A DNA stretch of 64,000 nucleotides from an uncultured Pseudomonadota bacterium. GTDB taxonomy: Bacteria; Vulcanimicrobiota; Vulcanimicrobiia; Eremiobacterales; Eremiobacteraceae. Both the position numbers and the translations under genes were made by a program. Below, one piece after another: positions 1 to 64,000 of the stretch. Each line of letters begins with the position of its first letter. Within the stretch, counting starts at the first letter, position 1. The DNA is taken from assembly GCA_963736005.1 (NCBI GenBank), contig CAVTNB010000001.1, positions 1,792,001-1,856,000 of the forward strand, read 5' to 3'. The notes under the pieces were generated by a model. That model was given only the letters and a program-made list of their open reading frames with translations. It had not been told where the DNA came from and made no database searches.

Positions 1-411
1 TTCGCGGCGCGATCCTTCCGGCGCGTACCCCACGACGTCCGCGGCGATCGTTTGCTGGGGAAGAGATTGGGCAAGTGCCAGCATGCGACGCAACTCGACA
101 TTCTCGATGGCGTGCTCTTTGAGCCGCTCGTTTGTCGCTGCAAGTTCCTGCACTTTGCGCTGGAGTGCGCCGTTGCGCGATGCCATTTCGCCAGCATGGG
201 TAAGATTGGCGAAATCGATCGCTATCGCAGAACCCGTTTGCACGATCGCGTTTTGCAACGGCGTGACGATCGTGTTGACGATCTGATCGCTCAAGCTGCG
301 CTGTCCTTGCCGAGCCGCGTTGATTTCAAGCAGCATGGCGGCGGACGCAAGAATGATCAGCGTGACGAAGACGAGGAGTTTTCTCTCATCCCAAAACGAA
401 ACGATCGCCAC
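1..411 (-). CDS. mreC: Rod shape-determining protein MreC (3' part outside window)
   Basis: Not in ORF track (runs off the edge). Manual translation from GTG at 411 (or 414): VAIVSFWDERKLLVFVTLIILASAAMLLE...LQRKVQELAATNERLKEHAIENVELRRML..., i.e. TM segment then coiled coil with EN.ELR.ML; directly downstream of mreB. Confidence 0.85.
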   Translation of the reverse strand, partial: MAIVSFWDERKLLVFVTLIILASAAMLLEINAARQGQRSLSDQIVNTIVTPLQNAIVQTGSAIAIDFANLTHAGEMASRNGALQRKVQELAATNERLKEHAIENVELRRMLALAQSLPQQTIAADVVGYAPEGSRRE

Positions 412-1460
412 CACCTACCGATCAGTGACTGCGGTGTCGGAAACAAGGCTGCAAAAAGCTTGCGATCGCGCAGGATTTGCGCCGCTCCGACCGCGACGCT
501 CAGCATCGGCTGATCGGCCGCACGCACTGGAATGCCCGTGATCAGCGCAAGTGTTTCTGCGAGTCCCGCGATTGCTGCACCGCCGCCCGCTAGGACGATG
601 CCGTTTTCAGAGAGATCGCGGACGATTTCGGGCGGCGTTTGCTCCAAGATAGCTCGCACGACGTCCACGATTTGACCGAGCGGTTCGGCCATCGCGGCTC
701 CGACATCTTCCTCGCGCACTTCGAGCGTTCCCGGCCGCAGGTGACGCGTGTCTTGACCCATGACCGTGACGGGTGCGCGGCCGAGTGGGCGGCCGTAGTA
801 CCCAAGTGCGATCTTGAGTGACTCGGCGGTTCGCTCGCCGATGTGAAAACTGCGCGTCGCGCGCAAATAAGAGATGATGGCATCGTCGAGGTGGTCCCCG
901 CCCAGTTTGAGCGACCGAGCCGCCACCATGCCGCCGAGCGAGATAATCGCGAGCTCCGTCGTGCCGCCGCCAATATCAATGATCATGCTGCCGAGCGCCT
1001 CGAGCACCGGCAGCCCCGCGCCGATTGCCGCGGCCATTGCCTGGGGGACGAAATAGACGCGGCCCGCGCCGGCGCCCTTTGCCGCTTCGCGCACCGCTTT
1101 TTTTTCAACCTCAGTCGCGGAGCCGGGGACGCCCACGATGACGCGCGGCGGTACGATGGATTTTCCGCGCAACGCGCGCTCGAGCAGCATGCTGACCAGC
1201 GCCTCGGTATAGCGATAGTTTGAAATCACGCCGTTGCGCAAAGGCCGAATAACGGTGATGGTACGCGGCGTCCGGCCGATCATTTGCTTCGCGCCCTCGC
1301 CGACCGTGAGGATCTGCCCGGTATCGGTGTCGATGGCAACCATGGTTGGCTCGACGAAGCGCACGCCGTGACCGCGAACGTGTACTGGGGTGTTCGCGGT
1401 GCCGAGATCGATGCTAACTTCGGGAGCGATGTGCGCGTAAAGGCGCTCAAAGAGAATCAT
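357..1460 (-). CDS. mreB: Rod shape-determining protein MreB (divergent)
   Basis: IDLGTANT, IRPLRNGVI, DIGGGTT, IGERTAE, GGGA actin-fold motifs; maf-mreB-mreC context. Confidence 0.93.
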   Translation of the reverse strand: MILFERLYAHIAPEVSIDLGTANTPVHVRGHGVRFVEPTMVAIDTDTGQILTVGEGAKQMIGRTPRTITVIRPLRNGVISNYRYTEALVSMLLERALRGKSIVPPRVIVGVPGSATEVEKKAVREAAKGAGAGRVYFVPQAMAAAIGAGLPVLEALGSMIIDIGGGTTELAIISLGGMVAARSLKLGGDHLDDAIISYLRATRSFHIGERTAESLKIALGYYGRPLGRAPVTVMGQDTRHLRPGTLEVREEDVGAAMAEPLGQIVDVVRAILEQTPPEIVRDLSENGIVLAGGGAAIAGLAETLALITGIPVRAADQPMLSVAVGAAQILRDRKLFAALFPTPQSLIGRWWRSFRFGMRENSSSSSR

Positions 1461-2050
1461 GGGACGAGAACATTATAGCCGAGTTCGCGCAACGCGGCAC
1501 CGATGCGGGCGAGCGGCAGTCCCATGACTGTGTAAAAGTCGCCGCTGATGGAAGCGACCAGCAGCCCGCCACGGCCCTGTATGCCGTACGCACCCGCTTT
1601 GTCAAGCGGATCGCGGGTCGCAACATAGTTGGCAATGTCCTCATCGCTCAGCGGCATGAATTTGACTGACGTAGACTCAACGCCGCTGACGCTCTTGCCG
1701 CAAGCGCGGTCAACCACGGCAAAGCCCGTGAAGACGCGGTGCTCGCGCCCCGACAACTGATGCAACATGTCGCGCGCTTGGGCTTCATCGCGCGGTTTGC
1801 CGAGCAACTCGCCGTTGATGACCACGATCGTATCGGCCGCTACGAGGAGCGGTGGTCCGCTGGCGGCTGCCTTTTGCGCCTTGCCCAGCGCGTGTCCTAA
1901 AGCCGTTGCCGTTGGATCGCTTGCATCGGCGTGCGTTTGCTCGACATAGGCGCTCGGCACAACTTCGACGCTCAGCCCGAGACTCTCAAGCAGCTCCTTA
2001 CGCCGCGGCGATTGCGAAGCGAGAGCGACCGCTCGCAGACGTTCACTCAT
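1457..2050 (-). CDS. maf: Maf-family nucleoside triphosphate pyrophosphatase
   Basis: LASQSPRR, AADTIV, LGKP, DKAGAYGIQG; start trimmed to ATG at 2050, overlapping upstream stop. Confidence 0.93.
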   Translation of the reverse strand: MSERLRAVALASQSPRRKELLESLGLSVEVVPSAYVEQTHADASDPTATALGHALGKAQKAAASGPPLLVAADTIVVINGELLGKPRDEAQARDMLHQLSGREHRVFTGFAVVDRACGKSVSGVESTSVKFMPLSDEDIANYVATRDPLDKAGAYGIQGRGGLLVASISGDFYTVMGLPLARIGAALRELGYNVLVP

Positions 2051-2465
2051 AGAGGTGCCCACCGACTTCGACGAAGCCAGGTTGGTGGCGCATCCGCAGG
2101 TCGCGGTGCGTCCAGTGGAGCACGGGGCCGAGTTCATTGAAGGCGAGTTCACCTTTGACGATGACATGGTCGCCCTTTTGCAAAGGCGCTGCCGAGCCAA
2201 CGGAAATGTTGTCGGCGACAAAAAGGGGCAAACTTGTCTTCCCGCTTGTCACCTGTACGATAAAGCGCTCGTGGAGGCCACTGGGTCCAGCGGACGTTGG
2301 CAAGACGCTCACGATCGTTCCCTCGACGACTAGCTCCGCGCCGCTGTCGCGTTGCGCGATCTCGTGGAGAGCCGCTGCATTGTTGGCCGGCGGAGGCGCA
2401 AGCGAGCAGGCGCCCAACGTCAGGAGAATAAGCGCAATGTAGAGTCGCGAATTTATTCGCGACAT
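2043..2465 (-). CDS. DUF3465-like lipoprotein
   Basis: Lipobox-like LGAC, H.RF, vlHWTH.D...H.pGF motif; start trimmed to ATG at 2465. Confidence 0.7.
   Translation of the reverse strand: MSRINSRLYIALILLTLGACSLAPPPANNAAALHEIAQRDSGAELVVEGTIVSVLPTSAGPSGLHERFIVQVTSGKTSLPLFVADNISVGSAAPLQKGDHVIVKGELAFNELGPVLHWTHRDLRMRHQPGFVEVGGHLYE
2435..2463 (+). repeat. REP-like palindrome family B (GTAG-nn-TCGCGAATTTATTCGCGA)
   Basis: caatgtagagtcgcgaatttattcgcgac; near-identical to copies at 59186 and 59221. Confidence 0.85.
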
Positions 2466-2574
2466 CGGAGGCACGTGATGGCGATCACTCTCGTGAGATC
2501 GACCGAACGTTCGGAATTGTACTTCATCTCTCAATCAACTATAGTAGTGGATGGCAACACACCGTTGCCGCTTT

Positions 2575-2775
2575 CTATGCCTGGATTTCGCTCAGACGAT
2601 CCTTACTCTCGTGTTCTGGACGGGGCGCTCTCTTCCGGTCCGCGACTGCGCCGGCTTGTTCGCGCTGCCGGAAATATTCGTATTCTCCTGTTAGGCCAAC
2701 CAGGTCGCCGTGGGATTCCTCGATCGACTCGCCCGGTTGCGACGGGTACCTTCTCGTATCCCGCTTTCGGATCAA
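2575..2775 (-). CDS. Small hypothetical protein
   Basis: 66-aa charged ORF filling the gap between co-oriented genes; TTG start, no clear RBS, no recognised motif. Confidence 0.35.
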   Translation of the reverse strand: MIRKRDTRRYPSQPGESIEESHGDLVGLTGEYEYFRQREQAGAVADRKRAPRPEHESKDRLSEIQA

Positions 2776-2783
2776 ACTAGCTC

Positions 2784-2799
2784 ATGTGATCGCGCGACT

Positions 2800-2809
<10 letters not shown>
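2784..2809 (+). repeat. Degenerate REP family B copy overlapping the nadD stop
   Basis: atgtgatcgcgcgactttattcgcgc resembles atgtagtgtcgcgaatttattcgcga. Confidence 0.5.
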
Positions 2810-5050
<2,241 letters not shown>

Positions 5051-5099
5051 GATGAAATACTCCTGGGATGGACGGATCGTCCAGAAATGGTGCCTGGGT

Positions 5100-5129
5100 A
5101 GTATAGCAAATCCAAGCGAATGCGGTCAA
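5100..5129 (-). promoter_or_regulatory. sigma70-type promoter of rpmA
   Basis: Minus strand TTGACC-N18-TATACT with TG at the extended -10 position. Confidence 0.6.
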
Positions 5130-5516
5130 ATCAGTTTGAGTCGGCCTCCACCCTTGCTTGTCAAATGAAGAAGCCGGTTGGCGGTAGATTTCTTGCTTGC
5201 CTACACAACCGGCTAGTATCGGTTTACCCGCTAAAACCAAATTGAGGCACTTTTCAGAGGGCAGTTACCCCACATCGTCCCCTCAACCGGAACGCATGGG
5301 CGCTCCGTATTTCTTCGTTCTCTTCATTATTATGGTCATCCGGCGCATCGATCTCCATTCCCATGAATTTCTTCTTTCTCGCTGCTTCGTTCTTCTCGTT
5401 TCATCGAGGCCTGCTCGCCCAATTCTTTTCTTTGATTCTCTTTTCGCTCGCGCTCTTCAACGAAGGGTACAGCGAAGGTGGCCGGCTACCGGCTCTCGTA
5501 AGCGCCAACGAAAATC

Positions 5517-6668
5517 ATGCATACCTCGTGTAAGCCGTATCTGATCGTTGCTTTTTGCCTTGTTCTGCTGACCTTATGGTGTGCACCGGCGTCGGCGCAG
5601 TGTGTGACCGCCAATGGCTCAAGCTCGACAGCGCAACGTCTCGCGCACATCATCTGCCATGACCAAGTTGCCGGCGGCGTGCAATCGGTCATCTTCGGCG
5701 CGTGGATGGGAGATACACCGATCCTCACCACAGCGCTTGGGTATTCCTTCACCGGCGTACCGGCCACAACGTCGATGCACTTTCGAGCCGGCATCATGCA
5801 GACCGAAGCTTTGACCACCATTCTCTTGCAACTCGTCGACCGTGGTGAAGTCTCGCTCAACTCGCCTATTTCGCGGTGGCTTCCATCGCTTCCCCACGCA
5901 GGCGAAGTGACACTGGGCATGCTGGCAAACTCACGGTCGGGTTACGGTGATTACCTGGCCGACAAGCGCGTTCTCAAAGTTTTTGAGGATAACCCATTCC
6001 AACCATTTACCCCAGACGAGCTCATCACGTACGCAATGGCACAGCCAATGGCGTTTAAGCCGGGAACGGGCTTTCACTATGCCCACACCAATCTCGTGAT
6101 CCTGGGCGCAGCGCTGCAAAAAATCACTGGTAAGTCCATCACGCAGCTCGTGCAGGAACGAATTATCACGCCGCTGCACCTGGGCGACACGCAGATACCG
6201 TCAAGTGCGGCGATCCCCCAACCCGTGCAGCACGCATTTTCGCGCGATCGCGGCGTGTATGAAGAATCGACGTATTTCGATCCTTCATGGGCTACGTTTT
6301 CTGGTACGATCACCTCGAACATCCACGACGTCGCCGTGTTTCAGCGTGCCCTCGGCAAAGGTGTGCTCCTCTCGAAGGCTGCGTTCGCTGCGCAGCTCGC
6401 TCCAACCAACGCTGGCAGCGGGCCAATGACAAAAAACCTCTACTACGGTCTTGGAGTCATCGTAGCGGATACTTGGATCTTGCAGCACGCGCGAGTGAGT
6501 GGTTATGATGTGGTGATGGCATATCTCCCCTCGCGTGACTTGACGATCGTCGTGTCAACGGCAATTGGTCCAACAAGCACGTCAAAGTCGGGCTACAGCG
6601 CGTCAATCTTCAAGGATGCTGCCAAGTATCTAGCTCCCGAACGGCCGATTCCCAGTCTCTTCACGTAG
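5517..6668 (+). CDS. Secreted beta-lactamase/serine-hydrolase family protein, catalytic motif degenerate
   Basis: Signal peptide, F.PG..F.Y...N, I..PL.L.DT, YGLG; SxxK position reads FRAGIMQTE. Confidence 0.85.
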   Translation: MHTSCKPYLIVAFCLVLLTLWCAPASAQCVTANGSSSTAQRLAHIICHDQVAGGVQSVIFGAWMGDTPILTTALGYSFTGVPATTSMHFRAGIMQTEALTTILLQLVDRGEVSLNSPISRWLPSLPHAGEVTLGMLANSRSGYGDYLADKRVLKVFEDNPFQPFTPDELITYAMAQPMAFKPGTGFHYAHTNLVILGAALQKITGKSITQLVQERIITPLHLGDTQIPSSAAIPQPVQHAFSRDRGVYEESTYFDPSWATFSGTITSNIHDVAVFQRALGKGVLLSKAAFAAQLAPTNAGSGPMTKNLYYGLGVIVADTWILQHARVSGYDVVMAYLPSRDLTIVVSTAIGPTSTSKSGYSASIFKDAAKYLAPERPIPSLFT

Positions 6669-9551
6669 ATGAGAGTAGGCTTGGTGCTCGCCGTAGCGGC
6701 TGCGTTCGCGATCCACTCCGGACCAACGCAGGCACAAGATGTTCTGCTTCCCACCGGTCAGTACTTGACGCCGACGGCGGCGCCTGGATCACAATTTGCG
6801 CGACTACGAACGCCCCTGCGTGCTGACGACAGCGCAGATGCTGACGGTGCAGTAGCGTCCGCAATCAGTCCCGATGGAACGGCGATGCTCGTCCTGACAA
6901 CGGGCTATGACAGTACGTATTTCACAGAAGCGGGGAAACCGATTGTCCACGCGGTGCTCGATCCACTCACAGGATTTGCATCAAAGACGACTACACCCGC
7001 GGCACAATGGATTTTTGTCTATGACGTACGGGGGCCACAGCCGCACCTAGCGCACCTGATCAACATTCCACTGAGCTACAACGGCATCGCATGGGATCCG
7101 CTCGGCCGCCGCTTTTACGTGTCCGGGGGCCCTGACGATCGCGTGTATGTGTTCAAAGCCATTCGCGGACCGTCGGTCTCCGCCGAACAAACTTGGATTG
7201 CGGATGCGCCATTCATCGAATTGGGCCACAATTCGCGCCAAGACTTGCCGCTGTCAACCCAAGACGGCGGATTGCTCAAGAACACGCGAGCGGGCGGCGC
7301 GGCAGCCCGCACGCAAAATCTTCCATTCCCAGCGATCGCCGCGGGGGTGGCGACGAGCGCCGACGGCAAGATGCTCTACATCGCGAACATGCAAAATGAC
7401 TCGGTCTCTGTTGTCGACATTGCCCGCCGTCGGGTCTTGCGGGAGATTCGCTTCTTTTCGCCGGGGAGCCGCACGCCGCGCGGAGAGTATCCATTTTGGG
7501 TCGTAGCAAAGTGTGACGCGACCGGCGCCGCGGTCAAGATCTACACAAGCAGTTTGCGCGATGGCGAAATTATCGTGACCTCCGCGAGCGGTCTACGCGA
7601 GATCGAAGTCGGCGGCGAACCAAACAAGATGGTGCTCGCCCCCGATGGCCGCCATCTCTATGTCGCCAACGGCGATCTTGATGCCGTTGACGTCATCGAC
7701 ACGCTCACCGATCGCGTGGAGCAGACGATCTCCTTGCTGCGTCCAGGTTTCCGGTATTTGGGTGCAAATCCAAATGCGCTCGCCTTGAGTCCACATGGTG
7801 ACCGGCTCTATGTGACTCTCGGCGGCGAGAACGCTCTGGCCATCATCGACACGGCAAGCGCCAAGGTGCTCGGGCGCATTCCAACAGGCTGGTATCCGAG
7901 CAGCGTCAGCGTGAGTCAAGATGGCCGTACGCTGTATGTCGTCAACACGAAATCGCCCTCTGGCCCGACGCACTACAAGGTCGACGACGCCGACAATCCG
8001 TTGACGCTGCCACGCGGATTGAACGGCTACGTCTTCAATCTTGAAAAGGCAGGATTACTGAGCCTGCCCGTGCCGGATGCCGCGACCCTCGCTCATCTTT
8101 CCGGGGTGGTCGACACAAACAATGGATTCCAGCCACGTCGTGAACCAGACATTATGGCGTTTCTACATAAAAAGATCACGCACGTCATCTACATCATGAA
8201 AGAAAACCGCACGTACGATCAAGTGTTGGGTGATCTCACTCCAGGCAACGGTGATCCGCACCTCGTGCAATTCGGCCGGCTTCTGACTCCCAACAACCAT
8301 AAGCTTGCCTCTGACTTTGTCACCTTAGACAATTTCTACGCGAGCGGTGACGTCAGCGGCGACGGATGGAGCTGGACGCTGCAAGGGCGCACGAACGACT
8401 ACAACGCGAAGACCGTTGCCTTCGTCTACGGCAACGGCGGCTTTACCAATGAATGGCAAGGCGAGCCTCGCAACATCAATATGTCGCTGCCATTGTTCGG
8501 TTCGCCAACTCCCTACGGCGAGCGCATCACCACACTGTTCGATCCGAGCGGCGACTCGACCATCTTGCCTGGCACAAAGGACATCGGGGCGACCGAAGGT
8601 GCGAGTGACTTAGGGCTCTCTGCCCGAGGTGGCTTCATTTGGGATGCCGTGCTGCGAGCCGGACTCACCCATCGCCACTACGGCGTGTACACGAGTATGC
8701 TTTTTTACGATCGAAAGGCGCCATATTATTTACGGATTTCGCGCACGCCGTTCGCATCCCACATCATCCAGGCCATCCCGGTGCAATCGGAACTGTGGGG
8801 TCGAACCGATCTGTACTACCGCGGCTGGGATCTCGACGTTCCCGACCAGTATCGCTTTGAAGAATGGAAGCGCGAGTTCGACGGCTATGTGAAGCACCAC
8901 AACCTGCCAAGTTTCGAAATGGTTGACCTTCCCACGGATCATTTCGGCAACTTTAGGACCAACGTGGGCGGCACGAACACACCGGAATCGCAAATCGCGG
9001 GCAACGACTACGCCTTAGGCGAGCTAGTTGAGGCCGTCAGCAAATCGCCTTATTGGAAAGATACCGCTATCTTTGTGGTGGAGGACGACGCGCAGGACGG
9101 GCCGGATCACGTCGATTCTCATCGCACGGTGGCCCACGTCATCTCCGCGTACACGAAGCGCCACGCGGTCGTGTCGACATTCTACACAACCGTCGCGATG
9201 CTGCGCACGATCGAAGATATCTTGGGCATTGACCACTTAGGGCTGTTCGATAAGAACGCCGCTCCGATGTCGGATGTTTTTAGTCGCACCGTCGATGCGG
9301 AGCCATACAAGCCGGTCATCCCCGGGATCCTGTGCAAGCCGCCCGTAAAAAGCAACCTCGTACCCAACTGTCACGATCCGGTTGCGGCCAAGACCAAAGC
9401 GCTCGCGCCTCTGCACGATGGCGCGTGGTGGGCACGCGCCACCCTGGGTTTTGATTTCAAAAAACCAGATGCAGTTGATAGCGGCGCTTTCAACCAAATA
9501 CTTTGGATCGGGACGCAAGGTACAACGCGGAGTGCGCCGAGGATGCCCTAA
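6669..9551 (+). CDS. Secreted YVTN/YncE beta-propeller plus phosphoesterase (alkaline phosphatase superfamily) protein
   Basis: Repeated SPDG..LYV.N blades, IPTGWYP, IYIMKENRTYDQVLGD, EDDAQDGPDHVDSHR. Confidence 0.9.
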   Translation: MRVGLVLAVAAAFAIHSGPTQAQDVLLPTGQYLTPTAAPGSQFARLRTPLRADDSADADGAVASAISPDGTAMLVLTTGYDSTYFTEAGKPIVHAVLDPLTGFASKTTTPAAQWIFVYDVRGPQPHLAHLINIPLSYNGIAWDPLGRRFYVSGGPDDRVYVFKAIRGPSVSAEQTWIADAPFIELGHNSRQDLPLSTQDGGLLKNTRAGGAAARTQNLPFPAIAAGVATSADGKMLYIANMQNDSVSVVDIARRRVLREIRFFSPGSRTPRGEYPFWVVAKCDATGAAVKIYTSSLRDGEIIVTSASGLREIEVGGEPNKMVLAPDGRHLYVANGDLDAVDVIDTLTDRVEQTISLLRPGFRYLGANPNALALSPHGDRLYVTLGGENALAIIDTASAKVLGRIPTGWYPSSVSVSQDGRTLYVVNTKSPSGPTHYKVDDADNPLTLPRGLNGYVFNLEKAGLLSLPVPDAATLAHLSGVVDTNNGFQPRREPDIMAFLHKKITHVIYIMKENRTYDQVLGDLTPGNGDPHLVQFGRLLTPNNHKLASDFVTLDNFYASGDVSGDGWSWTLQGRTNDYNAKTVAFVYGNGGFTNEWQGEPRNINMSLPLFGSPTPYGERITTLFDPSGDSTILPGTKDIGATEGASDLGLSARGGFIWDAVLRAGLTHRHYGVYTSMLFYDRKAPYYLRISRTPFASHIIQAIPVQSELWGRTDLYYRGWDLDVPDQYRFEEWKREFDGYVKHHNLPSFEMVDLPTDHFGNFRTNVGGTNTPESQIAGNDYALGELVEAVSKSPYWKDTAIFVVEDDAQDGPDHVDSHRTVAHVISAYTKRHAVVSTFYTTVAMLRTIEDILGIDHLGLFDKNAAPMSDVFSRTVDAEPYKPVIPGILCKPPVKSNLVPNCHDPVAAKTKALAPLHDGAWWARATLGFDFKKPDAVDSGAFNQILWIGTQGTTRSAPRMP

Positions 9552-12500
9552 TAGTTCATGCTGTAGAAAAGCGTATATAAGCGCGGCGGCCCATCTGGCT
9601 CCGCTTCGTACGGATACGCGCTCTGATTGTACATGAACGGTTCGAAGGGAGCATTCGTGTTGATTCCCGAGCCGGGCCCATATGCCCCAATGCCCTGAGG
9701 TACGTAGTACAAGTTCGCCGGAATCGTTGTTGGCGAGTAGTTTCCCAACAGATTCTCAACACGCAACCCAATTTCGGAATTGTGCTTGGTCGCGCCAAGC
9801 GTGTGCGACAGGCTCAGATCCACGGTGGCGATTGCCGGCCCAAACAAACTTCCAGGATCAGGCCCCTCAGGAGTTCCGCGCGAGCTCACGATATTTGGGT
9901 GTTCCATCGTTCCCGGGTTGGTGGGATCGGTGAAGTAGTAGGCCTCAGAAGACGTCGCCGCAGCCAGGTCGGTATTGAGCACCTGTTCGGGTTGCCCGTT
10001 CGCTGCAAAGACGAACGTCTTCGTCCCAACGCCGTAGCGATAACCGGATTCGTAGCTAATCGTCGTGGATGCATGCCAACCATTGCTTGTGTTGTACACG
10101 AGATTGAGGGTGCCGGTAACGGGCGCCACATAGGTAATGTGGAAAAAATGATTGGCGGCGAGCGCAGCAGCGTTCACACTGGGGAAGAAGTCGCCGTCGT
10201 AGTTGGCCAGCGTGTTGTCGTAGGTGGCGTCGAGCAATCCCGAAAACCCAACGTCCGCATCTCGTTGGAGCGCGAACTCAATCCCAGTGTTTTCATTGAT
10301 GCCGGCATTTTCTTCTTTGGCCGGCCCGAACACGGGAGTGCCGCTTTGGAGAGTGAAGAGCAGCGGTTGATTACCAACGACGTAGTTGGATCCCTTGCGA
10401 TAGTACGGCGTGATGCGCAGCTCGATGCCTCGGCCGAAATCATGTTCAAAAGAGAAGTCAGCATTCACAGCTGTTTGCGGCAGCACGGGCGTGTATTGCG
10501 CGAAGTTGTTTGTCGTCAAATCAATCAGGACTTGCTGATACAGATTGGAGATATGATTGGTCGTGCCGAAGCCCGGCAGCGGGAGAAAACAGCCATTTGC
10601 TATGTTGCAGTTTTGCAGCGATAAGGGCACGTTATACGAGTCCTGCAGGGCAGCCAGGGGAACGAACTCGATGTTCTTGCCATACGAGAAGCGCACCGTA
10701 TCGCGCGACGTCAGTTCGTAACTTGCGGCCAAACGCGGGCTGATCTGTTGGGGGCGGCTGACGTCCGCTCCAATCGAAGCACCGGGCATGGTGACCACGT
10801 CGCACAGGGGCGTCGGCGGTGCGTAGATGGCTGTGCAACCTGCCGGCTGGGTGTCATTGATGAAGTAGGTTGTGTTCTGCTGCGCAGCATCCGCGGGGAA
10901 GCCGACGAGTTCTTGATCCCAGCGCAACCCGTAGGTCACGGTGACTCGCTCGTTGGGCTGCCAGCGATCCTTCACCCACACATCCCATTTGTGCACAGGA
11001 TCGTTGGCATAGCCTGAGTTGTCGACGTAGGTACTCAGCGGAGCATGAGCGCGGTCGACCGGAAGGCCCAGCGCCAAAGCATTGTTGATCGCTGCGTTGT
11101 ACGGCGCGATGTAACAGCCGCCATAACCGGGCGTTGAGGTGGTTCCGTCGGCAACCAGCGTCGGCGCTACTTGCGGGCAACCAAGGTCTTCGAGCGGCTC
11201 GTCAAACGGCTCAAAACTTGGAAAGCCTATCCAGTAGTTGGTTGTGTATTGCCCACCGTCTGCGCCCAGGCTGATCTCATTTTTGCTCGTTAACTGGCTC
11301 GTGTAATCGAACGCCTCACCAATCTCAGTCGTCTGTTCATTGAAGAAACTGTCGCTGAAAGAGCCGAGGTCGTACGCATACCAGTCGATCCAGTTCAGAT
11401 AATTCTTGAAGACCCGTACCTCACCGAAGCTCGAGGGCGTCAGTTGCCGCTTGAAATTCAGCTTCTCAATGACCGAGTTGAACGTTTGGGTATCAAATTG
11501 ATTCGTGTTCTGCTGGTATCCGGCCTGACCGGGAATGAACGTAATGTAGTTGCTTTGGTACGTGGGAAATTGGCCGAGCAAGAACGGATCGCTTGAGGCC
11601 TGCACGTTGCCGTTGTTCGACGCATAGGGTGCAAACGGGGGACTGGCCAGATAGTTGAAGTCGAACGTTTCCGCACTCAAGTTTGTGAGGAACTGAACTT
11701 CGCTCTTGTTGTCGGCGCCGAAGTGATAAAACAAGTTCAAAATGTCATCATTGAGGCCGGTGAAGACCGCTTGCCCGAGCTGCAGTGGGAGAAGCGTGTG
11801 CCGATCCCCGTAGTCGCTCGCATCGCGCTCTCCTCCGTAGGAAAGATAATAACTGAAGCGGTTGCTGGGCGTCGCGGCTCCGTAATCGAAGGAAAGCTCG
11901 TGCCCGTAGGTCGGGCCATCCAAGCGCAGCGTCGCCTCACCCGCGGGCGGGTACGTGCCACGCTTGATGACCTCGTTAATGACCCCTGAGTTGGTATTGC
12001 CATTGCTGACGTCATAGCCGCCAGTCGACAGCTGCACGCTGCGCGCACCATTGAGGGTCAGGGCGTTCAGGAACTCTCCGGAACCGATCTCCGTGTTGTC
12101 CACGCCGTCGAGCTCGTACCCGACATCGTTCTCCGCACCGGCGCGAATCGTTGGAAAGCCTGCGTTATCCGTCGTTACTCCCGGCAGCGAGTTGAACGCC
12201 TGAAAGCCATTGAGATCCTGAGGCGTGCCGTTAATGTCGGAAAGGCGCTGCTCGTTGACAACGTAGGTGTCAGCGGTGACGGTTGGCTGGATGAGCGACA
12301 TGGAACTACGCACGGTGACATGGCCGAGCAACTTGACGCCGGTCTGGAGACGGACGTTCACGCGGTTGACCTGGTCTTGCGTCGTGGTGACGCCAAAAAC
12401 GATCGCGGTTTGATATCCGTCCTTTGAGAACGCAACGGAATACGTATCGAGCGGCAGACCGTTCAGCGAATAAAAGCCATTCGCTCCGGCAGTTGTCGTG

Positions 12501-12706
12501 AAGTGCCCCGATGGCGATGAAGCGGAAACAGCAACGGCCGCAACGGGGTGACCCGACGCATCGGTGACGTACCCCTGGATTCCGCCGGTGGTGCCAGCGA
12601 GCGCCCATTGCGAGCGAACGGCAACCAAGAGCGCGCACGTGAACGTGCCGATAAGAAGTCGCCACGTCGATCGATCGATGAACATATGCATCCGCTGTCC
12701 CTGCAA
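9548..12706 (-). CDS. TonB-dependent receptor with N-terminal carboxypeptidase-regulatory-like domain (paralog 1)
   Basis: Signal peptide, GTTGGIQG.V, plug motif SLPGV...IRAG...YELDG, GLRWD, SPRL, aromatic C-terminus; true start may be a few codons downstream. Confidence 0.88.
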   Translation of the reverse strand: MQGQRMHMFIDRSTWRLLIGTFTCALLVAVRSQWALAGTTGGIQGYVTDASGHPVAAVAVSASSPSGHFTTTAGANGFYSLNGLPLDTYSVAFSKDGYQTAIVFGVTTTQDQVNRVNVRLQTGVKLLGHVTVRSSMSLIQPTVTADTYVVNEQRLSDINGTPQDLNGFQAFNSLPGVTTDNAGFPTIRAGAENDVGYELDGVDNTEIGSGEFLNALTLNGARSVQLSTGGYDVSNGNTNSGVINEVIKRGTYPPAGEATLRLDGPTYGHELSFDYGAATPSNRFSYYLSYGGERDASDYGDRHTLLPLQLGQAVFTGLNDDILNLFYHFGADNKSEVQFLTNLSAETFDFNYLASPPFAPYASNNGNVQASSDPFLLGQFPTYQSNYITFIPGQAGYQQNTNQFDTQTFNSVIEKLNFKRQLTPSSFGEVRVFKNYLNWIDWYAYDLGSFSDSFFNEQTTEIGEAFDYTSQLTSKNEISLGADGGQYTTNYWIGFPSFEPFDEPLEDLGCPQVAPTLVADGTTSTPGYGGCYIAPYNAAINNALALGLPVDRAHAPLSTYVDNSGYANDPVHKWDVWVKDRWQPNERVTVTYGLRWDQELVGFPADAAQQNTTYFINDTQPAGCTAIYAPPTPLCDVVTMPGASIGADVSRPQQISPRLAASYELTSRDTVRFSYGKNIEFVPLAALQDSYNVPLSLQNCNIANGCFLPLPGFGTTNHISNLYQQVLIDLTTNNFAQYTPVLPQTAVNADFSFEHDFGRGIELRITPYYRKGSNYVVGNQPLLFTLQSGTPVFGPAKEENAGINENTGIEFALQRDADVGFSGLLDATYDNTLANYDGDFFPSVNAAALAANHFFHITYVAPVTGTLNLVYNTSNGWHASTTISYESGYRYGVGTKTFVFAANGQPEQVLNTDLAAATSSEAYYFTDPTNPGTMEHPNIVSSRGTPEGPDPGSLFGPAIATVDLSLSHTLGATKHNSEIGLRVENLLGNYSPTTIPANLYYVPQGIGAYGPGSGINTNAPFEPFMYNQSAYPYEAEPDGPPRLYTLFYSMNY

Positions 12707-12806
12707 GGTTGAGCTCTAGCGCAAGGTTCGCTCGGAAGACTGGAAACCCTAGACTGACAAGCACATCAAAGATGAAAGATCGTTCCAGATGAGAGCGTTG
12801 GGAAGA

Positions 12807-14152
12807 CTAGGATTCCATTTGTGAAATGCCGCCGCGCACTAAGCGGGTACCAGAGAGCCGTTCGTGGACCCACCATCCCGTGGCGACGCCGACGAACCAG
12901 GGAAGAATGGTGACCAGCGTGAGCGCAGCCAGCAGATAACGCCAGGCAGCGAGAAAAAATCCGGGCGTGAGCCGTTTGCCGCGAGCAACGCGTAAGTCGA
13001 AGATCATCATGCCGCAGGTTCGTCCGACGATGCCCACCATAAGAGCGCTGTAGAGCACGAAACCGCCGAACAGGGCGAATTCCAATCCTCCGATATCCAG
13101 CGCGGTCCTATGCGTGGCAAGAAAATGGCCAATTGCTGCGTTGTCAGGATCCGCACTCAGGTCGCCGATCGCAGCAGAAACGTCCGGATTTGACGAGGAT
13201 AAGCTGACGAGGGCCTTCCCGGAAAAGACGATCGCGCCGACAAGGATGAGGTCTACCACGAAGGCGAGCGAGCGCAGAAGGAAGCCCGCGGGAGCGACAG
13301 CACGCGGCAAGACTTCCAAAGGAGAAACCCCCGCAGCGGTACGCGCATTGAGTTCGTCTGCCCACCACCCAAAATTGTCGCTTCTGCAAACTGTTCAAGT
13401 TGCCGCAGACGGTTGACGGCATACGGAGTTTCGCCGAGCCATTCGCCCATAGCGAGCGATGGGTCGGCTTCAATCGCACGCCGCTGGTCGATAAAAGCGC
13501 GGAGATCGACGCGTCCCTTGAGCTCGCGAAACGTAGTCGCATAAATTGCACGCGTCGAGACCTCAAGCGAGCCGCAACAGAGCAGTCCGACGCGGTCAGC
13601 GGTATACTCCGTGCGACGAAGCCAAGCGCCAAAGATCAAAGCGACCAGCGGATTCTCGCGACCAGATGCCGAGAAGAGCGAGCTGACCCGCGTGTGCTCG
13701 GCAGCGATATGGGCAAGCTCGCAGCCTACGAGAAATGCAAGCTCATCATCATCGAGGTGACGGAGCCATTCGCTCGAGATGACGATGGCATACGGCTCGC
13801 CGAGACCCATAGCGGTGATCGGAACCAGGAAGTCTTCCCGAACGAAGACCAAAGGCATCCGCATGCCGAGCATCGCGCAGCAGCGATAGACGACCGAAGC
13901 GATTTCCGGAAAGTGCCGCTCGGTAACGCGCACGCTGGTGCCCAAAAGCCGGCCACGGGCTATCGTGACATAGACCATGGCAAGCACGATGATAAGTCCG
14001 ATTTCAGATAATCGAAATGGCGAGTGTAAGAATGAGGCCACTACCCCCGCCGTTATGGGCGCAAAGAGCAGCGTAATCCAAAAGGAGCGCCTTTCTGAGG
14101 GGTAGCGCAGCGAATGCGGACCTTTGAAAAGGTCGTGACCTGGTTGCGCCAT
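12807..14152 (-). CDS. M48-peptidase-like plus RDD domain membrane protein, split by a frameshift near 13383
   Basis: ORF 13253-14152 has DDDELAFLVGCELAH and EYTADR; ORF 12807-13319 has AGF..R.LA..VD and G.T.G....L.V; the RDD frame is open upstream to the junction (DNFGWWADELNART). Confidence 0.72.
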
Positions 14153-14202
14153 ATCTGGATGTTTCTCCCACAGAGGCGTGGTGGCCCTCGCCGGGTTTCC
14201 TG

Positions 14203-14802
14203 TTAGGTTGTCGTCGAACCCGACGAGGTGCCGGAGCGGCTGCGCTGCCGCAGCGCCCGCAACCAGAAGAAGGCAAGGACCAAGAGCACGAGCACAAACA
14301 CTGCTGCAAGAGCTGCGGCGATATATGGATGCAAGAAAGCCAAGATTATTCCGCCGATTGCCGTCGCATCTTCGCCGAAGCTGATCGGTGCGTTCGCCGC
14401 TCCGAAGGTTCCCACAGTGGATGCGGCGCGCGCAGCAGCCGAGGAGCTATGCACGACCAAAGTGTTGAGCGCTCCCAGCGCCATGAGAGAGTACAGCGTG
14501 CCAGGGTTGTCGGGGTGAATCGTGCCGCCAACCAAAATGGCGCCGACCAGCGGTCGTACCGCAAACGAAACTGCATGCAACGCATGATCGACTGCCGGAA
14601 TCTTGTCGGCGACGATTTCCAGCAGTGCAAAGACCCCAAGCACAACGGTCGTTGTGTCGGATCCAAGCCAGGCAAAGCTGCCTGAAGGATGGATCCAATG
14701 ATAGTGTGCGGCAACCGAAGCGGCAAAGAGCGTGAGAAATCCACGCAGCCCGGCTGTGGTTGTGAGGGCATAGGCAAGGGCAAATTGACCGGACGTATCC
14801 AT
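14203..14802 (-). CDS. DUF4126-like membrane protein
   Basis: AGLR..L, LEIVADKIPAVDH, S..ED motifs; multiple TM segments. Confidence 0.85.
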   Translation of the reverse strand: MDTSGQFALAYALTTTAGLRGFLTLFAASVAAHYHWIHPSGSFAWLGSDTTTVVLGVFALLEIVADKIPAVDHALHAVSFAVRPLVGAILVGGTIHPDNPGTLYSLMALGALNTLVVHSSSAAARAASTVGTFGAANAPISFGEDATAIGGIILAFLHPYIAAALAAVFVLVLLVLAFFWLRALRQRSRSGTSSGSTTT

Positions 14803-14823
14803 GCTGCTCCATTATCATAGCAC

Positions 14824-14854
14824 AAAAAAACGGGCGGTCCAAAAACCGCCCGTT
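14824..14854 (-). terminator. Intrinsic terminator
   Basis: cgggcggt-N6-accgcccg stem followed by T7 on the minus strand, just after the 14876 stop. Confidence 0.8.
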
Positions 14855-14875
14855 CCGAGGAACCGAGATCCCGAT

Positions 14876-15394
14876 TTAGTGAGACGTATCGTAGCGCAGA
14901 GCTAAGCTGAGCCGTTCTCTTGCCAACGCGAGCCGCTGCAGCGCGTCGACGCGGTGTCCACCATAGTCGCCCTGGTCGCGTTGCAGAACGTCCATGATGT
15001 TGTCAACGTTGTGACGCACGGCGGCGAGGTTGAGGTCGCTCGGACGACCCGAGCGAACGTAGTACATGTCTGCGTCCGGCCGCACAAAACCGGTAGGCGG
15101 GGGAACATCCTCGCGTCCGTTATCGTAGGCAAGCCCGAGCGAGATCTGGCTGCGGGCATCTTGCAGGGCTGCGATCGCGCTGGCGCGATAGCCGCCGTAA
15201 TCCCGCTGATCGCCCTGCAGCATGTCGATGTTCTGTTCGATTCTCGTGCGCGCCCAGCGCATGTTGCTGTCGCTGAAGCGGCCGGCCAGTCCCACCTGGT
15301 ACGAGCCCAAGGGCGAAGCGCTAGCCAGGCTGGCGAAGGCGAGCGCGATCAGGGCGCCGGAAAGAAGTGCTATGATATGAGTACGCCGTGTCAT
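14876..15394 (-). CDS. Secreted protein with two internal DYGG[YH]R helical repeats
   Basis: AAGGAG RBS, signal peptide ending ASA; two copies of SD.N...R......D.LQ.DQ.DYGG.R..A...L..AR....L.L.YD. Confidence 0.75.
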   Translation of the reverse strand: MTRRTHIIALLSGALIALAFASLASASPLGSYQVGLAGRFSDSNMRWARTRIEQNIDMLQGDQRDYGGYRASAIAALQDARSQISLGLAYDNGREDVPPPTGFVRPDADMYYVRSGRPSDLNLAAVRHNVDNIMDVLQRDQGDYGGHRVDALQRLALARERLSLALRYDTSH

Positions 15395-15416
15395 AAGAAT
15401 GAAAGCTCCTTTGATG

Positions 15417-15444
15417 GAGCGGACCTCAAGGTCCGCTGCTACAT
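15417..15444 (-). repeat. REP-like palindrome family A (GTAG-CAGCGGACCT-nn-AGGTCCGCT)
   Basis: gagcggacctcaaggtccgctgctacat; copies at 22264, 59476, 62512. Confidence 0.85.
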
Positions 15445-15522
15445 AATGACAACGGAACGCGCGGCGCCCGCGGTTCCGCGGGCGCATGAGCCAACGATGA
15501 GAAATGTCATGAAGTTCGAAAA

Positions 15523-15549
15523 ATGTCGTCTCGCGAATTTATTCGCGAG
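15523..15549 (+). repeat. REP family B copy
   Basis: atgtcgtctcgcgaatttattcgcgag. Confidence 0.75.
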
Positions 15550-15560
15550 CGATCGACCGC

Positions 15561-18500
15561 TTAATACTTCGCATTGAAGAAGAGCGTAAAGACGCGCGGC
15601 GTGCCGTTATTTTCTATCTCATACGGTCCTGGACCATAGTTGTATTGAAATGGTTCGCAGGCGAACGTGACCCCGGGTGCGCAGGCGTTGGGATTGACGC
15701 CCGACGGCAACCCATTGTTGCCGAAGCCATTGAACCCATAGTAAGGATTCGCGGGAATTCTCGATGGCGCATAATTACCAAAGAGGTTCTCAACTCGCAG
15801 ACCAACTTTGCTGTTCTTGGGTCCCGAACCCAGTGTGTGAGACAGGGTAAAATTAAAGAGCGTAATGGGCGGACCGCGCAGCGTTCCCGGATCGTCACCC
15901 TCCGGCGTGCCGCGAGAAGCAACAATCTTCGTTCCGGTACTGTCGGTCAGATAGTAGGCACCCGCCACGCCCGTGGCTGAATTGACATCGGTGTTGAGGA
16001 CCTGCTCCGGCTGGCCGTTAGGCCCAAAGATGAACGTCTTTTTTCCGACACCGTAGGGGTAGCCATACTCGTACGAGACCGTCGTCTCCGCGGTGAAACC
16101 GCTCACGTTTGTATAGACGAGGTTGAGCGTTCCAACCAGCGGCGTCACGTACGTGACGTGGAAGAAGTGGTTTGCGGCCAATGCCGCGCTGTTCACTGTG
16201 GGGAAGAAATCGCTATCGTAGTTGGCCAGCGTGTTGTCGTAGGTCGCATCGATAAGCCCCGAGACGCCGTACTGCACGTTGCGTTGCAGCGCAAATTCAA
16301 CGCCCGTGTTTTCGTTGACGCCTGCGTTTTCTTCTTTGGACGGACCAAAAACTGCGGTACCGCTGGGGAGCACGAAGAGCAGCTTTTGATTGCCAACGAC
16401 GTAATCGATCCCTTTCCGATAATACGGGGTGACGCGCAGCTCAACTCCGTTGCCAAAATCATGCGAGTACGAAAAATCGTAGTTGACGGCTCGTTGCGGA
16501 CGCACGGGGGTGTACTGGGCGAAGAAATTCGTCGTCAAGTCGAGCATGACTTGTTGATAGAGATTCCTGACGTCGTTGCATGGGGCATTGCCGTGTGCTG
16601 GGTCAGCTCCATTGACGCATGTCGGGCTAAAGCCGGGAAGTTTGACAAAACAGCCATTTGCGAGGCTGCAGCTCTGCAATGACGCCGGCGGCTGGTAGGT
16701 GGTCTCGATGTCGGACGTTGGAACGAACTCTATGTTTTTTCCGTAGGAGAATCGCATGACGTCTCGCGCACCGAGTTCGAAACTGAACGCCAGGCGCGGA
16801 CTGAGTTGAGAAGGCTGAGTCACGTCACTTCCGATGGGTTGGCCAGGCACGGTAACAAGCGTGCACGGAGGGGCCGCAGGAGGTGGCGGCCCCGCGACGG
16901 TGCTGCACCCGGCCGGTAGACTGTCGTCGATAAAATAGGTCGTATTCAACTGCGCGGCGTTGGCGGGGAGCGGCAGCGATTCTTTATCGTAGCGCAGGCC
17001 GAACGTGATCGTCATACGCTCTGAGGGCTGGAATTGGTCTTTCACGTAGACATCGTAGCGGTGCAGCGGGTCGTTCGAGTAGCCAGCATTGCTCACATAC
17101 GTGCTCAGGGGTGCGTGCGCCGGATCCGTTGGCAGCCCGAGGCCGGGAAACGCCAAGTTCAGCGCGTTGTTGAACGGCGCGATATAGCAGCCGCCGATGA
17201 AAGCGTTTGAGATGTACGCGGACGTCTCATTCGCCGCTGGAATCAGACCATTGGTAATCGCGTTGCCTATTTGCGGGCAACCCAAGTCTTCCAAGGGCTC
17301 GTAGGTGTTTTCGAAACTCGGGCTCAAAATGGAATAGCGGTTCTTGAAGTACTCGACGTCGGAACCGAAACTCAACTCGTGCTTGCTGCTGACCTGATTT
17401 GTGTAATCAAACGCCTCGCCGAGGTTGGTCGTCTGCAGGTCCTCGTAAAAGTCCGAAAACGATCCTACGTTGTAGGGATAGCGGAAGACGAGATTCTCGC
17501 TCGTGCGAAACACGCGTATTTCGCCGAAGCTTGATGCCGACAATTGCCGCTTGAAATTCAATTTGTCGATTGTCGAATTGAACGTTTGCGTGTCGTAGGT
17601 GCCGGTATTCTGACGATAGCCTACCTCACCCGGGTACAGCGTAAAGTAGTCGCTTTGCAAGGTCGACGGCGTCCCCGGCGGTGGGAGCCCAAGGCCGAAG
17701 GGATCGCTGCCGGCTTGGACGTTTCCGTTGTTCGAGGCGTACGGCGCATTGTATTGTCCGACCAGATACCCAAACGAGAACGTCTGGCCGCTAAGGTTGC
17801 TCAAGAACTGCACCTCGTTCTTGTTGCCTTCGCCAAAATGATAGAAGAGGTTAAGCACTTCGTCATTGAGCGTCGTGAAATCGGTGTTGGCCAACTGGAG
17901 TGGGTAGATGGTTCGCCGATCTCCGTAATCTGACGCGTCGCGCTGGCCGCCGTAGGAAAAATAATAGCTAAAGCGGTTGTTCGGCGTGGCGGAGCCGTAG
18001 TCGACGGACAGCTCGTGGCCGTACGTCGGGCCCGTCATGCGCGCAGTGGCTTCCCCTCCACCCGGATACGAACCGCGCGAAATAACTTCGTTGATCACTC
18101 CGGAATTCGTGTTGCCTTCGCTGACGTCGTAGCCGCCCGTGGAGAGCTGGACGCTGCGCGCTCCGTTGAGCGATACAGCGTTGAGAAACTGACCCGTCAC
18201 GGCATCCGTATTGTCGACGCCATCGAGTTCGTAACCCACGTCGTTTTCGGCGCCCGCCCTGATCACTGGGTAGCCAAAGTTGTCGGTCGTAACACCCGGC
18301 AGGGAGTTGAAAGCGGCGAAGCCGTTGAGATCTTGCGGCGTTCCATTGAGATCGGACAAGCGCTGTTGATTGATGACGTAGGTGTCAGCCGTGACCGTTG
18401 GCTGTACCAAAGAAACTGAGCTACGCACGGTCACGCGTCCGAGGGATTTGACGCTTGTCGTCGAGAGACGCACGTTCACGCGCCTGGTCTGGTCCTGCAC

Positions 18501-18797
18501 GATGGTCACGCCCGCAATAGACAGCGTCAAAAAGCCATCCTTCGAAACTGTGATCGTGTAGGTGTCCAGCGGGAGCCCGTTCACGGCGTAAAAACCGTTT
18601 GCCCCGGTGACCGTGCTTGCGTGTCCAGAGGGTGACGCCGCCGACACCGCGGCGCCGGCGATGGGATGGCCCGCTTCGTCGGTCACAAATCCCTGTATGC
18701 CGCCTGTCGTTCCAGCGAATACTCGCGCGCTCGCAAGCGTGATAAGAGCAATGCTGATAAACGCTGTAACAACAAAGCGGAATGAATCCTTTCGCAT
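15561..18797 (-). CDS. TonB-dependent receptor (paralog 2)
   Basis: GGAGGT RBS; long near-identical stretches with 9548-12706 (QPTVTADTYV, NGTPQDLNGF, IRAGAENDVGYELDGVDNT, DATYDNTLANYD). Confidence 0.9.
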   Translation of the reverse strand: MRKDSFRFVVTAFISIALITLASARVFAGTTGGIQGFVTDEAGHPIAGAAVSAASPSGHASTVTGANGFYAVNGLPLDTYTITVSKDGFLTLSIAGVTIVQDQTRRVNVRLSTTSVKSLGRVTVRSSVSLVQPTVTADTYVINQQRLSDLNGTPQDLNGFAAFNSLPGVTTDNFGYPVIRAGAENDVGYELDGVDNTDAVTGQFLNAVSLNGARSVQLSTGGYDVSEGNTNSGVINEVISRGSYPGGGEATARMTGPTYGHELSVDYGSATPNNRFSYYFSYGGQRDASDYGDRRTIYPLQLANTDFTTLNDEVLNLFYHFGEGNKNEVQFLSNLSGQTFSFGYLVGQYNAPYASNNGNVQAGSDPFGLGLPPPGTPSTLQSDYFTLYPGEVGYRQNTGTYDTQTFNSTIDKLNFKRQLSASSFGEIRVFRTSENLVFRYPYNVGSFSDFYEDLQTTNLGEAFDYTNQVSSKHELSFGSDVEYFKNRYSILSPSFENTYEPLEDLGCPQIGNAITNGLIPAANETSAYISNAFIGGCYIAPFNNALNLAFPGLGLPTDPAHAPLSTYVSNAGYSNDPLHRYDVYVKDQFQPSERMTITFGLRYDKESLPLPANAAQLNTTYFIDDSLPAGCSTVAGPPPPAAPPCTLVTVPGQPIGSDVTQPSQLSPRLAFSFELGARDVMRFSYGKNIEFVPTSDIETTYQPPASLQSCSLANGCFVKLPGFSPTCVNGADPAHGNAPCNDVRNLYQQVMLDLTTNFFAQYTPVRPQRAVNYDFSYSHDFGNGVELRVTPYYRKGIDYVVGNQKLLFVLPSGTAVFGPSKEENAGVNENTGVEFALQRNVQYGVSGLIDATYDNTLANYDSDFFPTVNSAALAANHFFHVTYVTPLVGTLNLVYTNVSGFTAETTVSYEYGYPYGVGKKTFIFGPNGQPEQVLNTDVNSATGVAGAYYLTDSTGTKIVASRGTPEGDDPGTLRGPPITLFNFTLSHTLGSGPKNSKVGLRVENLFGNYAPSRIPANPYYGFNGFGNNGLPSGVNPNACAPGVTFACEPFQYNYGPGPYEIENNGTPRVFTLFFNAKY

Positions 18798-18851
18798 GCG
18801 TTACCTCCCAGGCGCCTTCGTCGAGCGCGGAAAGTTCGTGGCCAGGTTTTG

Positions 18852-20945
18852 TTAATCTTGCTTTGTGGGTTTTGCGCGCAAGTATCGATCGAACCAGTCA
18901 ACCCAGCGACGATAGACGTCTTCGCTGGACACAGGATCACCCGGAAAGTGCTCGCTCGTTACATACGCAATGAATTGCACCGGCACACCGCGGTCTTTCA
19001 GCGCATGGTAGAGCTCGTACGAGTGCGTGATGGGAACCGTCGTGTCATAGATGCTCGCCATGATCAAGGTTGGAGTCGTGATATTCCATGCGTAGGTTAA
19101 AGGCGACTGGTTCACATACGCTTGATAGGCTGACTTTGACGACCACATCGCGCGTCCGTAAAAGAAGCGATCGAGGACGTTATAGTTGCTGATGGCGTAG
19201 TCGGGCACCAAATCAGTCGGCGCTGCGCCCGTGACGGCCGCCTTCCAGCGGTGATCCTGCGTGATGAGCCAAGCGGTCATGAGGCCGCCATAGGACCAAC
19301 CCGAGACACCGATCCTCGCCTGATCCACAATGCCGATTCGTTCGACGGCAGCGATGCCAGCGAGGATATCGCGCCCCGGACCCGCGACCGTATCTCCGAA
19401 AATTGCCGTTTCAAAAGCATTGCCCGCATTATCGCTGCCGCGATAGTTTGGTTCGAACACAAGGTAACCGTGCGCCGCAAACAGCTGCGTGAGCCCAGGG
19501 TAGTCTGTGTCGAACGCTTCCTGCGACGCATACTGCGGCCAGCCGTGAATCTGAAGGACCAGTGGGTACTTCTTGCCCGCAACAAAATCAGGCGGGTACG
19601 TCAGCACGCCATTTTCGCGAAAGCCATCTTGAGTCCACGTGATTTCTTGCACGGCGCCGAGGTGAAGCGAGGAGAAAAAGCTATTGTAGTCCGTGAGCCG
19701 CCGTACAGGCGCTGAGCCGGAGGTCAACAAGTAGAGCTCGGTCGGCCGTTGCGGCCCGGAAGCGAGAAACGCGATCGCACCGTTTTGGCTGACGCTCGCG
19801 CCACTTGCGCTCAAGTTTCCAAGGTCGAGGCGCTGCGTACTGCCATCGAGGCTGACCAGCCACATTCCCTCTCCCGTGCCATCATGCGCGAGGATGAGTA
19901 ACGAGAGATTGTTCGGCATCCAGCGCACAACCCAAGGTGAGCGGTCGAGTTTGCGCGTCACATCGAGCCCGTTTGGGCCGCGCGCTAAAGTGTCGGTAAC
20001 GAAGATGGCGCTGGCGTTGATGGCGTTGCCGGCGCTCGGATACCAGTACGCGAGCTTGGATCCGTCCGGCGAGGTATCACAACCCGCCTCGAGTCCGTCG
20101 TGGCTTGTGACCTTCTCGATGCGACTGCTGTCGTTTGTGGGTGCAGAAAGGTCGAGGACGCTTAAGGTCGCCTGATCCGCGTGCGCCATATACGCGTCGG
20201 GCATTCGCGTGAACGCGATGTGACGATCATCCGGGTACCAGCAAAAGAAGTTATTGGGCATGTGCTGGGGTTCGATGAGCGAGTTGAGATACGGCTGCGA
20301 GAACCCGAAGCTCCCCGAGGGGAGGCTAAAAGATCCGCTGGTCAGACGCTGGGATTGGGGATGCGCCGCCACGCTCACCAGCCACAAATGCGAGGGAAGC
20401 GGCGCGGCGGTCGTCAGATAGTCATTGTCGCCCACGACAAAATTGGTTCGGAATTTGGCAGCGCCGCTTCCACGTGCTGGCGGATCCGAACGGACGAATG
20501 CGATCGCCTTGCCATCGGGCCGCCACGCGAAATACTCAACGTCTTGCGACCCCCAGGTGAGCTGATGCAGTACGCCGCCCGTCGCCGAACTCGTGTAGAG
20601 TTGCATGACCCCGGCGGATTTGGCAGCCAAAAATGCAAGCGCCGTTCCATCCGGCGACCAGCGCACGCTCTCGATCTCATCGAAAGGCAGCGGAAGCGAG
20701 TGCCGCACCCCCGCCGCGACATCGACGATGTCGACATGGATGGAAACGGCATTGTGCTCGAAGTCGCTGACCCCCACGAGGAGAGCAACGTGCGAGCCGT
20801 CGGGGGAGATTTGCGGATCCGCCAAGATGACTTCGCGACGCAGATCCTGTAAGGACAGCATCCGCGCTTGCGTGGGCGCGACCGCGAGAAAAAGAAAAGC
20901 CGCCGCCAAAGCGGTGGCGCACAGCGCGAAGGTCCTCGAAAACAT
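18852..20945 (-). CDS. Secreted S9 family peptidase (prolyl oligopeptidase/acylaminoacyl-peptidase-like)
   Basis: ISPDG propeller blades, YPLVLQIHG.P, PNYRGS, GWSYGG nucleophile, D..VP, H. Confidence 0.92.
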   Translation of the reverse strand: MFSRTFALCATALAAAFLFLAVAPTQARMLSLQDLRREVILADPQISPDGSHVALLVGVSDFEHNAVSIHVDIVDVAAGVRHSLPLPFDEIESVRWSPDGTALAFLAAKSAGVMQLYTSSATGGVLHQLTWGSQDVEYFAWRPDGKAIAFVRSDPPARGSGAAKFRTNFVVGDNDYLTTAAPLPSHLWLVSVAAHPQSQRLTSGSFSLPSGSFGFSQPYLNSLIEPQHMPNNFFCWYPDDRHIAFTRMPDAYMAHADQATLSVLDLSAPTNDSSRIEKVTSHDGLEAGCDTSPDGSKLAYWYPSAGNAINASAIFVTDTLARGPNGLDVTRKLDRSPWVVRWMPNNLSLLILAHDGTGEGMWLVSLDGSTQRLDLGNLSASGASVSQNGAIAFLASGPQRPTELYLLTSGSAPVRRLTDYNSFFSSLHLGAVQEITWTQDGFRENGVLTYPPDFVAGKKYPLVLQIHGWPQYASQEAFDTDYPGLTQLFAAHGYLVFEPNYRGSDNAGNAFETAIFGDTVAGPGRDILAGIAAVERIGIVDQARIGVSGWSYGGLMTAWLITQDHRWKAAVTGAAPTDLVPDYAISNYNVLDRFFYGRAMWSSKSAYQAYVNQSPLTYAWNITTPTLIMASIYDTTVPITHSYELYHALKDRGVPVQFIAYVTSEHFPGDPVSSEDVYRRWVDWFDRYLRAKPTKQD

Positions 20946-20971
20946 CGATTGCCACTACGGTCGGCGAGCGG

Positions 20972-21376
20972 CTAGCGCCTGCAACAGACCTCGAATCGAT
21001 TGCCGTGCGGATCCTCAAAGAACACCGCGTAGTATGGCTGCGGGTACGATCGGCAGATCTGTGGACCTTCGATCCGGTGCGCGCCCGCCTGGCGCATCCT
21101 CGCGGCAATCCTGTACACTTCTTTGCGCGACGCAGCGCCGAAGGCAATGCGCGAGAGGCTGGGCGTACTTCGCCGAGCTTGCACGATCCAAAAAAAAGGC
21201 ATGCTCGGGTCCTCGTGATAGTACGAGCGGCTGCGCGTACCGCGGTGGATCTTGCGGAAGCCGAGCGCCGGCATCAACGCGTCGTAGAAACGGGCTACCG
21301 AAGCCACGTCGCGGACGCGAAAGTCAATGTGGTCGTAACAGCCTCCGGGATCCGGATTCAAATGCGTACGCCCCAA
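20972..21376 (-). CDS. VOC/glyoxalase family protein
   Basis: DHI..RV.D.....FY...LGF, YYAVFFEDPHGNRFEV; start uncertain. Confidence 0.88.
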   Translation of the reverse strand: MGRTHLNPDPGGCYDHIDFRVRDVASVARFYDALMPALGFRKIHRGTRSRSYYHEDPSMPFFWIVQARRSTPSLSRIAFGAASRKEVYRIAARMRQAGAHRIEGPQICRSYPQPYYAVFFEDPHGNRFEVCCRR

Positions 21377-21544
21377 CCGCCGAACAACTCACTTGCGACT
21401 CCACGAGGGATATGCACGATGGTCGTTCGAGACTGAGAGAGGAGTTCGCCCTCGCCCTCGCTGACGATCGCAGCTTTTTCAACTAACATCATTTTTGACT
21501 CGACTTTCCGCCCAAACTATGGCGATTGCGTGTAACCTGCCATC

Positions 21545-21573
21545 ATAGTACACTAGTTATGGTAACTTGTCAA
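21545..21573 (-). promoter_or_regulatory. sigma70 promoter facing the VOC gene
   Basis: Minus strand TTGACA-N17-TACTAT. Confidence 0.75.
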
Positions 21574-21621
21574 ATACTTTTAACGGTTAGCAAAAACAGC
21601 ATACGTATCGGGACAGACCAC

Positions 21622-21650
21622 TTGATAATAACCCCTATACTCATTATAAT
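21622..21650 (+). promoter_or_regulatory. sigma70 promoter of the CGNR gene (near-leaderless)
   Basis: TTGATA-N17-TATAAT ending 9 nt before the ATG; no RBS. Confidence 0.75.
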
Positions 21651-21659
21651 GGTTTCCAA

Positions 21660-22250
21660 ATGACACCAGTATCCCAAGCCGAACAACCAGAAACAGGGTC
21701 TCGAGAGCCAGCCCCCGGCGACTTGGCGGTCGTGCAAGCCTTCATCAATACCCGGGAACTCAACGCTCGCGGGGCGCTCGTGTTCGACGAACTTTCAAGC
21801 CCTAAAGCCCTCGAGCACTGGTTGTCCGGGCGCAAACTCCTCAGGGACCGGCGGCACTTGAGCCAGACCGACGTCACCCATGCCATTTCGGTACGAGAGG
21901 CCCTGCGAGATCTGCTCGCAGCCAATGAAGGCGAAAAGGTGGGCAAGGATGCGGTGGAGACCTTGAGCCGGGCTGCTCGCAGCGCGCAGTTGCTCGTCGA
22001 TTTTAAACCTGACGGCTCGGCAGAGCTGCAGCCTGCGGCGTCGGGCGTCGACGCGGCCTTAGGCGAACTCCTGGCGATCACGGTTCGATCGATGTTGGAC
22101 GGTTCGTGGCAGCGGATGAAAGCGTGCCACGACGACTCCTGCCGCTGGGCGTTTTACGACCGGTCGAAGAATAGTTCGAGCAACTGGTGCTCGATGCGCG
22201 TGTGCGGGAACCGCGCAAAGGCACGTAAGTTTCGCAAGCGACACGCGTAG
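21660..22250 (+). CDS. CGNR zinc-finger / ABATE domain putative regulator
   Basis: F.NT N-terminal motif; R.K.C....C.WAFYDRSKN....WCSM..CGNR.K. Confidence 0.93.
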   Translation: MTPVSQAEQPETGSREPAPGDLAVVQAFINTRELNARGALVFDELSSPKALEHWLSGRKLLRDRRHLSQTDVTHAISVREALRDLLAANEGEKVGKDAVETLSRAARSAQLLVDFKPDGSAELQPAASGVDAALGELLAITVRSMLDGSWQRMKACHDDSCRWAFYDRSKNSSSNWCSMRVCGNRAKARKFRKRHA

Positions 22251-22263
22251 CGTTTGATTCGAA

Positions 22264-22289
22264 AGCGGACCTAAAGGTCCGCTGCTACA
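22264..22289 (-). repeat. REP family A copy between convergent genes
   Basis: agcggacctaaaggtccgctgctaca; its GTAG contains the stop codon of the 22285 gene. Confidence 0.85.
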
Positions 22290-23472
22290 CTGCTGCCAGA
22301 CCGCGGTCGAGATCGGCGATGATGTCGGCTGCGTCTTCGAGGCCCAGCGAAAGTCGCAAGAAACCATCATGGATGCCCAGCGCTTCTCTCGCCTGCGGTG
22401 TGAGCGAGCGGTGAGATGACGTGGCGGGATGCGAAAGCGTGGTCTGCGCCCCGCCAAAGGACAAGACGAGCTTGACGTCCGTCAGGCTTGCCAAGAGCCG
22501 GTTTACCGCCGCACGCTCGGGAGCAACTTCAAAGGAGAGCATCGCACCAAACCCCTGGCTCAGGGTTTGAGCGGCCGCCGAGGAGGCACGTGCGTCTCCG
22601 ATGGCTGGATAGTGGGTCGCTCGTACTTTGGGATGCTGGGCAAGCCAGCGCGCGACTTCAAGCGCGTTGTGGCTCGAGCGGGCCATGCGGACGTCGAGGG
22701 TCGCGATGGAACGGACGGCAAGCCAGGTTTCAAACACAGAGGCAACGAGGCCCGCGCGCGAGGCGAGGGTGCGCATTGGGTCGATGAGCGAATGTGACCC
22801 AGCGATACATCCCAAGATGATGTCATAGTGGCCACCGAGAAATTTCGTGACGCTCTCGATGACCAAATCGGCTCCGAGTTCGAGCGGCCGGCAGTGATAC
22901 GGAGACGCCAGGCTGTTATCCACCAGCAGAAGGGCACCGCGATCGTGAACGGCGTGCGCGAGTGAAGCAATCGGTGCAACCCGAATGCGCGGGTTCGAAA
23001 TCGATTCAACGATCATCACAGAGGTCGGTAGGCTTAAGCTCTCCTCGACGGCGCGCTCATCTGCGATGTCAACGAGCTGGGTCTGCACGCCGAATTTTGC
23101 CAAGTCTCTCAAGAGTGAGGTCGTGTTGCCGTAGAGGTCGTGCGCCGCGACGATGCGAGATCCGGAACTGGCCAACTGCAAAAGCGCGGTGGTGAAGGCC
23201 GACATTCCCGCAGCCGTCGCAAGGGCCGTTTCGGCGCCGTGCAGCGACGCGACCAGCGCTTCCAAAGCCTCGTGATTTGGCACGCCGGAACCGCCGTACA
23301 CGGCCCCTGGCTCGCGCCCTTCGTAGACCGAGTCAACTTCGTCGAGCGAGCGAAATGCCCAGCCCGCCGACTGAAAAATTGGCAGCACGGCGGGCTCGTT
23401 GACGGGCGCGCGTGCACGCGCGTCAAGGACAGTGCGTGTGGCAAAAGACTTTGCGGTCATCGCGGTCTCCAT
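22285..23472 (-). CDS. Cys/Met metabolism PLP-dependent enzyme (cystathionine gamma-synthase/lyase family)
   Basis: PIFQS, GMSA, ESISNP, VDNS, ESVTKFLGGH (PLP Lys), SFGG, RLSLGLED. Confidence 0.92.
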   Translation of the reverse strand: METAMTAKSFATRTVLDARARAPVNEPAVLPIFQSAGWAFRSLDEVDSVYEGREPGAVYGGSGVPNHEALEALVASLHGAETALATAAGMSAFTTALLQLASSGSRIVAAHDLYGNTTSLLRDLAKFGVQTQLVDIADERAVEESLSLPTSVMIVESISNPRIRVAPIASLAHAVHDRGALLLVDNSLASPYHCRPLELGADLVIESVTKFLGGHYDIILGCIAGSHSLIDPMRTLASRAGLVASVFETWLAVRSIATLDVRMARSSHNALEVARWLAQHPKVRATHYPAIGDARASSAAAQTLSQGFGAMLSFEVAPERAAVNRLLASLTDVKLVLSFGGAQTTLSHPATSSHRSLTPQAREALGIHDGFLRLSLGLEDAADIIADLDRGLAAV

Positions 23473-23475
23473 TTG

Positions 23476-23502
23476 CGCGCGAAGGAATTCGCACGACTAC
23501 AT
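23476..23502 (-). repeat. Degenerate REP family B copy
   Basis: Reverse complement atgtagtcgtgcgaattccttcgcgcg. Confidence 0.65.
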
Positions 23503-23512
23503 GTCTCAAGAG

Positions 23513-23551
23513 AAATAAAGAAGGGGTGCTGCTCTTTCGCAACGCCCCCTT
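23513..23551 (-). terminator. Probable intrinsic terminator downstream of the micropeptide
   Basis: Minus strand aagggggcgttgc-gaaaga-gcagcacccctt followed by ctttattt. Confidence 0.6.
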
Positions 23552-23585
23552 TGGACATCTGTTCTAACCCGAGAAAAACTCGCGG

Positions 23586-23624
23586 TTATTTCTTTTTGGC
23601 CTTCTTCGCCTTTTTCTTTGCCAC
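23586..23624 (-). CDS. Lys/Ala-rich micropeptide MAKKKAKKAKKK
   Basis: GTG GCA AAG AAA AAG GCG AAG AAG GCC AAA AAG AAA TAA with GGAGGTGA 10 nt upstream; below the ORF-track cut-off. Confidence 0.65.
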   Translation of the reverse strand: MAKKKAKKAKKK

Positions 23625-23967
23625 GATGTACTGGTCACCTCCCCCCTGGACTTTCGGTGCGCGCGGAGCGTTGCTGTACGCCTCTTGTTGCATGTACCTG
23701 CCGCTGCGGAGCCTCGGCAGTTATCGCGCGGTTCCGAAGGGTGCGGGACTCACGTGCGAGTTCCTCGCGCGGAAGTTCTGTTAAGTAAGCACTTCCCCTC
23801 TGTTCATCGGCAGTCGGGGGAAAAAACTTCAGGCGCAAAGCAGTCGAGAATTTTCTCGAAGCGAGCGTCATGTGCTCCGCAGCATGCAAATGCGGTGCGA
23901 AGTTGACGACTGCGCGACGCCAAACAAGGGCAGCGGCGCAAGTTTTGACGAAGCAATCACCGACAGC

Positions 23968-25218
23968 ATGAACACAACGCGGCGGGTCGTGGTGACGGGA
24001 ATGGGCGCCGTGACTCCACTCGGCAATTCCGTACCTGAGTTCTGGAAGAATGTGGTGCGTGGGCGTAGTGGGGTCGGTCACATCACCTTATTTGATGCCT
24101 CCAACCTCGCAACGCGCTTTGCGGCGGAGGTGCGCGATTTCGATCCAGCGGCGATCATCGGCAAAAAAGACGCCCGCAAGATGGACCGCTTTGCCCAGTT
24201 CGCCTGGGTTGCCGCACAGGAAGCCGTCGCCGATTCGGGGTTGGAAATTACCGACGCGAACCGCGACTCCATCGGCGTCATCATGGGATCGGGTATCGGC
24301 GGCATCACGACCATCGAGCAGCAAACCAAGGTGATGAACGAACAGGGTCCGGATCGGCTGTCGCCTTTTTTTATTCCGATGCTCATCAGCAATATCGCAC
24401 CGGGTCTCATCTCGATGAAGCTCGGGGTCCGAGGTCCGACCCAAACCGCCGTCTCAGCCTGCGCCTCGTCGAACAACGCGATCGGCGACTCAATGCGGAT
24501 CATTCAACACGGTGAATCAGACGTGATCATCTGCGGCGGTTCTGAGGCCCCCATCACACCGTTAGCCGTCGGCGGATTTTGCGCGATGCGGGCGCTCTCC
24601 ACAAGAAATGACACCCCCGCGTCTGCCAGCCGGCCCTTCGATCGGACGCGCGACGGTTTTGTCATTGGGGAGGGCGGCGGCGCGTTTGTCCTCGAGGAGC
24701 TCAATCATGCGCGCACCCGCGGAGCTCGCATATACGCAGAACTGCTTGGCTACGGTCAATCTTCGGATGCGTATCATATGGTGGCGCCCGATCCGCAGGC
24801 GCGGGGTGTCAAACTTGCGATGATCAGAGCGTTGCGCGACGCGGCTATCGAGCCGACGGATGTGAACTACATCAACGCGCACGCCACGTCGACCGACCTC
24901 GGGGATGCGGCGGAAACACAAGCGGTCCATGCGGTGTTCGGCGAGCACGCGAAGACCATTCCGGTCAGTTCGAACAAATCGATGTTCGGTCACGCTTTGG
25001 GTGCTTCCGGAGCACTGGAGGGCATTTGCACCGTGCTTGCCCTGCACGAGGGCATCGTTCCACCGACCATCAACTACGAATTCGTCGATCCTGCCTGCGA
25101 TCTCGATTGCGTCCCCAATGTGGCGCGACGCGACGAACTCAACATCGCGGTTTCGAACTCATTTGGCTTCGGCGGGCACAACGCCGTCCTCGTGTTCCGC
25201 AGGTTTTCCGAAAACTAG
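23968..25218 (+). CDS. fabF: Beta-ketoacyl-ACP synthase II
   Basis: RRVVVTGMG, SACAS, DGFVIGEG, NAHATST, GHALGA, NSFGFGGHN; start trimmed to ATG 23968. Confidence 0.96.
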   Translation: MNTTRRVVVTGMGAVTPLGNSVPEFWKNVVRGRSGVGHITLFDASNLATRFAAEVRDFDPAAIIGKKDARKMDRFAQFAWVAAQEAVADSGLEITDANRDSIGVIMGSGIGGITTIEQQTKVMNEQGPDRLSPFFIPMLISNIAPGLISMKLGVRGPTQTAVSACASSNNAIGDSMRIIQHGESDVIICGGSEAPITPLAVGGFCAMRALSTRNDTPASASRPFDRTRDGFVIGEGGGAFVLEELNHARTRGARIYAELLGYGQSSDAYHMVAPDPQARGVKLAMIRALRDAAIEPTDVNYINAHATSTDLGDAAETQAVHAVFGEHAKTIPVSSNKSMFGHALGASGALEGICTVLALHEGIVPPTINYEFVDPACDLDCVPNVARRDELNIAVSNSFGFGGHNAVLVFRRFSEN

Positions 25219-25221
25219 CGC

Positions 25222-25917
25222 GTGTCGGAGGGGCTGGCCCGCAAGCGGGCACTGCGTGGCTTGGCGCGCAAGGTCGGTTTGCCCCCAAGCGCCGATCTTG
25301 ACGTGCTCGACATGGCTCTTACGCATGACTCGTACGCATCGGAGCACCCGAGGCAGGCGCACTCGAACGAGCGGCTCGAGTTCCTCGGTGACGCGGTGTT
25401 AGGCGCGGTTGTTGCGGGCGAGCTCTACGCGCGCCACCCGCAGCGTTCCGAAGGCCAACTTTCCCGCATGCGCGCCTCGCTTGTGTCGCGAGCCGCTTTG
25501 GCGCGCTCGGCCGAGGCGCTCGATCTCGGTGCGTTCCTGCTGCTCGGTCGCGGAGAGAGCGCCGCCGGAGGCGCGCACCGGCCCTCGGTGCTTGCCGACG
25601 CGTTTGAAGCGCTGGTGGGGGCGATTTTCCACATCGGCGGCATGCACGCGGCGCAAACGTTTGTAAAACGCTCCCACCTCGCGCACGCGACATCGAGCGA
25701 AACGATCGACCCCAAGACGGCGCTGCAAGAATATGCCCAAGCAAGGTTTAAGAAGGCACCGCACTACGCGGTCACCGCACAAAGTGGGCCGCCCCATGCG
25801 CGGACCTTTACGGTTGCGGTGGACGTTGCCGGTCAAACCTTGGGGACGGGCAGCGGCACCACGAAGAAGCAAGCACAGACCGACGCAGCGCGGGAGGCGT
25901 TAGCCCATCTACCTTAA
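25222..25917 (+). CDS. rnc: Ribonuclease III
   Basis: NERLEFLGDAVL, ADAFEALVGA, dsRBD DPKTALQE. Confidence 0.96.
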   Translation: MSEGLARKRALRGLARKVGLPPSADLDVLDMALTHDSYASEHPRQAHSNERLEFLGDAVLGAVVAGELYARHPQRSEGQLSRMRASLVSRAALARSAEALDLGAFLLLGRGESAAGGAHRPSVLADAFEALVGAIFHIGGMHAAQTFVKRSHLAHATSSETIDPKTALQEYAQARFKKAPHYAVTAQSGPPHARTFTVAVDVAGQTLGTGSGTTKKQAQTDAAREALAHLP

Positions 25918-28900
25918 GAGTATCGATCTCTTTGGTTTCAAGACGTTTGCCGAGCGCACGCGTCTCGAGTTCGCACCCGGCATCGCTGCCATCGTTGGTC
26001 CCAATGGGTCAGGCAAGTCGAATTTCGTGGATGCCGTGCGCTGGGTCCTCGGCGAGCAGAGCGCGCGTCAGTTGCGCGGCGCTCGCATGGACGACGTCAT
26101 CTTTGCGGGCAACGCTTCGCGCCGACCCCTCGGACTCGCCGAGGTGACGCTCACCTTCGACAACTCTGACGGCGCGCTCTCGGCGCCGTTTAGCGAGATT
26201 GCGATTACGCGGCGCGCGTACCGAACGGGCGAGAGCGAATTCTTCATCAATAAGACAGCGGTGCGACTGCGGGATATCACGGACATGCTCCTGGGCACGG
26301 GTCTCGCCGCCGAACTCGCCGCGATCGTGTCTCAAGGCGAGATCGACGCCATTCTCTCCGCCAAGCCGGAAGCGCGGCGTGAACTTTTCGAAGGGGTCGC
26401 CGGCACCGCGCGCTATCGAGCGCGCAAGCGCGAGGCTCAGCGCCGCATCGAGCAGACCGCGGCGAACGCATTGCGTGTGAACGATTTGCTCACCGAACTT
26501 GAAAAACAGCTGCCGGCGATCGAGCAGCAAGTACGACGCGCCAAGCGCTATCAGAAAGTGCAGCAACAGCTCCGCGACCTCGAGATTTTCTCTTACGTTC
26601 ACAAAGCCAAGGAACGCCGTGAGGAGCGCGCGCGAATCAGTCAAGTCCTGGGAGTCGACGAAAAAGAGGCAGCGAAGGAAGCCCGGACCCACGCCGAACT
26701 TGCATCTGCCGTCAATCGCGCGCGCGACGAAGAGTACCAAGCTTCGTTGGCCCTGGACGATCGAAACGCCGCGCACGCGAGGAGCGCTTCGCAGCTCCAG
26801 ACGCATGCATCGGCCCATGCGGCAATGCAAGCCAAAGCAACCGAGCTGACGCGCGCGTCTGAAGCGCTGGAGCGCGAGGCCGACGCCGGCGCGCAAGCCG
26901 TCGCGCAAGCGGATACCCGGCTTTCCAATGCCATAGAAGATTTGCGGCGCAGCCGCGAGCTGCGCGATGAAGCGCTCACGCTCGCAGAATCGGCGGCTGC
27001 GGAGGAAGCAGAGGAGACAGCGCACTGGGAACGCGCTTATGCGGCGCTCCGCGCGGTCGAGGATTCTCGTCTGCGTGCTAGCGCCAAGTCCACCGAAAGC
27101 AATTCTGCGGCTGCTGCTGCCCAAGCAGAGGTCGAACGGTTAGCAGACGCGCTATCGCGCCTCGATGCGGACTTGCAAACAGCGCACGCGGCGTTGGACG
27201 GGTGCGGCGAGCGTTCCAAACGGGCCAACGCGGAGGTTGAAAGACTTGCCGCAGACGCGGGCAAGCTCGACCAAAAACTGCAGACGGTGGCGGCGCAAGC
27301 AAACCGGGCCATAGAAGCAGTGGAACAGCAAAGGGCCGTGCAGCAAGCCGCGCACGCAAGCCTGACGCAAATAAACGCCAAGCTCGACGCGCTAACACAA
27401 TTCGTTGCCGACCTTTCAGGGGCGCCGGCTGGCACTCGCCACCTGCTCGACGCAAAGGCAGCTAGCCGCCTGGCAGGCGTGATTGGAACGGTGGCGAGCC
27501 AAATCACAGTTGACGAGCGCCATGCCACCGCAATCGACGCATTGCTCGGCGCACGAGCGCATGACGTCATCGTGCGCACGCTGGCCGATGCGAAAGCCGC
27601 GATGCTGATCCTCAAAGAAAAACAGGCTGGCCGAGCGACGATCATCGTGCTCGAGGCGTTATCGGACGGGCGATTTTCCAATCGCCCGCTACAGGAGCCA
27701 AAAGCGGCGGGCAAGAGTGGAGATATCGGGCGAGCGTCGGAGCTCGTTCGCTGCGATGCATCCGTCAAGCCCGCCATCGAGCAAATCCTCGGAGACTCCT
27801 TTGTGGTCGCAAACTTGGAGAGCGCGTTTGATTGCGCGAAGGAAGCGCCCCATGCTGCGTTTGCAACCCCCGAGGGAGACGTCATCCACGGCAGTGTCAT
27901 CACAAGCGGCAGTGGAACCGGCGTGATGAGTGCACAGGCCGCGTCCGAAACCCTCGAGTCTGAGCGAGCAATCCAATCGAAGGCGGCGCGCGAGGCGGAT
28001 GCAGCGCTCGATCGAGCGACCCAGACGGCGACCGCGGGCCAAAGTCAGTTCGAACGCATCAAAGCAGATATTGTTGAACTCACCCTGCGCCAACACGATG
28101 CACAAGCGTTGTGCTCTCAATTAGAGCGCGAGCGTGAAGCCCTCGAGCAGCAGCTCTCTGTGCTGCGCACCGGACGCGGCGAAGTCGTCCAGCGGTCAGC
28201 CCAGGTTAAGGAATCCGCCGCTCGCCATCGTGACACGGCCCGAGAACTTGCCGGCCAGCTTCAGACGCTCGAATCGCAGCGCAGTCAAGCGCTGTCGGCA
28301 TCGGACGAACTCTCCAAGCGCCTGGGCGCCGTGCGCGCCAAGCACCGCAGCGCTGCCGCACAGGCCGCCGCCTTGGTCGAACGCGTTGCGCAACTGGGTG
28401 ATGATGTCGAATTGGCCCGCGCGGACATAGAACGCGCCAAAGGGCAGCGCAAAGAGCGCGTCACCTCGCTCGCACGGATGCGAGATGAATTGGAGCAAAG
28501 CCGCGCCGACGTGCAGCGTCTTGCGGCGCTCAAAGCGGACGCTGAACAGGCGGTTGCAGAGGTTGCGCTCCGCTTAGGCGAGCTTCGCGAGCACCGTGAT
28601 GCGGCGTTGCACCGGACGCGCGAACTCGAAGAAACCTACGCGCAAGAAGAGCAGCGCGGGCGCGAGCAGTCGCTTGAATTGGAACGCCAGCGCATCCGCC
28701 TAGCTGAGATCGATGCGGAGCTCGCTCTCCTGCAGCAAACCTTTTCGCAAAATCCGGCTTCGCAGCAGGAGTGCGATGATGTTGCAGCTCGCTACGCTGA
28801 CTTCGAAGGCGACGTTGACGCGCAGGTTCGCCGTTTGCGAGAGGAGATGCTGCGGCTAGGCAATGTCAACCTGAATGCGCTCGAAGACCGGGCGGCGACG

Positions 28901-29473
28901 CTCGAACGCTGCGAGTTCCTCCGAGAACAACTGCGCGACCTTGAGGCAGCTCGCGCGAACATCGTCGCAAGCATCGCTGAGATGGATGCGGAATCACTCC
29001 GCCAGTTCAACGAGACGTTTGCCAAAGTATCCGTCGCTTTCTCGGAGACGTTCACCCGCCTCTTCAATGGCGGGAGTGCGAAGATGTGGGTCTGCGAAGC
29101 AGAGGACCCGACGGAAGCGGGAATCGAGATCTCGGCGCAGCCGCCGGGCAAAAAGATGCAGAATTTGAATCTGCTCTCGGGTGGCGAACGCGCGCTCACC
29201 GCCGTCGCGCTCATCTTTGCGACGCTCCAAGTCAGGCCGAGTCCATTTTACATTTTCGACGAAATCGATGCAGCCCTGGATGAAGCCAACATCGGCCGAT
29301 TCGGCGTGCAGCTTGCCGATCTGGCCGGAAACGGTCGCTCGCAAATCATCATCATCACCCATAACAAGGCGACGATGACGCTGGTCGACCGGATGTATGG
29401 CGTGACGATGAGTGAGCCGGGCATTTCCAATATTCTTTCCCTATCGCTGGAGCGTGCGGGTGCCGCCGGATAA
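25907..29473 (+). CDS. smc: Chromosome segregation protein SMC
   Basis: Frame extends 40 codons upstream of the ORF call: IYLKSIDLFGFKTF...VGPNGSGKSN; hinge, coiled coils, LSGGE, FDEIDAALD; apparent ATC start. Confidence 0.95.
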   Translation: MYLKSIDLFGFKTFAERTRLEFAPGIAAIVGPNGSGKSNFVDAVRWVLGEQSARQLRGARMDDVIFAGNASRRPLGLAEVTLTFDNSDGALSAPFSEIAITRRAYRTGESEFFINKTAVRLRDITDMLLGTGLAAELAAIVSQGEIDAILSAKPEARRELFEGVAGTARYRARKREAQRRIEQTAANALRVNDLLTELEKQLPAIEQQVRRAKRYQKVQQQLRDLEIFSYVHKAKERREERARISQVLGVDEKEAAKEARTHAELASAVNRARDEEYQASLALDDRNAAHARSASQLQTHASAHAAMQAKATELTRASEALEREADAGAQAVAQADTRLSNAIEDLRRSRELRDEALTLAESAAAEEAEETAHWERAYAALRAVEDSRLRASAKSTESNSAAAAAQAEVERLADALSRLDADLQTAHAALDGCGERSKRANAEVERLAADAGKLDQKLQTVAAQANRAIEAVEQQRAVQQAAHASLTQINAKLDALTQFVADLSGAPAGTRHLLDAKAASRLAGVIGTVASQITVDERHATAIDALLGARAHDVIVRTLADAKAAMLILKEKQAGRATIIVLEALSDGRFSNRPLQEPKAAGKSGDIGRASELVRCDASVKPAIEQILGDSFVVANLESAFDCAKEAPHAAFATPEGDVIHGSVITSGSGTGVMSAQAASETLESERAIQSKAAREADAALDRATQTATAGQSQFERIKADIVELTLRQHDAQALCSQLEREREALEQQLSVLRTGRGEVVQRSAQVKESAARHRDTARELAGQLQTLESQRSQALSASDELSKRLGAVRAKHRSAAAQAAALVERVAQLGDDVELARADIERAKGQRKERVTSLARMRDELEQSRADVQRLAALKADAEQAVAEVALRLGELREHRDAALHRTRELEETYAQEEQRGREQSLELERQRIRLAEIDAELALLQQTFSQNPASQQECDDVAARYADFEGDVDAQVRRLREEMLRLGNVNLNALEDRAATLERCEFLREQLRDLEAARANIVASIAEMDAESLRQFNETFAKVSVAFSETFTRLFNGGSAKMWVCEAEDPTEAGIEISAQPPGKKMQNLNLLSGGERALTAVALIFATLQVRPSPFYIFDEIDAALDEANIGRFGVQLADLAGNGRSQIIIITHNKATMTLVDRMYGVTMSEPGISNILSLSLERAGAAG

Positions 29474-31031
29474 ACCCGTTGCCCTCATCTCGCTCACCGA
29501 CAAAGCTGGCCTCAAAGAACTCGCACACGCATTAGACGACGCCGGCTACCGCATCATTGCAAGCTCGGGAACCGCACGGGCGGTGCGAGAGTTGGGGATT
29601 GCTTGTGCCGAGGTCGAGACGCTGACCGATTACCCCGCGCTGCTCGGGGGGCGAGTCAAAACGCTGCATCCAAAAATCTTCGGCGGGATATTAGCGCGGG
29701 TGGAGAACCCCAACGACGCGCAGGATCTCAAACGATACGACCTGCCGCGTATCGGCGTCGTGGCGGTGAACCTCTACCAGTTCGCGCAAGCGACCGCCGA
29801 TCGCGCCGTGGGTGATGCGCAGGCGGTGGAACAGATCGACATCGGCGGAGTAGCGCTGCTTCGCGCCGCGGCCAAGAACTTCGAGTCTGTGACGGTTCTG
29901 GCCGAGCCCGAACTCTACCCGGCATTCATAGCAGCTCTATCGCGCGGCGGTCCCACGCGCGACGAACGTCGTACGTGGGCGGCTCGCGCGTTTGCCGTGG
30001 TCGCGCACTACGACGCGGCGATCGCATCGTACTTCGTGCGCGAAAGACACGATGCAGGTCTCCCCGACGTGCTCAGCCTGAATCTCCCGCTGCAGAGCCC
30101 GTTGCGCTACGGTGAAAACCCATGGTCGCAAGCGGCGTTCTACCACGGCGATAGCAATGGTTTACCGGAACAGCGCGGCGGAAAAACGCTGTCATACAAT
30201 AACTTACTCGATGTCGATTCGTGCTTGCGTCTCATCGCCCCGATTGAGGAGCCGGTCGGCTTTCCGAGGGACGCGCAACCAGTCTCCCCCGTGTCAGCCG
30301 CCATCGTCAAGCACACCGTCCCCTGTGGGCTCGCCGGAGCGCGCAACGCGGCCGAGGCGCTTGGCGCAGCGCTGGGCGCGGATCCCATCTCAGCCTTCGG
30401 CGGCATCGTCGCGGTCAACGCCCGCATCGATCGAGCGAGCGCGCAGATCCTCAAGCCTCGCTTCTTGGAAGTTGTTGCGGCGCCGGCTTTTGACGACGAT
30501 GCTCTCGCACTGCTGGCGAGCAAGAAAAATCTCCGTCTCCTCGTCTTTCATCGGGAACTTCCAGCGCGACTGCGGGCAGGCATGACCCTGCGCTCGGCGT
30601 TAGGTGGGATTTTGGCCGAGCAACCGGACCCCGATGCCCCAAGAGACGAGTGGAAAGTAATGACCGAGCGCCAGCCCGATGCGGGGATGTGGCGAGACAT
30701 GCTGTTCGCGTTCGGCGCGGTGCGTCAGGTGAAGTCAAACGCCGCGGTCGTGGCTCGCAATCAAGTGACGCTTGGTATTTGCGGGGGCCAAACCAACCGG
30801 GTTGCCGCGGTTGAGCTCGCATGCCGGCGGGCCGGTGACGCGGTGCGCGGCGCGGTGCTCGCGACGGACGGATTTTTCCCGTTTGCGGACGGGATAGAGG
30901 CTGCCGCCGCTGCTGGGATCGGTGCCGTGGTTGCGCCGTCGGGATCCATTCGCGACGCAGAGGTCGTGGAAGCTGCGCGGCGAGCGAACATTGTCTTGGC
31001 ATTTGCCTCGCGGCGCTATTTCCTTCATTAG
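29460..31031 (+). CDS. purH: Bifunctional AICAR transformylase / IMP cyclohydrolase
   Basis: ALIS..DK, GRVKTLHP, IDIGG, LRYGENP, LSYNN, KSNA, DGFFPF; GTG at 29460 with GGAG. Confidence 0.95.
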   Translation: MPPDKPVALISLTDKAGLKELAHALDDAGYRIIASSGTARAVRELGIACAEVETLTDYPALLGGRVKTLHPKIFGGILARVENPNDAQDLKRYDLPRIGVVAVNLYQFAQATADRAVGDAQAVEQIDIGGVALLRAAAKNFESVTVLAEPELYPAFIAALSRGGPTRDERRTWAARAFAVVAHYDAAIASYFVRERHDAGLPDVLSLNLPLQSPLRYGENPWSQAAFYHGDSNGLPEQRGGKTLSYNNLLDVDSCLRLIAPIEEPVGFPRDAQPVSPVSAAIVKHTVPCGLAGARNAAEALGAALGADPISAFGGIVAVNARIDRASAQILKPRFLEVVAAPAFDDDALALLASKKNLRLLVFHRELPARLRAGMTLRSALGGILAEQPDPDAPRDEWKVMTERQPDAGMWRDMLFAFGAVRQVKSNAAVVARNQVTLGICGGQTNRVAAVELACRRAGDAVRGAVLATDGFFPFADGIEAAAAAGIGAVVAPSGSIRDAEVVEAARRANIVLAFASRRYFLH

Positions 31032-31032
31032 A

Positions 31033-31656
31033 TCATTCGCGCAAGCGGGCCACGACGCTGACTGAAGCATCGCGCAAGCGATACCTCACCTCGCCGTCTC
31101 GGACAACGGACTCGACCTCGCCTGAGACCTGCACGGGAACATTGGCTCTCAGAGAAATGGCTCGCGCGGGTACGACATCAAAGCCGACGTCAATCGAATC
31201 AGCGGCGCAGCACGCCATGACGCGGCGAAACACGGCCGCGCAAACCCCGTCAACTGACGGACGCCACAATCCAGTGACCGTGATGCGCCGCCCGGTGAGA
31301 GCCGCGGGATCGTCATCTAACTTCTCGAGCGCGTCGAAGAGATCGATGCCACGAGACAGAGTGGACGCATGGGTGACGACCACAAGGCTGGGAGCCGGCA
31401 GCGCGGAGGGCAACCCGAAACCAAGCACCGTGCCCACCGCGAACCAACAAGCGAAGAGCGCGCGGTGCCAGGAGCACAGCAGCGCGAAGCTGATGACGAC
31501 CGCTCCTGCACACATGAGCCACGACGGCGCGCTCACGAACGCATGCACAACATGGCGCGCGAGCGTGCACGCGATTGCGCCGTCGAGCACCGCGAGGCCG
31601 GCATAGAGCCGCGGCGCGCGAACGCGAGCAAGCAGGTCGCGGTCAGACCAGGGCAT
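31033..31656 (-). CDS. TIGR03943/DUF1980 (YcgQ-like) membrane protein, divergent
   Basis: N-terminal TM segments; G..I.V.G and R..M.CCAAD motif; adjacent to a permease. Confidence 0.65.
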   Translation of the reverse strand: MPWSDRDLLARVRAPRLYAGLAVLDGAIACTLARHVVHAFVSAPSWLMCAGAVVISFALLCSWHRALFACWFAVGTVLGFGLPSALPAPSLVVVTHASTLSRGIDLFDALEKLDDDPAALTGRRITVTGLWRPSVDGVCAAVFRRVMACCAADSIDVGFDVVPARAISLRANVPVQVSGEVESVVRDGEVRYRLRDASVSVVARLRE

Positions 31657-32551
31657 AGCCGAGCGCGCACGCTGTCGCAGACGAACCCACGGCGAAAAAG
31701 GTTCGTGCCAAACCGAAATGTCGCCGCAACATGAGGACCTGGCGGACGTCCAAACACTGAGCCGCAATCATGAACGAGAGTTGGCTCTTGGGATGAGCAA
31801 AGAGCACGCGAGCGAGGATCGAGTCAGAACTGGAGCACGGAGACAAGACGGCCCCGAACGCAGCCGCAACGAGCCCGGAGGCGTTTGCCAGGTGGCGGTC
31901 ACCGACGCTGATGATGACGCTCGCCACGACCGCTGCCATCGAAAATGAGCCGAGGCTTGTGGCCAACGCGCTCGCGCAACGTTCCCAAAAGGAGTGCCGG
32001 CTACCGCTCAAGTGCATCGCGGGCAACGTAGCCCAGCGCCCCCAAGCAAGGGCGGTGAAGCCCGCTGCGATGAAGCCACACAGTGCTCGATCTAACGCCA
32101 TGCGGGGACCCAGCACGAGGGCGGTCGCCACGAGCGCAATCGGATTGCAGCACGCGCCCCAGATAACGGCAAAAGCGGCCACCCTAGGTGAGAGTCGAGC
32201 GAGTTCGCCGCAATAGGCATTCATCGTACAGTCGCATCCAGGCAAACAGATGGATGTGGCGAGCAGCAAAGCACCGTTCCAGCGCCGAGGCACGCGCGAT
32301 GCAACAGCGGCGACCAAACCCCCAACCGCGAGCAAGGGCGACGCACCGAGCATCATCGAGCACCAGTAACTCCAAGCACGCAGCCCGATTGTTGCTGCAG
32401 CACTCGCTTTTGGCGCCACACAGGCGGGTGACAGTGCCGCAGCGAGTGCAAGTGCTGCACCGGCGGCCAGCGGCACTAGCCGCAAGCTGCGAGGAGGCCG
32501 CAAGTATGGGAGCGAGCGACGCCGAATTGAGTGCGCTATTGGACCAAACAT
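31643..32551 (-). CDS. Predicted permease (DUF318/YcgR-like), divergent
   Basis: P.CDC, NPIAL.AT, LSPCSSSD motifs; hydrophobic; start uncertain. Confidence 0.65.
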   Translation of the reverse strand: MFGPIAHSIRRRSLPYLRPPRSLRLVPLAAGAALALAAALSPACVAPKASAAATIGLRAWSYWCSMMLGASPLLAVGGLVAAVASRVPRRWNGALLLATSICLPGCDCTMNAYCGELARLSPRVAAFAVIWGACCNPIALVATALVLGPRMALDRALCGFIAAGFTALAWGRWATLPAMHLSGSRHSFWERCASALATSLGSFSMAAVVASVIISVGDRHLANASGLVAAAFGAVLSPCSSSDSILARVLFAHPKSQLSFMIAAQCLDVRQVLMLRRHFGLARTFFAVGSSATACALGYALV

Positions 32552-32583
32552 GTTAAGATGGGGTTTCCCATTTTGAGAACGCT

Positions 32584-33855
32584 GTGAAGCACATTGCCGC
32601 ACCCCGCGGTACGGTTGATATTCTTCCCCCTGAGTCGTCGCAATGGCAAGCCCTCGAGCGGGTCGTTGACGAGGTCTGCGGCCGCTTTGGCTATCGTGAG
32701 ATCCGCACGCCAATTTTCGAAAGCACGGACGTCTTCGTCAAACCAATCGGCGAGGGCACCGACATCGTCGACAAAGAGATGTACACGTTCACCGATCGGG
32801 GAGGCCGCAGCCTCACGCTCCGACCAGAATTAACAGCGCCGGTCGTCCGTGCCGCGCTGGAACACAACTTATTGCAAACGCTGCCGCTCAAACTCTATTA
32901 CCGCGGTCCGATTTTCCGATACGAGCGTCCGCAAAAGGGACGCTACCGGCAGGCACACCAGTGGGGCGTCGAATGCTTTGGAGTTCCCGGACCCGAGGCC
33001 GACGCGGAGGTCATTTCGCTTGGGCTCGACGTGATGCGCGCCATCGGCATCACGGAGTATCGCCTCGAAATCAATTCGCTCGGCTGCGAGACGTGCCGCG
33101 AGCGCTTCCGCGAGGTGCTGATCGAATACCTCAACCAAAACGCGTCGCGGCTATCGGAGACAAGTCAGGAGCGCCTCGAGCGCAATACGCTGCGCATTCT
33201 CGATTCGAAAGATCCGCGGGATCTCGACGTGCTCACCCAGGCGCCCACCATGGACGCCTATCTGTGTGAGGCGTGTCAAGAGCACTTCGCCGTCCTGCGC
33301 ACGCTGCTCGAGTCGATGGGGATCCGCGCGCTCCATAACCCCCATATCGTGCGGGGACTGGATTACTACACCCGAACGGTTTTCGAGATCAGCTCGAGCG
33401 CGCTTGGTGCGCAAAACAGCGTGTGCGGTGGCGGGCGCTATGACGGCCTGGTTCGATCCATGGGCGGCCCCAACGTTCCCGGCGTTGGTCTCGCAATGGG
33501 CATGGACCGGATGCTCATGCTCGCTCGCAGCGCAGGCATGGGCGCATCCCAAGACGGAAAACCCCACCTCGAGCTCGCGTTTGTCGCCCTCGATGAAGAC
33601 TCCGCCCGCACGCTCGTACCGCTCGTGCACGCTCTGCGCCAACGAGGCGTGTCTGCCGACATGGACTATACACGCAGAAGCATCGATAAGCAATTGCGCG
33701 CTGCCGGTGAAAGCGGCGCGCTCTACGCTGTCATCATGGGCGAGGATGAGCGGCGCAACGGCGAAGCGACGATTCAAAACCTCGCAACGCGCGAGCGATC
33801 GCGAGTGAGGCTTGACCAGCTTGAAAGCGAGCTGGCCCGGCGCCTCGAATCATGA
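32584..33855 (+). CDS. hisS: Histidine-tRNA ligase
   Basis: PRGT.D, KEMYTF, LRPELTA, FRYERPQKGRYRQ, VRGLDYY, GGGRYDGL. Confidence 0.97.
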   Translation: MKHIAAPRGTVDILPPESSQWQALERVVDEVCGRFGYREIRTPIFESTDVFVKPIGEGTDIVDKEMYTFTDRGGRSLTLRPELTAPVVRAALEHNLLQTLPLKLYYRGPIFRYERPQKGRYRQAHQWGVECFGVPGPEADAEVISLGLDVMRAIGITEYRLEINSLGCETCRERFREVLIEYLNQNASRLSETSQERLERNTLRILDSKDPRDLDVLTQAPTMDAYLCEACQEHFAVLRTLLESMGIRALHNPHIVRGLDYYTRTVFEISSSALGAQNSVCGGGRYDGLVRSMGGPNVPGVGLAMGMDRMLMLARSAGMGASQDGKPHLELAFVALDEDSARTLVPLVHALRQRGVSADMDYTRRSIDKQLRAAGESGALYAVIMGEDERRNGEATIQNLATRERSRVRLDQLESELARRLES

Positions 33856-33898
33856 CAGGCATGCACGCACAAACGGGTTCGCGCGACTGGAGCCTTAC

Positions 33899-34348
33899 GT
33901 GGACGTAGACAAAAAGACCATTGACGAACTCGTTACGCTGATGCAGCGCGATGGCCTGGATCGCATGCGCGTCGAGGTCGGCGACGTCACGCTCGATCTG
34001 CGGATGACCGGTGAGTCAAGCGGAAAAGCTAACGCCTCTGCGACCAAAGCTGACACGTCACCCGCGTCGTCGCGGCCGCAACTCGCATCGCCGGAAGAAG
34101 CACCTCCCGGCGTCACCCGCGTGCTCGCGCCGCTCGTCGGCGTTTTCTACCGGGCGCCGGCTCCAGGAGCAGCGCCGTTTGTCGACGTCGGGGATGAGAT
34201 CGCACCGGGCAACGTTCTGTGCATCCTTGAAGCCATGAAGCTTATGAATGAAATCGTCAGCGAGCATAGCGGTAAAATCGCGCGCATTTGCGCGACGGAT
34301 GGCCAGCTTGTCTCGCTCCATCAGGAGCTGTTTTGGATCGAAACGTGA
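33899..34348 (+). CDS. accB: Biotin carboxyl carrier protein
   Basis: APLVGVFYRAP.P, EAMKLMNEI; GTG with GGAG. Confidence 0.93.
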   Translation: MDVDKKTIDELVTLMQRDGLDRMRVEVGDVTLDLRMTGESSGKANASATKADTSPASSRPQLASPEEAPPGVTRVLAPLVGVFYRAPAPGAAPFVDVGDEIAPGNVLCILEAMKLMNEIVSEHSGKIARICATDGQLVSLHQELFWIET

Positions 34349-34926
34349 GCAGCGCGCCGCGCCAGAAGACGTTTGCGGATTGCCTCGCCGATCGCCAAGG
34401 TATGTGGCAGATGGAGGAGTACGCGCATCCGGTGCAGCGCGCGGTCGAGGTCATCACCACGTCGTTACGCGCCGGTGGCCGAGTCTATTTCTTCGGCAAC
34501 GGCGGCAGCGCGGCCCAAGCGCAACACTTGGCGGCAGAGCTCTCCGGGCGTTTTCTCCTTGATCGTCCTGCTTGGGCTGGTCTGGCCCTGTCCGTCGATA
34601 CCTCAGCACTTACTGCGATAGCCAACGACTATGGTTTTGAGCACATCTTCGCGCGACAGCTCGAGGGCCTCGTGCGGCCGGGCGATGTCGCATGCGGCAT
34701 CACGACGTCGGGAGAATCCCCAAACGTCGTTGCCGGTTTACGCACGGCTCGGGCGAAAGGCGCAACGGCCATCGTTTTTTCCGGCAATGGTGGCGGGGCC
34801 GCCGCACGCGAGGCGGATGTAGCGCTCACCGGGCCATCCGGCCCATCATGGAAAGTGCAAGAAGTTCACTTGATGCTGGGCCACATCATCTGCGAACTGG
34901 TGGAGATTGCGCTCGCAGCCTCGTGA
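34345..34926 (+). CDS. gmhA: Sedoheptulose-7-phosphate isomerase
   Basis: GNGGSAA.AQH.AAE, TAIANDYG, TSG.S.N, QE.H. Confidence 0.93.
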   Translation: MSSAPRQKTFADCLADRQGMWQMEEYAHPVQRAVEVITTSLRAGGRVYFFGNGGSAAQAQHLAAELSGRFLLDRPAWAGLALSVDTSALTAIANDYGFEHIFARQLEGLVRPGDVACGITTSGESPNVVAGLRTARAKGATAIVFSGNGGGAAAREADVALTGPSGPSWKVQEVHLMLGHIICELVEIALAAS

Positions 34927-35473
34927 AGGGAGGCGAGCCGTTTTCCTCGACCGCGATGGAACGCTCAACGTCGACACAGGATACGTCTCTTCTCCCGATG
35001 ACGTGCAACTCATCGATGGTGCAGCCGACGGTGCAAGAAAGCTCGCAGCTGCCGGATACGCGCTTGTGATCGCTTCCAATCAATCGGGCATTGCCCGAGG
35101 CCTGATCACACCCGCTGCGGCCGATTCGGTCGAGGAGCGAGTCCTCGCGCTCCTGCGCGAGCGCGGTGTTTCCATTGAAGCGGTGTATCGCTGCCCGCAC
35201 TTGCCGGGAGGCAAGGTTGCGGCGTATGCGCATGAATGTGAATGCCGTAAACCCAAACCAGGCATGCTTGTTTGGGCGGCCGCCGACTTGGGGCTCGATC
35301 TGTCGTCGTCTTGGGCGGTGGGTGATAGCGAACGCGACGTGCAAGCCGGTCTGGCAGCCGGTTGTCGCGCGATCTTGCTTGAGGAAGCTGCCTTGGCGCA
35401 ACCGCGTCGCGATGGCGCCTTCGTCGCCAAGAATCTGCTCGAGGCAGCGGGTATCATTCTCTCAACGCCATGA
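34907..35473 (+). CDS. gmhB: D,D-heptose-1,7-bisphosphate phosphatase
   Basis: FLDRDGTLN, SNQSGIARG, CPH...CECRKPKPGM, VGD. Confidence 0.92.
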   Translation: MRSQPREGRRAVFLDRDGTLNVDTGYVSSPDDVQLIDGAADGARKLAAAGYALVIASNQSGIARGLITPAAADSVEERVLALLRERGVSIEAVYRCPHLPGGKVAAYAHECECRKPKPGMLVWAAADLGLDLSSSWAVGDSERDVQAGLAAGCRAILLEEAALAQPRRDGAFVAKNLLEAAGIILSTP

Positions 35474-36486
35474 TGAACACGCGCACTTGGATTGCCGACT
35501 TGCTCGCCGCCATGCGAGGCCGCAGAATTGCCGTCATTGGCGACCTCATGCTCGATGAATGGTATTGGGGCAGCGTCCGGCGGATCTCGCCCGAGGCGCC
35601 GGTTCCCGTCGTCGAAGTGAACGACCACACGTACACCCTCGGCGGTGCAGGCAACGTCGCGAACAACTTAGCTGCACTCGGTGCCAAAGTCAGCGTTTTT
35701 GGGGTCATCGGCAACGACGAAGCCGGCGATCGTTTAATCGGGCTTTTTCATAAACTTCACGTCGACGCGGGCGGGGTTGCGCGCGTTCGTTCTAGACCGA
35801 CGACGCAAAAAATGCGCATTGTCGCCCACAATCAGCAGGTCGTGCGAGCGGACCGCGAAGCGACCTCGTCGATTGACGGGAAAGTGCAGCAATGGCTCGT
35901 GCGCGCCATCGGACGTCTTGACGGCGCGCTCGACGGCGTGATCCTTTCCGATTACGGCAAAGGCCTCATTACGAGACCATTGATCCAGGCTGTGTGCAAC
36001 TTCAAGAAGGGAGCGGTCATCACCGCAGACCCGAAGCCCCAGAATCTGGATGCCTTTGTCGGCGTTGACTGGATAGCCCCCAACGTGGCCGAGACGGAGG
36101 AAGCCGCCGGCATGCGAGTGCGAAGCGATGCCGATCTGGCACGCGCCGCGAAGATCCTCATGAACCGCACGCGCGCAAAGCACGTGCTTGTGACTCGGGG
36201 AGAGCACGGTATGTCGCTCTTTTCGAAGAAAGGGAAGCCGCTCTGGGTTCCGGCAATGGCGCGGCAAGTGTACGATGTCAGTGGTGCGGGCGACACCGTC
36301 ATGTCCACGCTGACGCTCGCACTCGCGGCTGGCGCAACCCTGGAGAGAGCGGTCACCTTGGCAAACCTCGCGGCTGGCGTCGTCGTGGAAAAGCTGGGCA
36401 CCGCAACCGCGAGCTCAAAAGAGATTCTCACCTTTTCCGAACATCAAGAATTCCCGCGAAAGAAACAACGTGCGCGCCGCGGATAA
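35470..36486 (+). CDS. rfaE1: Heptose-7-phosphate kinase (HldE kinase half)
   Basis: GDLMLDEW..G...RISPEAPVPVV, SDYGKG, DVSGAGDT. Confidence 0.92.
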   Translation: MMNTRTWIADLLAAMRGRRIAVIGDLMLDEWYWGSVRRISPEAPVPVVEVNDHTYTLGGAGNVANNLAALGAKVSVFGVIGNDEAGDRLIGLFHKLHVDAGGVARVRSRPTTQKMRIVAHNQQVVRADREATSSIDGKVQQWLVRAIGRLDGALDGVILSDYGKGLITRPLIQAVCNFKKGAVITADPKPQNLDAFVGVDWIAPNVAETEEAAGMRVRSDADLARAAKILMNRTRAKHVLVTRGEHGMSLFSKKGKPLWVPAMARQVYDVSGAGDTVMSTLTLALAAGATLERAVTLANLAAGVVVEKLGTATASSKEILTFSEHQEFPRKKQRARRG

Positions 36487-36958
36487 GGTGCTGGCGCGCG
36501 CGGACATCCCTGGACGGCTTGCTTCGATCCGTGCGGGCGGCGGAAAAGTCGTCTTCACGTGCGGCGTCTTTGACTTACTTCACGTGGGGCACGTCCGGTA
36601 TCTGGAATTTGCGCGTAGCCTCGGCGCGGTACTGGTGGTGGGCGTCAATTCCGACGACTCCGTTCGCCAGCTCAACAAGGGTTCGCAGCGGCCGCTCGTG
36701 CCGGAGGCAGATCGCGCCGAGTTGGTGGCAGCGCTCGCCTGCGTCGATTATGTCTTCACCTTTAGCGAGCTGCGCCCTAACGAATCCATTCGCATCGTCC
36801 GGCCCGACATTCACGTCAAGGATGCGGCGTATGAAAAAATGGAGCTGCCGGAAGCTGCCACTGTACGCGAGGTGGGAGGCGTCGTTGCGTTCGCGCCGCA
36901 TGTGGAGGGGCGTTCGACGTCGGCCCTGCTCGACCGAATAGCGAGTGCGAAACCGTGA
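36470..36958 (+). CDS. rfaE2: Heptose-1-phosphate adenylyltransferase (HldE transferase half)
   Basis: G.FDLLHVGH, GVNSD.SVR..KG..RP, PDIHVK, STS. Confidence 0.92.
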   Translation: MRAADKVLARADIPGRLASIRAGGGKVVFTCGVFDLLHVGHVRYLEFARSLGAVLVVGVNSDDSVRQLNKGSQRPLVPEADRAELVAALACVDYVFTFSELRPNESIRIVRPDIHVKDAAYEKMELPEAATVREVGGVVAFAPHVEGRSTSALLDRIASAKP

Positions 36959-38196
36959 GCGACCCAGCGTTCTTTGTGACGACGAACGGGCCGGGTGAGG
37001 TCATGGGCTGGGTTCGGCCCTTCTTGCGCGCGCTCTACGAGAGCGAGCCGCGCGCTCGCGTGACTGTTGTGCTCCTCCCCTGCGCGTACGCCACGGGAAG
37101 AGAGGCAGAAACGCTCAGCGCGCTCTTCCCGGATGCGCGCGTCATCGATCCCCGCGCGTACGGCCGATTTCTCTTAGGGCGCAGGGTCGCCGGCATGGAA
37201 AGAACGCGGGGCGTGCTGCAATACCTAGGCGGCGACCTTTTTCATGCAAAGGTGATCGCGCGGCGGCTTGGCTTGCGCCCAATGACGTACAAGTTTACGC
37301 GACGTTCGTACTCCAAAATGTTCGAGCGCTTCTTTGCTCTTGACGAAAAAAACGCCGCTCAGCTGCGAATGCTGCGCGCGGCACCCGATCGAGTCCGAGT
37401 GGTTGGCAATCTTGTTGCTGACGCGGTCGTGGGGTCGCTCGAAGTGCCGCCCCCGCCGCCCGGTGTGGGCGAGGGAATTTGCATCATGCCCGGCAGCCGC
37501 CCGTACGAACTACGATTTCTTATGCCGTTCTTTATGGCGGTGGCTTGCGCTCTCGTCCGAATGCGGCCGGGGCTAAAAATTACCTTTGTGGTGTCGCCGT
37601 TCAACACGGATGACGAACTGGCAGCCGGCGTCGAGTGGTCCGGCGACCCCAACCACTTTGGCGTCGCGGGGCAGTTCGACGCCCGCCAACACACGATCAG
37701 CGTCGAGGGCAACACGTTTGCCGTGGATCGTTCGCCCGACTACCGCGTCGTCGCGCGCAGCCAGCTGGTGATCAGCATCCCCGGTACCAAATGCATGGAG
37801 GCGGCGGTGCTGGGGCGCCCGCTGCTGGTTGCCGTGCCTCTCAATCGGGTCGATGAAGTGGCAATGAACGGCATTTGGGCCTACGTCCATCGCGTGCCCA
37901 TTATCGGCCGGCCGGTCAAACGATGGGTCGCAAACCAAGTTGTTCGGCGAATTGAGTTTTTTGCCCAACCCAACATTGACGCGGGCCGGATGGTTGCGCC
38001 GGAAATGCGCGGCATCCTGCGGCCGCAAGACGTGGCTGCGCAGGCCGCGGCGATGCTCGATAATCCTCACGAGCTGCGTCTCATGGGCGAGCATTTAAGC
38101 TCGCTCTATGCCCCCCACGTGGGGGCGGCATCGCGAATGGTTGGGGACATGCTGGCGTTTGTCGAACGGGCGAGAACGCAACAGGTCGCTGTCTAA
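36955..38196 (+). CDS. LpxB-like GT-B glycosyltransferase (lipid-A-disaccharide synthase-related)
   Basis: NGPGE..GWVRP, LGGD, VGNL..D, MPGSR, PGT...EAA.LG.P, AQPNI; LPS context. Confidence 0.65.
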   Translation: MSDPAFFVTTNGPGEVMGWVRPFLRALYESEPRARVTVVLLPCAYATGREAETLSALFPDARVIDPRAYGRFLLGRRVAGMERTRGVLQYLGGDLFHAKVIARRLGLRPMTYKFTRRSYSKMFERFFALDEKNAAQLRMLRAAPDRVRVVGNLVADAVVGSLEVPPPPPGVGEGICIMPGSRPYELRFLMPFFMAVACALVRMRPGLKITFVVSPFNTDDELAAGVEWSGDPNHFGVAGQFDARQHTISVEGNTFAVDRSPDYRVVARSQLVISIPGTKCMEAAVLGRPLLVAVPLNRVDEVAMNGIWAYVHRVPIIGRPVKRWVANQVVRRIEFFAQPNIDAGRMVAPEMRGILRPQDVAAQAAAMLDNPHELRLMGEHLSSLYAPHVGAASRMVGDMLAFVERARTQQVAV

Positions 38197-38200
38197 GGCC

Positions 38201-39079
38201 ATGCCGCACGCGAGCGTTATCATCGCGACGCACAACCGCGCGAACGAACTCCGCGCGTGCTTGGCCGCGCTCTCCCGGCAAAGCGCGCGCGATAGCTTTG
38301 AGGTGGTCGTCGTTGACAATGGATCGCACGATGAGACTCCAGCAGTTCTTGCTGCTGCCGCAGGCGCGAGCGTGCGCCGCGTGTACGAGGCGCAGCCTAA
38401 TCGCGCCAAGGCTCGCAACGCTGGCATCGCAGCCGCACGGGGCGAGCTGATCATTTTTTGCGATGACGATACCCTCGCACCCGAAGGATTCGTCGCGGCG
38501 CATGTGGCGGCGCACGCAGCGGCACCAAACTCAGTCGTGTCGGGCCCCATCATCAACGTGCCTGATGCGGCGCATCTCGTCAGGCCAAGCCATCGCCACT
38601 ATTCACGCGCATTTTTTTGCACCTGCAATGTCAGCGTCAGCCGGACCGCGCTTCTCGCCGTGGGTGGGTTTGACGAGCAGTATGATCTCTATGGCTGGGA
38701 AGATACAGACCTTGGAATTCGGCTGCGCACCAAGGGCTTGCGCCGGATATTTGCCTGGCCCGCGTACCTCTATCACATCAAACCCCCGCACCCGCACGCG
38801 CTCGAGCGGCGGCGCGCGCTCGCAACCGAGAAGGGTACGATGGCAGCACGCTTTGTCCGCAAGACTCCGTCTTGGCCCGTCAAGCTGGCTACCGGCGCCT
38901 ATGCCGCAAATTTTGCCCGCGCCGCGATCTTTACGGCAGCGCCGATGCGCCGGTTGTGCGAGCGATTGGCAAACGGCGCCCGGCCTGGCTCGATGCTCGC
39001 TGCCTGGGCTACTGAGACGCTCGTTGACGCGGCGTACATCGACGCGCTCAAGTCGGCGTTGCGGCAACCGCAGTGCTAG
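38201..39079 (+). CDS. GT2 glycosyltransferase
   Basis: SVII.THN, VVDNGS, ARNAG, FCDDD, GGFDE..YGWED. Confidence 0.92.
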   Translation: MPHASVIIATHNRANELRACLAALSRQSARDSFEVVVVDNGSHDETPAVLAAAAGASVRRVYEAQPNRAKARNAGIAAARGELIIFCDDDTLAPEGFVAAHVAAHAAAPNSVVSGPIINVPDAAHLVRPSHRHYSRAFFCTCNVSVSRTALLAVGGFDEQYDLYGWEDTDLGIRLRTKGLRRIFAWPAYLYHIKPPHPHALERRRALATEKGTMAARFVRKTPSWPVKLATGAYAANFARAAIFTAAPMRRLCERLANGARPGSMLAAWATETLVDAAYIDALKSALRQPQC

Positions 39080-40083
39080 CGCGCGAGGCGATCTTGCTTG
39101 TCCGCTGCGACGGCGTGGGAGACGCTGCACTTTGCATCCCCTCGCTTGAAGGTCTGCGTCGCGCTTTTCCACACGCGGTCTTTGGCGCGGTGTGTTCGCC
39201 GGCTAACGCAACGCTTTTTTCGGATCGCGTGAATCGCGTGTACGTGTACGACGAGAGTTGGCCGGTCGCAAGCATGCGCGAAGAGCTCCGTAGTGGCCAG
39301 TACACAAAAGCGCTCATCGCAACTGAAGAGGTTGCGGGCTATCAAATAGGCCGCTTGAGCGGCGCGCCGCAGCGATCCGGCTTTTGGCACCGCTTGCACA
39401 AACCGTTCAAATCACTCTGGCAACGCGCGCAGGTAACAGCGCCCGTCTACCGGCCGGCCGCGTGGACCAAGAGGCCCGAACACGAGGTGCAGACCATCTA
39501 CCGCCTTGCGCTCGCGCTTGGCGCGCAAGAACCAGCGCCGCAGGATGCCCCCAGTTTGCGAAGCTGGCTGCAGGTCGAGTCCTCGGACGTCTCGCGCACC
39601 GCCCAAGGGGCCATCGGTTTTCAAATCACACCGAAGCTCATCACGCAAGACCTTGGCCCGAGCGGTCTGGCGACGGTCGTGGTTGAAGCTCTCGCCGCCT
39701 TGGGTGGCAGACGCGGTCTTCTCATTGCTTCCGCTGCGGATGAAAGTTTGGCCTGCGCGGTCTTCGAACACGTGCCGGTTGCACAAAAGAACAGCGGGCT
39801 GCTCACGCTCGCCACATCCCTTTCGCTGCCACAGTGGGTGGGTGTCTTGGACGCGGTCGACGCACTGGTCACCCCCGATACCGGTGCCGCGCACGTGGCG
39901 GGCATGCTTGGCAAGCGTCTCGTCGACATCTTCAATGAAGGCGATTACGAGCGATTGGAGGCTCAGTGGCATCCTTGGGCGGGTAGCTGGCGATGCCACG
40001 CGAAGCGACCTTTTGATATGGACTGGGATGCCGCAGCCTACGGGCGTTTTATCGCTTCTGAAGTGAGTTCTCTGTTCGTCTGA
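39073..40083 (+). CDS. GT9 (heptosyltransferase-like) glycosyltransferase
   Basis: R.DGVGD, VTPDTGAAHVA. Confidence 0.85.
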   Translation: MLAREAILLVRCDGVGDAALCIPSLEGLRRAFPHAVFGAVCSPANATLFSDRVNRVYVYDESWPVASMREELRSGQYTKALIATEEVAGYQIGRLSGAPQRSGFWHRLHKPFKSLWQRAQVTAPVYRPAAWTKRPEHEVQTIYRLALALGAQEPAPQDAPSLRSWLQVESSDVSRTAQGAIGFQITPKLITQDLGPSGLATVVVEALAALGGRRGLLIASAADESLACAVFEHVPVAQKNSGLLTLATSLSLPQWVGVLDAVDALVTPDTGAAHVAGMLGKRLVDIFNEGDYERLEAQWHPWAGSWRCHAKRPFDMDWDAAAYGRFIASEVSSLFV

Positions 40084-41129
40084 TGCCGCAAGACATAAAA
40101 GTGCTCGCCGCATGCACGGGAGGCGGCGTTGGAGACCTACTCGCGGCACTGCCCGCGATCTGCGCGCTGCATCGCCATTTTTGCGTGCCGATCGACGTCT
40201 TGACCACTCGCTATGCGGCGCAAGTCCTCAAGGGTCAGGACTGCGTCGGCGAGGTTCTTTTTGATGACGCGGATGAGCCGTTCCACGAGCTGGTCAAAAA
40301 ACTGACAGCAAGGCGCTACTCTCACGCCGTCGTGTTCTGGTCGAACCCAAGGATTGCCAAAGCCATCCAGCACTCGGGTATTCCGGAGCGCGTGGGTCAA
40401 GCACGCCGGCTCTACTCGTTTCGTTACACGAAGCGGGTGAATGTCCGAAGCGAAACGGGAGATACGCGCAGTCACTGGACAGACATTCAGATGGACTACG
40501 CGCGCGCGCTCGGTGCCGAACCGGTTCCCGAGGACTATCGCATCGAGCTGCACCCGACGGAAGCGGAGCAACAAGAAGCCAACGAACTTCTCGAGCGCAC
40601 GGTGGGTGAGCGGCCTTTTGTCATTCTCCACGCAGCGCGCGGCATCACCTCACGCGCAGCCCAGTGGCCAAGCGAACACTTTGCGGTGATTGGGGACGCG
40701 CTCGCGTCGGCGTTTTCCGCGACGGTGTTGCTGACCGGCAGTAATGAAGAAAGTCAGTTCGCGGCGAGGACAGCTGCATCGATGCGCGAGCCTGTCTTCA
40801 ATGTGTGCGGGCAAACGACACTGCTGGGCTTTGCCGCGCTTGCGCGTCGCGCCGCAGTCGTGGTCGCCCTCGATTCAGGGCCGATGCACATTGCCGCCGC
40901 CGTTTGCGCCCCAACGGTAGGCATCTTTGCGCTTCGGACTGACTTCCCCGATCGGTGGCGGCCGTTGGGCGCTCGCGTCGCCGTTGTTGGACCGCAATAT
41001 CCGTGCCCGCCCAGGTGTCGTAAGGAGACCTGCCGGACGTTTGCCTGCTACGCGGCGCTCTCGCCCGACAAGGTCGTTTCGGCTGCGCAGAGCTTGCTGC
41101 AACCGGAGCACATTGCAGCGGCACCATGA
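40083..41129 (+). CDS. GT9 (heptosyltransferase-like) glycosyltransferase
   Basis: GGVGDLL, WP...F, G.T.L, DSGPMHIAAA, W.P, C-terminal Cys cluster. Confidence 0.9.
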   Translation: MPQDIKVLAACTGGGVGDLLAALPAICALHRHFCVPIDVLTTRYAAQVLKGQDCVGEVLFDDADEPFHELVKKLTARRYSHAVVFWSNPRIAKAIQHSGIPERVGQARRLYSFRYTKRVNVRSETGDTRSHWTDIQMDYARALGAEPVPEDYRIELHPTEAEQQEANELLERTVGERPFVILHAARGITSRAAQWPSEHFAVIGDALASAFSATVLLTGSNEESQFAARTAASMREPVFNVCGQTTLLGFAALARRAAVVVALDSGPMHIAAAVCAPTVGIFALRTDFPDRWRPLGARVAVVGPQYPCPPRCRKETCRTFACYAALSPDKVVSAAQSLLQPEHIAAAP

Positions 41130-42037
41130 GCCCGGCGCGACCTCTCATTACCGTCCAGCTGTGCACCTTTAATCGCCGCCAGCTTTTGGGTCGCGTGCTC
41201 GATGCGCTGTTTCATCAAGATATCGACCCCGACACGTACGAAGTGATTTTGGTGGACGATGGATCGGACGACGGAACCTACGAGGATGTGATTGCGCGAC
41301 TGTCGCCTCCGTGCGCCTTTCATGTCGTGCGCCAAAGCAATGCCGGGCTTGCGCGCGGCCGCAATGTTGGTCTGGAGCGGGCCCGCGGCGACCTTATTTT
41401 GTTTATGGACGATGACGTGCTTGCCACCCCCTCGCTGCTCCGCGCGCACTTGGACTTCCACCACGCGCACCCAAAAAGCATCTGTCGGGGTGTTGCCATC
41501 AACGTGAGTTCCTTTGAGCGCCTGCCCGCTCCATCGTATTCTCTGCTCGACTATTCGGGGGCGTACTTCTGGACGACAAACGTTTCCGCTCCGCTTGCGC
41601 TGATCGACCAAGCGGGCCGCTTCGACGAGCGATTTCGCGAGTACGGTTGGGAGGATCTCGAGCTTGGTTTCCGCTTGCGGCGCATGCACGTTCCCTCGCT
41701 CTTGGCTCGCGATGCGGTCGTGTATCATCACAAACCGCCGCTTGCCCCGGAGCAGTTCTCGCGAGTCGCTCGCCAGGCGAGGGCGCAAGCACGCACGGCG
41801 AGACTGTTTCTCGAAAAGCACCCGCACTGGCGCATCGCCCTCGCCACAGGTGCGCTCGCGCCAATCGTGTGGTGGAGCGGGGTCGCTCGCCGCAGCGGTT
41901 GGCCGGCCTTGTTGGAGCGGGTAGCGCGACCCGGGCAAGCGCAAACAGCTCTGCCGATCGGCCTGCGCCGCTGGGCGGCACAGCGCCTCGCACGTAGCGC
42001 TTACTACGATGAACTCACAAACGGCCGGAGGGGCTAA
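41126..42037 (+). CDS. GT2 glycosyltransferase
   Basis: TFNR, VDDGSDD, RNVG, FMDDD, FDE.F..YGWEDLELG. Confidence 0.92.
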   Translation: MSPARPLITVQLCTFNRRQLLGRVLDALFHQDIDPDTYEVILVDDGSDDGTYEDVIARLSPPCAFHVVRQSNAGLARGRNVGLERARGDLILFMDDDVLATPSLLRAHLDFHHAHPKSICRGVAINVSSFERLPAPSYSLLDYSGAYFWTTNVSAPLALIDQAGRFDERFREYGWEDLELGFRLRRMHVPSLLARDAVVYHHKPPLAPEQFSRVARQARAQARTARLFLEKHPHWRIALATGALAPIVWWSGVARRSGWPALLERVARPGQAQTALPIGLRRWAAQRLARSAYYDELTNGRRG

Positions 42038-43056
42038 TGGCAATCGCCAGCCACAATGGCACGGCATACGAAGATATCTTGCTGATTCGCACCGACAGAG
42101 TCGGGGATCTCGTCCTTTCGACTCCAGCGATTACGTCGTTTCGGCGCTCGTGGCCCAAGGCGCGTATCACTGCGGTTGTCACGGGGTACACCGAGCCAAT
42201 CTTGCGGCACAATCCCGATATCGATGAGATCGTACTCCTCCCCCACGCGCAGCCGGCAAAAGCCATCGCAAACGTGGCGAAACTTGGACGAAAAATGGGT
42301 CTCGCCGTCGGACTTGCGCCGCGCACAGATGACATCTTCTTGACGGGCGTCTCAGGGGCGACAACGAGGATCGGCTATGTGTATCGCCGGCGCTACCTGA
42401 GCCGTGCCCTTGCCCGGATGTGCCTCACCGACTGGTGTCTTTCGGAGGCGGACCCGGCGCTGGCAGATCGCTTTCCCGACAAGCCGATCATGCACGAGGT
42501 ACGCCAAGTGCTGGCGCTTGTGAGGCTGGCGGGCGGGGATTGGCTCACCGAAGAGCTGACGCTCCGCTTGGGCGACGACGACACCGCCTGGGCAAGAGCC
42601 AACGCGCCCGCGCGAGGCGTCGTTCTCGCGCTTGCGCCGAGATGGTTCATGCATAACTTTGGGGCGGAGGCGGTGCGCTTGCTCATCACGCGCCTCGCCC
42701 ATCGATCGAACAATGTCGTGGTGACCTATGGACCGGATACGAAGGAGCTTGCTGAGAACATTCGTCAGATGTTGCCCCACGAAAACGTCGCGTGGTTTGG
42801 AAATCTGCCACTGTTGCGGTGGGCGGCGGTGCTCGAACAGTCATCCACCGTTGTTACCGTGGATACCGGCGCAACCCACGTTGCAGCCGCGTTGAAAAAA
42901 CCTGTGGTTGTGGTGTTCGAACGAGAATACTTCCGATTATGCTCGCAAGAATGGGGACCGTGGCGCGTTCCCAGCGCCCTGCTAATCAAACCGCCGCGCG
43001 GCGCCAATCCGCAAGCCCTCATTGAAGATATCGCGAACGCGGCCCCCGCCTTATGA
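42037..43056 (+). CDS. GT9 (heptosyltransferase-like) glycosyltransferase
   Basis: IRTDRVGDLVLSTP, HNPDIDE, DTGATHVAAA. Confidence 0.88.
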   Translation: MAIASHNGTAYEDILLIRTDRVGDLVLSTPAITSFRRSWPKARITAVVTGYTEPILRHNPDIDEIVLLPHAQPAKAIANVAKLGRKMGLAVGLAPRTDDIFLTGVSGATTRIGYVYRRRYLSRALARMCLTDWCLSEADPALADRFPDKPIMHEVRQVLALVRLAGGDWLTEELTLRLGDDDTAWARANAPARGVVLALAPRWFMHNFGAEAVRLLITRLAHRSNNVVVTYGPDTKELAENIRQMLPHENVAWFGNLPLLRWAAVLEQSSTVVTVDTGATHVAAALKKPVVVVFEREYFRLCSQEWGPWRVPSALLIKPPRGANPQALIEDIANAAPAL

Positions 43057-44000
43057 ATGACCTCGTGCTGTCTGTCGTTATTCCAACGTACAACCGGGTC
43101 AGCACGCTACGCGCCGTCTTGCCGACACTGCTCGATCAAAGCCTCGCAGCCGACTCCTACGAGATCGTCATCGCCGACTCGCGCAGCGACGATGGCACCG
43201 CGGAATATGTGGAGGGAATACGCACAGCCGTCGGTGAGCGGCTTCGCTATCTGCCGGGAGCGTACAGCGGACGAGCCGCAGCCCGCAATGCGGGAATAGC
43301 GCAGGCTCGTGCGCCGGTCGTGCTGTTCACCGATGCTGACATCCTGGCATCCCGCACGCTGCTGGAACGTCACGCCAAGGCCCACGCTGCTGCTGGCCTT
43401 CGCCGCGTCGCGGTCGTGGGCTGCGAGCTGCAGGTGCGTTCGCTCGACGACTATCGTCTGCAACGCGACGATCCAAGCACGCGCAAGCCGCTACACCCGC
43501 GCACGAGGCGTACCCTATCATGGTTGTACTTTCTGACGGGCAACGCATCGGTGCGTCGTGATGACCTTCTCGCCGTTGGATGTTTTGACGAACAGTTTAC
43601 GGGATACGGACACGAAGACTTGGAATTGGGTTACCGGTTGGCGCGCAGCGGCGTTGAGATTCTCTACGACGCCGAGGCAGTGAACTATCACTGGCACCCG
43701 GTCGCCTTCGCTGAGCAGGTCGGCCGCATGGAATTGGCCGGCGTGTCCACCGTTCGCTTCTTTCGCAAGCATCCAGACTTTACCGTGAAGGCAAACCTTG
43801 GCATGACGCCCGTTTCATTATGGCTCCACTCCGCGCTCTCGGCGGCACCTGGATTGCGCCGCGCGCTGGAAAACGCCGGCTCGCGTGAAGAGGCGCCCAA
43901 GAAAAACACGTGGCCTTTTGTCGCGCGCCAGATTGCGTACCAGTACCACTACGTGAGCGGCATCAAGCGTGCGCTGCGGGAAGGCGCAGGCAAGCTGTGA
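43053..44000 (+). CDS. GT2 glycosyltransferase
   Basis: SVVIPTYNR, S.DGT, ARNAG, FTDAD, FDE.F.GYG.EDLELG. Confidence 0.92.
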   Translation: MNDLVLSVVIPTYNRVSTLRAVLPTLLDQSLAADSYEIVIADSRSDDGTAEYVEGIRTAVGERLRYLPGAYSGRAAARNAGIAQARAPVVLFTDADILASRTLLERHAKAHAAAGLRRVAVVGCELQVRSLDDYRLQRDDPSTRKPLHPRTRRTLSWLYFLTGNASVRRDDLLAVGCFDEQFTGYGHEDLELGYRLARSGVEILYDAEAVNYHWHPVAFAEQVGRMELAGVSTVRFFRKHPDFTVKANLGMTPVSLWLHSALSAAPGLRRALENAGSREEAPKKNTWPFVARQIAYQYHYVSGIKRALREGAGKL

Positions 44001-45769
44001 GCCGCGAGCTTTTTCGCCGGGCGAATTGCGGCGAGCTGACAGCCGGCGCGGAAGGCGAGCGCGTCGAACTGTCCGGGTGGGTGAACAGCAGCCGCGATCA
44101 CGGTGGGCTCATTTTTGTCGACCTGCGCGATCGCTTTGGCATCACCCAACTCGTGCTCGATCCCAAAGTGATTCCGGTGGCATCATCCTTGCGCTCCGAA
44201 GATGTCGTGACTGCGCAGGGTCTCGTGCGCCAGCGTCCACCTGGCACGGAGAACGCCAAGCTTGTGACTGGCGAGATCGAGGTCGCCGTGGCAAGCGTCA
44301 CGGTCTTGAATCGATCGAAGACGCCGCCGTTTCCCATCCACAGTGATGTCGACGTCGATGAAAGCCTGCGCCTCCGCTATCGCTACCTAGATCTGCGCCG
44401 GCCGCACTTGCAGCGGAACATCGCGCTGCGGCACCGCGCGATCAAAGCGGTGCGCGACTATCTCGACGCGCAAGGCTTTCTTGAAATCGAAACGCCGATG
44501 CTCATCAAGCAGACCCCTGAAGGCGCGCGAGACTTTATCGTGCCGAGTCGCTTACACCCTGGTGCGTTCTATGCGCTGCCGCAATCGCCGCAGCTCTTTA
44601 AACAGTTGCTGATGGTGTCCGGTTTCCAAAAGTACTTTCAAATAGCACGCTGCTTTCGCGATGAGGACACGCGAGCCGATCGCCAGCCTGAATTCACGCA
44701 GATCGATCTTGAAATGACCTTTCCGACGCAAGACGACGTCATGTCCGTCATGGAAGGGACGCTCGCGCATATGTTTGCCGAGGCGCTGGGCGTCTCGATA
44801 CCGACGCCGTTTGTGCGTCTGCGACACGCACAGGCCATGGCGGAGTACGGTTCGGACAAACCGGATCTGCGTTTTGGCATGAAACTGCACGATGTCGGAG
44901 GCGCCTTTGCCAGCACGGAATTCAAAATCTTTGCGTCGGCGCTCGCGGCCGGCAAGGCCATCATTGCCTTCGCAGAAAGCGGCGGTGCGAGCCGGTCGCG
45001 GCGCGACTTCGATGCCCTCGTGGCGGCGGCGTCCGAGTTCGGAGCCAAAGGTCTCGCCTGGATTGCCCTCGCTGCCGATGGTATGAAGTCATCGCTGCCC
45101 AAATCGGCGTTGACCGATGAGCTCCTCGACACTTTGAAAGCAAAGACTGGGGCGACCGCAAACGATGCGATTTACATGGTTGCAGACGAGCGAGCAACGG
45201 CGCAGACGATTGCCGGCAAGATGCGGCTGCACATCGCCGACCAGCGCAGTTTGCGCGACCCCAAGCAGTTCGCATTTTGCTGGGTTGTCGATTTCCCGCT
45301 TTTCGAGCGCGACCCCGAAACGGGCAGCCTGACGCCCGCTCACCATCCCTTCACCGCGCCGGCTCCGGGCAGCGAATCGCTCGCTGGCGATCCGTTAGCG
45401 TTGCGAGCGCAACACTACGATGTCGTGCTCAACGGGATGGAGTTGGGCTCGGGCTCGATTCGCATTCACGATCCGGCGGTGCAACGCAAGATTTTTGACC
45501 TTTTAGGGTATCCATCCGAGGAAGCCGAGCATCGTTTTGGGTTCCTGCTGGAAGCGTTCGAATATGGAGCTCCCCCACACGGTGGCATTGCGCTTGGCGT
45601 TGATAGAATCATTTTGCTCATGGTGGGTGGCGAATCGATTCGAGAGACGATAGCCTTTCCAAAGAATCAGCGCTTCCAGGACGTCATGATCGACGCGCCC
45701 GCGCCGGTTGGCCCAGAGGTGCTCCGAGAATTGCATTTGCGCACGGACGCTGGCGCGCGGCCTTCGTGA
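43997..45769 (+). CDS. aspS: Aspartate-tRNA ligase (likely non-discriminating)
   Basis: RDHGGLIFVDLRD, TPEGARD, LPQSPQ, CFRDED, PPHGG; GTG overlapping the upstream stop; His in RDHGG is typical of ND-AspRS. Confidence 0.96.
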   Translation: MSRELFRRANCGELTAGAEGERVELSGWVNSSRDHGGLIFVDLRDRFGITQLVLDPKVIPVASSLRSEDVVTAQGLVRQRPPGTENAKLVTGEIEVAVASVTVLNRSKTPPFPIHSDVDVDESLRLRYRYLDLRRPHLQRNIALRHRAIKAVRDYLDAQGFLEIETPMLIKQTPEGARDFIVPSRLHPGAFYALPQSPQLFKQLLMVSGFQKYFQIARCFRDEDTRADRQPEFTQIDLEMTFPTQDDVMSVMEGTLAHMFAEALGVSIPTPFVRLRHAQAMAEYGSDKPDLRFGMKLHDVGGAFASTEFKIFASALAAGKAIIAFAESGGASRSRRDFDALVAAASEFGAKGLAWIALAADGMKSSLPKSALTDELLDTLKAKTGATANDAIYMVADERATAQTIAGKMRLHIADQRSLRDPKQFAFCWVVDFPLFERDPETGSLTPAHHPFTAPAPGSESLAGDPLALRAQHYDVVLNGMELGSGSIRIHDPAVQRKIFDLLGYPSEEAEHRFGFLLEAFEYGAPPHGGIALGVDRIILLMVGGESIRETIAFPKNQRFQDVMIDAPAPVGPEVLRELHLRTDAGARPS

Positions 45770-46623
45770 TGCAATCCATTCCGCTGGTTCGAGAGAGCGA
45801 AGCCACCGAAGAACGCGCTCGCGAGGCGTTCCGCGACATCAAGAATGCGCTGCGCGTCCCTATCGTCAACCTGATCTTTCAGGCGTGGGCGGCGGTACCG
45901 CGCTTTTTGGACCTCACGTGGCGCCGCATGCGCCCGAACGTGCTCACGGCTGAATTTGGGGCACTGGCCGCCCGCATCGAGCGCGACGTGCGCGCTGGAA
46001 CTGCCGATTGGCCCGTGGCCGATCATGCTGCGCAACTGCGGGCGAGAGCGGTGAGCGACGCCGAGATCGCGCGGATGCGCGAAGTCATCGAGCTCTTCGC
46101 GCAGGTAAATCCCAAGCTTGCGATCTTGGCCTGCGCGGTTGAGGGTGCGCTCGCAGGGCATCCGGTTGGCGGCGCTGGTTCGAAAGGCCCGCACCGCGAA
46201 GAGGTGCGGGAACGGCCCAAGGAATTTCGAGGCGTGCGTTTTTCCCTTGTCGAGGAGCGCGACGCGCCGCCCCGCGTCCGTGCTATTTATGAGGACATGC
46301 GAGCGACCTTGCACCTGCCGTTTATCGAAACCGAATACAAGGCGATGGCGTCGTATCCAGATTGGCTGGAAGTGTGGTGGAAGGATTGCAAGCCCAAGGT
46401 AGCAGACCCGCGCTACGAACGGCTGACGCACGCGATCGCAAGCGCGGCGACTGAGGCTTCAAAGTCATTGCCGCATGGTTTGTTTATGAGCGTCGATCTG
46501 CTGGAGAGATCCGATATTGATGAAGGCAAGCGCAAAGAGCTCAAACGCGTGACAGGGACCTTCGTCCGTCTCTTGCCTGGGTTGATGATCAACGTGGAAC
46601 TCGCCCGCCGCGGCCTCGGTTAA
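45766..46623 (+). CDS. DehI-family (group I haloacid dehalogenase-like) protein
   Basis: Two-fold internal repeat: E.EA......F.DI...L.VP.VN..F.A.A..P.FL...W and E..A......YEDM...L.LP......Y.A.A.YP..L...W. Confidence 0.65.
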   Translation: MMQSIPLVRESEATEERAREAFRDIKNALRVPIVNLIFQAWAAVPRFLDLTWRRMRPNVLTAEFGALAARIERDVRAGTADWPVADHAAQLRARAVSDAEIARMREVIELFAQVNPKLAILACAVEGALAGHPVGGAGSKGPHREEVRERPKEFRGVRFSLVEERDAPPRVRAIYEDMRATLHLPFIETEYKAMASYPDWLEVWWKDCKPKVADPRYERLTHAIASAATEASKSLPHGLFMSVDLLERSDIDEGKRKELKRVTGTFVRLLPGLMINVELARRGLG

Positions 46624-46626
46624 ATT

Positions 46627-47664
46627 TTATTCGCGCGTTCTTACTTGACGCAACACCTGGGCCGGAGCAATCACATACACGATGCCACCCGAACCTTGCA
46701 TCCACACGCGTTCGAATTGTGCTCGCTTGTACACGATGCGAATGTGGCCAGGCAATGCATACGGGTCGTTGGCAATCACATCGCCGTCTTGCGTGAAGCC
46801 ACGTACGACCAACAAATGCCCGTCGGTCTTCTCGTATGGAGAGCCGTCGAGCTCGCCGGGCGCGACGCGAATGCTCGCCACGAGTGGAATGTCGCGCTCG
46901 ATATAACGCTCCATGTCGGCCAGGCCCGCTAGGCGCTCCACCCATCCCGCCAGGCCGTGCTCCGACGCGAACGCGACGTTGAAGGGCCAATTTCCACAGC
47001 CCTCATAGACGGGATCGTATGTGCCTTCGGCCGCAGCGGGCACGTCGACATTCCACTGCGGATGATCCAACCGTACGGCCCAGTACGCCATGACCATGGA
47101 AACGCTCGTCGGGCTGCACCATGCGTCGCCGCCGCCCGCGAGAGCATCGGGCGATTCGCGGATTCGCTGCGTGCGCTGCGGAACGTTAAGGTCAATCCCC
47201 CATGCGGCGACCTTGCTTTGGGACGCCACAGCGGGCGGCGCTGCCGCTCCCGTCGTGACGGCAACCAGAGAGAGGCTCGGTGCCGCTCCGCTCTGCGCGC
47301 GGTGCGAGAAGACGCGCACTTGCCAAGCGTTGGCCGAAGTGTCGAGCACGAGTGTGTCTGTCTCGACTTTGCCGTCTGCATCGGCCGCAGCATTGACTGA
47401 ATGACGGTGCGCTGCGCCCCGCTCGCGACTCCAGTTCCCCATGGCATACCAGTTTGTCCAGCGGTCGCCGATGCGCGCGCGCAGCTGGATTTCGATCCAC
47501 GAGTCGTCGGGCGTGCGAACGTTGTATGAAGCAATCGCGGTTGTAAAGCCGCGGCCCACTGCTTGCACCGTTGACGTAAAGTCGTGGTTGATGCCATCCG
47601 CAAAACGAAAGACCGTCAAAGACACGGCAAACACGAGCGCAACGTTCAGATTTCCCACTCCCAC
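46627..47664 (-). CDS. C39-like cysteine peptidase
   Basis: WCSPTS.SM, GNWPFN.A, GHLLVVRGF, NDP. Confidence 0.85.
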   Translation of the reverse strand: MGVGNLNVALVFAVSLTVFRFADGINHDFTSTVQAVGRGFTTAIASYNVRTPDDSWIEIQLRARIGDRWTNWYAMGNWSRERGAAHRHSVNAAADADGKVETDTLVLDTSANAWQVRVFSHRAQSGAAPSLSLVAVTTGAAAPPAVASQSKVAAWGIDLNVPQRTQRIRESPDALAGGGDAWCSPTSVSMVMAYWAVRLDHPQWNVDVPAAAEGTYDPVYEGCGNWPFNVAFASEHGLAGWVERLAGLADMERYIERDIPLVASIRVAPGELDGSPYEKTDGHLLVVRGFTQDGDVIANDPYALPGHIRIVYKRAQFERVWMQGSGGIVYVIAPAQVLRQVRTRE

Positions 47665-49273
47665 GCGTTCCAGTAGTCAGAGATAACTGGCGAAGGTTTG
47701 AAATTCTTGAAGTCGGCGTTGCCGGCGATCACAATCTTATCCCAATAGATAATTTCAGCTGGGACCTCGTCGAGCATGATCCGCCACGCCTCCTGATAAT
47801 CGCGGCGGCGGCGGCGCAGGATCGTAGGATACTTGCGCGTCGCGCAAATATGCGTCCACGGTCTGGTTGCAGTAGAAGTTTGTGTTCGCACCGTGTGGGC
47901 GGGAACCAATCGCAGCCCCAGTTCGCCAAATTGTCTGGATCAACGCCTTCAGTATTGACGATCCACGCCATATCGTAGGTGCCGCCGTAGAGCGGGCCAT
48001 GTTCGGCAAAGAGCACGCTTCCCGCATAGTTCTTCACCGACAGCGCAATGCCGACGCGCCGCAGTTCGTCGGCGACGAGGATCTCCGCGTCCGCGTTCGG
48101 GCGGTTGTCGGTTGCAGACGAAATAGAGAGCTCGAGCCTTTTTCCGTTCTTCACCCGAATGCCGTCCTGAGCTGACTGCCAACCCGCCGCGGACAAGAGC
48201 CTCGCTGCCTCCACCGGTTGGTAGGGGATGGGTGGCAAATCATTTGCAGCCCAAGAAAAGGGCGGCACGTCTGTTGCAGCGCGCACCGCAAGTCCCCCGT
48301 ACACATCTGCGATGATCATGGGCACGTCGATCGCGCGCGCGATTGCTCGGCGAACATTCGGGTCTCGCAAGATCGGGCTGCGCAAGTTGAAGTCCAGGTG
48401 GCGATAATTTGCTTGCAGCTGCGTCTTGACCCAAATGCCCGGCACGCCTTTCAGTTGCGGCACCAGAGTTTTTGCAACCCCGTCAACCAGATCGATTTCG
48501 TGCGTGCGCAATTCATTAAGCTGGGTCGTGGAATCCGGGATGACTTCCATGTCAATCTCGCGTACGTGCGGCGGTCCGCGCCAGTAGCGCTGGTTGGCCA
48601 TAAAGACAAGAGTGGACCCGTGAAGCCACTGCCGCAGAACGAACGGACCATCCCCAATGGGATTTTGGTCGTACGGTATGTTGTCGATCGACCGGTCGCG
48701 CGAGAGCAGGTGTGCGGGCAACGGCGGAAACGTGCCTTCAGAGAAGAGGTACACGGCCGGGCTGAAAGGTTGCTTCATGACGAAGGTAACGCGGTGCGCG
48801 TTCTCCGCAATCATGCTCTTGATCTTGTCGTAGCCGGCAGTGTAGACGACGGGATTCCTGCCATCCACGATTGCATGCCACGTGAAGATAACGTCTTGCG
48901 CGGTCACCGGCTGGCCATCTGACCAGACAGCGCTGCGCCGCAGCGGAAAGGTGATGCGCAGACCATCCTTGCTAATGAGCCCGTTCGCTAAAGTAGGAAA
49001 TTGCGTAGCGAGCGCGGGCACCGGTCGCTCGCGGTCGTCATAGCGAAAGAACGGCTCGAAGAGGAGCGCGGTGACGTCATCCGCAGACGACTGATTCGAA
49101 AACATGCGAATGAGCGAGTTCGGCTCTTCCGCCACGGCGAGCCGGACGATGCCGTGGATGGTCCACGACTTCGGGGCAACGGCGCTGCTCGAGGACGACA
49201 ATCTCGTGCACGAAGACAAAAGCGCGACAAGGGGAATGACGAGGGCGCAGGCCCGCAGGACACGCCGCCTCAA
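47646..49273 (-). CDS. Peptide ABC transporter substrate-binding lipoprotein (family 5), two frameshifts near the 3' end
   Basis: Lipobox LSSC, WSDG.P.TA.DV, PIG.GPF, VRRAI; C-terminus continues in two other frames (HGANTNFYCNQTVD; YQEAW...WNAWEWEI); start 49273 or 49303. Confidence 0.8.
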
Positions 49274-50364
49274 CGGCGCGCGGCCTGCGGAGGTGCTGTC
49301 CATTTCGCCGTCCGTTGCGCCGCGGCTCGGACGGCGCGCCAAAGCCTTGCGCCGCCGAACCGCACGGCATCATCGGTCACAAGACCAGTGTCCGCCTGCG
49401 TTCTTTGGATGAAGGCTTGCGCCTCGGCGGCATCGAGCGCACTCGTGTTCAGCGCAATCGCAACGCAGGGGGCGGCTTTGATCGGTGCGCAAGCCGATTC
49501 ATGGAGGTTCGCGAGCGTGCGGAGGTCGGGGATGGGCACGTCAAAATCCTCGATCGAGTCTCTCCCAACCTCATGACACAGAACGAGCACATCAGGAGCA
49601 CAACCAAGCATTAGGCCGTACGTGACCGGCGCAAATGCCGGATGAAGGATGCTTCCCTGACCTTCCACGAGGGAGAATCGGGCGTCGGGCGCGACATCCA
49701 GCACGAGCTGCTCGGCAGCGCCTGAAACAAAATCTGAAATCACCCGATCGACCGAGATGCCTTTCCCCGCAATCATGATGCCGGTCTGCCCGGTGGCGAC
49801 GAATTCAGCGCGTTCGTTCGCAGCACGAGCGGCGGCCGCGAGTTCGAGCATTGCGGACATCTTCCCGACTGCGCAGTCGCTGCCGACGGCGAGCACCACA
49901 ACTTGCGGCACGCGGTACGCAGCACCTGAAAACAGGGGAATCGTCTCGGGCGTCTTGCGGACGTCCCACAGGCGCGCGCCGCTTGCCTTCGCGCGCGCAA
50001 CAAATTCTGCGTCCTCGGAGACGAACTGGTGGAGTCCGTTGACGATTTCCAGTTTTGCGTCGATGGCGTCGAGAACATGTGCGCGGAATTGCTTCGGCAA
50101 CGCGCCACCGGAGACGGCAACGCCCACGAGCAGCGAGGTGGGCGAGAACGCGAGCGCCTCGCGAATCGTCGAGACAATGGGCGCATCGCGGTCCAATTCT
50201 GGCAGCACGTTGCGCAGCGTGCGGCCAGCGTGCGCGCTGTCAACAACGGCAACCACGTCATCGGACGAGTAACGCAACACGCCGTGCGCAGTTTTGGCGT
50301 GATGCGCGTCTTGCAGATGACCTTCGGTCAGCGCGACGTACCGCCGTTTGGGGTGCTCGGCCAT
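49270..50364 (-). CDS. DUF1611 P-loop protein (DgcN-like D-glutamate N-acetyltransferase family)
   Basis: KTA.GVLRY, GLH.F, GSDCAVGKM, ATGQTG, VEGQGS..HP; start trimmed to ATG 50364. Confidence 0.88.
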   Translation of the reverse strand: MAEHPKRRYVALTEGHLQDAHHAKTAHGVLRYSSDDVVAVVDSAHAGRTLRNVLPELDRDAPIVSTIREALAFSPTSLLVGVAVSGGALPKQFRAHVLDAIDAKLEIVNGLHQFVSEDAEFVARAKASGARLWDVRKTPETIPLFSGAAYRVPQVVVLAVGSDCAVGKMSAMLELAAAARAANERAEFVATGQTGIMIAGKGISVDRVISDFVSGAAEQLVLDVAPDARFSLVEGQGSILHPAFAPVTYGLMLGCAPDVLVLCHEVGRDSIEDFDVPIPDLRTLANLHESACAPIKAAPCVAIALNTSALDAAEAQAFIQRTQADTGLVTDDAVRFGGARLWRAVRAAAQRTAKWTAPPQAARR

Positions 50365-50372
50365 ACGCAACG

Positions 50373-51380
50373 TTACGTCGCTTGTCGCGCCGCCACCCCT
50401 AGGCCCGGGGTATCCGGCAAACGCAGTTGCGCACCGTCGTACCCAACGCCACTGAAGGGATCGTCCGTGATGAGCAGTGGTCCATCGAGGTCGGCGTAAT
50501 CGCACAGCGGGGTGAGATGCGCCGCAGCGGTTGCGAGCACGGAGGACTCGATCATGCATCCGATCATGATCTTCATGCTCATGGCGCGCGCTGTGTGAAT
50601 CATGCGCAGCGCTTCGCGTAAACCGCCGCACTTGACGAGCTTGATATTGATGCCGTCAACGCAACCCCATAATGGCGGAAGATCCGCGGACGTCAAACTA
50701 TCTTCATCCACGACAATCGGGATCTTGGAATGTTCTCGCACGAATCGCAACTGTTCGGGATGACCCGCCTCGATCGGCTGCTCGCAAAATTCGATGTCAA
50801 AGCGCGCAAGTTCGGCGAGCATGGCAACCGCTGTCTGCGGCGCCCAACCTTCGTTCGCGTCGACGCGGATCGTGCCGCGATAGAACGACCGAATGGCTTC
50901 AATCGTCTCGATGGAGTGCTCGCCGCCCACTTTGACTTTGAGAATTGGGAAATGTTGCGCTTGCTTCGTTTTCTCAATTGTCGTCGGAAGATCGGCGATG
51001 CCAATCGTGAACGACGTTTTCAAAGCGCGCGTTGGATCGAGTCCAAACAGTGTAGAGAGCGGAATGCCTAAGCGTTTCCCGGCAAGGTCGTGCAGGGCAA
51101 GATCGAGCGCGCAGCGCGCGCCAGCTCCGTTCCCGCAAAGATCGAGCACCGGGTCGAAATGCCAGAGGTCGAGATTGCGCAGCGACAGTCGCTCTAATTG
51201 CGCAGCGACGAGATCGGGACTTTCGTCGTAACGCGCAATGGGAGCCGATTCGCCGAGCGCCTCAATGCCGTCGGCGTTGAGGCGAAGGAGAACCGTTTGG
51301 GCAACGTCTTCAGACCCACGGCTTATTCGAAAGGTATGCCGCAAATGTAGGTCAAGTTTTTCGGTCGTTATGCGCGTCAC
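50373..51380 (-). CDS. Dipeptide epimerase (L-Ala-D/L-Glu epimerase / DgcA-like, enolase superfamily)
   Basis: F.ISRG, LKVKVG, VDANEGW, EQP, DED, NIKLVKCGG, GCMIES, DLDG. Confidence 0.92.
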   Translation of the reverse strand: MTRITTEKLDLHLRHTFRISRGSEDVAQTVLLRLNADGIEALGESAPIARYDESPDLVAAQLERLSLRNLDLWHFDPVLDLCGNGAGARCALDLALHDLAGKRLGIPLSTLFGLDPTRALKTSFTIGIADLPTTIEKTKQAQHFPILKVKVGGEHSIETIEAIRSFYRGTIRVDANEGWAPQTAVAMLAELARFDIEFCEQPIEAGHPEQLRFVREHSKIPIVVDEDSLTSADLPPLWGCVDGINIKLVKCGGLREALRMIHTARAMSMKIMIGCMIESSVLATAAAHLTPLCDYADLDGPLLITDDPFSGVGYDGAQLRLPDTPGLGVAARQAT

Positions 51381-51411
51381 TGTTGTTGAATGAATTTGCG
51401 TTTGTCAAGAC

Positions 51412-51440
51412 TTGTCTTTCTGCACGGTGCATGGTAGGTT
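51412..51440 (+). promoter_or_regulatory. Putative sigma70 promoter for the ncRNA
   Basis: TTGTCT-N17-TAGGTT with extended -10 TG. Confidence 0.45.
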
Positions 51441-51468
51441 AGTTCCACTGCGCGATTGCATCGCGCAC

Positions 51469-51650
51469 TTCCCTGGGGTGTGCGAGAGCTCGTCTTGTGA
51501 TTGATCCAACACAATCACGAGAGGGAGCTTGACTCTGAACCCACTTGTGCAAGCCCTCCACGTTGAGGGAAGCCTTCCGGGGTTTAGGTAAGCACCCAAC
51601 CTGCAAACTGCGGGTTCAAATCCCTGGCGGGTAACGGCACTTTGGGGGAA
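51469..51650 (+). ncRNA. ssrS: 6S RNA
   Basis: About 182 nt intergenic; closing stem ttccctggggtg / cactttgggggaa; internal tgaaccc / gggttca stem; 3' cggcac motif; flanked by a promoter and a hairpin. Confidence 0.72.
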
Positions 51651-51653
51651 CGC

Positions 51654-51681
51654 AACGGCCCGGTCGATCGACCGGGCCGTT
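51654..51681. terminator. Perfect 28-bp palindrome, probable terminator between convergent units
   Basis: aacggcccggtcga|tcgaccgggccgtt. Confidence 0.7.
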
Positions 51682-51687
51682 TCATGG

Positions 51688-52476
51688 TTACGTGGCCGCC
51701 GCTTTCAAGGCGTCTTTCGCTAGAATGCCCCGCAGCCAGGCGACCGCTCTCGCGACAGCGGGACGTTCGGCTTCCGCGCCATTGTATTCTAATGTAAGGA
51801 AGCCTCGATAGCGATGCTGCCACAAGAGCGTGAGCGCGGCGATATAATCGATGGACTCGTCGGCGCCGAAAGTATCAAGCGAGCCCAAGGGGGCCACGAC
51901 AATTGTGGCACTTTCGAGTGCCTCCACCCACGCATCGCGATTCGGTGATGCCAAAACGGAGGCATCGGCCGCCAGGCGCAGCCACGCAGAATCGCTCTCC
52001 TTCATAATGCGCTTGGCTTCCGACGAGGAGGAGACAAGGGACTGGGCTCGCGGTTCGAGGGCGAAGGTAACGTTGCGCTGCTTCGCGCGCACGCACGCCG
52101 TCTTCAATCCGCGGATCGCTTCTCGCCACTCGACGGCTTGCGGCCCAAGTGACGCGGCTAAGGAAAATCGAACGAGCGGCGCGCCGAGCCATGCGGCTAT
52201 CTCGAGCGATCGTTCCAGGCCGACGACATGGTCATCGATGGTCGCAGCCTCAATGGCGATGTCATGCTGCAATGCGGCTACGGTCAAGCAGCGATCCGTG
52301 CAGAGTTTTTTCAACTGGGCGACGTATTCTGAGTCAAGACGGGGAAAATGCGCCAACGCAAACTCAACGCCGTCGAGCCCGAGCTCGTTCGCGCACAGAT
52401 CGACCCATTCGAGTTGGGTAAGGTCGCCTGCCGACAGCATTCGAGCGTACGAATGCGAGTTGCAGCAGATCTTCAT
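51688..52476 (-). CDS. Sugar-phosphate isomerase/epimerase-like TIM-barrel protein
   Basis: LGLDGVE, A..LGAP.VR, ALEP, YRG.LTLEY; start trimmed to ATG 52476. Confidence 0.8.
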   Translation of the reverse strand: MKICCNSHSYARMLSAGDLTQLEWVDLCANELGLDGVEFALAHFPRLDSEYVAQLKKLCTDRCLTVAALQHDIAIEAATIDDHVVGLERSLEIAAWLGAPLVRFSLAASLGPQAVEWREAIRGLKTACVRAKQRNVTFALEPRAQSLVSSSSEAKRIMKESDSAWLRLAADASVLASPNRDAWVEALESATIVVAPLGSLDTFGADESIDYIAALTLLWQHRYRGFLTLEYNGAEAERPAVARAVAWLRGILAKDALKAAAT

Positions 52477-52586
52477 GCACGTGTGCCGAAATGGCGAATG
52501 CGCGTCGCTCTCAACGAGCCGCAGTTCTGCGAGGCGAGGCGCAACCCTGCGGAGCGACCGCTGCTCCATTTCTGTAAAGGCGCTTC

Positions 52587-53543
52587 ATGAGTTTTGTGCT
52601 TTGTGTCGGCGAGGCGTTGATCGATTTTGTTGGCCAATCCCACGTGCGGGATATTGGCGCGAGCGAGAGCTTCCACCGGGCAGCTGGTGGAGCAGTCGCA
52701 AACGTCGCTGTTGGGATTGCGCGGTTGGGGGGAGAGGCGCACTTCGCCGGCGCGCTGAGTCGCGATGCCTTCGGCCGCTATCTATTGCGAACACTCGCTT
52801 GGGAGAACGTCAACGTTGACGGCGTGCGCACCGTTGATGCACCGACGACGCTGGCGTTTGTCGCTCGCGGTGAAGACGGCGAGCGGGATTTCCTCTTCGT
52901 GCGCAACCCGGGGGCGGACAGCCTGCTCGAAGCCGCGGACATCGATATGCACAAACTTGCGCGCGCGCGCATCGTGCATTTTGGCGGCGTGTTGCTGTCA
53001 AGGGAGCCCGCGCGCTCGGCGTGCTTCGCCGCCGCGGCAAGCGCGCGTCGCGCGGGTGTGTTGGTCAGCTTCGATCCAAACGTGCGTGTGGCGCTGTGGC
53101 AATCACGCGAAGAGATGAAACGCATCACCTTGGTCGGTTGCGCGAACGCGACGCTCGTCAAACTTTCCGAAGACGATTTCGTCGAACTCGAAATTGCCCC
53201 ATCCAATGTGGGCGCACTGTTCAACGAATCGACTCGAGTCGTGATCGTCACACGCGGCGCGCGCGGCGCATCGTTTTTCACAAGCGCAGGTGACCAGGGA
53301 GATGCGTCGGCACTGCCGATCGAACCGGTCGATACGACAGGTGCGGGTGACGCGGCGATGTCGGCCATTTTATGGAGAGTAGCGCATCGGCACTGCGAAT
53401 TGTCGCGCGACGTTCTCGCAGAAGCGATCAGATATGCCAACGCCGCCGGTGGTCTGGCTAGCATGCGCGAAGGAGCCATTCCATCGTTGCCCACTGCGGA
53501 ACAAGTCGAAGCGGTGCTCCCCAGGTTGCCTCATCTAAGCTAG
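52587..53543 (+). CDS. PfkB family carbohydrate kinase (fructokinase-like)
   Basis: GEALIDF, GGA.ANVA, FDPNVR, VDTTGAGD. Confidence 0.92.
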   Translation: MSFVLCVGEALIDFVGQSHVRDIGASESFHRAAGGAVANVAVGIARLGGEAHFAGALSRDAFGRYLLRTLAWENVNVDGVRTVDAPTTLAFVARGEDGERDFLFVRNPGADSLLEAADIDMHKLARARIVHFGGVLLSREPARSACFAAAASARRAGVLVSFDPNVRVALWQSREEMKRITLVGCANATLVKLSEDDFVELEIAPSNVGALFNESTRVVIVTRGARGASFFTSAGDQGDASALPIEPVDTTGAGDAAMSAILWRVAHRHCELSRDVLAEAIRYANAAGGLASMREGAIPSLPTAEQVEAVLPRLPHLS

Positions 53544-53557
53544 GGAAGGGTGCAAGC

Positions 53558-54058
53558 GTGACCGCTCCGTCGCTGCTGGTCTTCATCTGCTCCCATAACG
53601 CTGTCCGAAGTGCGATTGCCGAAGCGATCGCGGCGGACGAGGCTGGCCGCCGCGGTCTTCCACTCGAAGTTGCAAGCGCTGGGACCCATGCGCTGCCCGG
53701 CTATGCCGCCGCGTCCATCGCGCAAGCCACGATAAGCGAGATTGGTCTTTCGCTCGAACATCATCGCTCGAAGCCGGCTGATGCGGATCTTGTCACGCGG
53801 GCAACGCTCGTCGTGACGATGACCGACGCGCAGCGCGAAATGCTGCATACCGCGTTCCCCAAAGAAAAGGCCAAGGTGGTGAGCTTCGACGATTTGACGC
53901 ACCAGGGGGATGTGCCCGATCCAGTCGGGGGCGACGCGCAAGAGGTGCGCGCGGTCAGGGACGTGCTGCAATCCTGGATGCCGACCATCTTCGCTGCGCT
54001 CGCACAGCGCGTTAATGCCGGGCGTGAAGGTGAACCCAAAGGCGGCGAATTGTCCTGA
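53558..54058 (+). CDS. Low-molecular-weight protein arginine/tyrosine phosphatase (YwlE-like)
   Basis: CSHNAVRS P-loop, SAGT, DVPDP.G; upstream of rpiB-glyA. Confidence 0.85.
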   Translation: MTAPSLLVFICSHNAVRSAIAEAIAADEAGRRGLPLEVASAGTHALPGYAAASIAQATISEIGLSLEHHRSKPADADLVTRATLVVTMTDAQREMLHTAFPKEKAKVVSFDDLTHQGDVPDPVGGDAQEVRAVRDVLQSWMPTIFAALAQRVNAGREGEPKGGELS

Positions 54059-54073
54059 GGAGAACGACGCGAC

Positions 54074-54559
54074 ATGGCTAGCAGTACCTTTCGCATCGCG
54101 GTGGGAGCGGACCATGCCGGCTTCGGATACAAAGGCATGGTCGCCGAACATTTGCGCAGCCTTGGACACGAAGTCGTCGATTTTGGAACGTACTCGACCG
54201 ACCCGGTTGACTACCCCCTGATTGGGTTCAAGGTTGGTGAAGCCGTTGCTCATGGCGAGTGCGATCGTGGAGTGCTTGTGTGCGGATCGAGTCTAGGTGT
54301 GGCGATGGCGGCGAACAAAGTGAAGGGTGTCCGCGCGGCGTCGATCGCCGAGCCGTACTCCGCAAAACTGTCTCGCCAACATAACGATTGCAACATTATT
54401 TGCTTTGCCGAGCGTCTCACCGGTTGGGAAATGGTGCGCGAGTGCCTTGAGGTGTGGCTCGTGACCGAGCCGGAGGGTGGGCGTCATCAGCGCCGCGTGC
54501 AAGAAATTGACGACTATCCGGCAATCGCGCCGGCAATGACGCAAGAAGTACGCCCGTGA
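54074..54559 (+). CDS. rpiB: Ribose-5-phosphate isomerase B
   Basis: GADHAG, DYP, CGS, ANKV.G.R, HND.N, GGRH.RR. Confidence 0.94.
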
Positions 54560-55809
54560 ACGCTCGCCTGTTGGAGCGATCGACGCTCGCGGATTCCGAT
54601 CCGGAGGTTGCGCGAGCCATCGCGCTCGAGGAAGAGCGCCAACGCCGAAACCTCGAATTGATCGCATCGGAAAATTACGTGAGCGCAGCCGTTCGCGAAG
54701 CCGCCGGCAGCGTCATGACCAACAAATACGCCGAAGGGTATCCCGGCAAACGGTATTACGGCGGCTGCGAATACGTCGACATGGTCGAAACGCTCGCGAT
54801 CGATCGCCTCAAGAAATTGTTTGAAGTCGAGTACGCCAACGTGCAACCACACTCGGGCGCACAGGCGAACATGGCCGTGTACTTCTCCGCCTTGGCGCCC
54901 GGCGACACGATCATGGGCACCGCGCTCGACCACGGCGGGCACCTCACGCACGGCAGCAAGGTGAGCTTTAGCGGGAAGATCTATCACGTCGTCACGTACG
55001 GCGTGAACCAAAAGACCGAACGATTCGACTACGATGAAATCCGAGCCATCGCGCGCCAGCACAAGCCAAAAATGATCGTCGCCGGTTGGAGTGCGTACTC
55101 CCGCATTCCGGACTGGGGCGCGTTCGCCGACATCGCGCACGAAGTTGGTGCCTTGCTCTTCGCGGACATCGCGCACGTTGCGGGCCTCATCGCGGCCGGC
55201 ATTCATCCAAGTCCGGTGGGCCATGCGGACTACATCACGACGACGACGCACAAAACGTTGCGCGGCCCCCGCGGGGGCGCGATCATGACCGACGCCGAGC
55301 GTGGCAAGACGATTGCGAAGACCGTCTTTCCAGGTCTGCAAGGCGGGCCGCTCATGCACGTCATCGCAGCCAAGGCGGTGGCGCTGCACGAAGCATCGCG
55401 ACCCGATTTTGTCGACTATGCCAAGCAAGTCGTCAAAAATGCACAGACGTTGGCGCGAGCGCTCGAGTCCAAAGGACTGCGCATCGTGGCAGGCGGCACC
55501 GACAACCACCTGATGTTGGTTGACGTTTCCGTTCGAGGTCTGACGGGCAAGGGGGTCGAGGAATATTTCGACCAGATTGGGATCACGGTCAACAAGAACA
55601 TGATTCCGTTTGACCGTCATCCGCCGGCAGTTTCGAGCGGTGTGCGCATTGGAACCCCCGCCGTCACCACGCGTGGTCTGCGCGAAGCGGACATGGAACA
55701 AATTGCCGACATCATGGGTGCCGCGATGGACGACATCGGCCGCAACGAGCAGCGCGAAAAGCTGCGGGCGCGCGTCTACGAGCTGACCGGACGCTTTGGC
55801 GTGCCGTAG
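54556..55809 (+). CDS. glyA: Serine hydroxymethyltransferase
   Basis: [41 protein letters not shown]. Confidence 0.98.
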
Positions 55810-55823
55810 GCGAAGGCAAGGAG

Positions 55824-56561
55824 ATGGAAGCTTCCGTGTCGGCGATGTCTGGGCTCACGACGCATCCCCAATACCCGAATCTGGTGATTCTCGATCACCC
55901 GCTTGTTGCCGACAAGTTGGGCCGCGTGCGCGATGCAGCCACGCCCAACAAAGAATTCCGCGAACTCTGCGCTGAGCTTGCGACGCTGCTTGCGTGGCCT
56001 GCGACCGCCGATCTCGAAGTCACCGATACGCAGGTGGCGACGCCGCTGGCCTGGGCCAACGCAAAGAGCATCACGCAAGTACCGCTGCTGGTCCCGATTT
56101 TGCGGGCCGGCCTAGGACTCGTGCCCGGCTTCCACGCGCTCATGCCGCAAGCGACGGTCGCGCATGTTGGGATCTATCGCGACCCAGACACTCTCGAAGC
56201 GGTGCCATATTACGTGAATCTGCCCGAGCAGTTGTCGGGCTGGCGCGCGTTCGTCCTTGACCCGATGCTCGCGACGGGGGCATCGGCCATTGCCAGCATC
56301 ACGCTCTTGCTGGAGCGCGGTGCGGACATCTCGGACTTGCGTTACATCTCGCTGATCGCTGCACCGGAAGGTCTGCGCGCGCTCTTCGGCGAGCATCCGA
56401 AACTGCGAGCATACACGTGCGCAGTGGATCGACATCTCAACGACCATGGCTATATTGTCCCAGGCCTCGGCGACGCGGGCGATCGTCTCTATGGGGCCGG
56501 GGCTGGACGAGTGCCCGAAACGGCGGTGCGCGCCATTCGCCGCAGGGAGCGCAAGCGGTGA
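55824..56561 (+). CDS. upp: Uracil phosphoribosyltransferase
   Basis: PILRAG, DPMLATG, GYIVPGLGDAGDR. Confidence 0.96.
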   Translation: MEASVSAMSGLTTHPQYPNLVILDHPLVADKLGRVRDAATPNKEFRELCAELATLLAWPATADLEVTDTQVATPLAWANAKSITQVPLLVPILRAGLGLVPGFHALMPQATVAHVGIYRDPDTLEAVPYYVNLPEQLSGWRAFVLDPMLATGASAIASITLLLERGADISDLRYISLIAAPEGLRALFGEHPKLRAYTCAVDRHLNDHGYIVPGLGDAGDRLYGAGAGRVPETAVRAIRRRERKR

Positions 56562-57025
56562 GCGACGCAGCATCCACGCTCGAGGCCAAAGGGTACGACC
56601 GCCCATCCTGGGATGCGTACTTCAGCGCGATCACGCGCGCCGTTGCCACGCGGGCTACATGTTCGCGCAAGGCAGTGGGCGCTGTTCTCGTCAAGAACAA
56701 ACTCATTTTAGCCACAGGTTACAATGGCGCCCCGGCGGGTTTGCGTCACTGCGACCATCGCGATGGGAAAGACCTGCTGGGCGGACACTGCGCCCGCTCG
56801 ACCCATGCCGAACAGAACGCCATCGTGCAAGCCGCGCGCCATGGCATCTCAATCGACGGCGCAACGCTGTATTGTACCAATAACCCGTGTCTAGGCTGCA
56901 CGAAGTTGCTCATCAACGCGGGCATCAGGCGCATCGTCTACCAAGAACCGTATCCGGATCCACTGGCTTTCGAGCTGCTGAACGAAGCAGGTGTTACGGT
57001 CGAGCAGTCTGGCGCCGTGGGCTAG
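56558..57025 (+). CDS. dCMP deaminase family protein
   Basis: RPSWD.YF, TGYNG, HAEQNA, PC..C; GTG overlapping the upp stop. Confidence 0.92.
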   Translation: MSDAASTLEAKGYDRPSWDAYFSAITRAVATRATCSRKAVGAVLVKNKLILATGYNGAPAGLRHCDHRDGKDLLGGHCARSTHAEQNAIVQAARHGISIDGATLYCTNNPCLGCTKLLINAGIRRIVYQEPYPDPLAFELLNEAGVTVEQSGAVG

Positions 57026-57032
57026 GCGCCGC

Positions 57033-58058
57033 GTGTATCAGCAACTTTTCAACATCAACATCTACTGGCTGTGTGCGATGACGTTTGTCCTCGCGGCAGC
57101 CAGTTGCGCAATCGTCACGCCGCTCGTCCGGCGCATGGCCTTTGCTGTCGGCGTTTTTGACGAACCGGATGAAGACCGGCGCGTGCACACGCAACCAACG
57201 CCTCGTTTGGGAGGCGTCGCCATCTTCATTGGGTTCATGCTGGCGCTCTTCGCTATGCTTAACGTCGCGCTGAACAATAACTTTGTTATCCATCACTATC
57301 TAGGAACACGCGACTTGGCCGAAGTCATCGGATTGCTCTTTGGCGCCACGCTCATGTTGGGCATTGGGTTGTGGGATGATATCATGCGCATGAGGCCACA
57401 GGCAAAGTTACTGGCCCAGTTTTTGGTCGCCATCGTCATGATCGTTCTCTATAAGTTCACTATTTTGGGGTTTTCGCTGCCGCACTTTGGTTACATAGCC
57501 CTGGGCGCGTTCGCCATTCCGTTTTCTCTGTTTTGGTATCTGGGGATGGTGAATGCCATCAATTTCATGGATGGCCTCGACGGCCTCGTGACCGGGGTGA
57601 CCCTCATTGCGTCCATCACCATGGTCATCGTCTCGTGGTGGCACCACGAATATCTTGTGGCCATCACGATGTGTGCTCTGGGTGGTGCAGCCGCCGGCTT
57701 TTTGCCGTTCAACTACAATCCAGCACGCATCTTTATGGGCGATGGCGGATCGCTTTTTATCGGCTTCGTTCTTGCGAGCGCAGCGGTGATGGGAACCGAG
57801 AAGGTGGCCGTTGGTATTTCGCTGCTCGTTCCACTGCTCGTGCTCGCGCTGCCCATTTTGGACACCGCGCGTGTGATCGTGCAGCGGCTCGGTAAGCGCG
57901 CACCGCTCTTTGATGCCGATCGCACGCACATGCATCACCGGCTCCTCGACGTTGGCCTCTCGCAACGACAGGTCGTCAACCTCATTTATTTGGTGTGCTT
58001 CATTCTCGGCGCCATCGCCATCGTGCTCTCGCGCCCCGGAGGCCCGCACGTGCTTTGA
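57033..58058 (+). CDS. Undecaprenyl-phosphate GlcNAc-1-phosphate transferase (WecA/TagO, MraY family)
   Basis: H..PTPRLGG, WDD, NAINFMDGLDGL, IFMGD.G, DR.H.HH. Confidence 0.93.
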   Translation: MYQQLFNINIYWLCAMTFVLAAASCAIVTPLVRRMAFAVGVFDEPDEDRRVHTQPTPRLGGVAIFIGFMLALFAMLNVALNNNFVIHHYLGTRDLAEVIGLLFGATLMLGIGLWDDIMRMRPQAKLLAQFLVAIVMIVLYKFTILGFSLPHFGYIALGAFAIPFSLFWYLGMVNAINFMDGLDGLVTGVTLIASITMVIVSWWHHEYLVAITMCALGGAAAGFLPFNYNPARIFMGDGGSLFIGFVLASAAVMGTEKVAVGISLLVPLLVLALPILDTARVIVQRLGKRAPLFDADRTHMHHRLLDVGLSQRQVVNLIYLVCFILGAIAIVLSRPGGPHVL

Positions 58059-59194
58059 TAGCCCCGCTGCGGGTGGGCGTTGTCTTCGGTACCCGTCCTG
58101 ATGCAGTGAAAATGGCGCCGGTGATTGCGGCGCTCTCGCACGATGCTCGGTTCCACTGCATCACGATCGCAACCGCACAACACCGCGAAATGCTCGATGA
58201 GGTGCTGAGTCTTTTTGCGATCAAAGCCGAGTACGACCTAGCCGTCATGACCGAGGGCCAATCACTGACGGATGTCACGACGCGGGTGCTCGAGCGGGTG
58301 GGCACCGTGCTGCAAGACGTCCGGCCGGATGTGGTTTTGGTCCACGGCGATACAACCACGTCGACCGCTGCTGCGTTGGCCGCATACTACCAACAGATTC
58401 CGGTGGGCCACGTCGAGGCGGGTCTCCGCACGAATACGATCTACGAACCATTTCCCGAAGAAATCAATCGGCGGCTGACCGGCGTGCTCGCAACGTACCA
58501 CTTTGCGCCCACGCCGCTTGCCAAGCAGAACCTCTTACGCGAAGGCAAGGACCCCGCGACCATTGTGGTCACCGGCAATACCGTGATCGATGCGTTTGGG
58601 CAAATCCATGCAGGCGTCACCGCTGACGACGCGGTGCGTGTCAGCACGCCGAGAATGATTTTTGCAGAAGCGCACCGGCGAGAGAATCTTGGGGCGCCGA
58701 TGGAAGCAATCTGCAGAGCTCTGCGGACTGTCCTCGCCACTCGACCAGATGTCTCGCTCGTATGGCCCGTGCATCCCAATCCGCCCATTGTGGAAGTCGT
58801 GCGGCGCATCTTGGATGGTGAACCTCGCGTGCACTTGATTCAACCGTTGAGTTACCGGCGTCTGGTTGCGACCATAGCGCACGCAACGATTGTCGCGACC
58901 GACTCAGGCGGTCTTCAGGAAGAGGCCCCGACGCTGGGCAAGCCCGTGCTCGTGTTGCGCAGAGTCACAGAACGGCCGGAAGGATTGCAAACGGGGACGC
59001 TGCGCCTCGCAGGCGTCGAGGAGCACGAGATCGTCAAACACGTTTCGGAGCTGCTCGATGATAAGACGGCATATCAAAAGATGGCGAGGGCCGCGAACCC
59101 GTACGGTGATGGCCACGCTGCCAAACGCATCGCGGATGCACTGTGGGCACTCATGCGCAACGGCACGCTGCCAGATGAATTCCACCCAATGTAG
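58055..59194 (+). CDS. wecB: UDP-GlcNAc 2-epimerase (non-hydrolysing)
   Basis: FGTRP...KMAP, HGDT, HVEAGLR, PFPEE.NR, HRREN, DSGGLQEEA, NPYGDG; TTG at 58055. Confidence 0.95.
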   Translation: MIAPLRVGVVFGTRPDAVKMAPVIAALSHDARFHCITIATAQHREMLDEVLSLFAIKAEYDLAVMTEGQSLTDVTTRVLERVGTVLQDVRPDVVLVHGDTTTSTAAALAAYYQQIPVGHVEAGLRTNTIYEPFPEEINRRLTGVLATYHFAPTPLAKQNLLREGKDPATIVVTGNTVIDAFGQIHAGVTADDAVRVSTPRMIFAEAHRRENLGAPMEAICRALRTVLATRPDVSLVWPVHPNPPIVEVVRRILDGEPRVHLIQPLSYRRLVATIAHATIVATDSGGLQEEAPTLGKPVLVLRRVTERPEGLQTGTLRLAGVEEHEIVKHVSELLDDKTAYQKMARAANPYGDGHAAKRIADALWALMRNGTLPDEFHPM

Positions 59195-59250
59195 TGTCGC
59201 GAATTTATTCGCGACGAGGACCAATGTAGTGTCGCGAATTTATTCGCGAC
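59186..59250 (+). repeat. Tandem pair of identical REP family B units (30 bp, period 35)
   Basis: ccaatgtagtgtcgcgaatttattcgcgac at 59186 and 59221. Confidence 0.92.
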
Positions 59251-59260
59251 CAGAGGAGTA

Positions 59261-59462
59261 ATGAGGCAGACAACCTCCGCCCTCGCTCGGCCAACTCGGT
59301 GGCGTCGGCATGACGGTGATCGGCACGATCATCGTTGGGTTCGCGTTCGGCTGGCTGGGCTCGAAATTCTTGCATTGGGACTGGGCCATCCCAGTTGGGA
59401 TCGTGCTTGGCTTTGTCGCGGGCATGGTCTCGATGTTTCGCCAACTCTCGAGACGAATGTAG
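59261..59462 (+). CDS. AtpZ/AtpI-family small membrane protein, frameshift just after the start
   Basis: Frame QPPPSLGQLGGVGMTVIGTIIVGFAFGWLGSKFLHWDWAIPVGIVLGFVAGMVSMFRQLSRRM*; the GAGGAG-ATG at 59261 is one base out of frame; in-frame ATG at 59310. Confidence 0.7.
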
Positions 59463-59475
59463 CCGCTGACAGAGT

Positions 59476-59504
59476 GAGCGGACTCAGGAGGTCCGCTGCT
59501 ACAT
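59476..59504 (-). repeat. REP family A copy
   Basis: gagcggactcaggaggtccgctgctacat. Confidence 0.8.
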
Positions 59505-59556
59505 AAACGTCATATTCGCAGGTCCGTTTTCCGAGCCACTCGAAGGCACTAACTCG

Positions 59557-59952
59557 ATGGAAAACGTCCGCTCGTTTCAAGCGGCCGTTGCCTTGCGCAG
59601 CCTGGTGCTGTCGGCAATTGCGGCCACGAGCCTTGCGACATTTGGCCACCGAAGCGTTCCCGCACTGGCGCTTTTCGCCGGAACGCTCATCGGGCTTGCG
59701 TATCTTTTCCACATCGCTACGGCGTTTAACCGGCTGACGAAAGGTGGTAAGGGCTACTTGCCGCTCTTGGCGATCGAATCGTTGTTGCGTGTGCTTATCG
59801 CCGGAGCTGCGCCTTTTGTCATCATCGGGCGCGGGCCAGCTATCGCTTACTTTTTGTATCTTGCCGGATTTGTCGCACCGCTAGCAGTGGCCATTCTGAC
59901 CATTGCGCAACAAATCAAAACCGACTCTGTCAAACAGAGCGTAGCAACGTAA
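59557..59952 (+). CDS. ATP synthase protein I-like membrane protein
   Basis: Four hydrophobic segments; immediately upstream of atpB. Confidence 0.7.
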   Translation: MENVRSFQAAVALRSLVLSAIAATSLATFGHRSVPALALFAGTLIGLAYLFHIATAFNRLTKGGKGYLPLLAIESLLRVLIAGAAPFVIIGRGPAIAYFLYLAGFVAPLAVAILTIAQQIKTDSVKQSVAT

Positions 59953-59966
59953 GATCGGCGAGCACG

Positions 59967-60698
59967 ATGCAAGAAACGCCTGGAATTCATCCGCTATGGC
60001 ATATTCCATTTATGTCGGGGCCGTTCAGCACGGTTCACGTGGATACCGTCGTCATTACGTGGTTGGCGATGGTGCTCGCTCTCGCCGTCGTCGGTCTGCT
60101 CGCCGCGACGCATCCGGTGACCGTCATCTCAAAACGGTACAGTGTCATGGAGCTTGGCGTAAGCTATCTGACCGAGCTCACAACGAGCATCCTCGGCAAA
60201 AATGGTGCGCCCTTCGTACCGTACATCATCTCGCTCTTTATCTTCATTCTGCTGCTCAACGAGATAGGACTGATTCCACTGATCGGCAGATCGCCAACGG
60301 CCGACATCAACACAACCGCAGCGCTCGCAATCACCACGATCCTGCTCATCCAGATCGTTGGAATTCGCAATCACGGGCTCGGTTATTACAAGCATCTCTT
60401 CGTCCAACCGTGGATCTTGGGCATCTTCATGCTGCCAATTAACATTATCGATGAAATCGCACGCCCCATCACCTTGGCAATGCGGCTCTTCGGCAATATC
60501 TTTGCGGGCGAGATACTGCTCTTGGTGGTGGCCGGCGTCATCAACGCCCATCTCGGTGCCATTTCGGCTATCGCAAATATCGGACCGCTCTTCATCTTTG
60601 CATTCAATATGATCATCGGGGTCATCCAAGCGATGGTCTTTACCTTGTTAACCATCGCGTACTTGATCACGCCTACTCAAACCTCAACGGAACACTAA
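59967..60698 (+). CDS. atpB: ATP synthase F0 subunit a
   Basis: SPTADIN.T, RPITLAMRLFGNIFAGE, IQA.VF..L...Y. Confidence 0.97.
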   Translation: MQETPGIHPLWHIPFMSGPFSTVHVDTVVITWLAMVLALAVVGLLAATHPVTVISKRYSVMELGVSYLTELTTSILGKNGAPFVPYIISLFIFILLLNEIGLIPLIGRSPTADINTTAALAITTILLIQIVGIRNHGLGYYKHLFVQPWILGIFMLPINIIDEIARPITLAMRLFGNIFAGEILLLVVAGVINAHLGAISAIANIGPLFIFAFNMIIGVIQAMVFTLLTIAYLITPTQTSTEH

Positions 60699-60711
60699 AG
60701 GGAGCATCTTC

Positions 60712-60996
60712 GTGGAAAACGCAATTCTTGCAGCCGCAGTCATCCTGGGATTCGCGCTCATTGTCGGTTTTGCGGGCTTCGGTTCGGCAATCGGCGACGG
60801 TATTATTGGTAGCAAGGCGGTTGAGTCAATCGCCCGTCAGCCTGAAGCCAGGCCGAATATTTTCTTTTTCTATCTCTTGGGCGTCGGTATTTTGGAAGCG
60901 TTCCCGATCATCGGCATCGCGCTGGCCTTCTATCTCGTTCTGGGGTTTGGCGGTCTCGGAGTGATGCAGGCGCTCAAACCCCTCTTGGGTCACTAG
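60712..60996 (+). CDS. atpE: ATP synthase F0 subunit c
   Basis: ARQPE loop, LEAFP carboxylate. Confidence 0.96.
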   Translation: MENAILAAAVILGFALIVGFAGFGSAIGDGIIGSKAVESIARQPEARPNIFFFYLLGVGILEAFPIIGIALAFYLVLGFGGLGVMQALKPLLGH

Positions 60997-61000
60997 ACGC

Positions 61001-61435
61001 ATGCTGCTTTCGCTCGACGGCACGTTCCTCGTCCAGATTCTGAACTTCATCATTTTCTGGATCTTGTTGAACTATCTGTTCATCGCACCAACGCGTCGAG
61101 CAATCAACGAGCGGCAGCGTTATGTGTCCAATCTCTATCGAGAAGGAGACGAACTTGCGGCGCAGACGGCCGCGTTCCAAAAGGAAGCAAACGCAATCTT
61201 GAATGCGGCTCGCCGTCGTACCGAGGAAGCGATGCGCGCCGCGGCAGCCCGCGCTTCGGACGAAACGCATTCGATTGAGCGCAAAGCGGCTGAAGAAGCG
61301 GCCGCGACCGTTCAGCTCGCCCAAGCAACTGTTGCGAGCGAGCGCGCCGCCGCACTGGAAAAACAACAGGCCTTTGTCAACGAACTCGCGCGCACCATGG
61401 TGGAACGCGCAACCGGCTTCGAGCCCGCGGCGTAG
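61001..61435 (+). CDS. ATP synthase F0 subunit b'
   Basis: LDGT...Q..NF.I....L.....P......ER then coiled coil. Confidence 0.88.
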   Translation: MLLSLDGTFLVQILNFIIFWILLNYLFIAPTRRAINERQRYVSNLYREGDELAAQTAAFQKEANAILNAARRRTEEAMRAAAARASDETHSIERKAAEEAAATVQLAQATVASERAAALEKQQAFVNELARTMVERATGFEPAA

Positions 61436-61438
61436 GCC

Positions 61439-61936
61439 ATGTTCATCTCGCACTTCAACGACGCCGTTTTCATCGCAAAGCTTATCAACTTTGCGGTTTT
61501 CGTGGCGGCCATCGTCTGGCTTTTCAACAAGTATGGCAAGCCGGCATTGGTCGCCCATCAGGAAGCCCAGAATCGGATCGTCGAAGACGCCAAGAAATAC
61601 CGCGAGCAAAGTGAAGCGGCTGTTGCGCAGGCTCGGGGTGCTATCGATCAAGCAAAGACCGACGGCGAGCGCATGATCGGGGTGGGGGAAGCCCAGGCGA
61701 AAAGACTTATCGAAGTCGAACGCGCTGCGGCCACAGCACACGCCGCGCGCATCCTCGCTCACGCGAGCGGCGAACTCGAACGCGAGCGGTACCGCGTTCG
61801 CCGTGAACTGCTCGAAGAGACTGTCGACCGCGCCCATCGCAAGGCACAAGAGCTCGCGAAGCGCGATATCGACGCAACCAGGCAACAGGCGCTTTTCGAG
61901 CAGGCGATTTCCTATTTGGAGCGCTCGCATGCTTAA
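61439..61936 (+). CDS. atpF: ATP synthase F0 subunit b
   Basis: KLINF..F TM then Ala/Glu-rich coiled coil; precedes atpH. Confidence 0.88.
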   Translation: MFISHFNDAVFIAKLINFAVFVAAIVWLFNKYGKPALVAHQEAQNRIVEDAKKYREQSEAAVAQARGAIDQAKTDGERMIGVGEAQAKRLIEVERAAATAHAARILAHASGELERERYRVRRELLEETVDRAHRKAQELAKRDIDATRQQALFEQAISYLERSHA

Positions 61937-62507
61937 AGACAGCATCGCCCAACGGTATTCCGAAGCCCTGTTCGAGTTGGCGAAGAAGCAGGGCGTCGTC
62001 GAGCGAGTCACTTCCGAACTTGACGGATTCGTCGCCGTTCTTGCGCTTGACCCAGACCTCGCCGCATTTTTTGGATCCCCGGTCGTCGAGCGCGAGGAGA
62101 AAATCAAACTGATCACCTCGACACTCGAGGCGCGGATGCACGAACTCACCCTAAATTTTGTCGTTTTGCTTGTGCGAAAACGACGTGAGAACCTCATTGG
62201 CATCGTGGCGCGCCAAATGCACGAATTACTCGACCGTGACGCTGGGCGCAAGGTCGCGGCGATTGGGACCCCGATGCCGCTGCAACGGGGTCAACTCGAC
62301 GAACTTGCGCAACGCCTTTCCTCCGTGTATAGCGCGACAATCGTTCCGCACACAAAAGTCTCGCCGGAACTGCTTGGCGGCCTCGTCGTGCAAGTTGGCG
62401 ATCGCTACGTTGATGCCAGCATCGCCGGGAGACTCGAAGAGCTTCGCCGTCATCTCTTGGAGGGTGCCGATAGCTGGGCGACGACCTCCCCGAACGGAAA
62501 ACCCTAG
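61929..62507 (+). CDS. atpH: ATP synthase F1 subunit delta
   Basis: A.RY..ALF, NF..LL, LLGG..V.VGD...D.S. Confidence 0.94.
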   Translation: MLKDSIAQRYSEALFELAKKQGVVERVTSELDGFVAVLALDPDLAAFFGSPVVEREEKIKLITSTLEARMHELTLNFVVLLVRKRRENLIGIVARQMHELLDRDAGRKVAAIGTPMPLQRGQLDELAQRLSSVYSATIVPHTKVSPELLGGLVVQVGDRYVDASIAGRLEELRRHLLEGADSWATTSPNGKP

Positions 62508-62511
62508 AACT

Positions 62512-62538
62512 TGTCGCAGCGGACCTTGAGATCCGCTC
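62512..62538 (+). repeat. REP family A copy inside the atp operon
   Basis: tgtcgcagcggaccttgagatccgctc. Confidence 0.75.
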
Positions 62539-62558
62539 ACTAAAGGGAAAACGAAACC

Positions 62559-64000
62559 ATGTTAAACGCCGACGAAATCGCCGGAATACTCAAACAACAG
62601 ATCGCGAGCGCGCGGATTGAAACGCGACAGGATGAGGTTGGCACCGTCATAGCGGTGGGCGACTCGATCGCGCGCGTGTACGGGTTGAGCGCCGTCAAAA
62701 TGATGGAGTTGGTCCAATTTCCCAACGGGTTGCTCGGTATTGCATTCAACCTTGAAGAGGATAACGTCGGCGTCGTCATCCTGGGACCAGACAACGAAAT
62801 TAAAGAGGGCGATACTGTCCGGCGAACGGGGCGTATCATCTCGGTGCCGGTCGGCGACGGCGTTATCGGACGGGTCATCAACCCGCTCGGGCAGCCTCTT
62901 GATGACAAAGGGGCGATTGAGACCACGCGTACGCGACCCATCGAAACGCAAGCACCAAGTGTTGTGCAGCGCCAACCCGTGAGCCAACCGCTTCAAACGG
63001 GCATTAAAGCCATCGACGGCCTGGTGCCCATCGGCAAAGGCCAGCGCGAGCTGATCATTGGCGACCGGCAGACCGGCAAGACGGCGCTCGCGATCGACGC
63101 AATCATCAATCAAAAAGGCAAGAACGTTACCTGTATTTACGTTGCGATCGGACAAAAGACGTCGACCGTCGCGCAGACCTATAAAATCTTGACTGACGCA
63201 GGCGCGATGGACTATACGACGATCGTGGCTGCCAACGCAGCCGATCCAGCCAGCCTGCGCTACATCGCTCCATACGCCGGCTGCGCGATGGGTCAAGAGC
63301 TCATGTACGCGGGCCGCGACGTGCTCATCGTGTACGATGATCTTTCCAAACACGCGCAAGCATATCGCGAGATCTCGCTCATCCTGCGGCGCCCGCCGGG
63401 TCGCGAAGCGTATCCAGGAGATATTTTCTACTTGCACTCGCGCTTGCTGGAACGCGCGGCGAAGCTCTCCGACGAGTTGGGCGCCGGTTCGATGACCGCC
63501 CTGCCTGTGATTGAGACTCAGCAAGGCGACGTCTCGGCCTACATTCCAACGAATCTGATTTCTATCACCGATGGTCAAATTTACTTGGAGACGAGTTTGT
63601 TCTATAGCGGCATCCGGCCGGCGATCGACGTTGGCTTGTCGGTGTCGCGCGTGGGCGGGGCTGCGCAGACCAAAGCGATGAAGTCGGTCGCAGGCCAGTT
63701 GCGTTTGGAGCTGTCGCAGTATCGCGATCTCGCCGCCTTCTCGAAGCTCTCTTCCGATTTGGACAAGGTCACGCAAGCGCAGCTCTCACGCGGCGAAAAA
63801 ATCACCGAGACCCTCAAGCAGCCGCAGTTCGAGCCGCTCTCGCTCGAGCAGCAAGTCATCCAGCTCTACGTTGCCGTCAACGATTTTCTTGCCGACGTGC
63901 CCAACGAGCGAATTTCGCAATTCCACCGCCAATTCTACGAGTTCTTGCACACGGCGCATCCCGATATTCCCAGCGCCATCGCCGAGCGCAAAGAACTGAG
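62559..64000 (+). CDS. atpA: ATP synthase F1 subunit alpha (3' end outside window)
   Basis: Manual translation [15 protein letters not shown]..., [33 protein letters not shown]; not in ORF track because it runs off the edge. Confidence 0.97.

Follow-up and report, generated by a model that had tools for sequence, protein, structure and literature searches.

A conserved polylysine micro-gene with a structured leader, a candidate cis-regulatory RNA, in the Eremiobacteraceae

The locus

Can a reading frame of twelve codons, eight of them for lysine, be a gene in its own right, or is it the leader of the gene behind it, or an incidental part of a regulatory RNA? The question arises from a locus on the minus strand of the window, the 64,000-nucleotide stretch analysed here (positions 1,792,001 to 1,856,000 of contig CAVTNB010000001.1, from an uncultured soil bacterium of the Eremiobacteraceae). 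There, nucleotides 23511-23831 hold in succession a sigma28-like promoter block, a leader, the Shine-Dalgarno (SD) sequence GGAGGTGA, a GTG codon, a frame for MAKKKAKKAKKK, a TAA codon, a hairpin starting within the stop codon and, finally, an intrinsic terminator. Standard annotation missed this locus, as a sequence-only reading of the same DNA had supposed, and the sequence features which that reading listed are all present on the minus strand. Its interpretation of the locus as stand-alone, coding and equipped with a structured leader and a sigma28-type block has held up; the 35-residue form of the peptide that it also proposed has not. We lean towards regarding the micro-gene as self-contained, not the leader of a neighbour, and as a translationally regulated gene for a polycation resembling a histone H1 tail.

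Coding evidence

The micro-ORF (23586-23624; GTG, 11 further codons and TAA) is conserved in 20 of 20 related loci, all of which keep the SD, the start and the stop, and the peptides that these encode are 12-19 amino acids (AAs) long and shift in length only in frame. The coding character first suspected from synonymous variation in a single sequence is thus seen among the relatives as well, in synonymous changes, exclusively in-frame insertions and deletions, alternation of ATG and GTG starts (7 and 12, respectively, of 19 distinct DNA versions) and a TAA stop throughout (19 of 19). Third codon positions are about three times more often variable than first or second ones, with 13, 12 and 36 variable columns at codon positions 1, 2 and 3, each of 87. 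The nine distinct peptides of this set of loci (copy A) consist almost exclusively of lysine, alanine and threonine (180 K, 69 A, 13 T and 14 other residues after the methionine), and all four alanine codons are in use. Only three ORFs of 8-40 AAs with at least 45% lysine occur in the 2.84-Mb genome; two of them, the window ORF and a paralogue (copy B), are preceded by an SD and both start MAKKK, and lysine-dense frames of 30 or more AAs were not found in this genome. From these comparisons we judge that the micro-ORF is a gene rather than a chance frame. Micropeptides of 20-30 AAs match no Pfam family. In a protein atlas only unnamed clusters of 31-40-AA proteins lie close, at 0.93-0.94 and with low recognition; the nearest named cluster, at 0.85, carries HC2 on 17% of its members, which is a lead only.

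Two other frames were considered. The in-frame ATG at 23693, from which the 35-residue form would start, is indeed present, but of 49 sequences only three, each from the genus of the window, retain it, and this form is therefore rejected. A frame from a GTG inside the SD gives arginine-rich peptides in a few loci, and was rejected for its lack of both a preceding SD and conservation.

The SD lies at 23642-23635, 10 nt before the GTG at 23624, just as first described, and all 39 aligned sequences have its GGAGGTGAC unchanged. The distance from its GGAGG core to the start is 13 nt, a spacing seldom seen in this genome (found in 3 of 153 long GGAGG-bearing ORFs; the peak is at 4-9 nt). This long spacing is one of the points in favour of a different reading, in which the locus is a non-coding regulatory RNA whose purine-rich AAR tract is a protein-binding or target-pairing site (for example an (ARN)n site for the distal face of Hfq) and whose ORF is incidental or, in a milder form, one half of a dual-function sRNA. 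The size and ends, about 300 nt from promoter to terminator, are those of an sRNA gene, hfq and csrA are both encoded, and a triplet purine repeat can shift its length in threes without translation, a caveat that applies to the in-frame length changes above. We nevertheless think a non-coding RNA quite unlikely, since the non-lysine triplets are nearly all GCN or ACN and vary freely at the third base, an invariant SD precedes a start that is only ever ATG or GTG, the stop is always TAA, the same type of peptide stands behind three unrelated leaders (those of copy A, copy B and a sister family, the copy-A leader model fitting neither of the others), and proteins of 86-92 AAs share its N-terminus. 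Known dual-function sRNAs (SgrS/SgrT, RNAIII/hld and Spot 42/SpfP) are likewise sRNA-sized promoter-to-terminator units with a very short ORF, but here no target pairing region was identified, and it is the SD, the leader fold and the ORF that are chiefly conserved.

Family distribution

By BLAST, 22 of 24 other family genomes have conserved the micro-gene unit, and a strict sequence pattern finds it in 23 of 29 family genomes versus 0 of 371 genomes from 20 other families of the phylum. Copy B lies elsewhere in the same genome, behind an xdhC/coxE cluster and with its own terminator; it is present in 17 of 18 family genomes and has 18 distinct peptides of 13-30 AAs. In the sister family 8 of 51 genomes carry versions of 16-23 AAs with their own leaders and terminators, one tandem pair among them, and proteins of 86-92 AAs there begin MA[AV]KKK. 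No polylysine micro-genes were found in 41 genomes of another class. The neighbours of copy B and of the sister-family genes are unrelated or convergent, and this, together with the conserved promoter-like block and terminator that the window locus has for itself, agrees with the earlier description of a stand-alone locus. The window gene can be placed in an unannotated family of 12-30-residue polylysine peptides, with a putative role only, and by sequence comparison the family is present across the class.

Peptides that are so short and so extremely basic could also be tiny ribosome-bound proteins, that is, this lineage's own equivalent of eL41, bS22, bL37 or bTHX, lodged in a groove of the rRNA, with the leader as an rRNA-mimicking autoregulatory site; these proteins are similar in size and charge, and a structured leader beside the SD resembles ribosomal-protein autoregulation. 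But eL41, bS22, bL37 and bTHX have fixed lengths and conserved sequences, whereas the micropeptides are low-complexity repeats that drift in sequence and in length between 12 and 30 AAs, unlike proteins fixed by rRNA contacts. They come, moreover, in two or three paralogues with different leaders, and a sigma28-type promoter is not expected for a core ribosomal gene. We consider a ribosome-bound protein very unlikely.

Promoter

Promoters of the sigma28 (FliA/WhiG/SigD) type have the consensus TAAA(GTTT), about 11-12 nt, and then GCCGATAA. At the window locus a -35-like element, TGAAGTTT (23831-23824), agrees with the consensus TAAAGTTT at 7 of 8 positions and is separated by 12 nt from a -10-like element, GCCGATGA (23811-23804). 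The sigma28-type block, originally noticed in this one sequence, proves to be conserved: of 49 distinct sequences, 39 have CCGATR upstream, in most cases at a distance of 159-166 nt from the SD, and 31 have a T[AGC]Ann-T element 11-13 nt ahead of the -10 block. One relative has TAAAGTTT, 11 nt and then GCCGATGA. The block is absent from one (g5-like) clade. A FliA/WhiG sigma factor is encoded in this genome (TIGR02479, 266.7 bits vs a cut-off of 189.6), and in the class 33 of 37 genomes have a TIGR02479 match exceeding that cut-off. FlhA is present; flagellin was not found in this genome, which is 84% complete. The only other intergenic sigma28-like match in the genome is upstream of pilM. A third match, at the 5' end of a TonB-receptor-like ORF, says nothing either way.

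Leader RNA

The leader of about 175 nt is a candidate cis-regulatory RNA with a four-way junction. A search of Rfam 15 (E up to 10) gave nothing on the leader and no RNA family match; the best hit (19.9 bits vs a gathering score of 88, E 0.4) is inside the pyridoxal-phosphate (PLP) enzyme gene downstream. RNAalifold on the entire 382-column alignment gave a poor global fold (-29.3 kcal/mol), and the structure was therefore built by hand and a covariance model used. This model has 66 matches among the 74 sources supplied and does not match three chance pattern matches, one further locus (L110) or any of four copy-B loci; it likewise has no match in copy-B and sister-family leaders (best E 0.21). 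Paired cells make up 86.8% in the model as against 36-47% with slid partners. The covariation score, from an alignment fitted to the model and of mutually related sequences, is 0.198 versus 0.133 in shuffles, none of 500 of which reach it; a weaker measure, the count of pairs changed on both sides, gives 15 versus 12.2 in shuffles and is reached by 28 of 500. The leader covariation that the sequence-only reading had named as a check is present, as a four-way junction with covarying helices, and the three stems that it named are all part of the fold.

Two hairpins precede the junction. P1 (23796-23771, GGAAGT/ACTTCC) comes from the minimum free energy (MFE) fold and was left out of the covariance model; in relatives the equivalent place is occupied by a 5' hairpin with another sequence. 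In P2 (23764-23746, GGA-A-CTC/GAG-TCC) five of six pairs are changed on both sides, and shifts of register from clade to clade leave only 68% of cells paired; its native strands fold at -5.89 kcal/mol and swapped strands at -4.40 (0 of 2000 permutations). The junction itself (23740-23651), indicated by covariation, MFE folds and the strand-swap test, is formed by P5 and P6 enclosing P3 and P4. P5 (23740-23734 with 23657-23651) is 98.5% paired and P6 (CGCGCG/CGCGCG, 23730-23725 with 23665-23660) 85.7%, each has three pairs changed on both sides, and native strands are favoured over swapped ones with 0 of 2000 permutations for each. Native strands also outdo swapped ones for P3 (23720-23698, CTGCCG/CGGCAG), in which four of six pairs are changed on both sides and 77.5% of cells are paired. 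The P3 loop, with CUCCGCA, retains CTCCGC in every clade but one (g3), and CTCCGYAG is also found in the SD-hairpin loop of copy B. A CsrA site in that copy-B loop was considered and dropped because its GGA is not conserved, the position alternating between G and A. P4 (23682-23667, GGCGU-ACAGCA-ACGCU) is the most conserved block of the leader, with 98.7% of cells paired, many invariant columns and no pairs changed on both sides. All 11 independent MFE folds contain P6, P3 and P4. The 3' strand of P6 covaries, in addition, with a third CGCGCG-type segment at 23771-23766 (0.0005, 2000 permutations), so the true fold may differ or may switch.

The pyrimidine tract CACCCTTCGG (23743-23734) includes the 5' strand of P5 and an anti-SD (CCUUC or CCUCC against GGAGG). 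In a column-pair scan CACC:GGUG and CCUUC:GGAGG rank at the top alongside the UUCG:CGAA of P5, and in prediction the tract CACCCUYCGG can pair either within the junction or with the SD. The SD:anti-SD pairing is unable to covary because the SD is invariant, and it averages only 0.04 in the thermodynamic ensemble; the mean predicted unpaired probability of GGAGG is 0.30. In copy B the SD is inside a hairpin in 16 of 16 folds, with a mean unpaired probability of 0.21.

Terminator and downstream gene

The hairpin and terminator said to follow the ORF were located at 23588-23565 (UAACCGCGAG/CUCGGGUUA, including the stop codon) and 23552-23511 (AAAGGGGGCGUUGC/GCAGCACCCCUU plus a U-rich tail), respectively. 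Among 40 distinct sequences, the MFE of the stop hairpin undercuts the shuffle mean by 2 kcal/mol or more in 36, and the stop codon is paired in 27; the stem sequences vary between clades. Two terminator pairs covary in 19 sequences (CG 9, UA 6 and UG 4; UA 10, CG 8 and UG 1), CCCCTTCTTTA is nearly invariant, and the element has the GC-rich stem, U tract and compensatory change of an intrinsic terminator. A simple promoter and terminator scan found 0 sites, versus 1.4 terminator-like sites expected in shuffles; it is uninformative here, the terminator having gone unflagged because its stem is imperfect (an internal mismatch), and support comes instead from folding and covariation.

A gene for a Cys/Met PLP enzyme lies 40 nt downstream on the same strand; 15 of 20 loci have this gene downstream in that orientation. 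A short ORF in which a single amino acid predominates (8 of 12 codons), followed by a hairpin and terminator (23552-23511), with a same-strand gene behind, is what a lysine-sensing leader peptide would look like, in which the speed of the ribosome on the eight lysine codons decides whether the terminator forms, and so controls the PLP gene by his/trp-type attenuation. Attenuation leader peptides (hisL, trpL, pheL and mgtL) likewise have 12-20 codons rich in one amino acid before a terminator and a same-strand gene. Unlike at those loci, neither single folds nor the alignment showed a conserved antiterminator alternative here, both the terminator and the stop hairpin being self-contained, and the long structured part precedes the ORF instead of surrounding or following it. 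The PLP enzyme is one of Cys/Met and not of lysine metabolism, so that the ORF precedes no operon for the amino acid that it would sense, and one genus of the family has a different downstream gene, with the PLP gene absent there. Copy B and the sister-family genes, with their unrelated or convergent neighbours and own terminators, stand alone, and synteny within one family is expected anyway. Attenuation is therefore most improbable in our view, and the Cys/Met gene is probably not controlled by the micro-ORF.

Comparison with known systems

One of the closest parallels to a self-contained polycation gene is Hc2 (hctB; PF07382), the chlamydial histone H1-like product of a sigma28-dependent late gene: both are lysine- and alanine-rich polycations of variable length built from repeats of variable number, which is a feature of HC2-type proteins, and a sigma28-like block also precedes the window micro-gene. 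Hc2 is 165-237 AAs long and the micropeptides 12-30, and DNA binding by the latter is only putative. We know of no counterpart to the long four-way-junction leader for Hc2. At 27.8 bits, a 92-AA sister-family relative falls short of the PF07382 cut-off of 40; the 20-30-AA relatives do not match this profile (E up to 10), nor does anything in the window's own genome. In Chlamydia trachomatis, hctB and tsp are reported as sigma28 targets (PMC12282069), and Hc2 is reported to vary in size through lysine-rich pentamers (PMC2848022).

The histone H1-like AlgP of Pseudomonas and the lysine-rich tails of HU-type proteins (HupB, HupS) also consist of Ala/Lys/Pro-rich repeats and act by charge, and AlgP has been linked to the spacing of polyphosphate granules (PMC9239181). 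These are, however, tails or long proteins with folded partner domains, whereas in the micropeptide the repeat is the entire product. HupS depends on whiG-class genes in Streptomyces. Translational operators and cation-sensing leaders (the T4 gene 32 operator, ribosomal-protein leaders, the M-box and RNA thermometers) share with the window leader a fold beside the SD and a competing pairing that occludes it (the switch at our locus being putative); as proposed here, stabilisation of the occluded fold could come from the product or from a cation. The window leader differs from them in having no sequence or structure match to any Rfam family. A literature search, mostly at the level of abstracts, found no description of such micro-genes, nor of RNA elements in Eremiobacterota.

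Proposed working

By comparison among relatives, the unit as a whole and its individual parts are conserved, the ORF has a coding signature and the leader helices covary; we infer transcription from the sigma28-like promoter, translation, the direction and signal of a switch and the target of the peptide. A FliA/WhiG (sigma28)-type promoter would start an RNA of about 300 nt, the 5' leader of which would fold into two 5' hairpins and the four-way junction of P5, P6, P3 and P4. The strong SD and the GTG would then direct synthesis of a 12-residue Lys/Ala peptide, and the stop-codon hairpin and intrinsic terminator would close the unit. The peptide would be a very short polycation like a histone H1 tail, binding DNA, RNA or polyphosphate by charge, with no fixed sequence needed. 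Its amount would be set by the leader: with CACCCUYCGG paired inside the junction the SD would be freer, and with the same tract paired to the G-run and GGAGG of the SD the ribosome would be blocked. These alternative pairings lead us to propose that a folding-dependent signal tunes translation. The free polycation could be this signal, as could another cation, temperature or a factor with affinity for the shared CUCCGCAG loop.

A polylysine peptide is a strong stabiliser of compact RNA folds. More speculatively, and we hold this to be unlikely, the leader may sense its own product, with free polylysine binding the four-way junction and locking the pyrimidine tract onto the G-run and SD, and so setting a level of unbound polycation. 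With the FliA/WhiG-type promoter this would make a charge-homeostasis module for a particular cell state (motile, late or dormant), and would represent the form taken in one lineage by a hidden class of polylysine micro-genes that spans the phylum, each with a separately evolved leader.

Significance

Genes of 12-30 codons are discarded by gene callers. One such gene has persisted here throughout a class of an uncultured phylum, with two or three copies to a genome, and every copy has regulatory sequence as ample as that of a normal gene, the leader being about ten times the coding sequence. The leader offers a testable arrangement of SD, anti-SD and anti-anti-SD. The sigma28-type promoter is an unexpected parallel with the sigma28-driven hctB of Chlamydia. 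If the peptide is made, it would be among the shortest stand-alone bacterial gene products with such a depth of conservation, and it would extend the histone H1-like polycations down to the bare tail.

The putative copy A micro-gene and its surroundings

The 498 nt divergent spacer between fabF (ATG at 23971, plus strand) and a gene for a Cys/Met-family PLP enzyme (23472–22285, minus strand; the "PLP gene" below) is mostly occupied by a putative minus strand polylysine micro-gene unit, copy A (23831–23511). This unit begins with TGAAGTTT, 12 nt and GCCGATGA, followed by the P1 hairpin, a CGCGCG segment, the P2 hairpin, the tract CACCCTTCGG, a second CGCGCG, GATAAC, the P3 hairpin with its CUCCGCA loop, a variable linker, the P4 hairpin (GGCGU-ACAGCA-ACGCU), a third CGCGCG and CCGAAAG. 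A G-run then merges into the Shine-Dalgarno (SD) sequence GGAGGTGA, and 10 nt further on lies an ORF of GTG, eleven codons and TAA (23624–23586); a hairpin that begins within the stop codon and a terminator complete the unit. Neighboring genes encode RNase III (25222–25917, plus), SMC (26027–29473, plus), an ABATE/CGNR zinc-finger regulator (21660–22250, plus) and a prolyl-oligopeptidase-family protein (18852–20945, minus), and the ORF at 20605–21486 has no Pfam match. The assembly (2.84 Mb, 6 contigs, 58.6% G+C) is 84% complete, and the related public contigs are all metagenome-assembled; the findings below come from sequence comparison. In the closest relative, G002 (locus L002), fabF is split into two overlapping ORFs, and a FliA-like gene (contig 3, 284226–284882) has two in-frame TAA codons and a score below the cut-off; faulty assembly or genuine decay may account for both.

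Coding evidence

BLAST with the copy A spacer DNA gave matches for 22 of 24 other genomes in the family and for none of 16 from two sister families. A strict core pattern picked the unit out in 23 of 29 other genomes belonging to the family, and in none of 371 that represent 20 other families of the phylum. The sequence-only reading had proposed looking for its SD, start and stop in relatives, and all 20 fetched loci have them. The SD is GGGAGGTGAC, the start codon GTG or ATG, and the encoded Lys/Ala peptide 12, 14, 16, 17 or 19 amino acids long, so every change in length preserves the frame. A 16 amino acid version that has diverged further occurs in three genomes of another genus. The 19 distinct DNA versions all end in TAA, seven of them starting with ATG and twelve with GTG; the residues are 180 K, 69 A, 13 T and 14 others, all four Ala codons are in use, and variable columns at codon positions 1, 2 and 3 number 13, 12 and 36 (87 columns each). 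Only three ORFs of 8–40 amino acids with at least 45% Lys exist in the whole genome, of which only two are preceded by an SD, copy A and MAKKKKAAKKTKKKK (contig 1 position 1668110; copy B, below), and a whole-genome frame search found no reading frame with 10 Lys in any 30 residues; apart from the two micro-ORFs, the genome has no Lys-dense coding sequence.

The spacing of GGAGG to the start at copy A, 13 nt, counts against the gene reading, as such spacing is rare in this genome (3 of 153 long ORFs; the peak is at 4–9 nt). The purine tract may instead be a site bound by a protein, a possibility kept alive by the fact that Hfq and CsrA are both encoded in the genome; set against it are the SD, start and stop found in every fetched locus. 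The 35 amino acid form suggested earlier did not hold up, as only 3 of 49 distinct sequences, each from the window's own genus, have an ATG in frame 23 codons before the start, and it sits inside the variable P3–P4 linker.

Genomes flagged as unpublished (G008, G011, G013, G271 and G402; loci L006, L011, L035, L043, L054, L063, L066, L072, L149 and L150) contribute to the BLAST and strict-pattern tallies, the 20-locus survey, the peptide and codon tallies of both copies, the sigma factor tally, the 39-sequence alignment, the covariance model and pair counts, and the sister-family pattern search; no conclusion hangs on them alone.

A putative promoter

Of 49 distinct sequences, 39 have the upstream element CCGATR, usually 159–166 nt 5' of the SD, and 31 also have a -35-like T[AGC]Ann-T lying 11–13 nt 5' of that element. 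CCGATR is absent from nine sequences of one clade (g5-like), and the tenth sequence that lacks it, L108, is incomplete at its 5' end. Assignment of the motif to sigma28 follows the general FliA/WhiG consensus. A FliA/WhiG sigma factor is encoded in the genome (266.7 bits, cut-off 189.6), and 33 of 37 genomes from the class encode one too; FlhA is also encoded in the window's genome, and flagellin was not found in it (84% complete). A relaxed sigma28-like motif has five matches in the genome, two of them intergenic: that of copy A and one upstream of pilM, TAACATTG-12 nt-GCCGATGT (contig 1, 228848–228875, plus strand; L049), which has the gene of a Crp-family regulator on its other side. The conservation of CCGATR and the presence of a cognate-type sigma factor thus favor the putative sigma28-type promoter.

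Predicted leader RNA structure

The copy A leader has no match in Rfam. A covariance model, built from 39 aligned core sequences and a hand-written structure, matched 66 of 74 loci (44 of them metagenome contigs picked up by pattern), missing L105, L121 and L132, which are unrelated chance pattern hits, L110 and all four copy B loci. Pair counts over 46 distinct rows, which like the covariation figures are biased towards structure because the alignment had been fitted to the model and used related sequences, gave 98.5% of cells paired in P5 (three of six pairs changed on both sides), 85.7% in P6 (3/6), 77.5% in P3 (4/6), 68.2% in P2 (5/6; its register varies between clades), 98.7% in P4 (0/5) and 98.3% in the SD-spacer hairpin (0/4). 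With the same bias, 86.8% of cells pair in the whole structure, versus 36–47% with partners slid, and the covariation score of 0.198 (0.133 in shuffles) was reached by 0 of 500 shuffles, though the weaker measure of both-side pair changes (15 versus 12.2) was reached by 28 of 500. Independently of the fitted structure, single-sequence minimum free energy folds of diverse members contain P6, P3 and P4 in 11 of 11 cases and are closed by P5 in 10 of 11, the G-run pairing instead in the window's own sequence. Native strands of P2, P3, P5 and P6 are more stable than between-sequence swaps (0 of 2000 permutations each). Covariation, folds and swaps agree, then, on the structured leader first seen in the sequence.

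A possible switch at the SD

A scan of all column pairs ranked CACC:GGUG and CCUUC:GGAGG, which set the pyrimidine tract against the SD, beside P5; CACCCUYCGG can therefore pair with either CCGRAAG (forming P5) or the SD. The SD is invariant, so this second pairing is beyond a covariation test. Anti-SD pairing averages only 0.04 in the thermodynamic ensemble, in which GGAGG is unpaired at 0.30 and otherwise in the spacer hairpin or with other partners. The three CGCGCG-type segments (23766–23771, 23725–23730 and 23660–23665) are mutually complementary, and the first covaries with the third, the 3' strand of P6, nearly as well as the second does (0.0005 of 2000 permutations), so a further alternative fold is possible; this hints at such a fold or a pseudoknot. 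All 16 copy B folds place the SD within a hairpin (mean unpaired probability 0.21), whose loop carries CUCCGYAG, the motif that the copy A P3 loop also carries; the octamer CUCCGCAG is loop-displayed in both otherwise unrelated leaders (23704–23714 in copy A), and a common trans-acting partner is possible. As read from the predicted folds, translation of both copies would be controlled through SD occlusion.

Paralogues and the question of autonomy

Copy B, MAKKKKAAKKTKKKK, lies outside the window on the minus strand of contig 1 (1668063–1668110; about 1764–1811 of L056), directly after an xdhC/coxE-type cluster, and has a short leader with the SD hairpin and its own terminator. BLAST matches it in 17 of 18 genomes from the family, also in the genus without copy A, and in none of 12 sister-family ones; its predicted product is 13–30 amino acids long. 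With a generic pattern, ATGGC followed by three Lys codons, a gap and two Lys codons, 16 of 51 sister-family genomes gave a match. Eight of these have a 16–23 amino acid Lys-rich ORF with a GGGGGTGA-type SD, its own leader and a terminator, and in L156 (G037) two polylysine genes of 18–19 amino acids stand in tandem about 290 nt apart, each with its own leader and with near-identical terminators. Four others (L142, L143, L146 and L153) encode Lys/Ala/Thr/Arg repeat proteins of 86–92 amino acids that start MA[AV]KKK like the micropeptides. When the pattern was run on 41 genomes from another class of the phylum, every match was either the N-terminus of an ordinary protein or a chance ORF without an SD. 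Three unrelated leaders thus precede the same peptide type within one class, those of copy A, copy B and the sister family.

This recurrence bears on whether copy A is instead a leader linked to control of the PLP gene. Of 20 loci, 15 have that gene downstream and 18 have fabF upstream, an arrangement that favors linkage but is also expected from synteny inside one family; in the four loci of one genus, different and unassigned genes lie downstream in its place. Few parts of the unit are as well conserved as the terminator, two of whose stem pairs covary, and no alternative pairing able to undo it is apparent in the single folds or the alignment. With paralogues that have their own terminators beside unrelated genes, these features argue for the stand-alone locus originally proposed.

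Relation to known polycations

Among papers returned by full-text literature searches, as judged from their abstracts, such polylysine micro-genes are not described. The nearest described things are the histone-H1-like polycations of bacteria. For Chlamydia trachomatis, hctB (encoding Hc2) and tsp are reported as the sigma28 targets (PMC12282069), and Hc2 varies in size through lysine-rich pentamers (PMC2848022). AlgP, a protein of Pseudomonas, has been tied to polyphosphate granules (PMC9239181). The 20–30 amino acid micropeptides match no Pfam family, and one 86–92 amino acid repeat protein scores 27.8 bits against Pfam HC2, below the cut-off of 40; the micropeptides thus fail HC2 membership, and the claim is therefore limited to a resemblance to an H1 tail and a probable mode of action like that of one.
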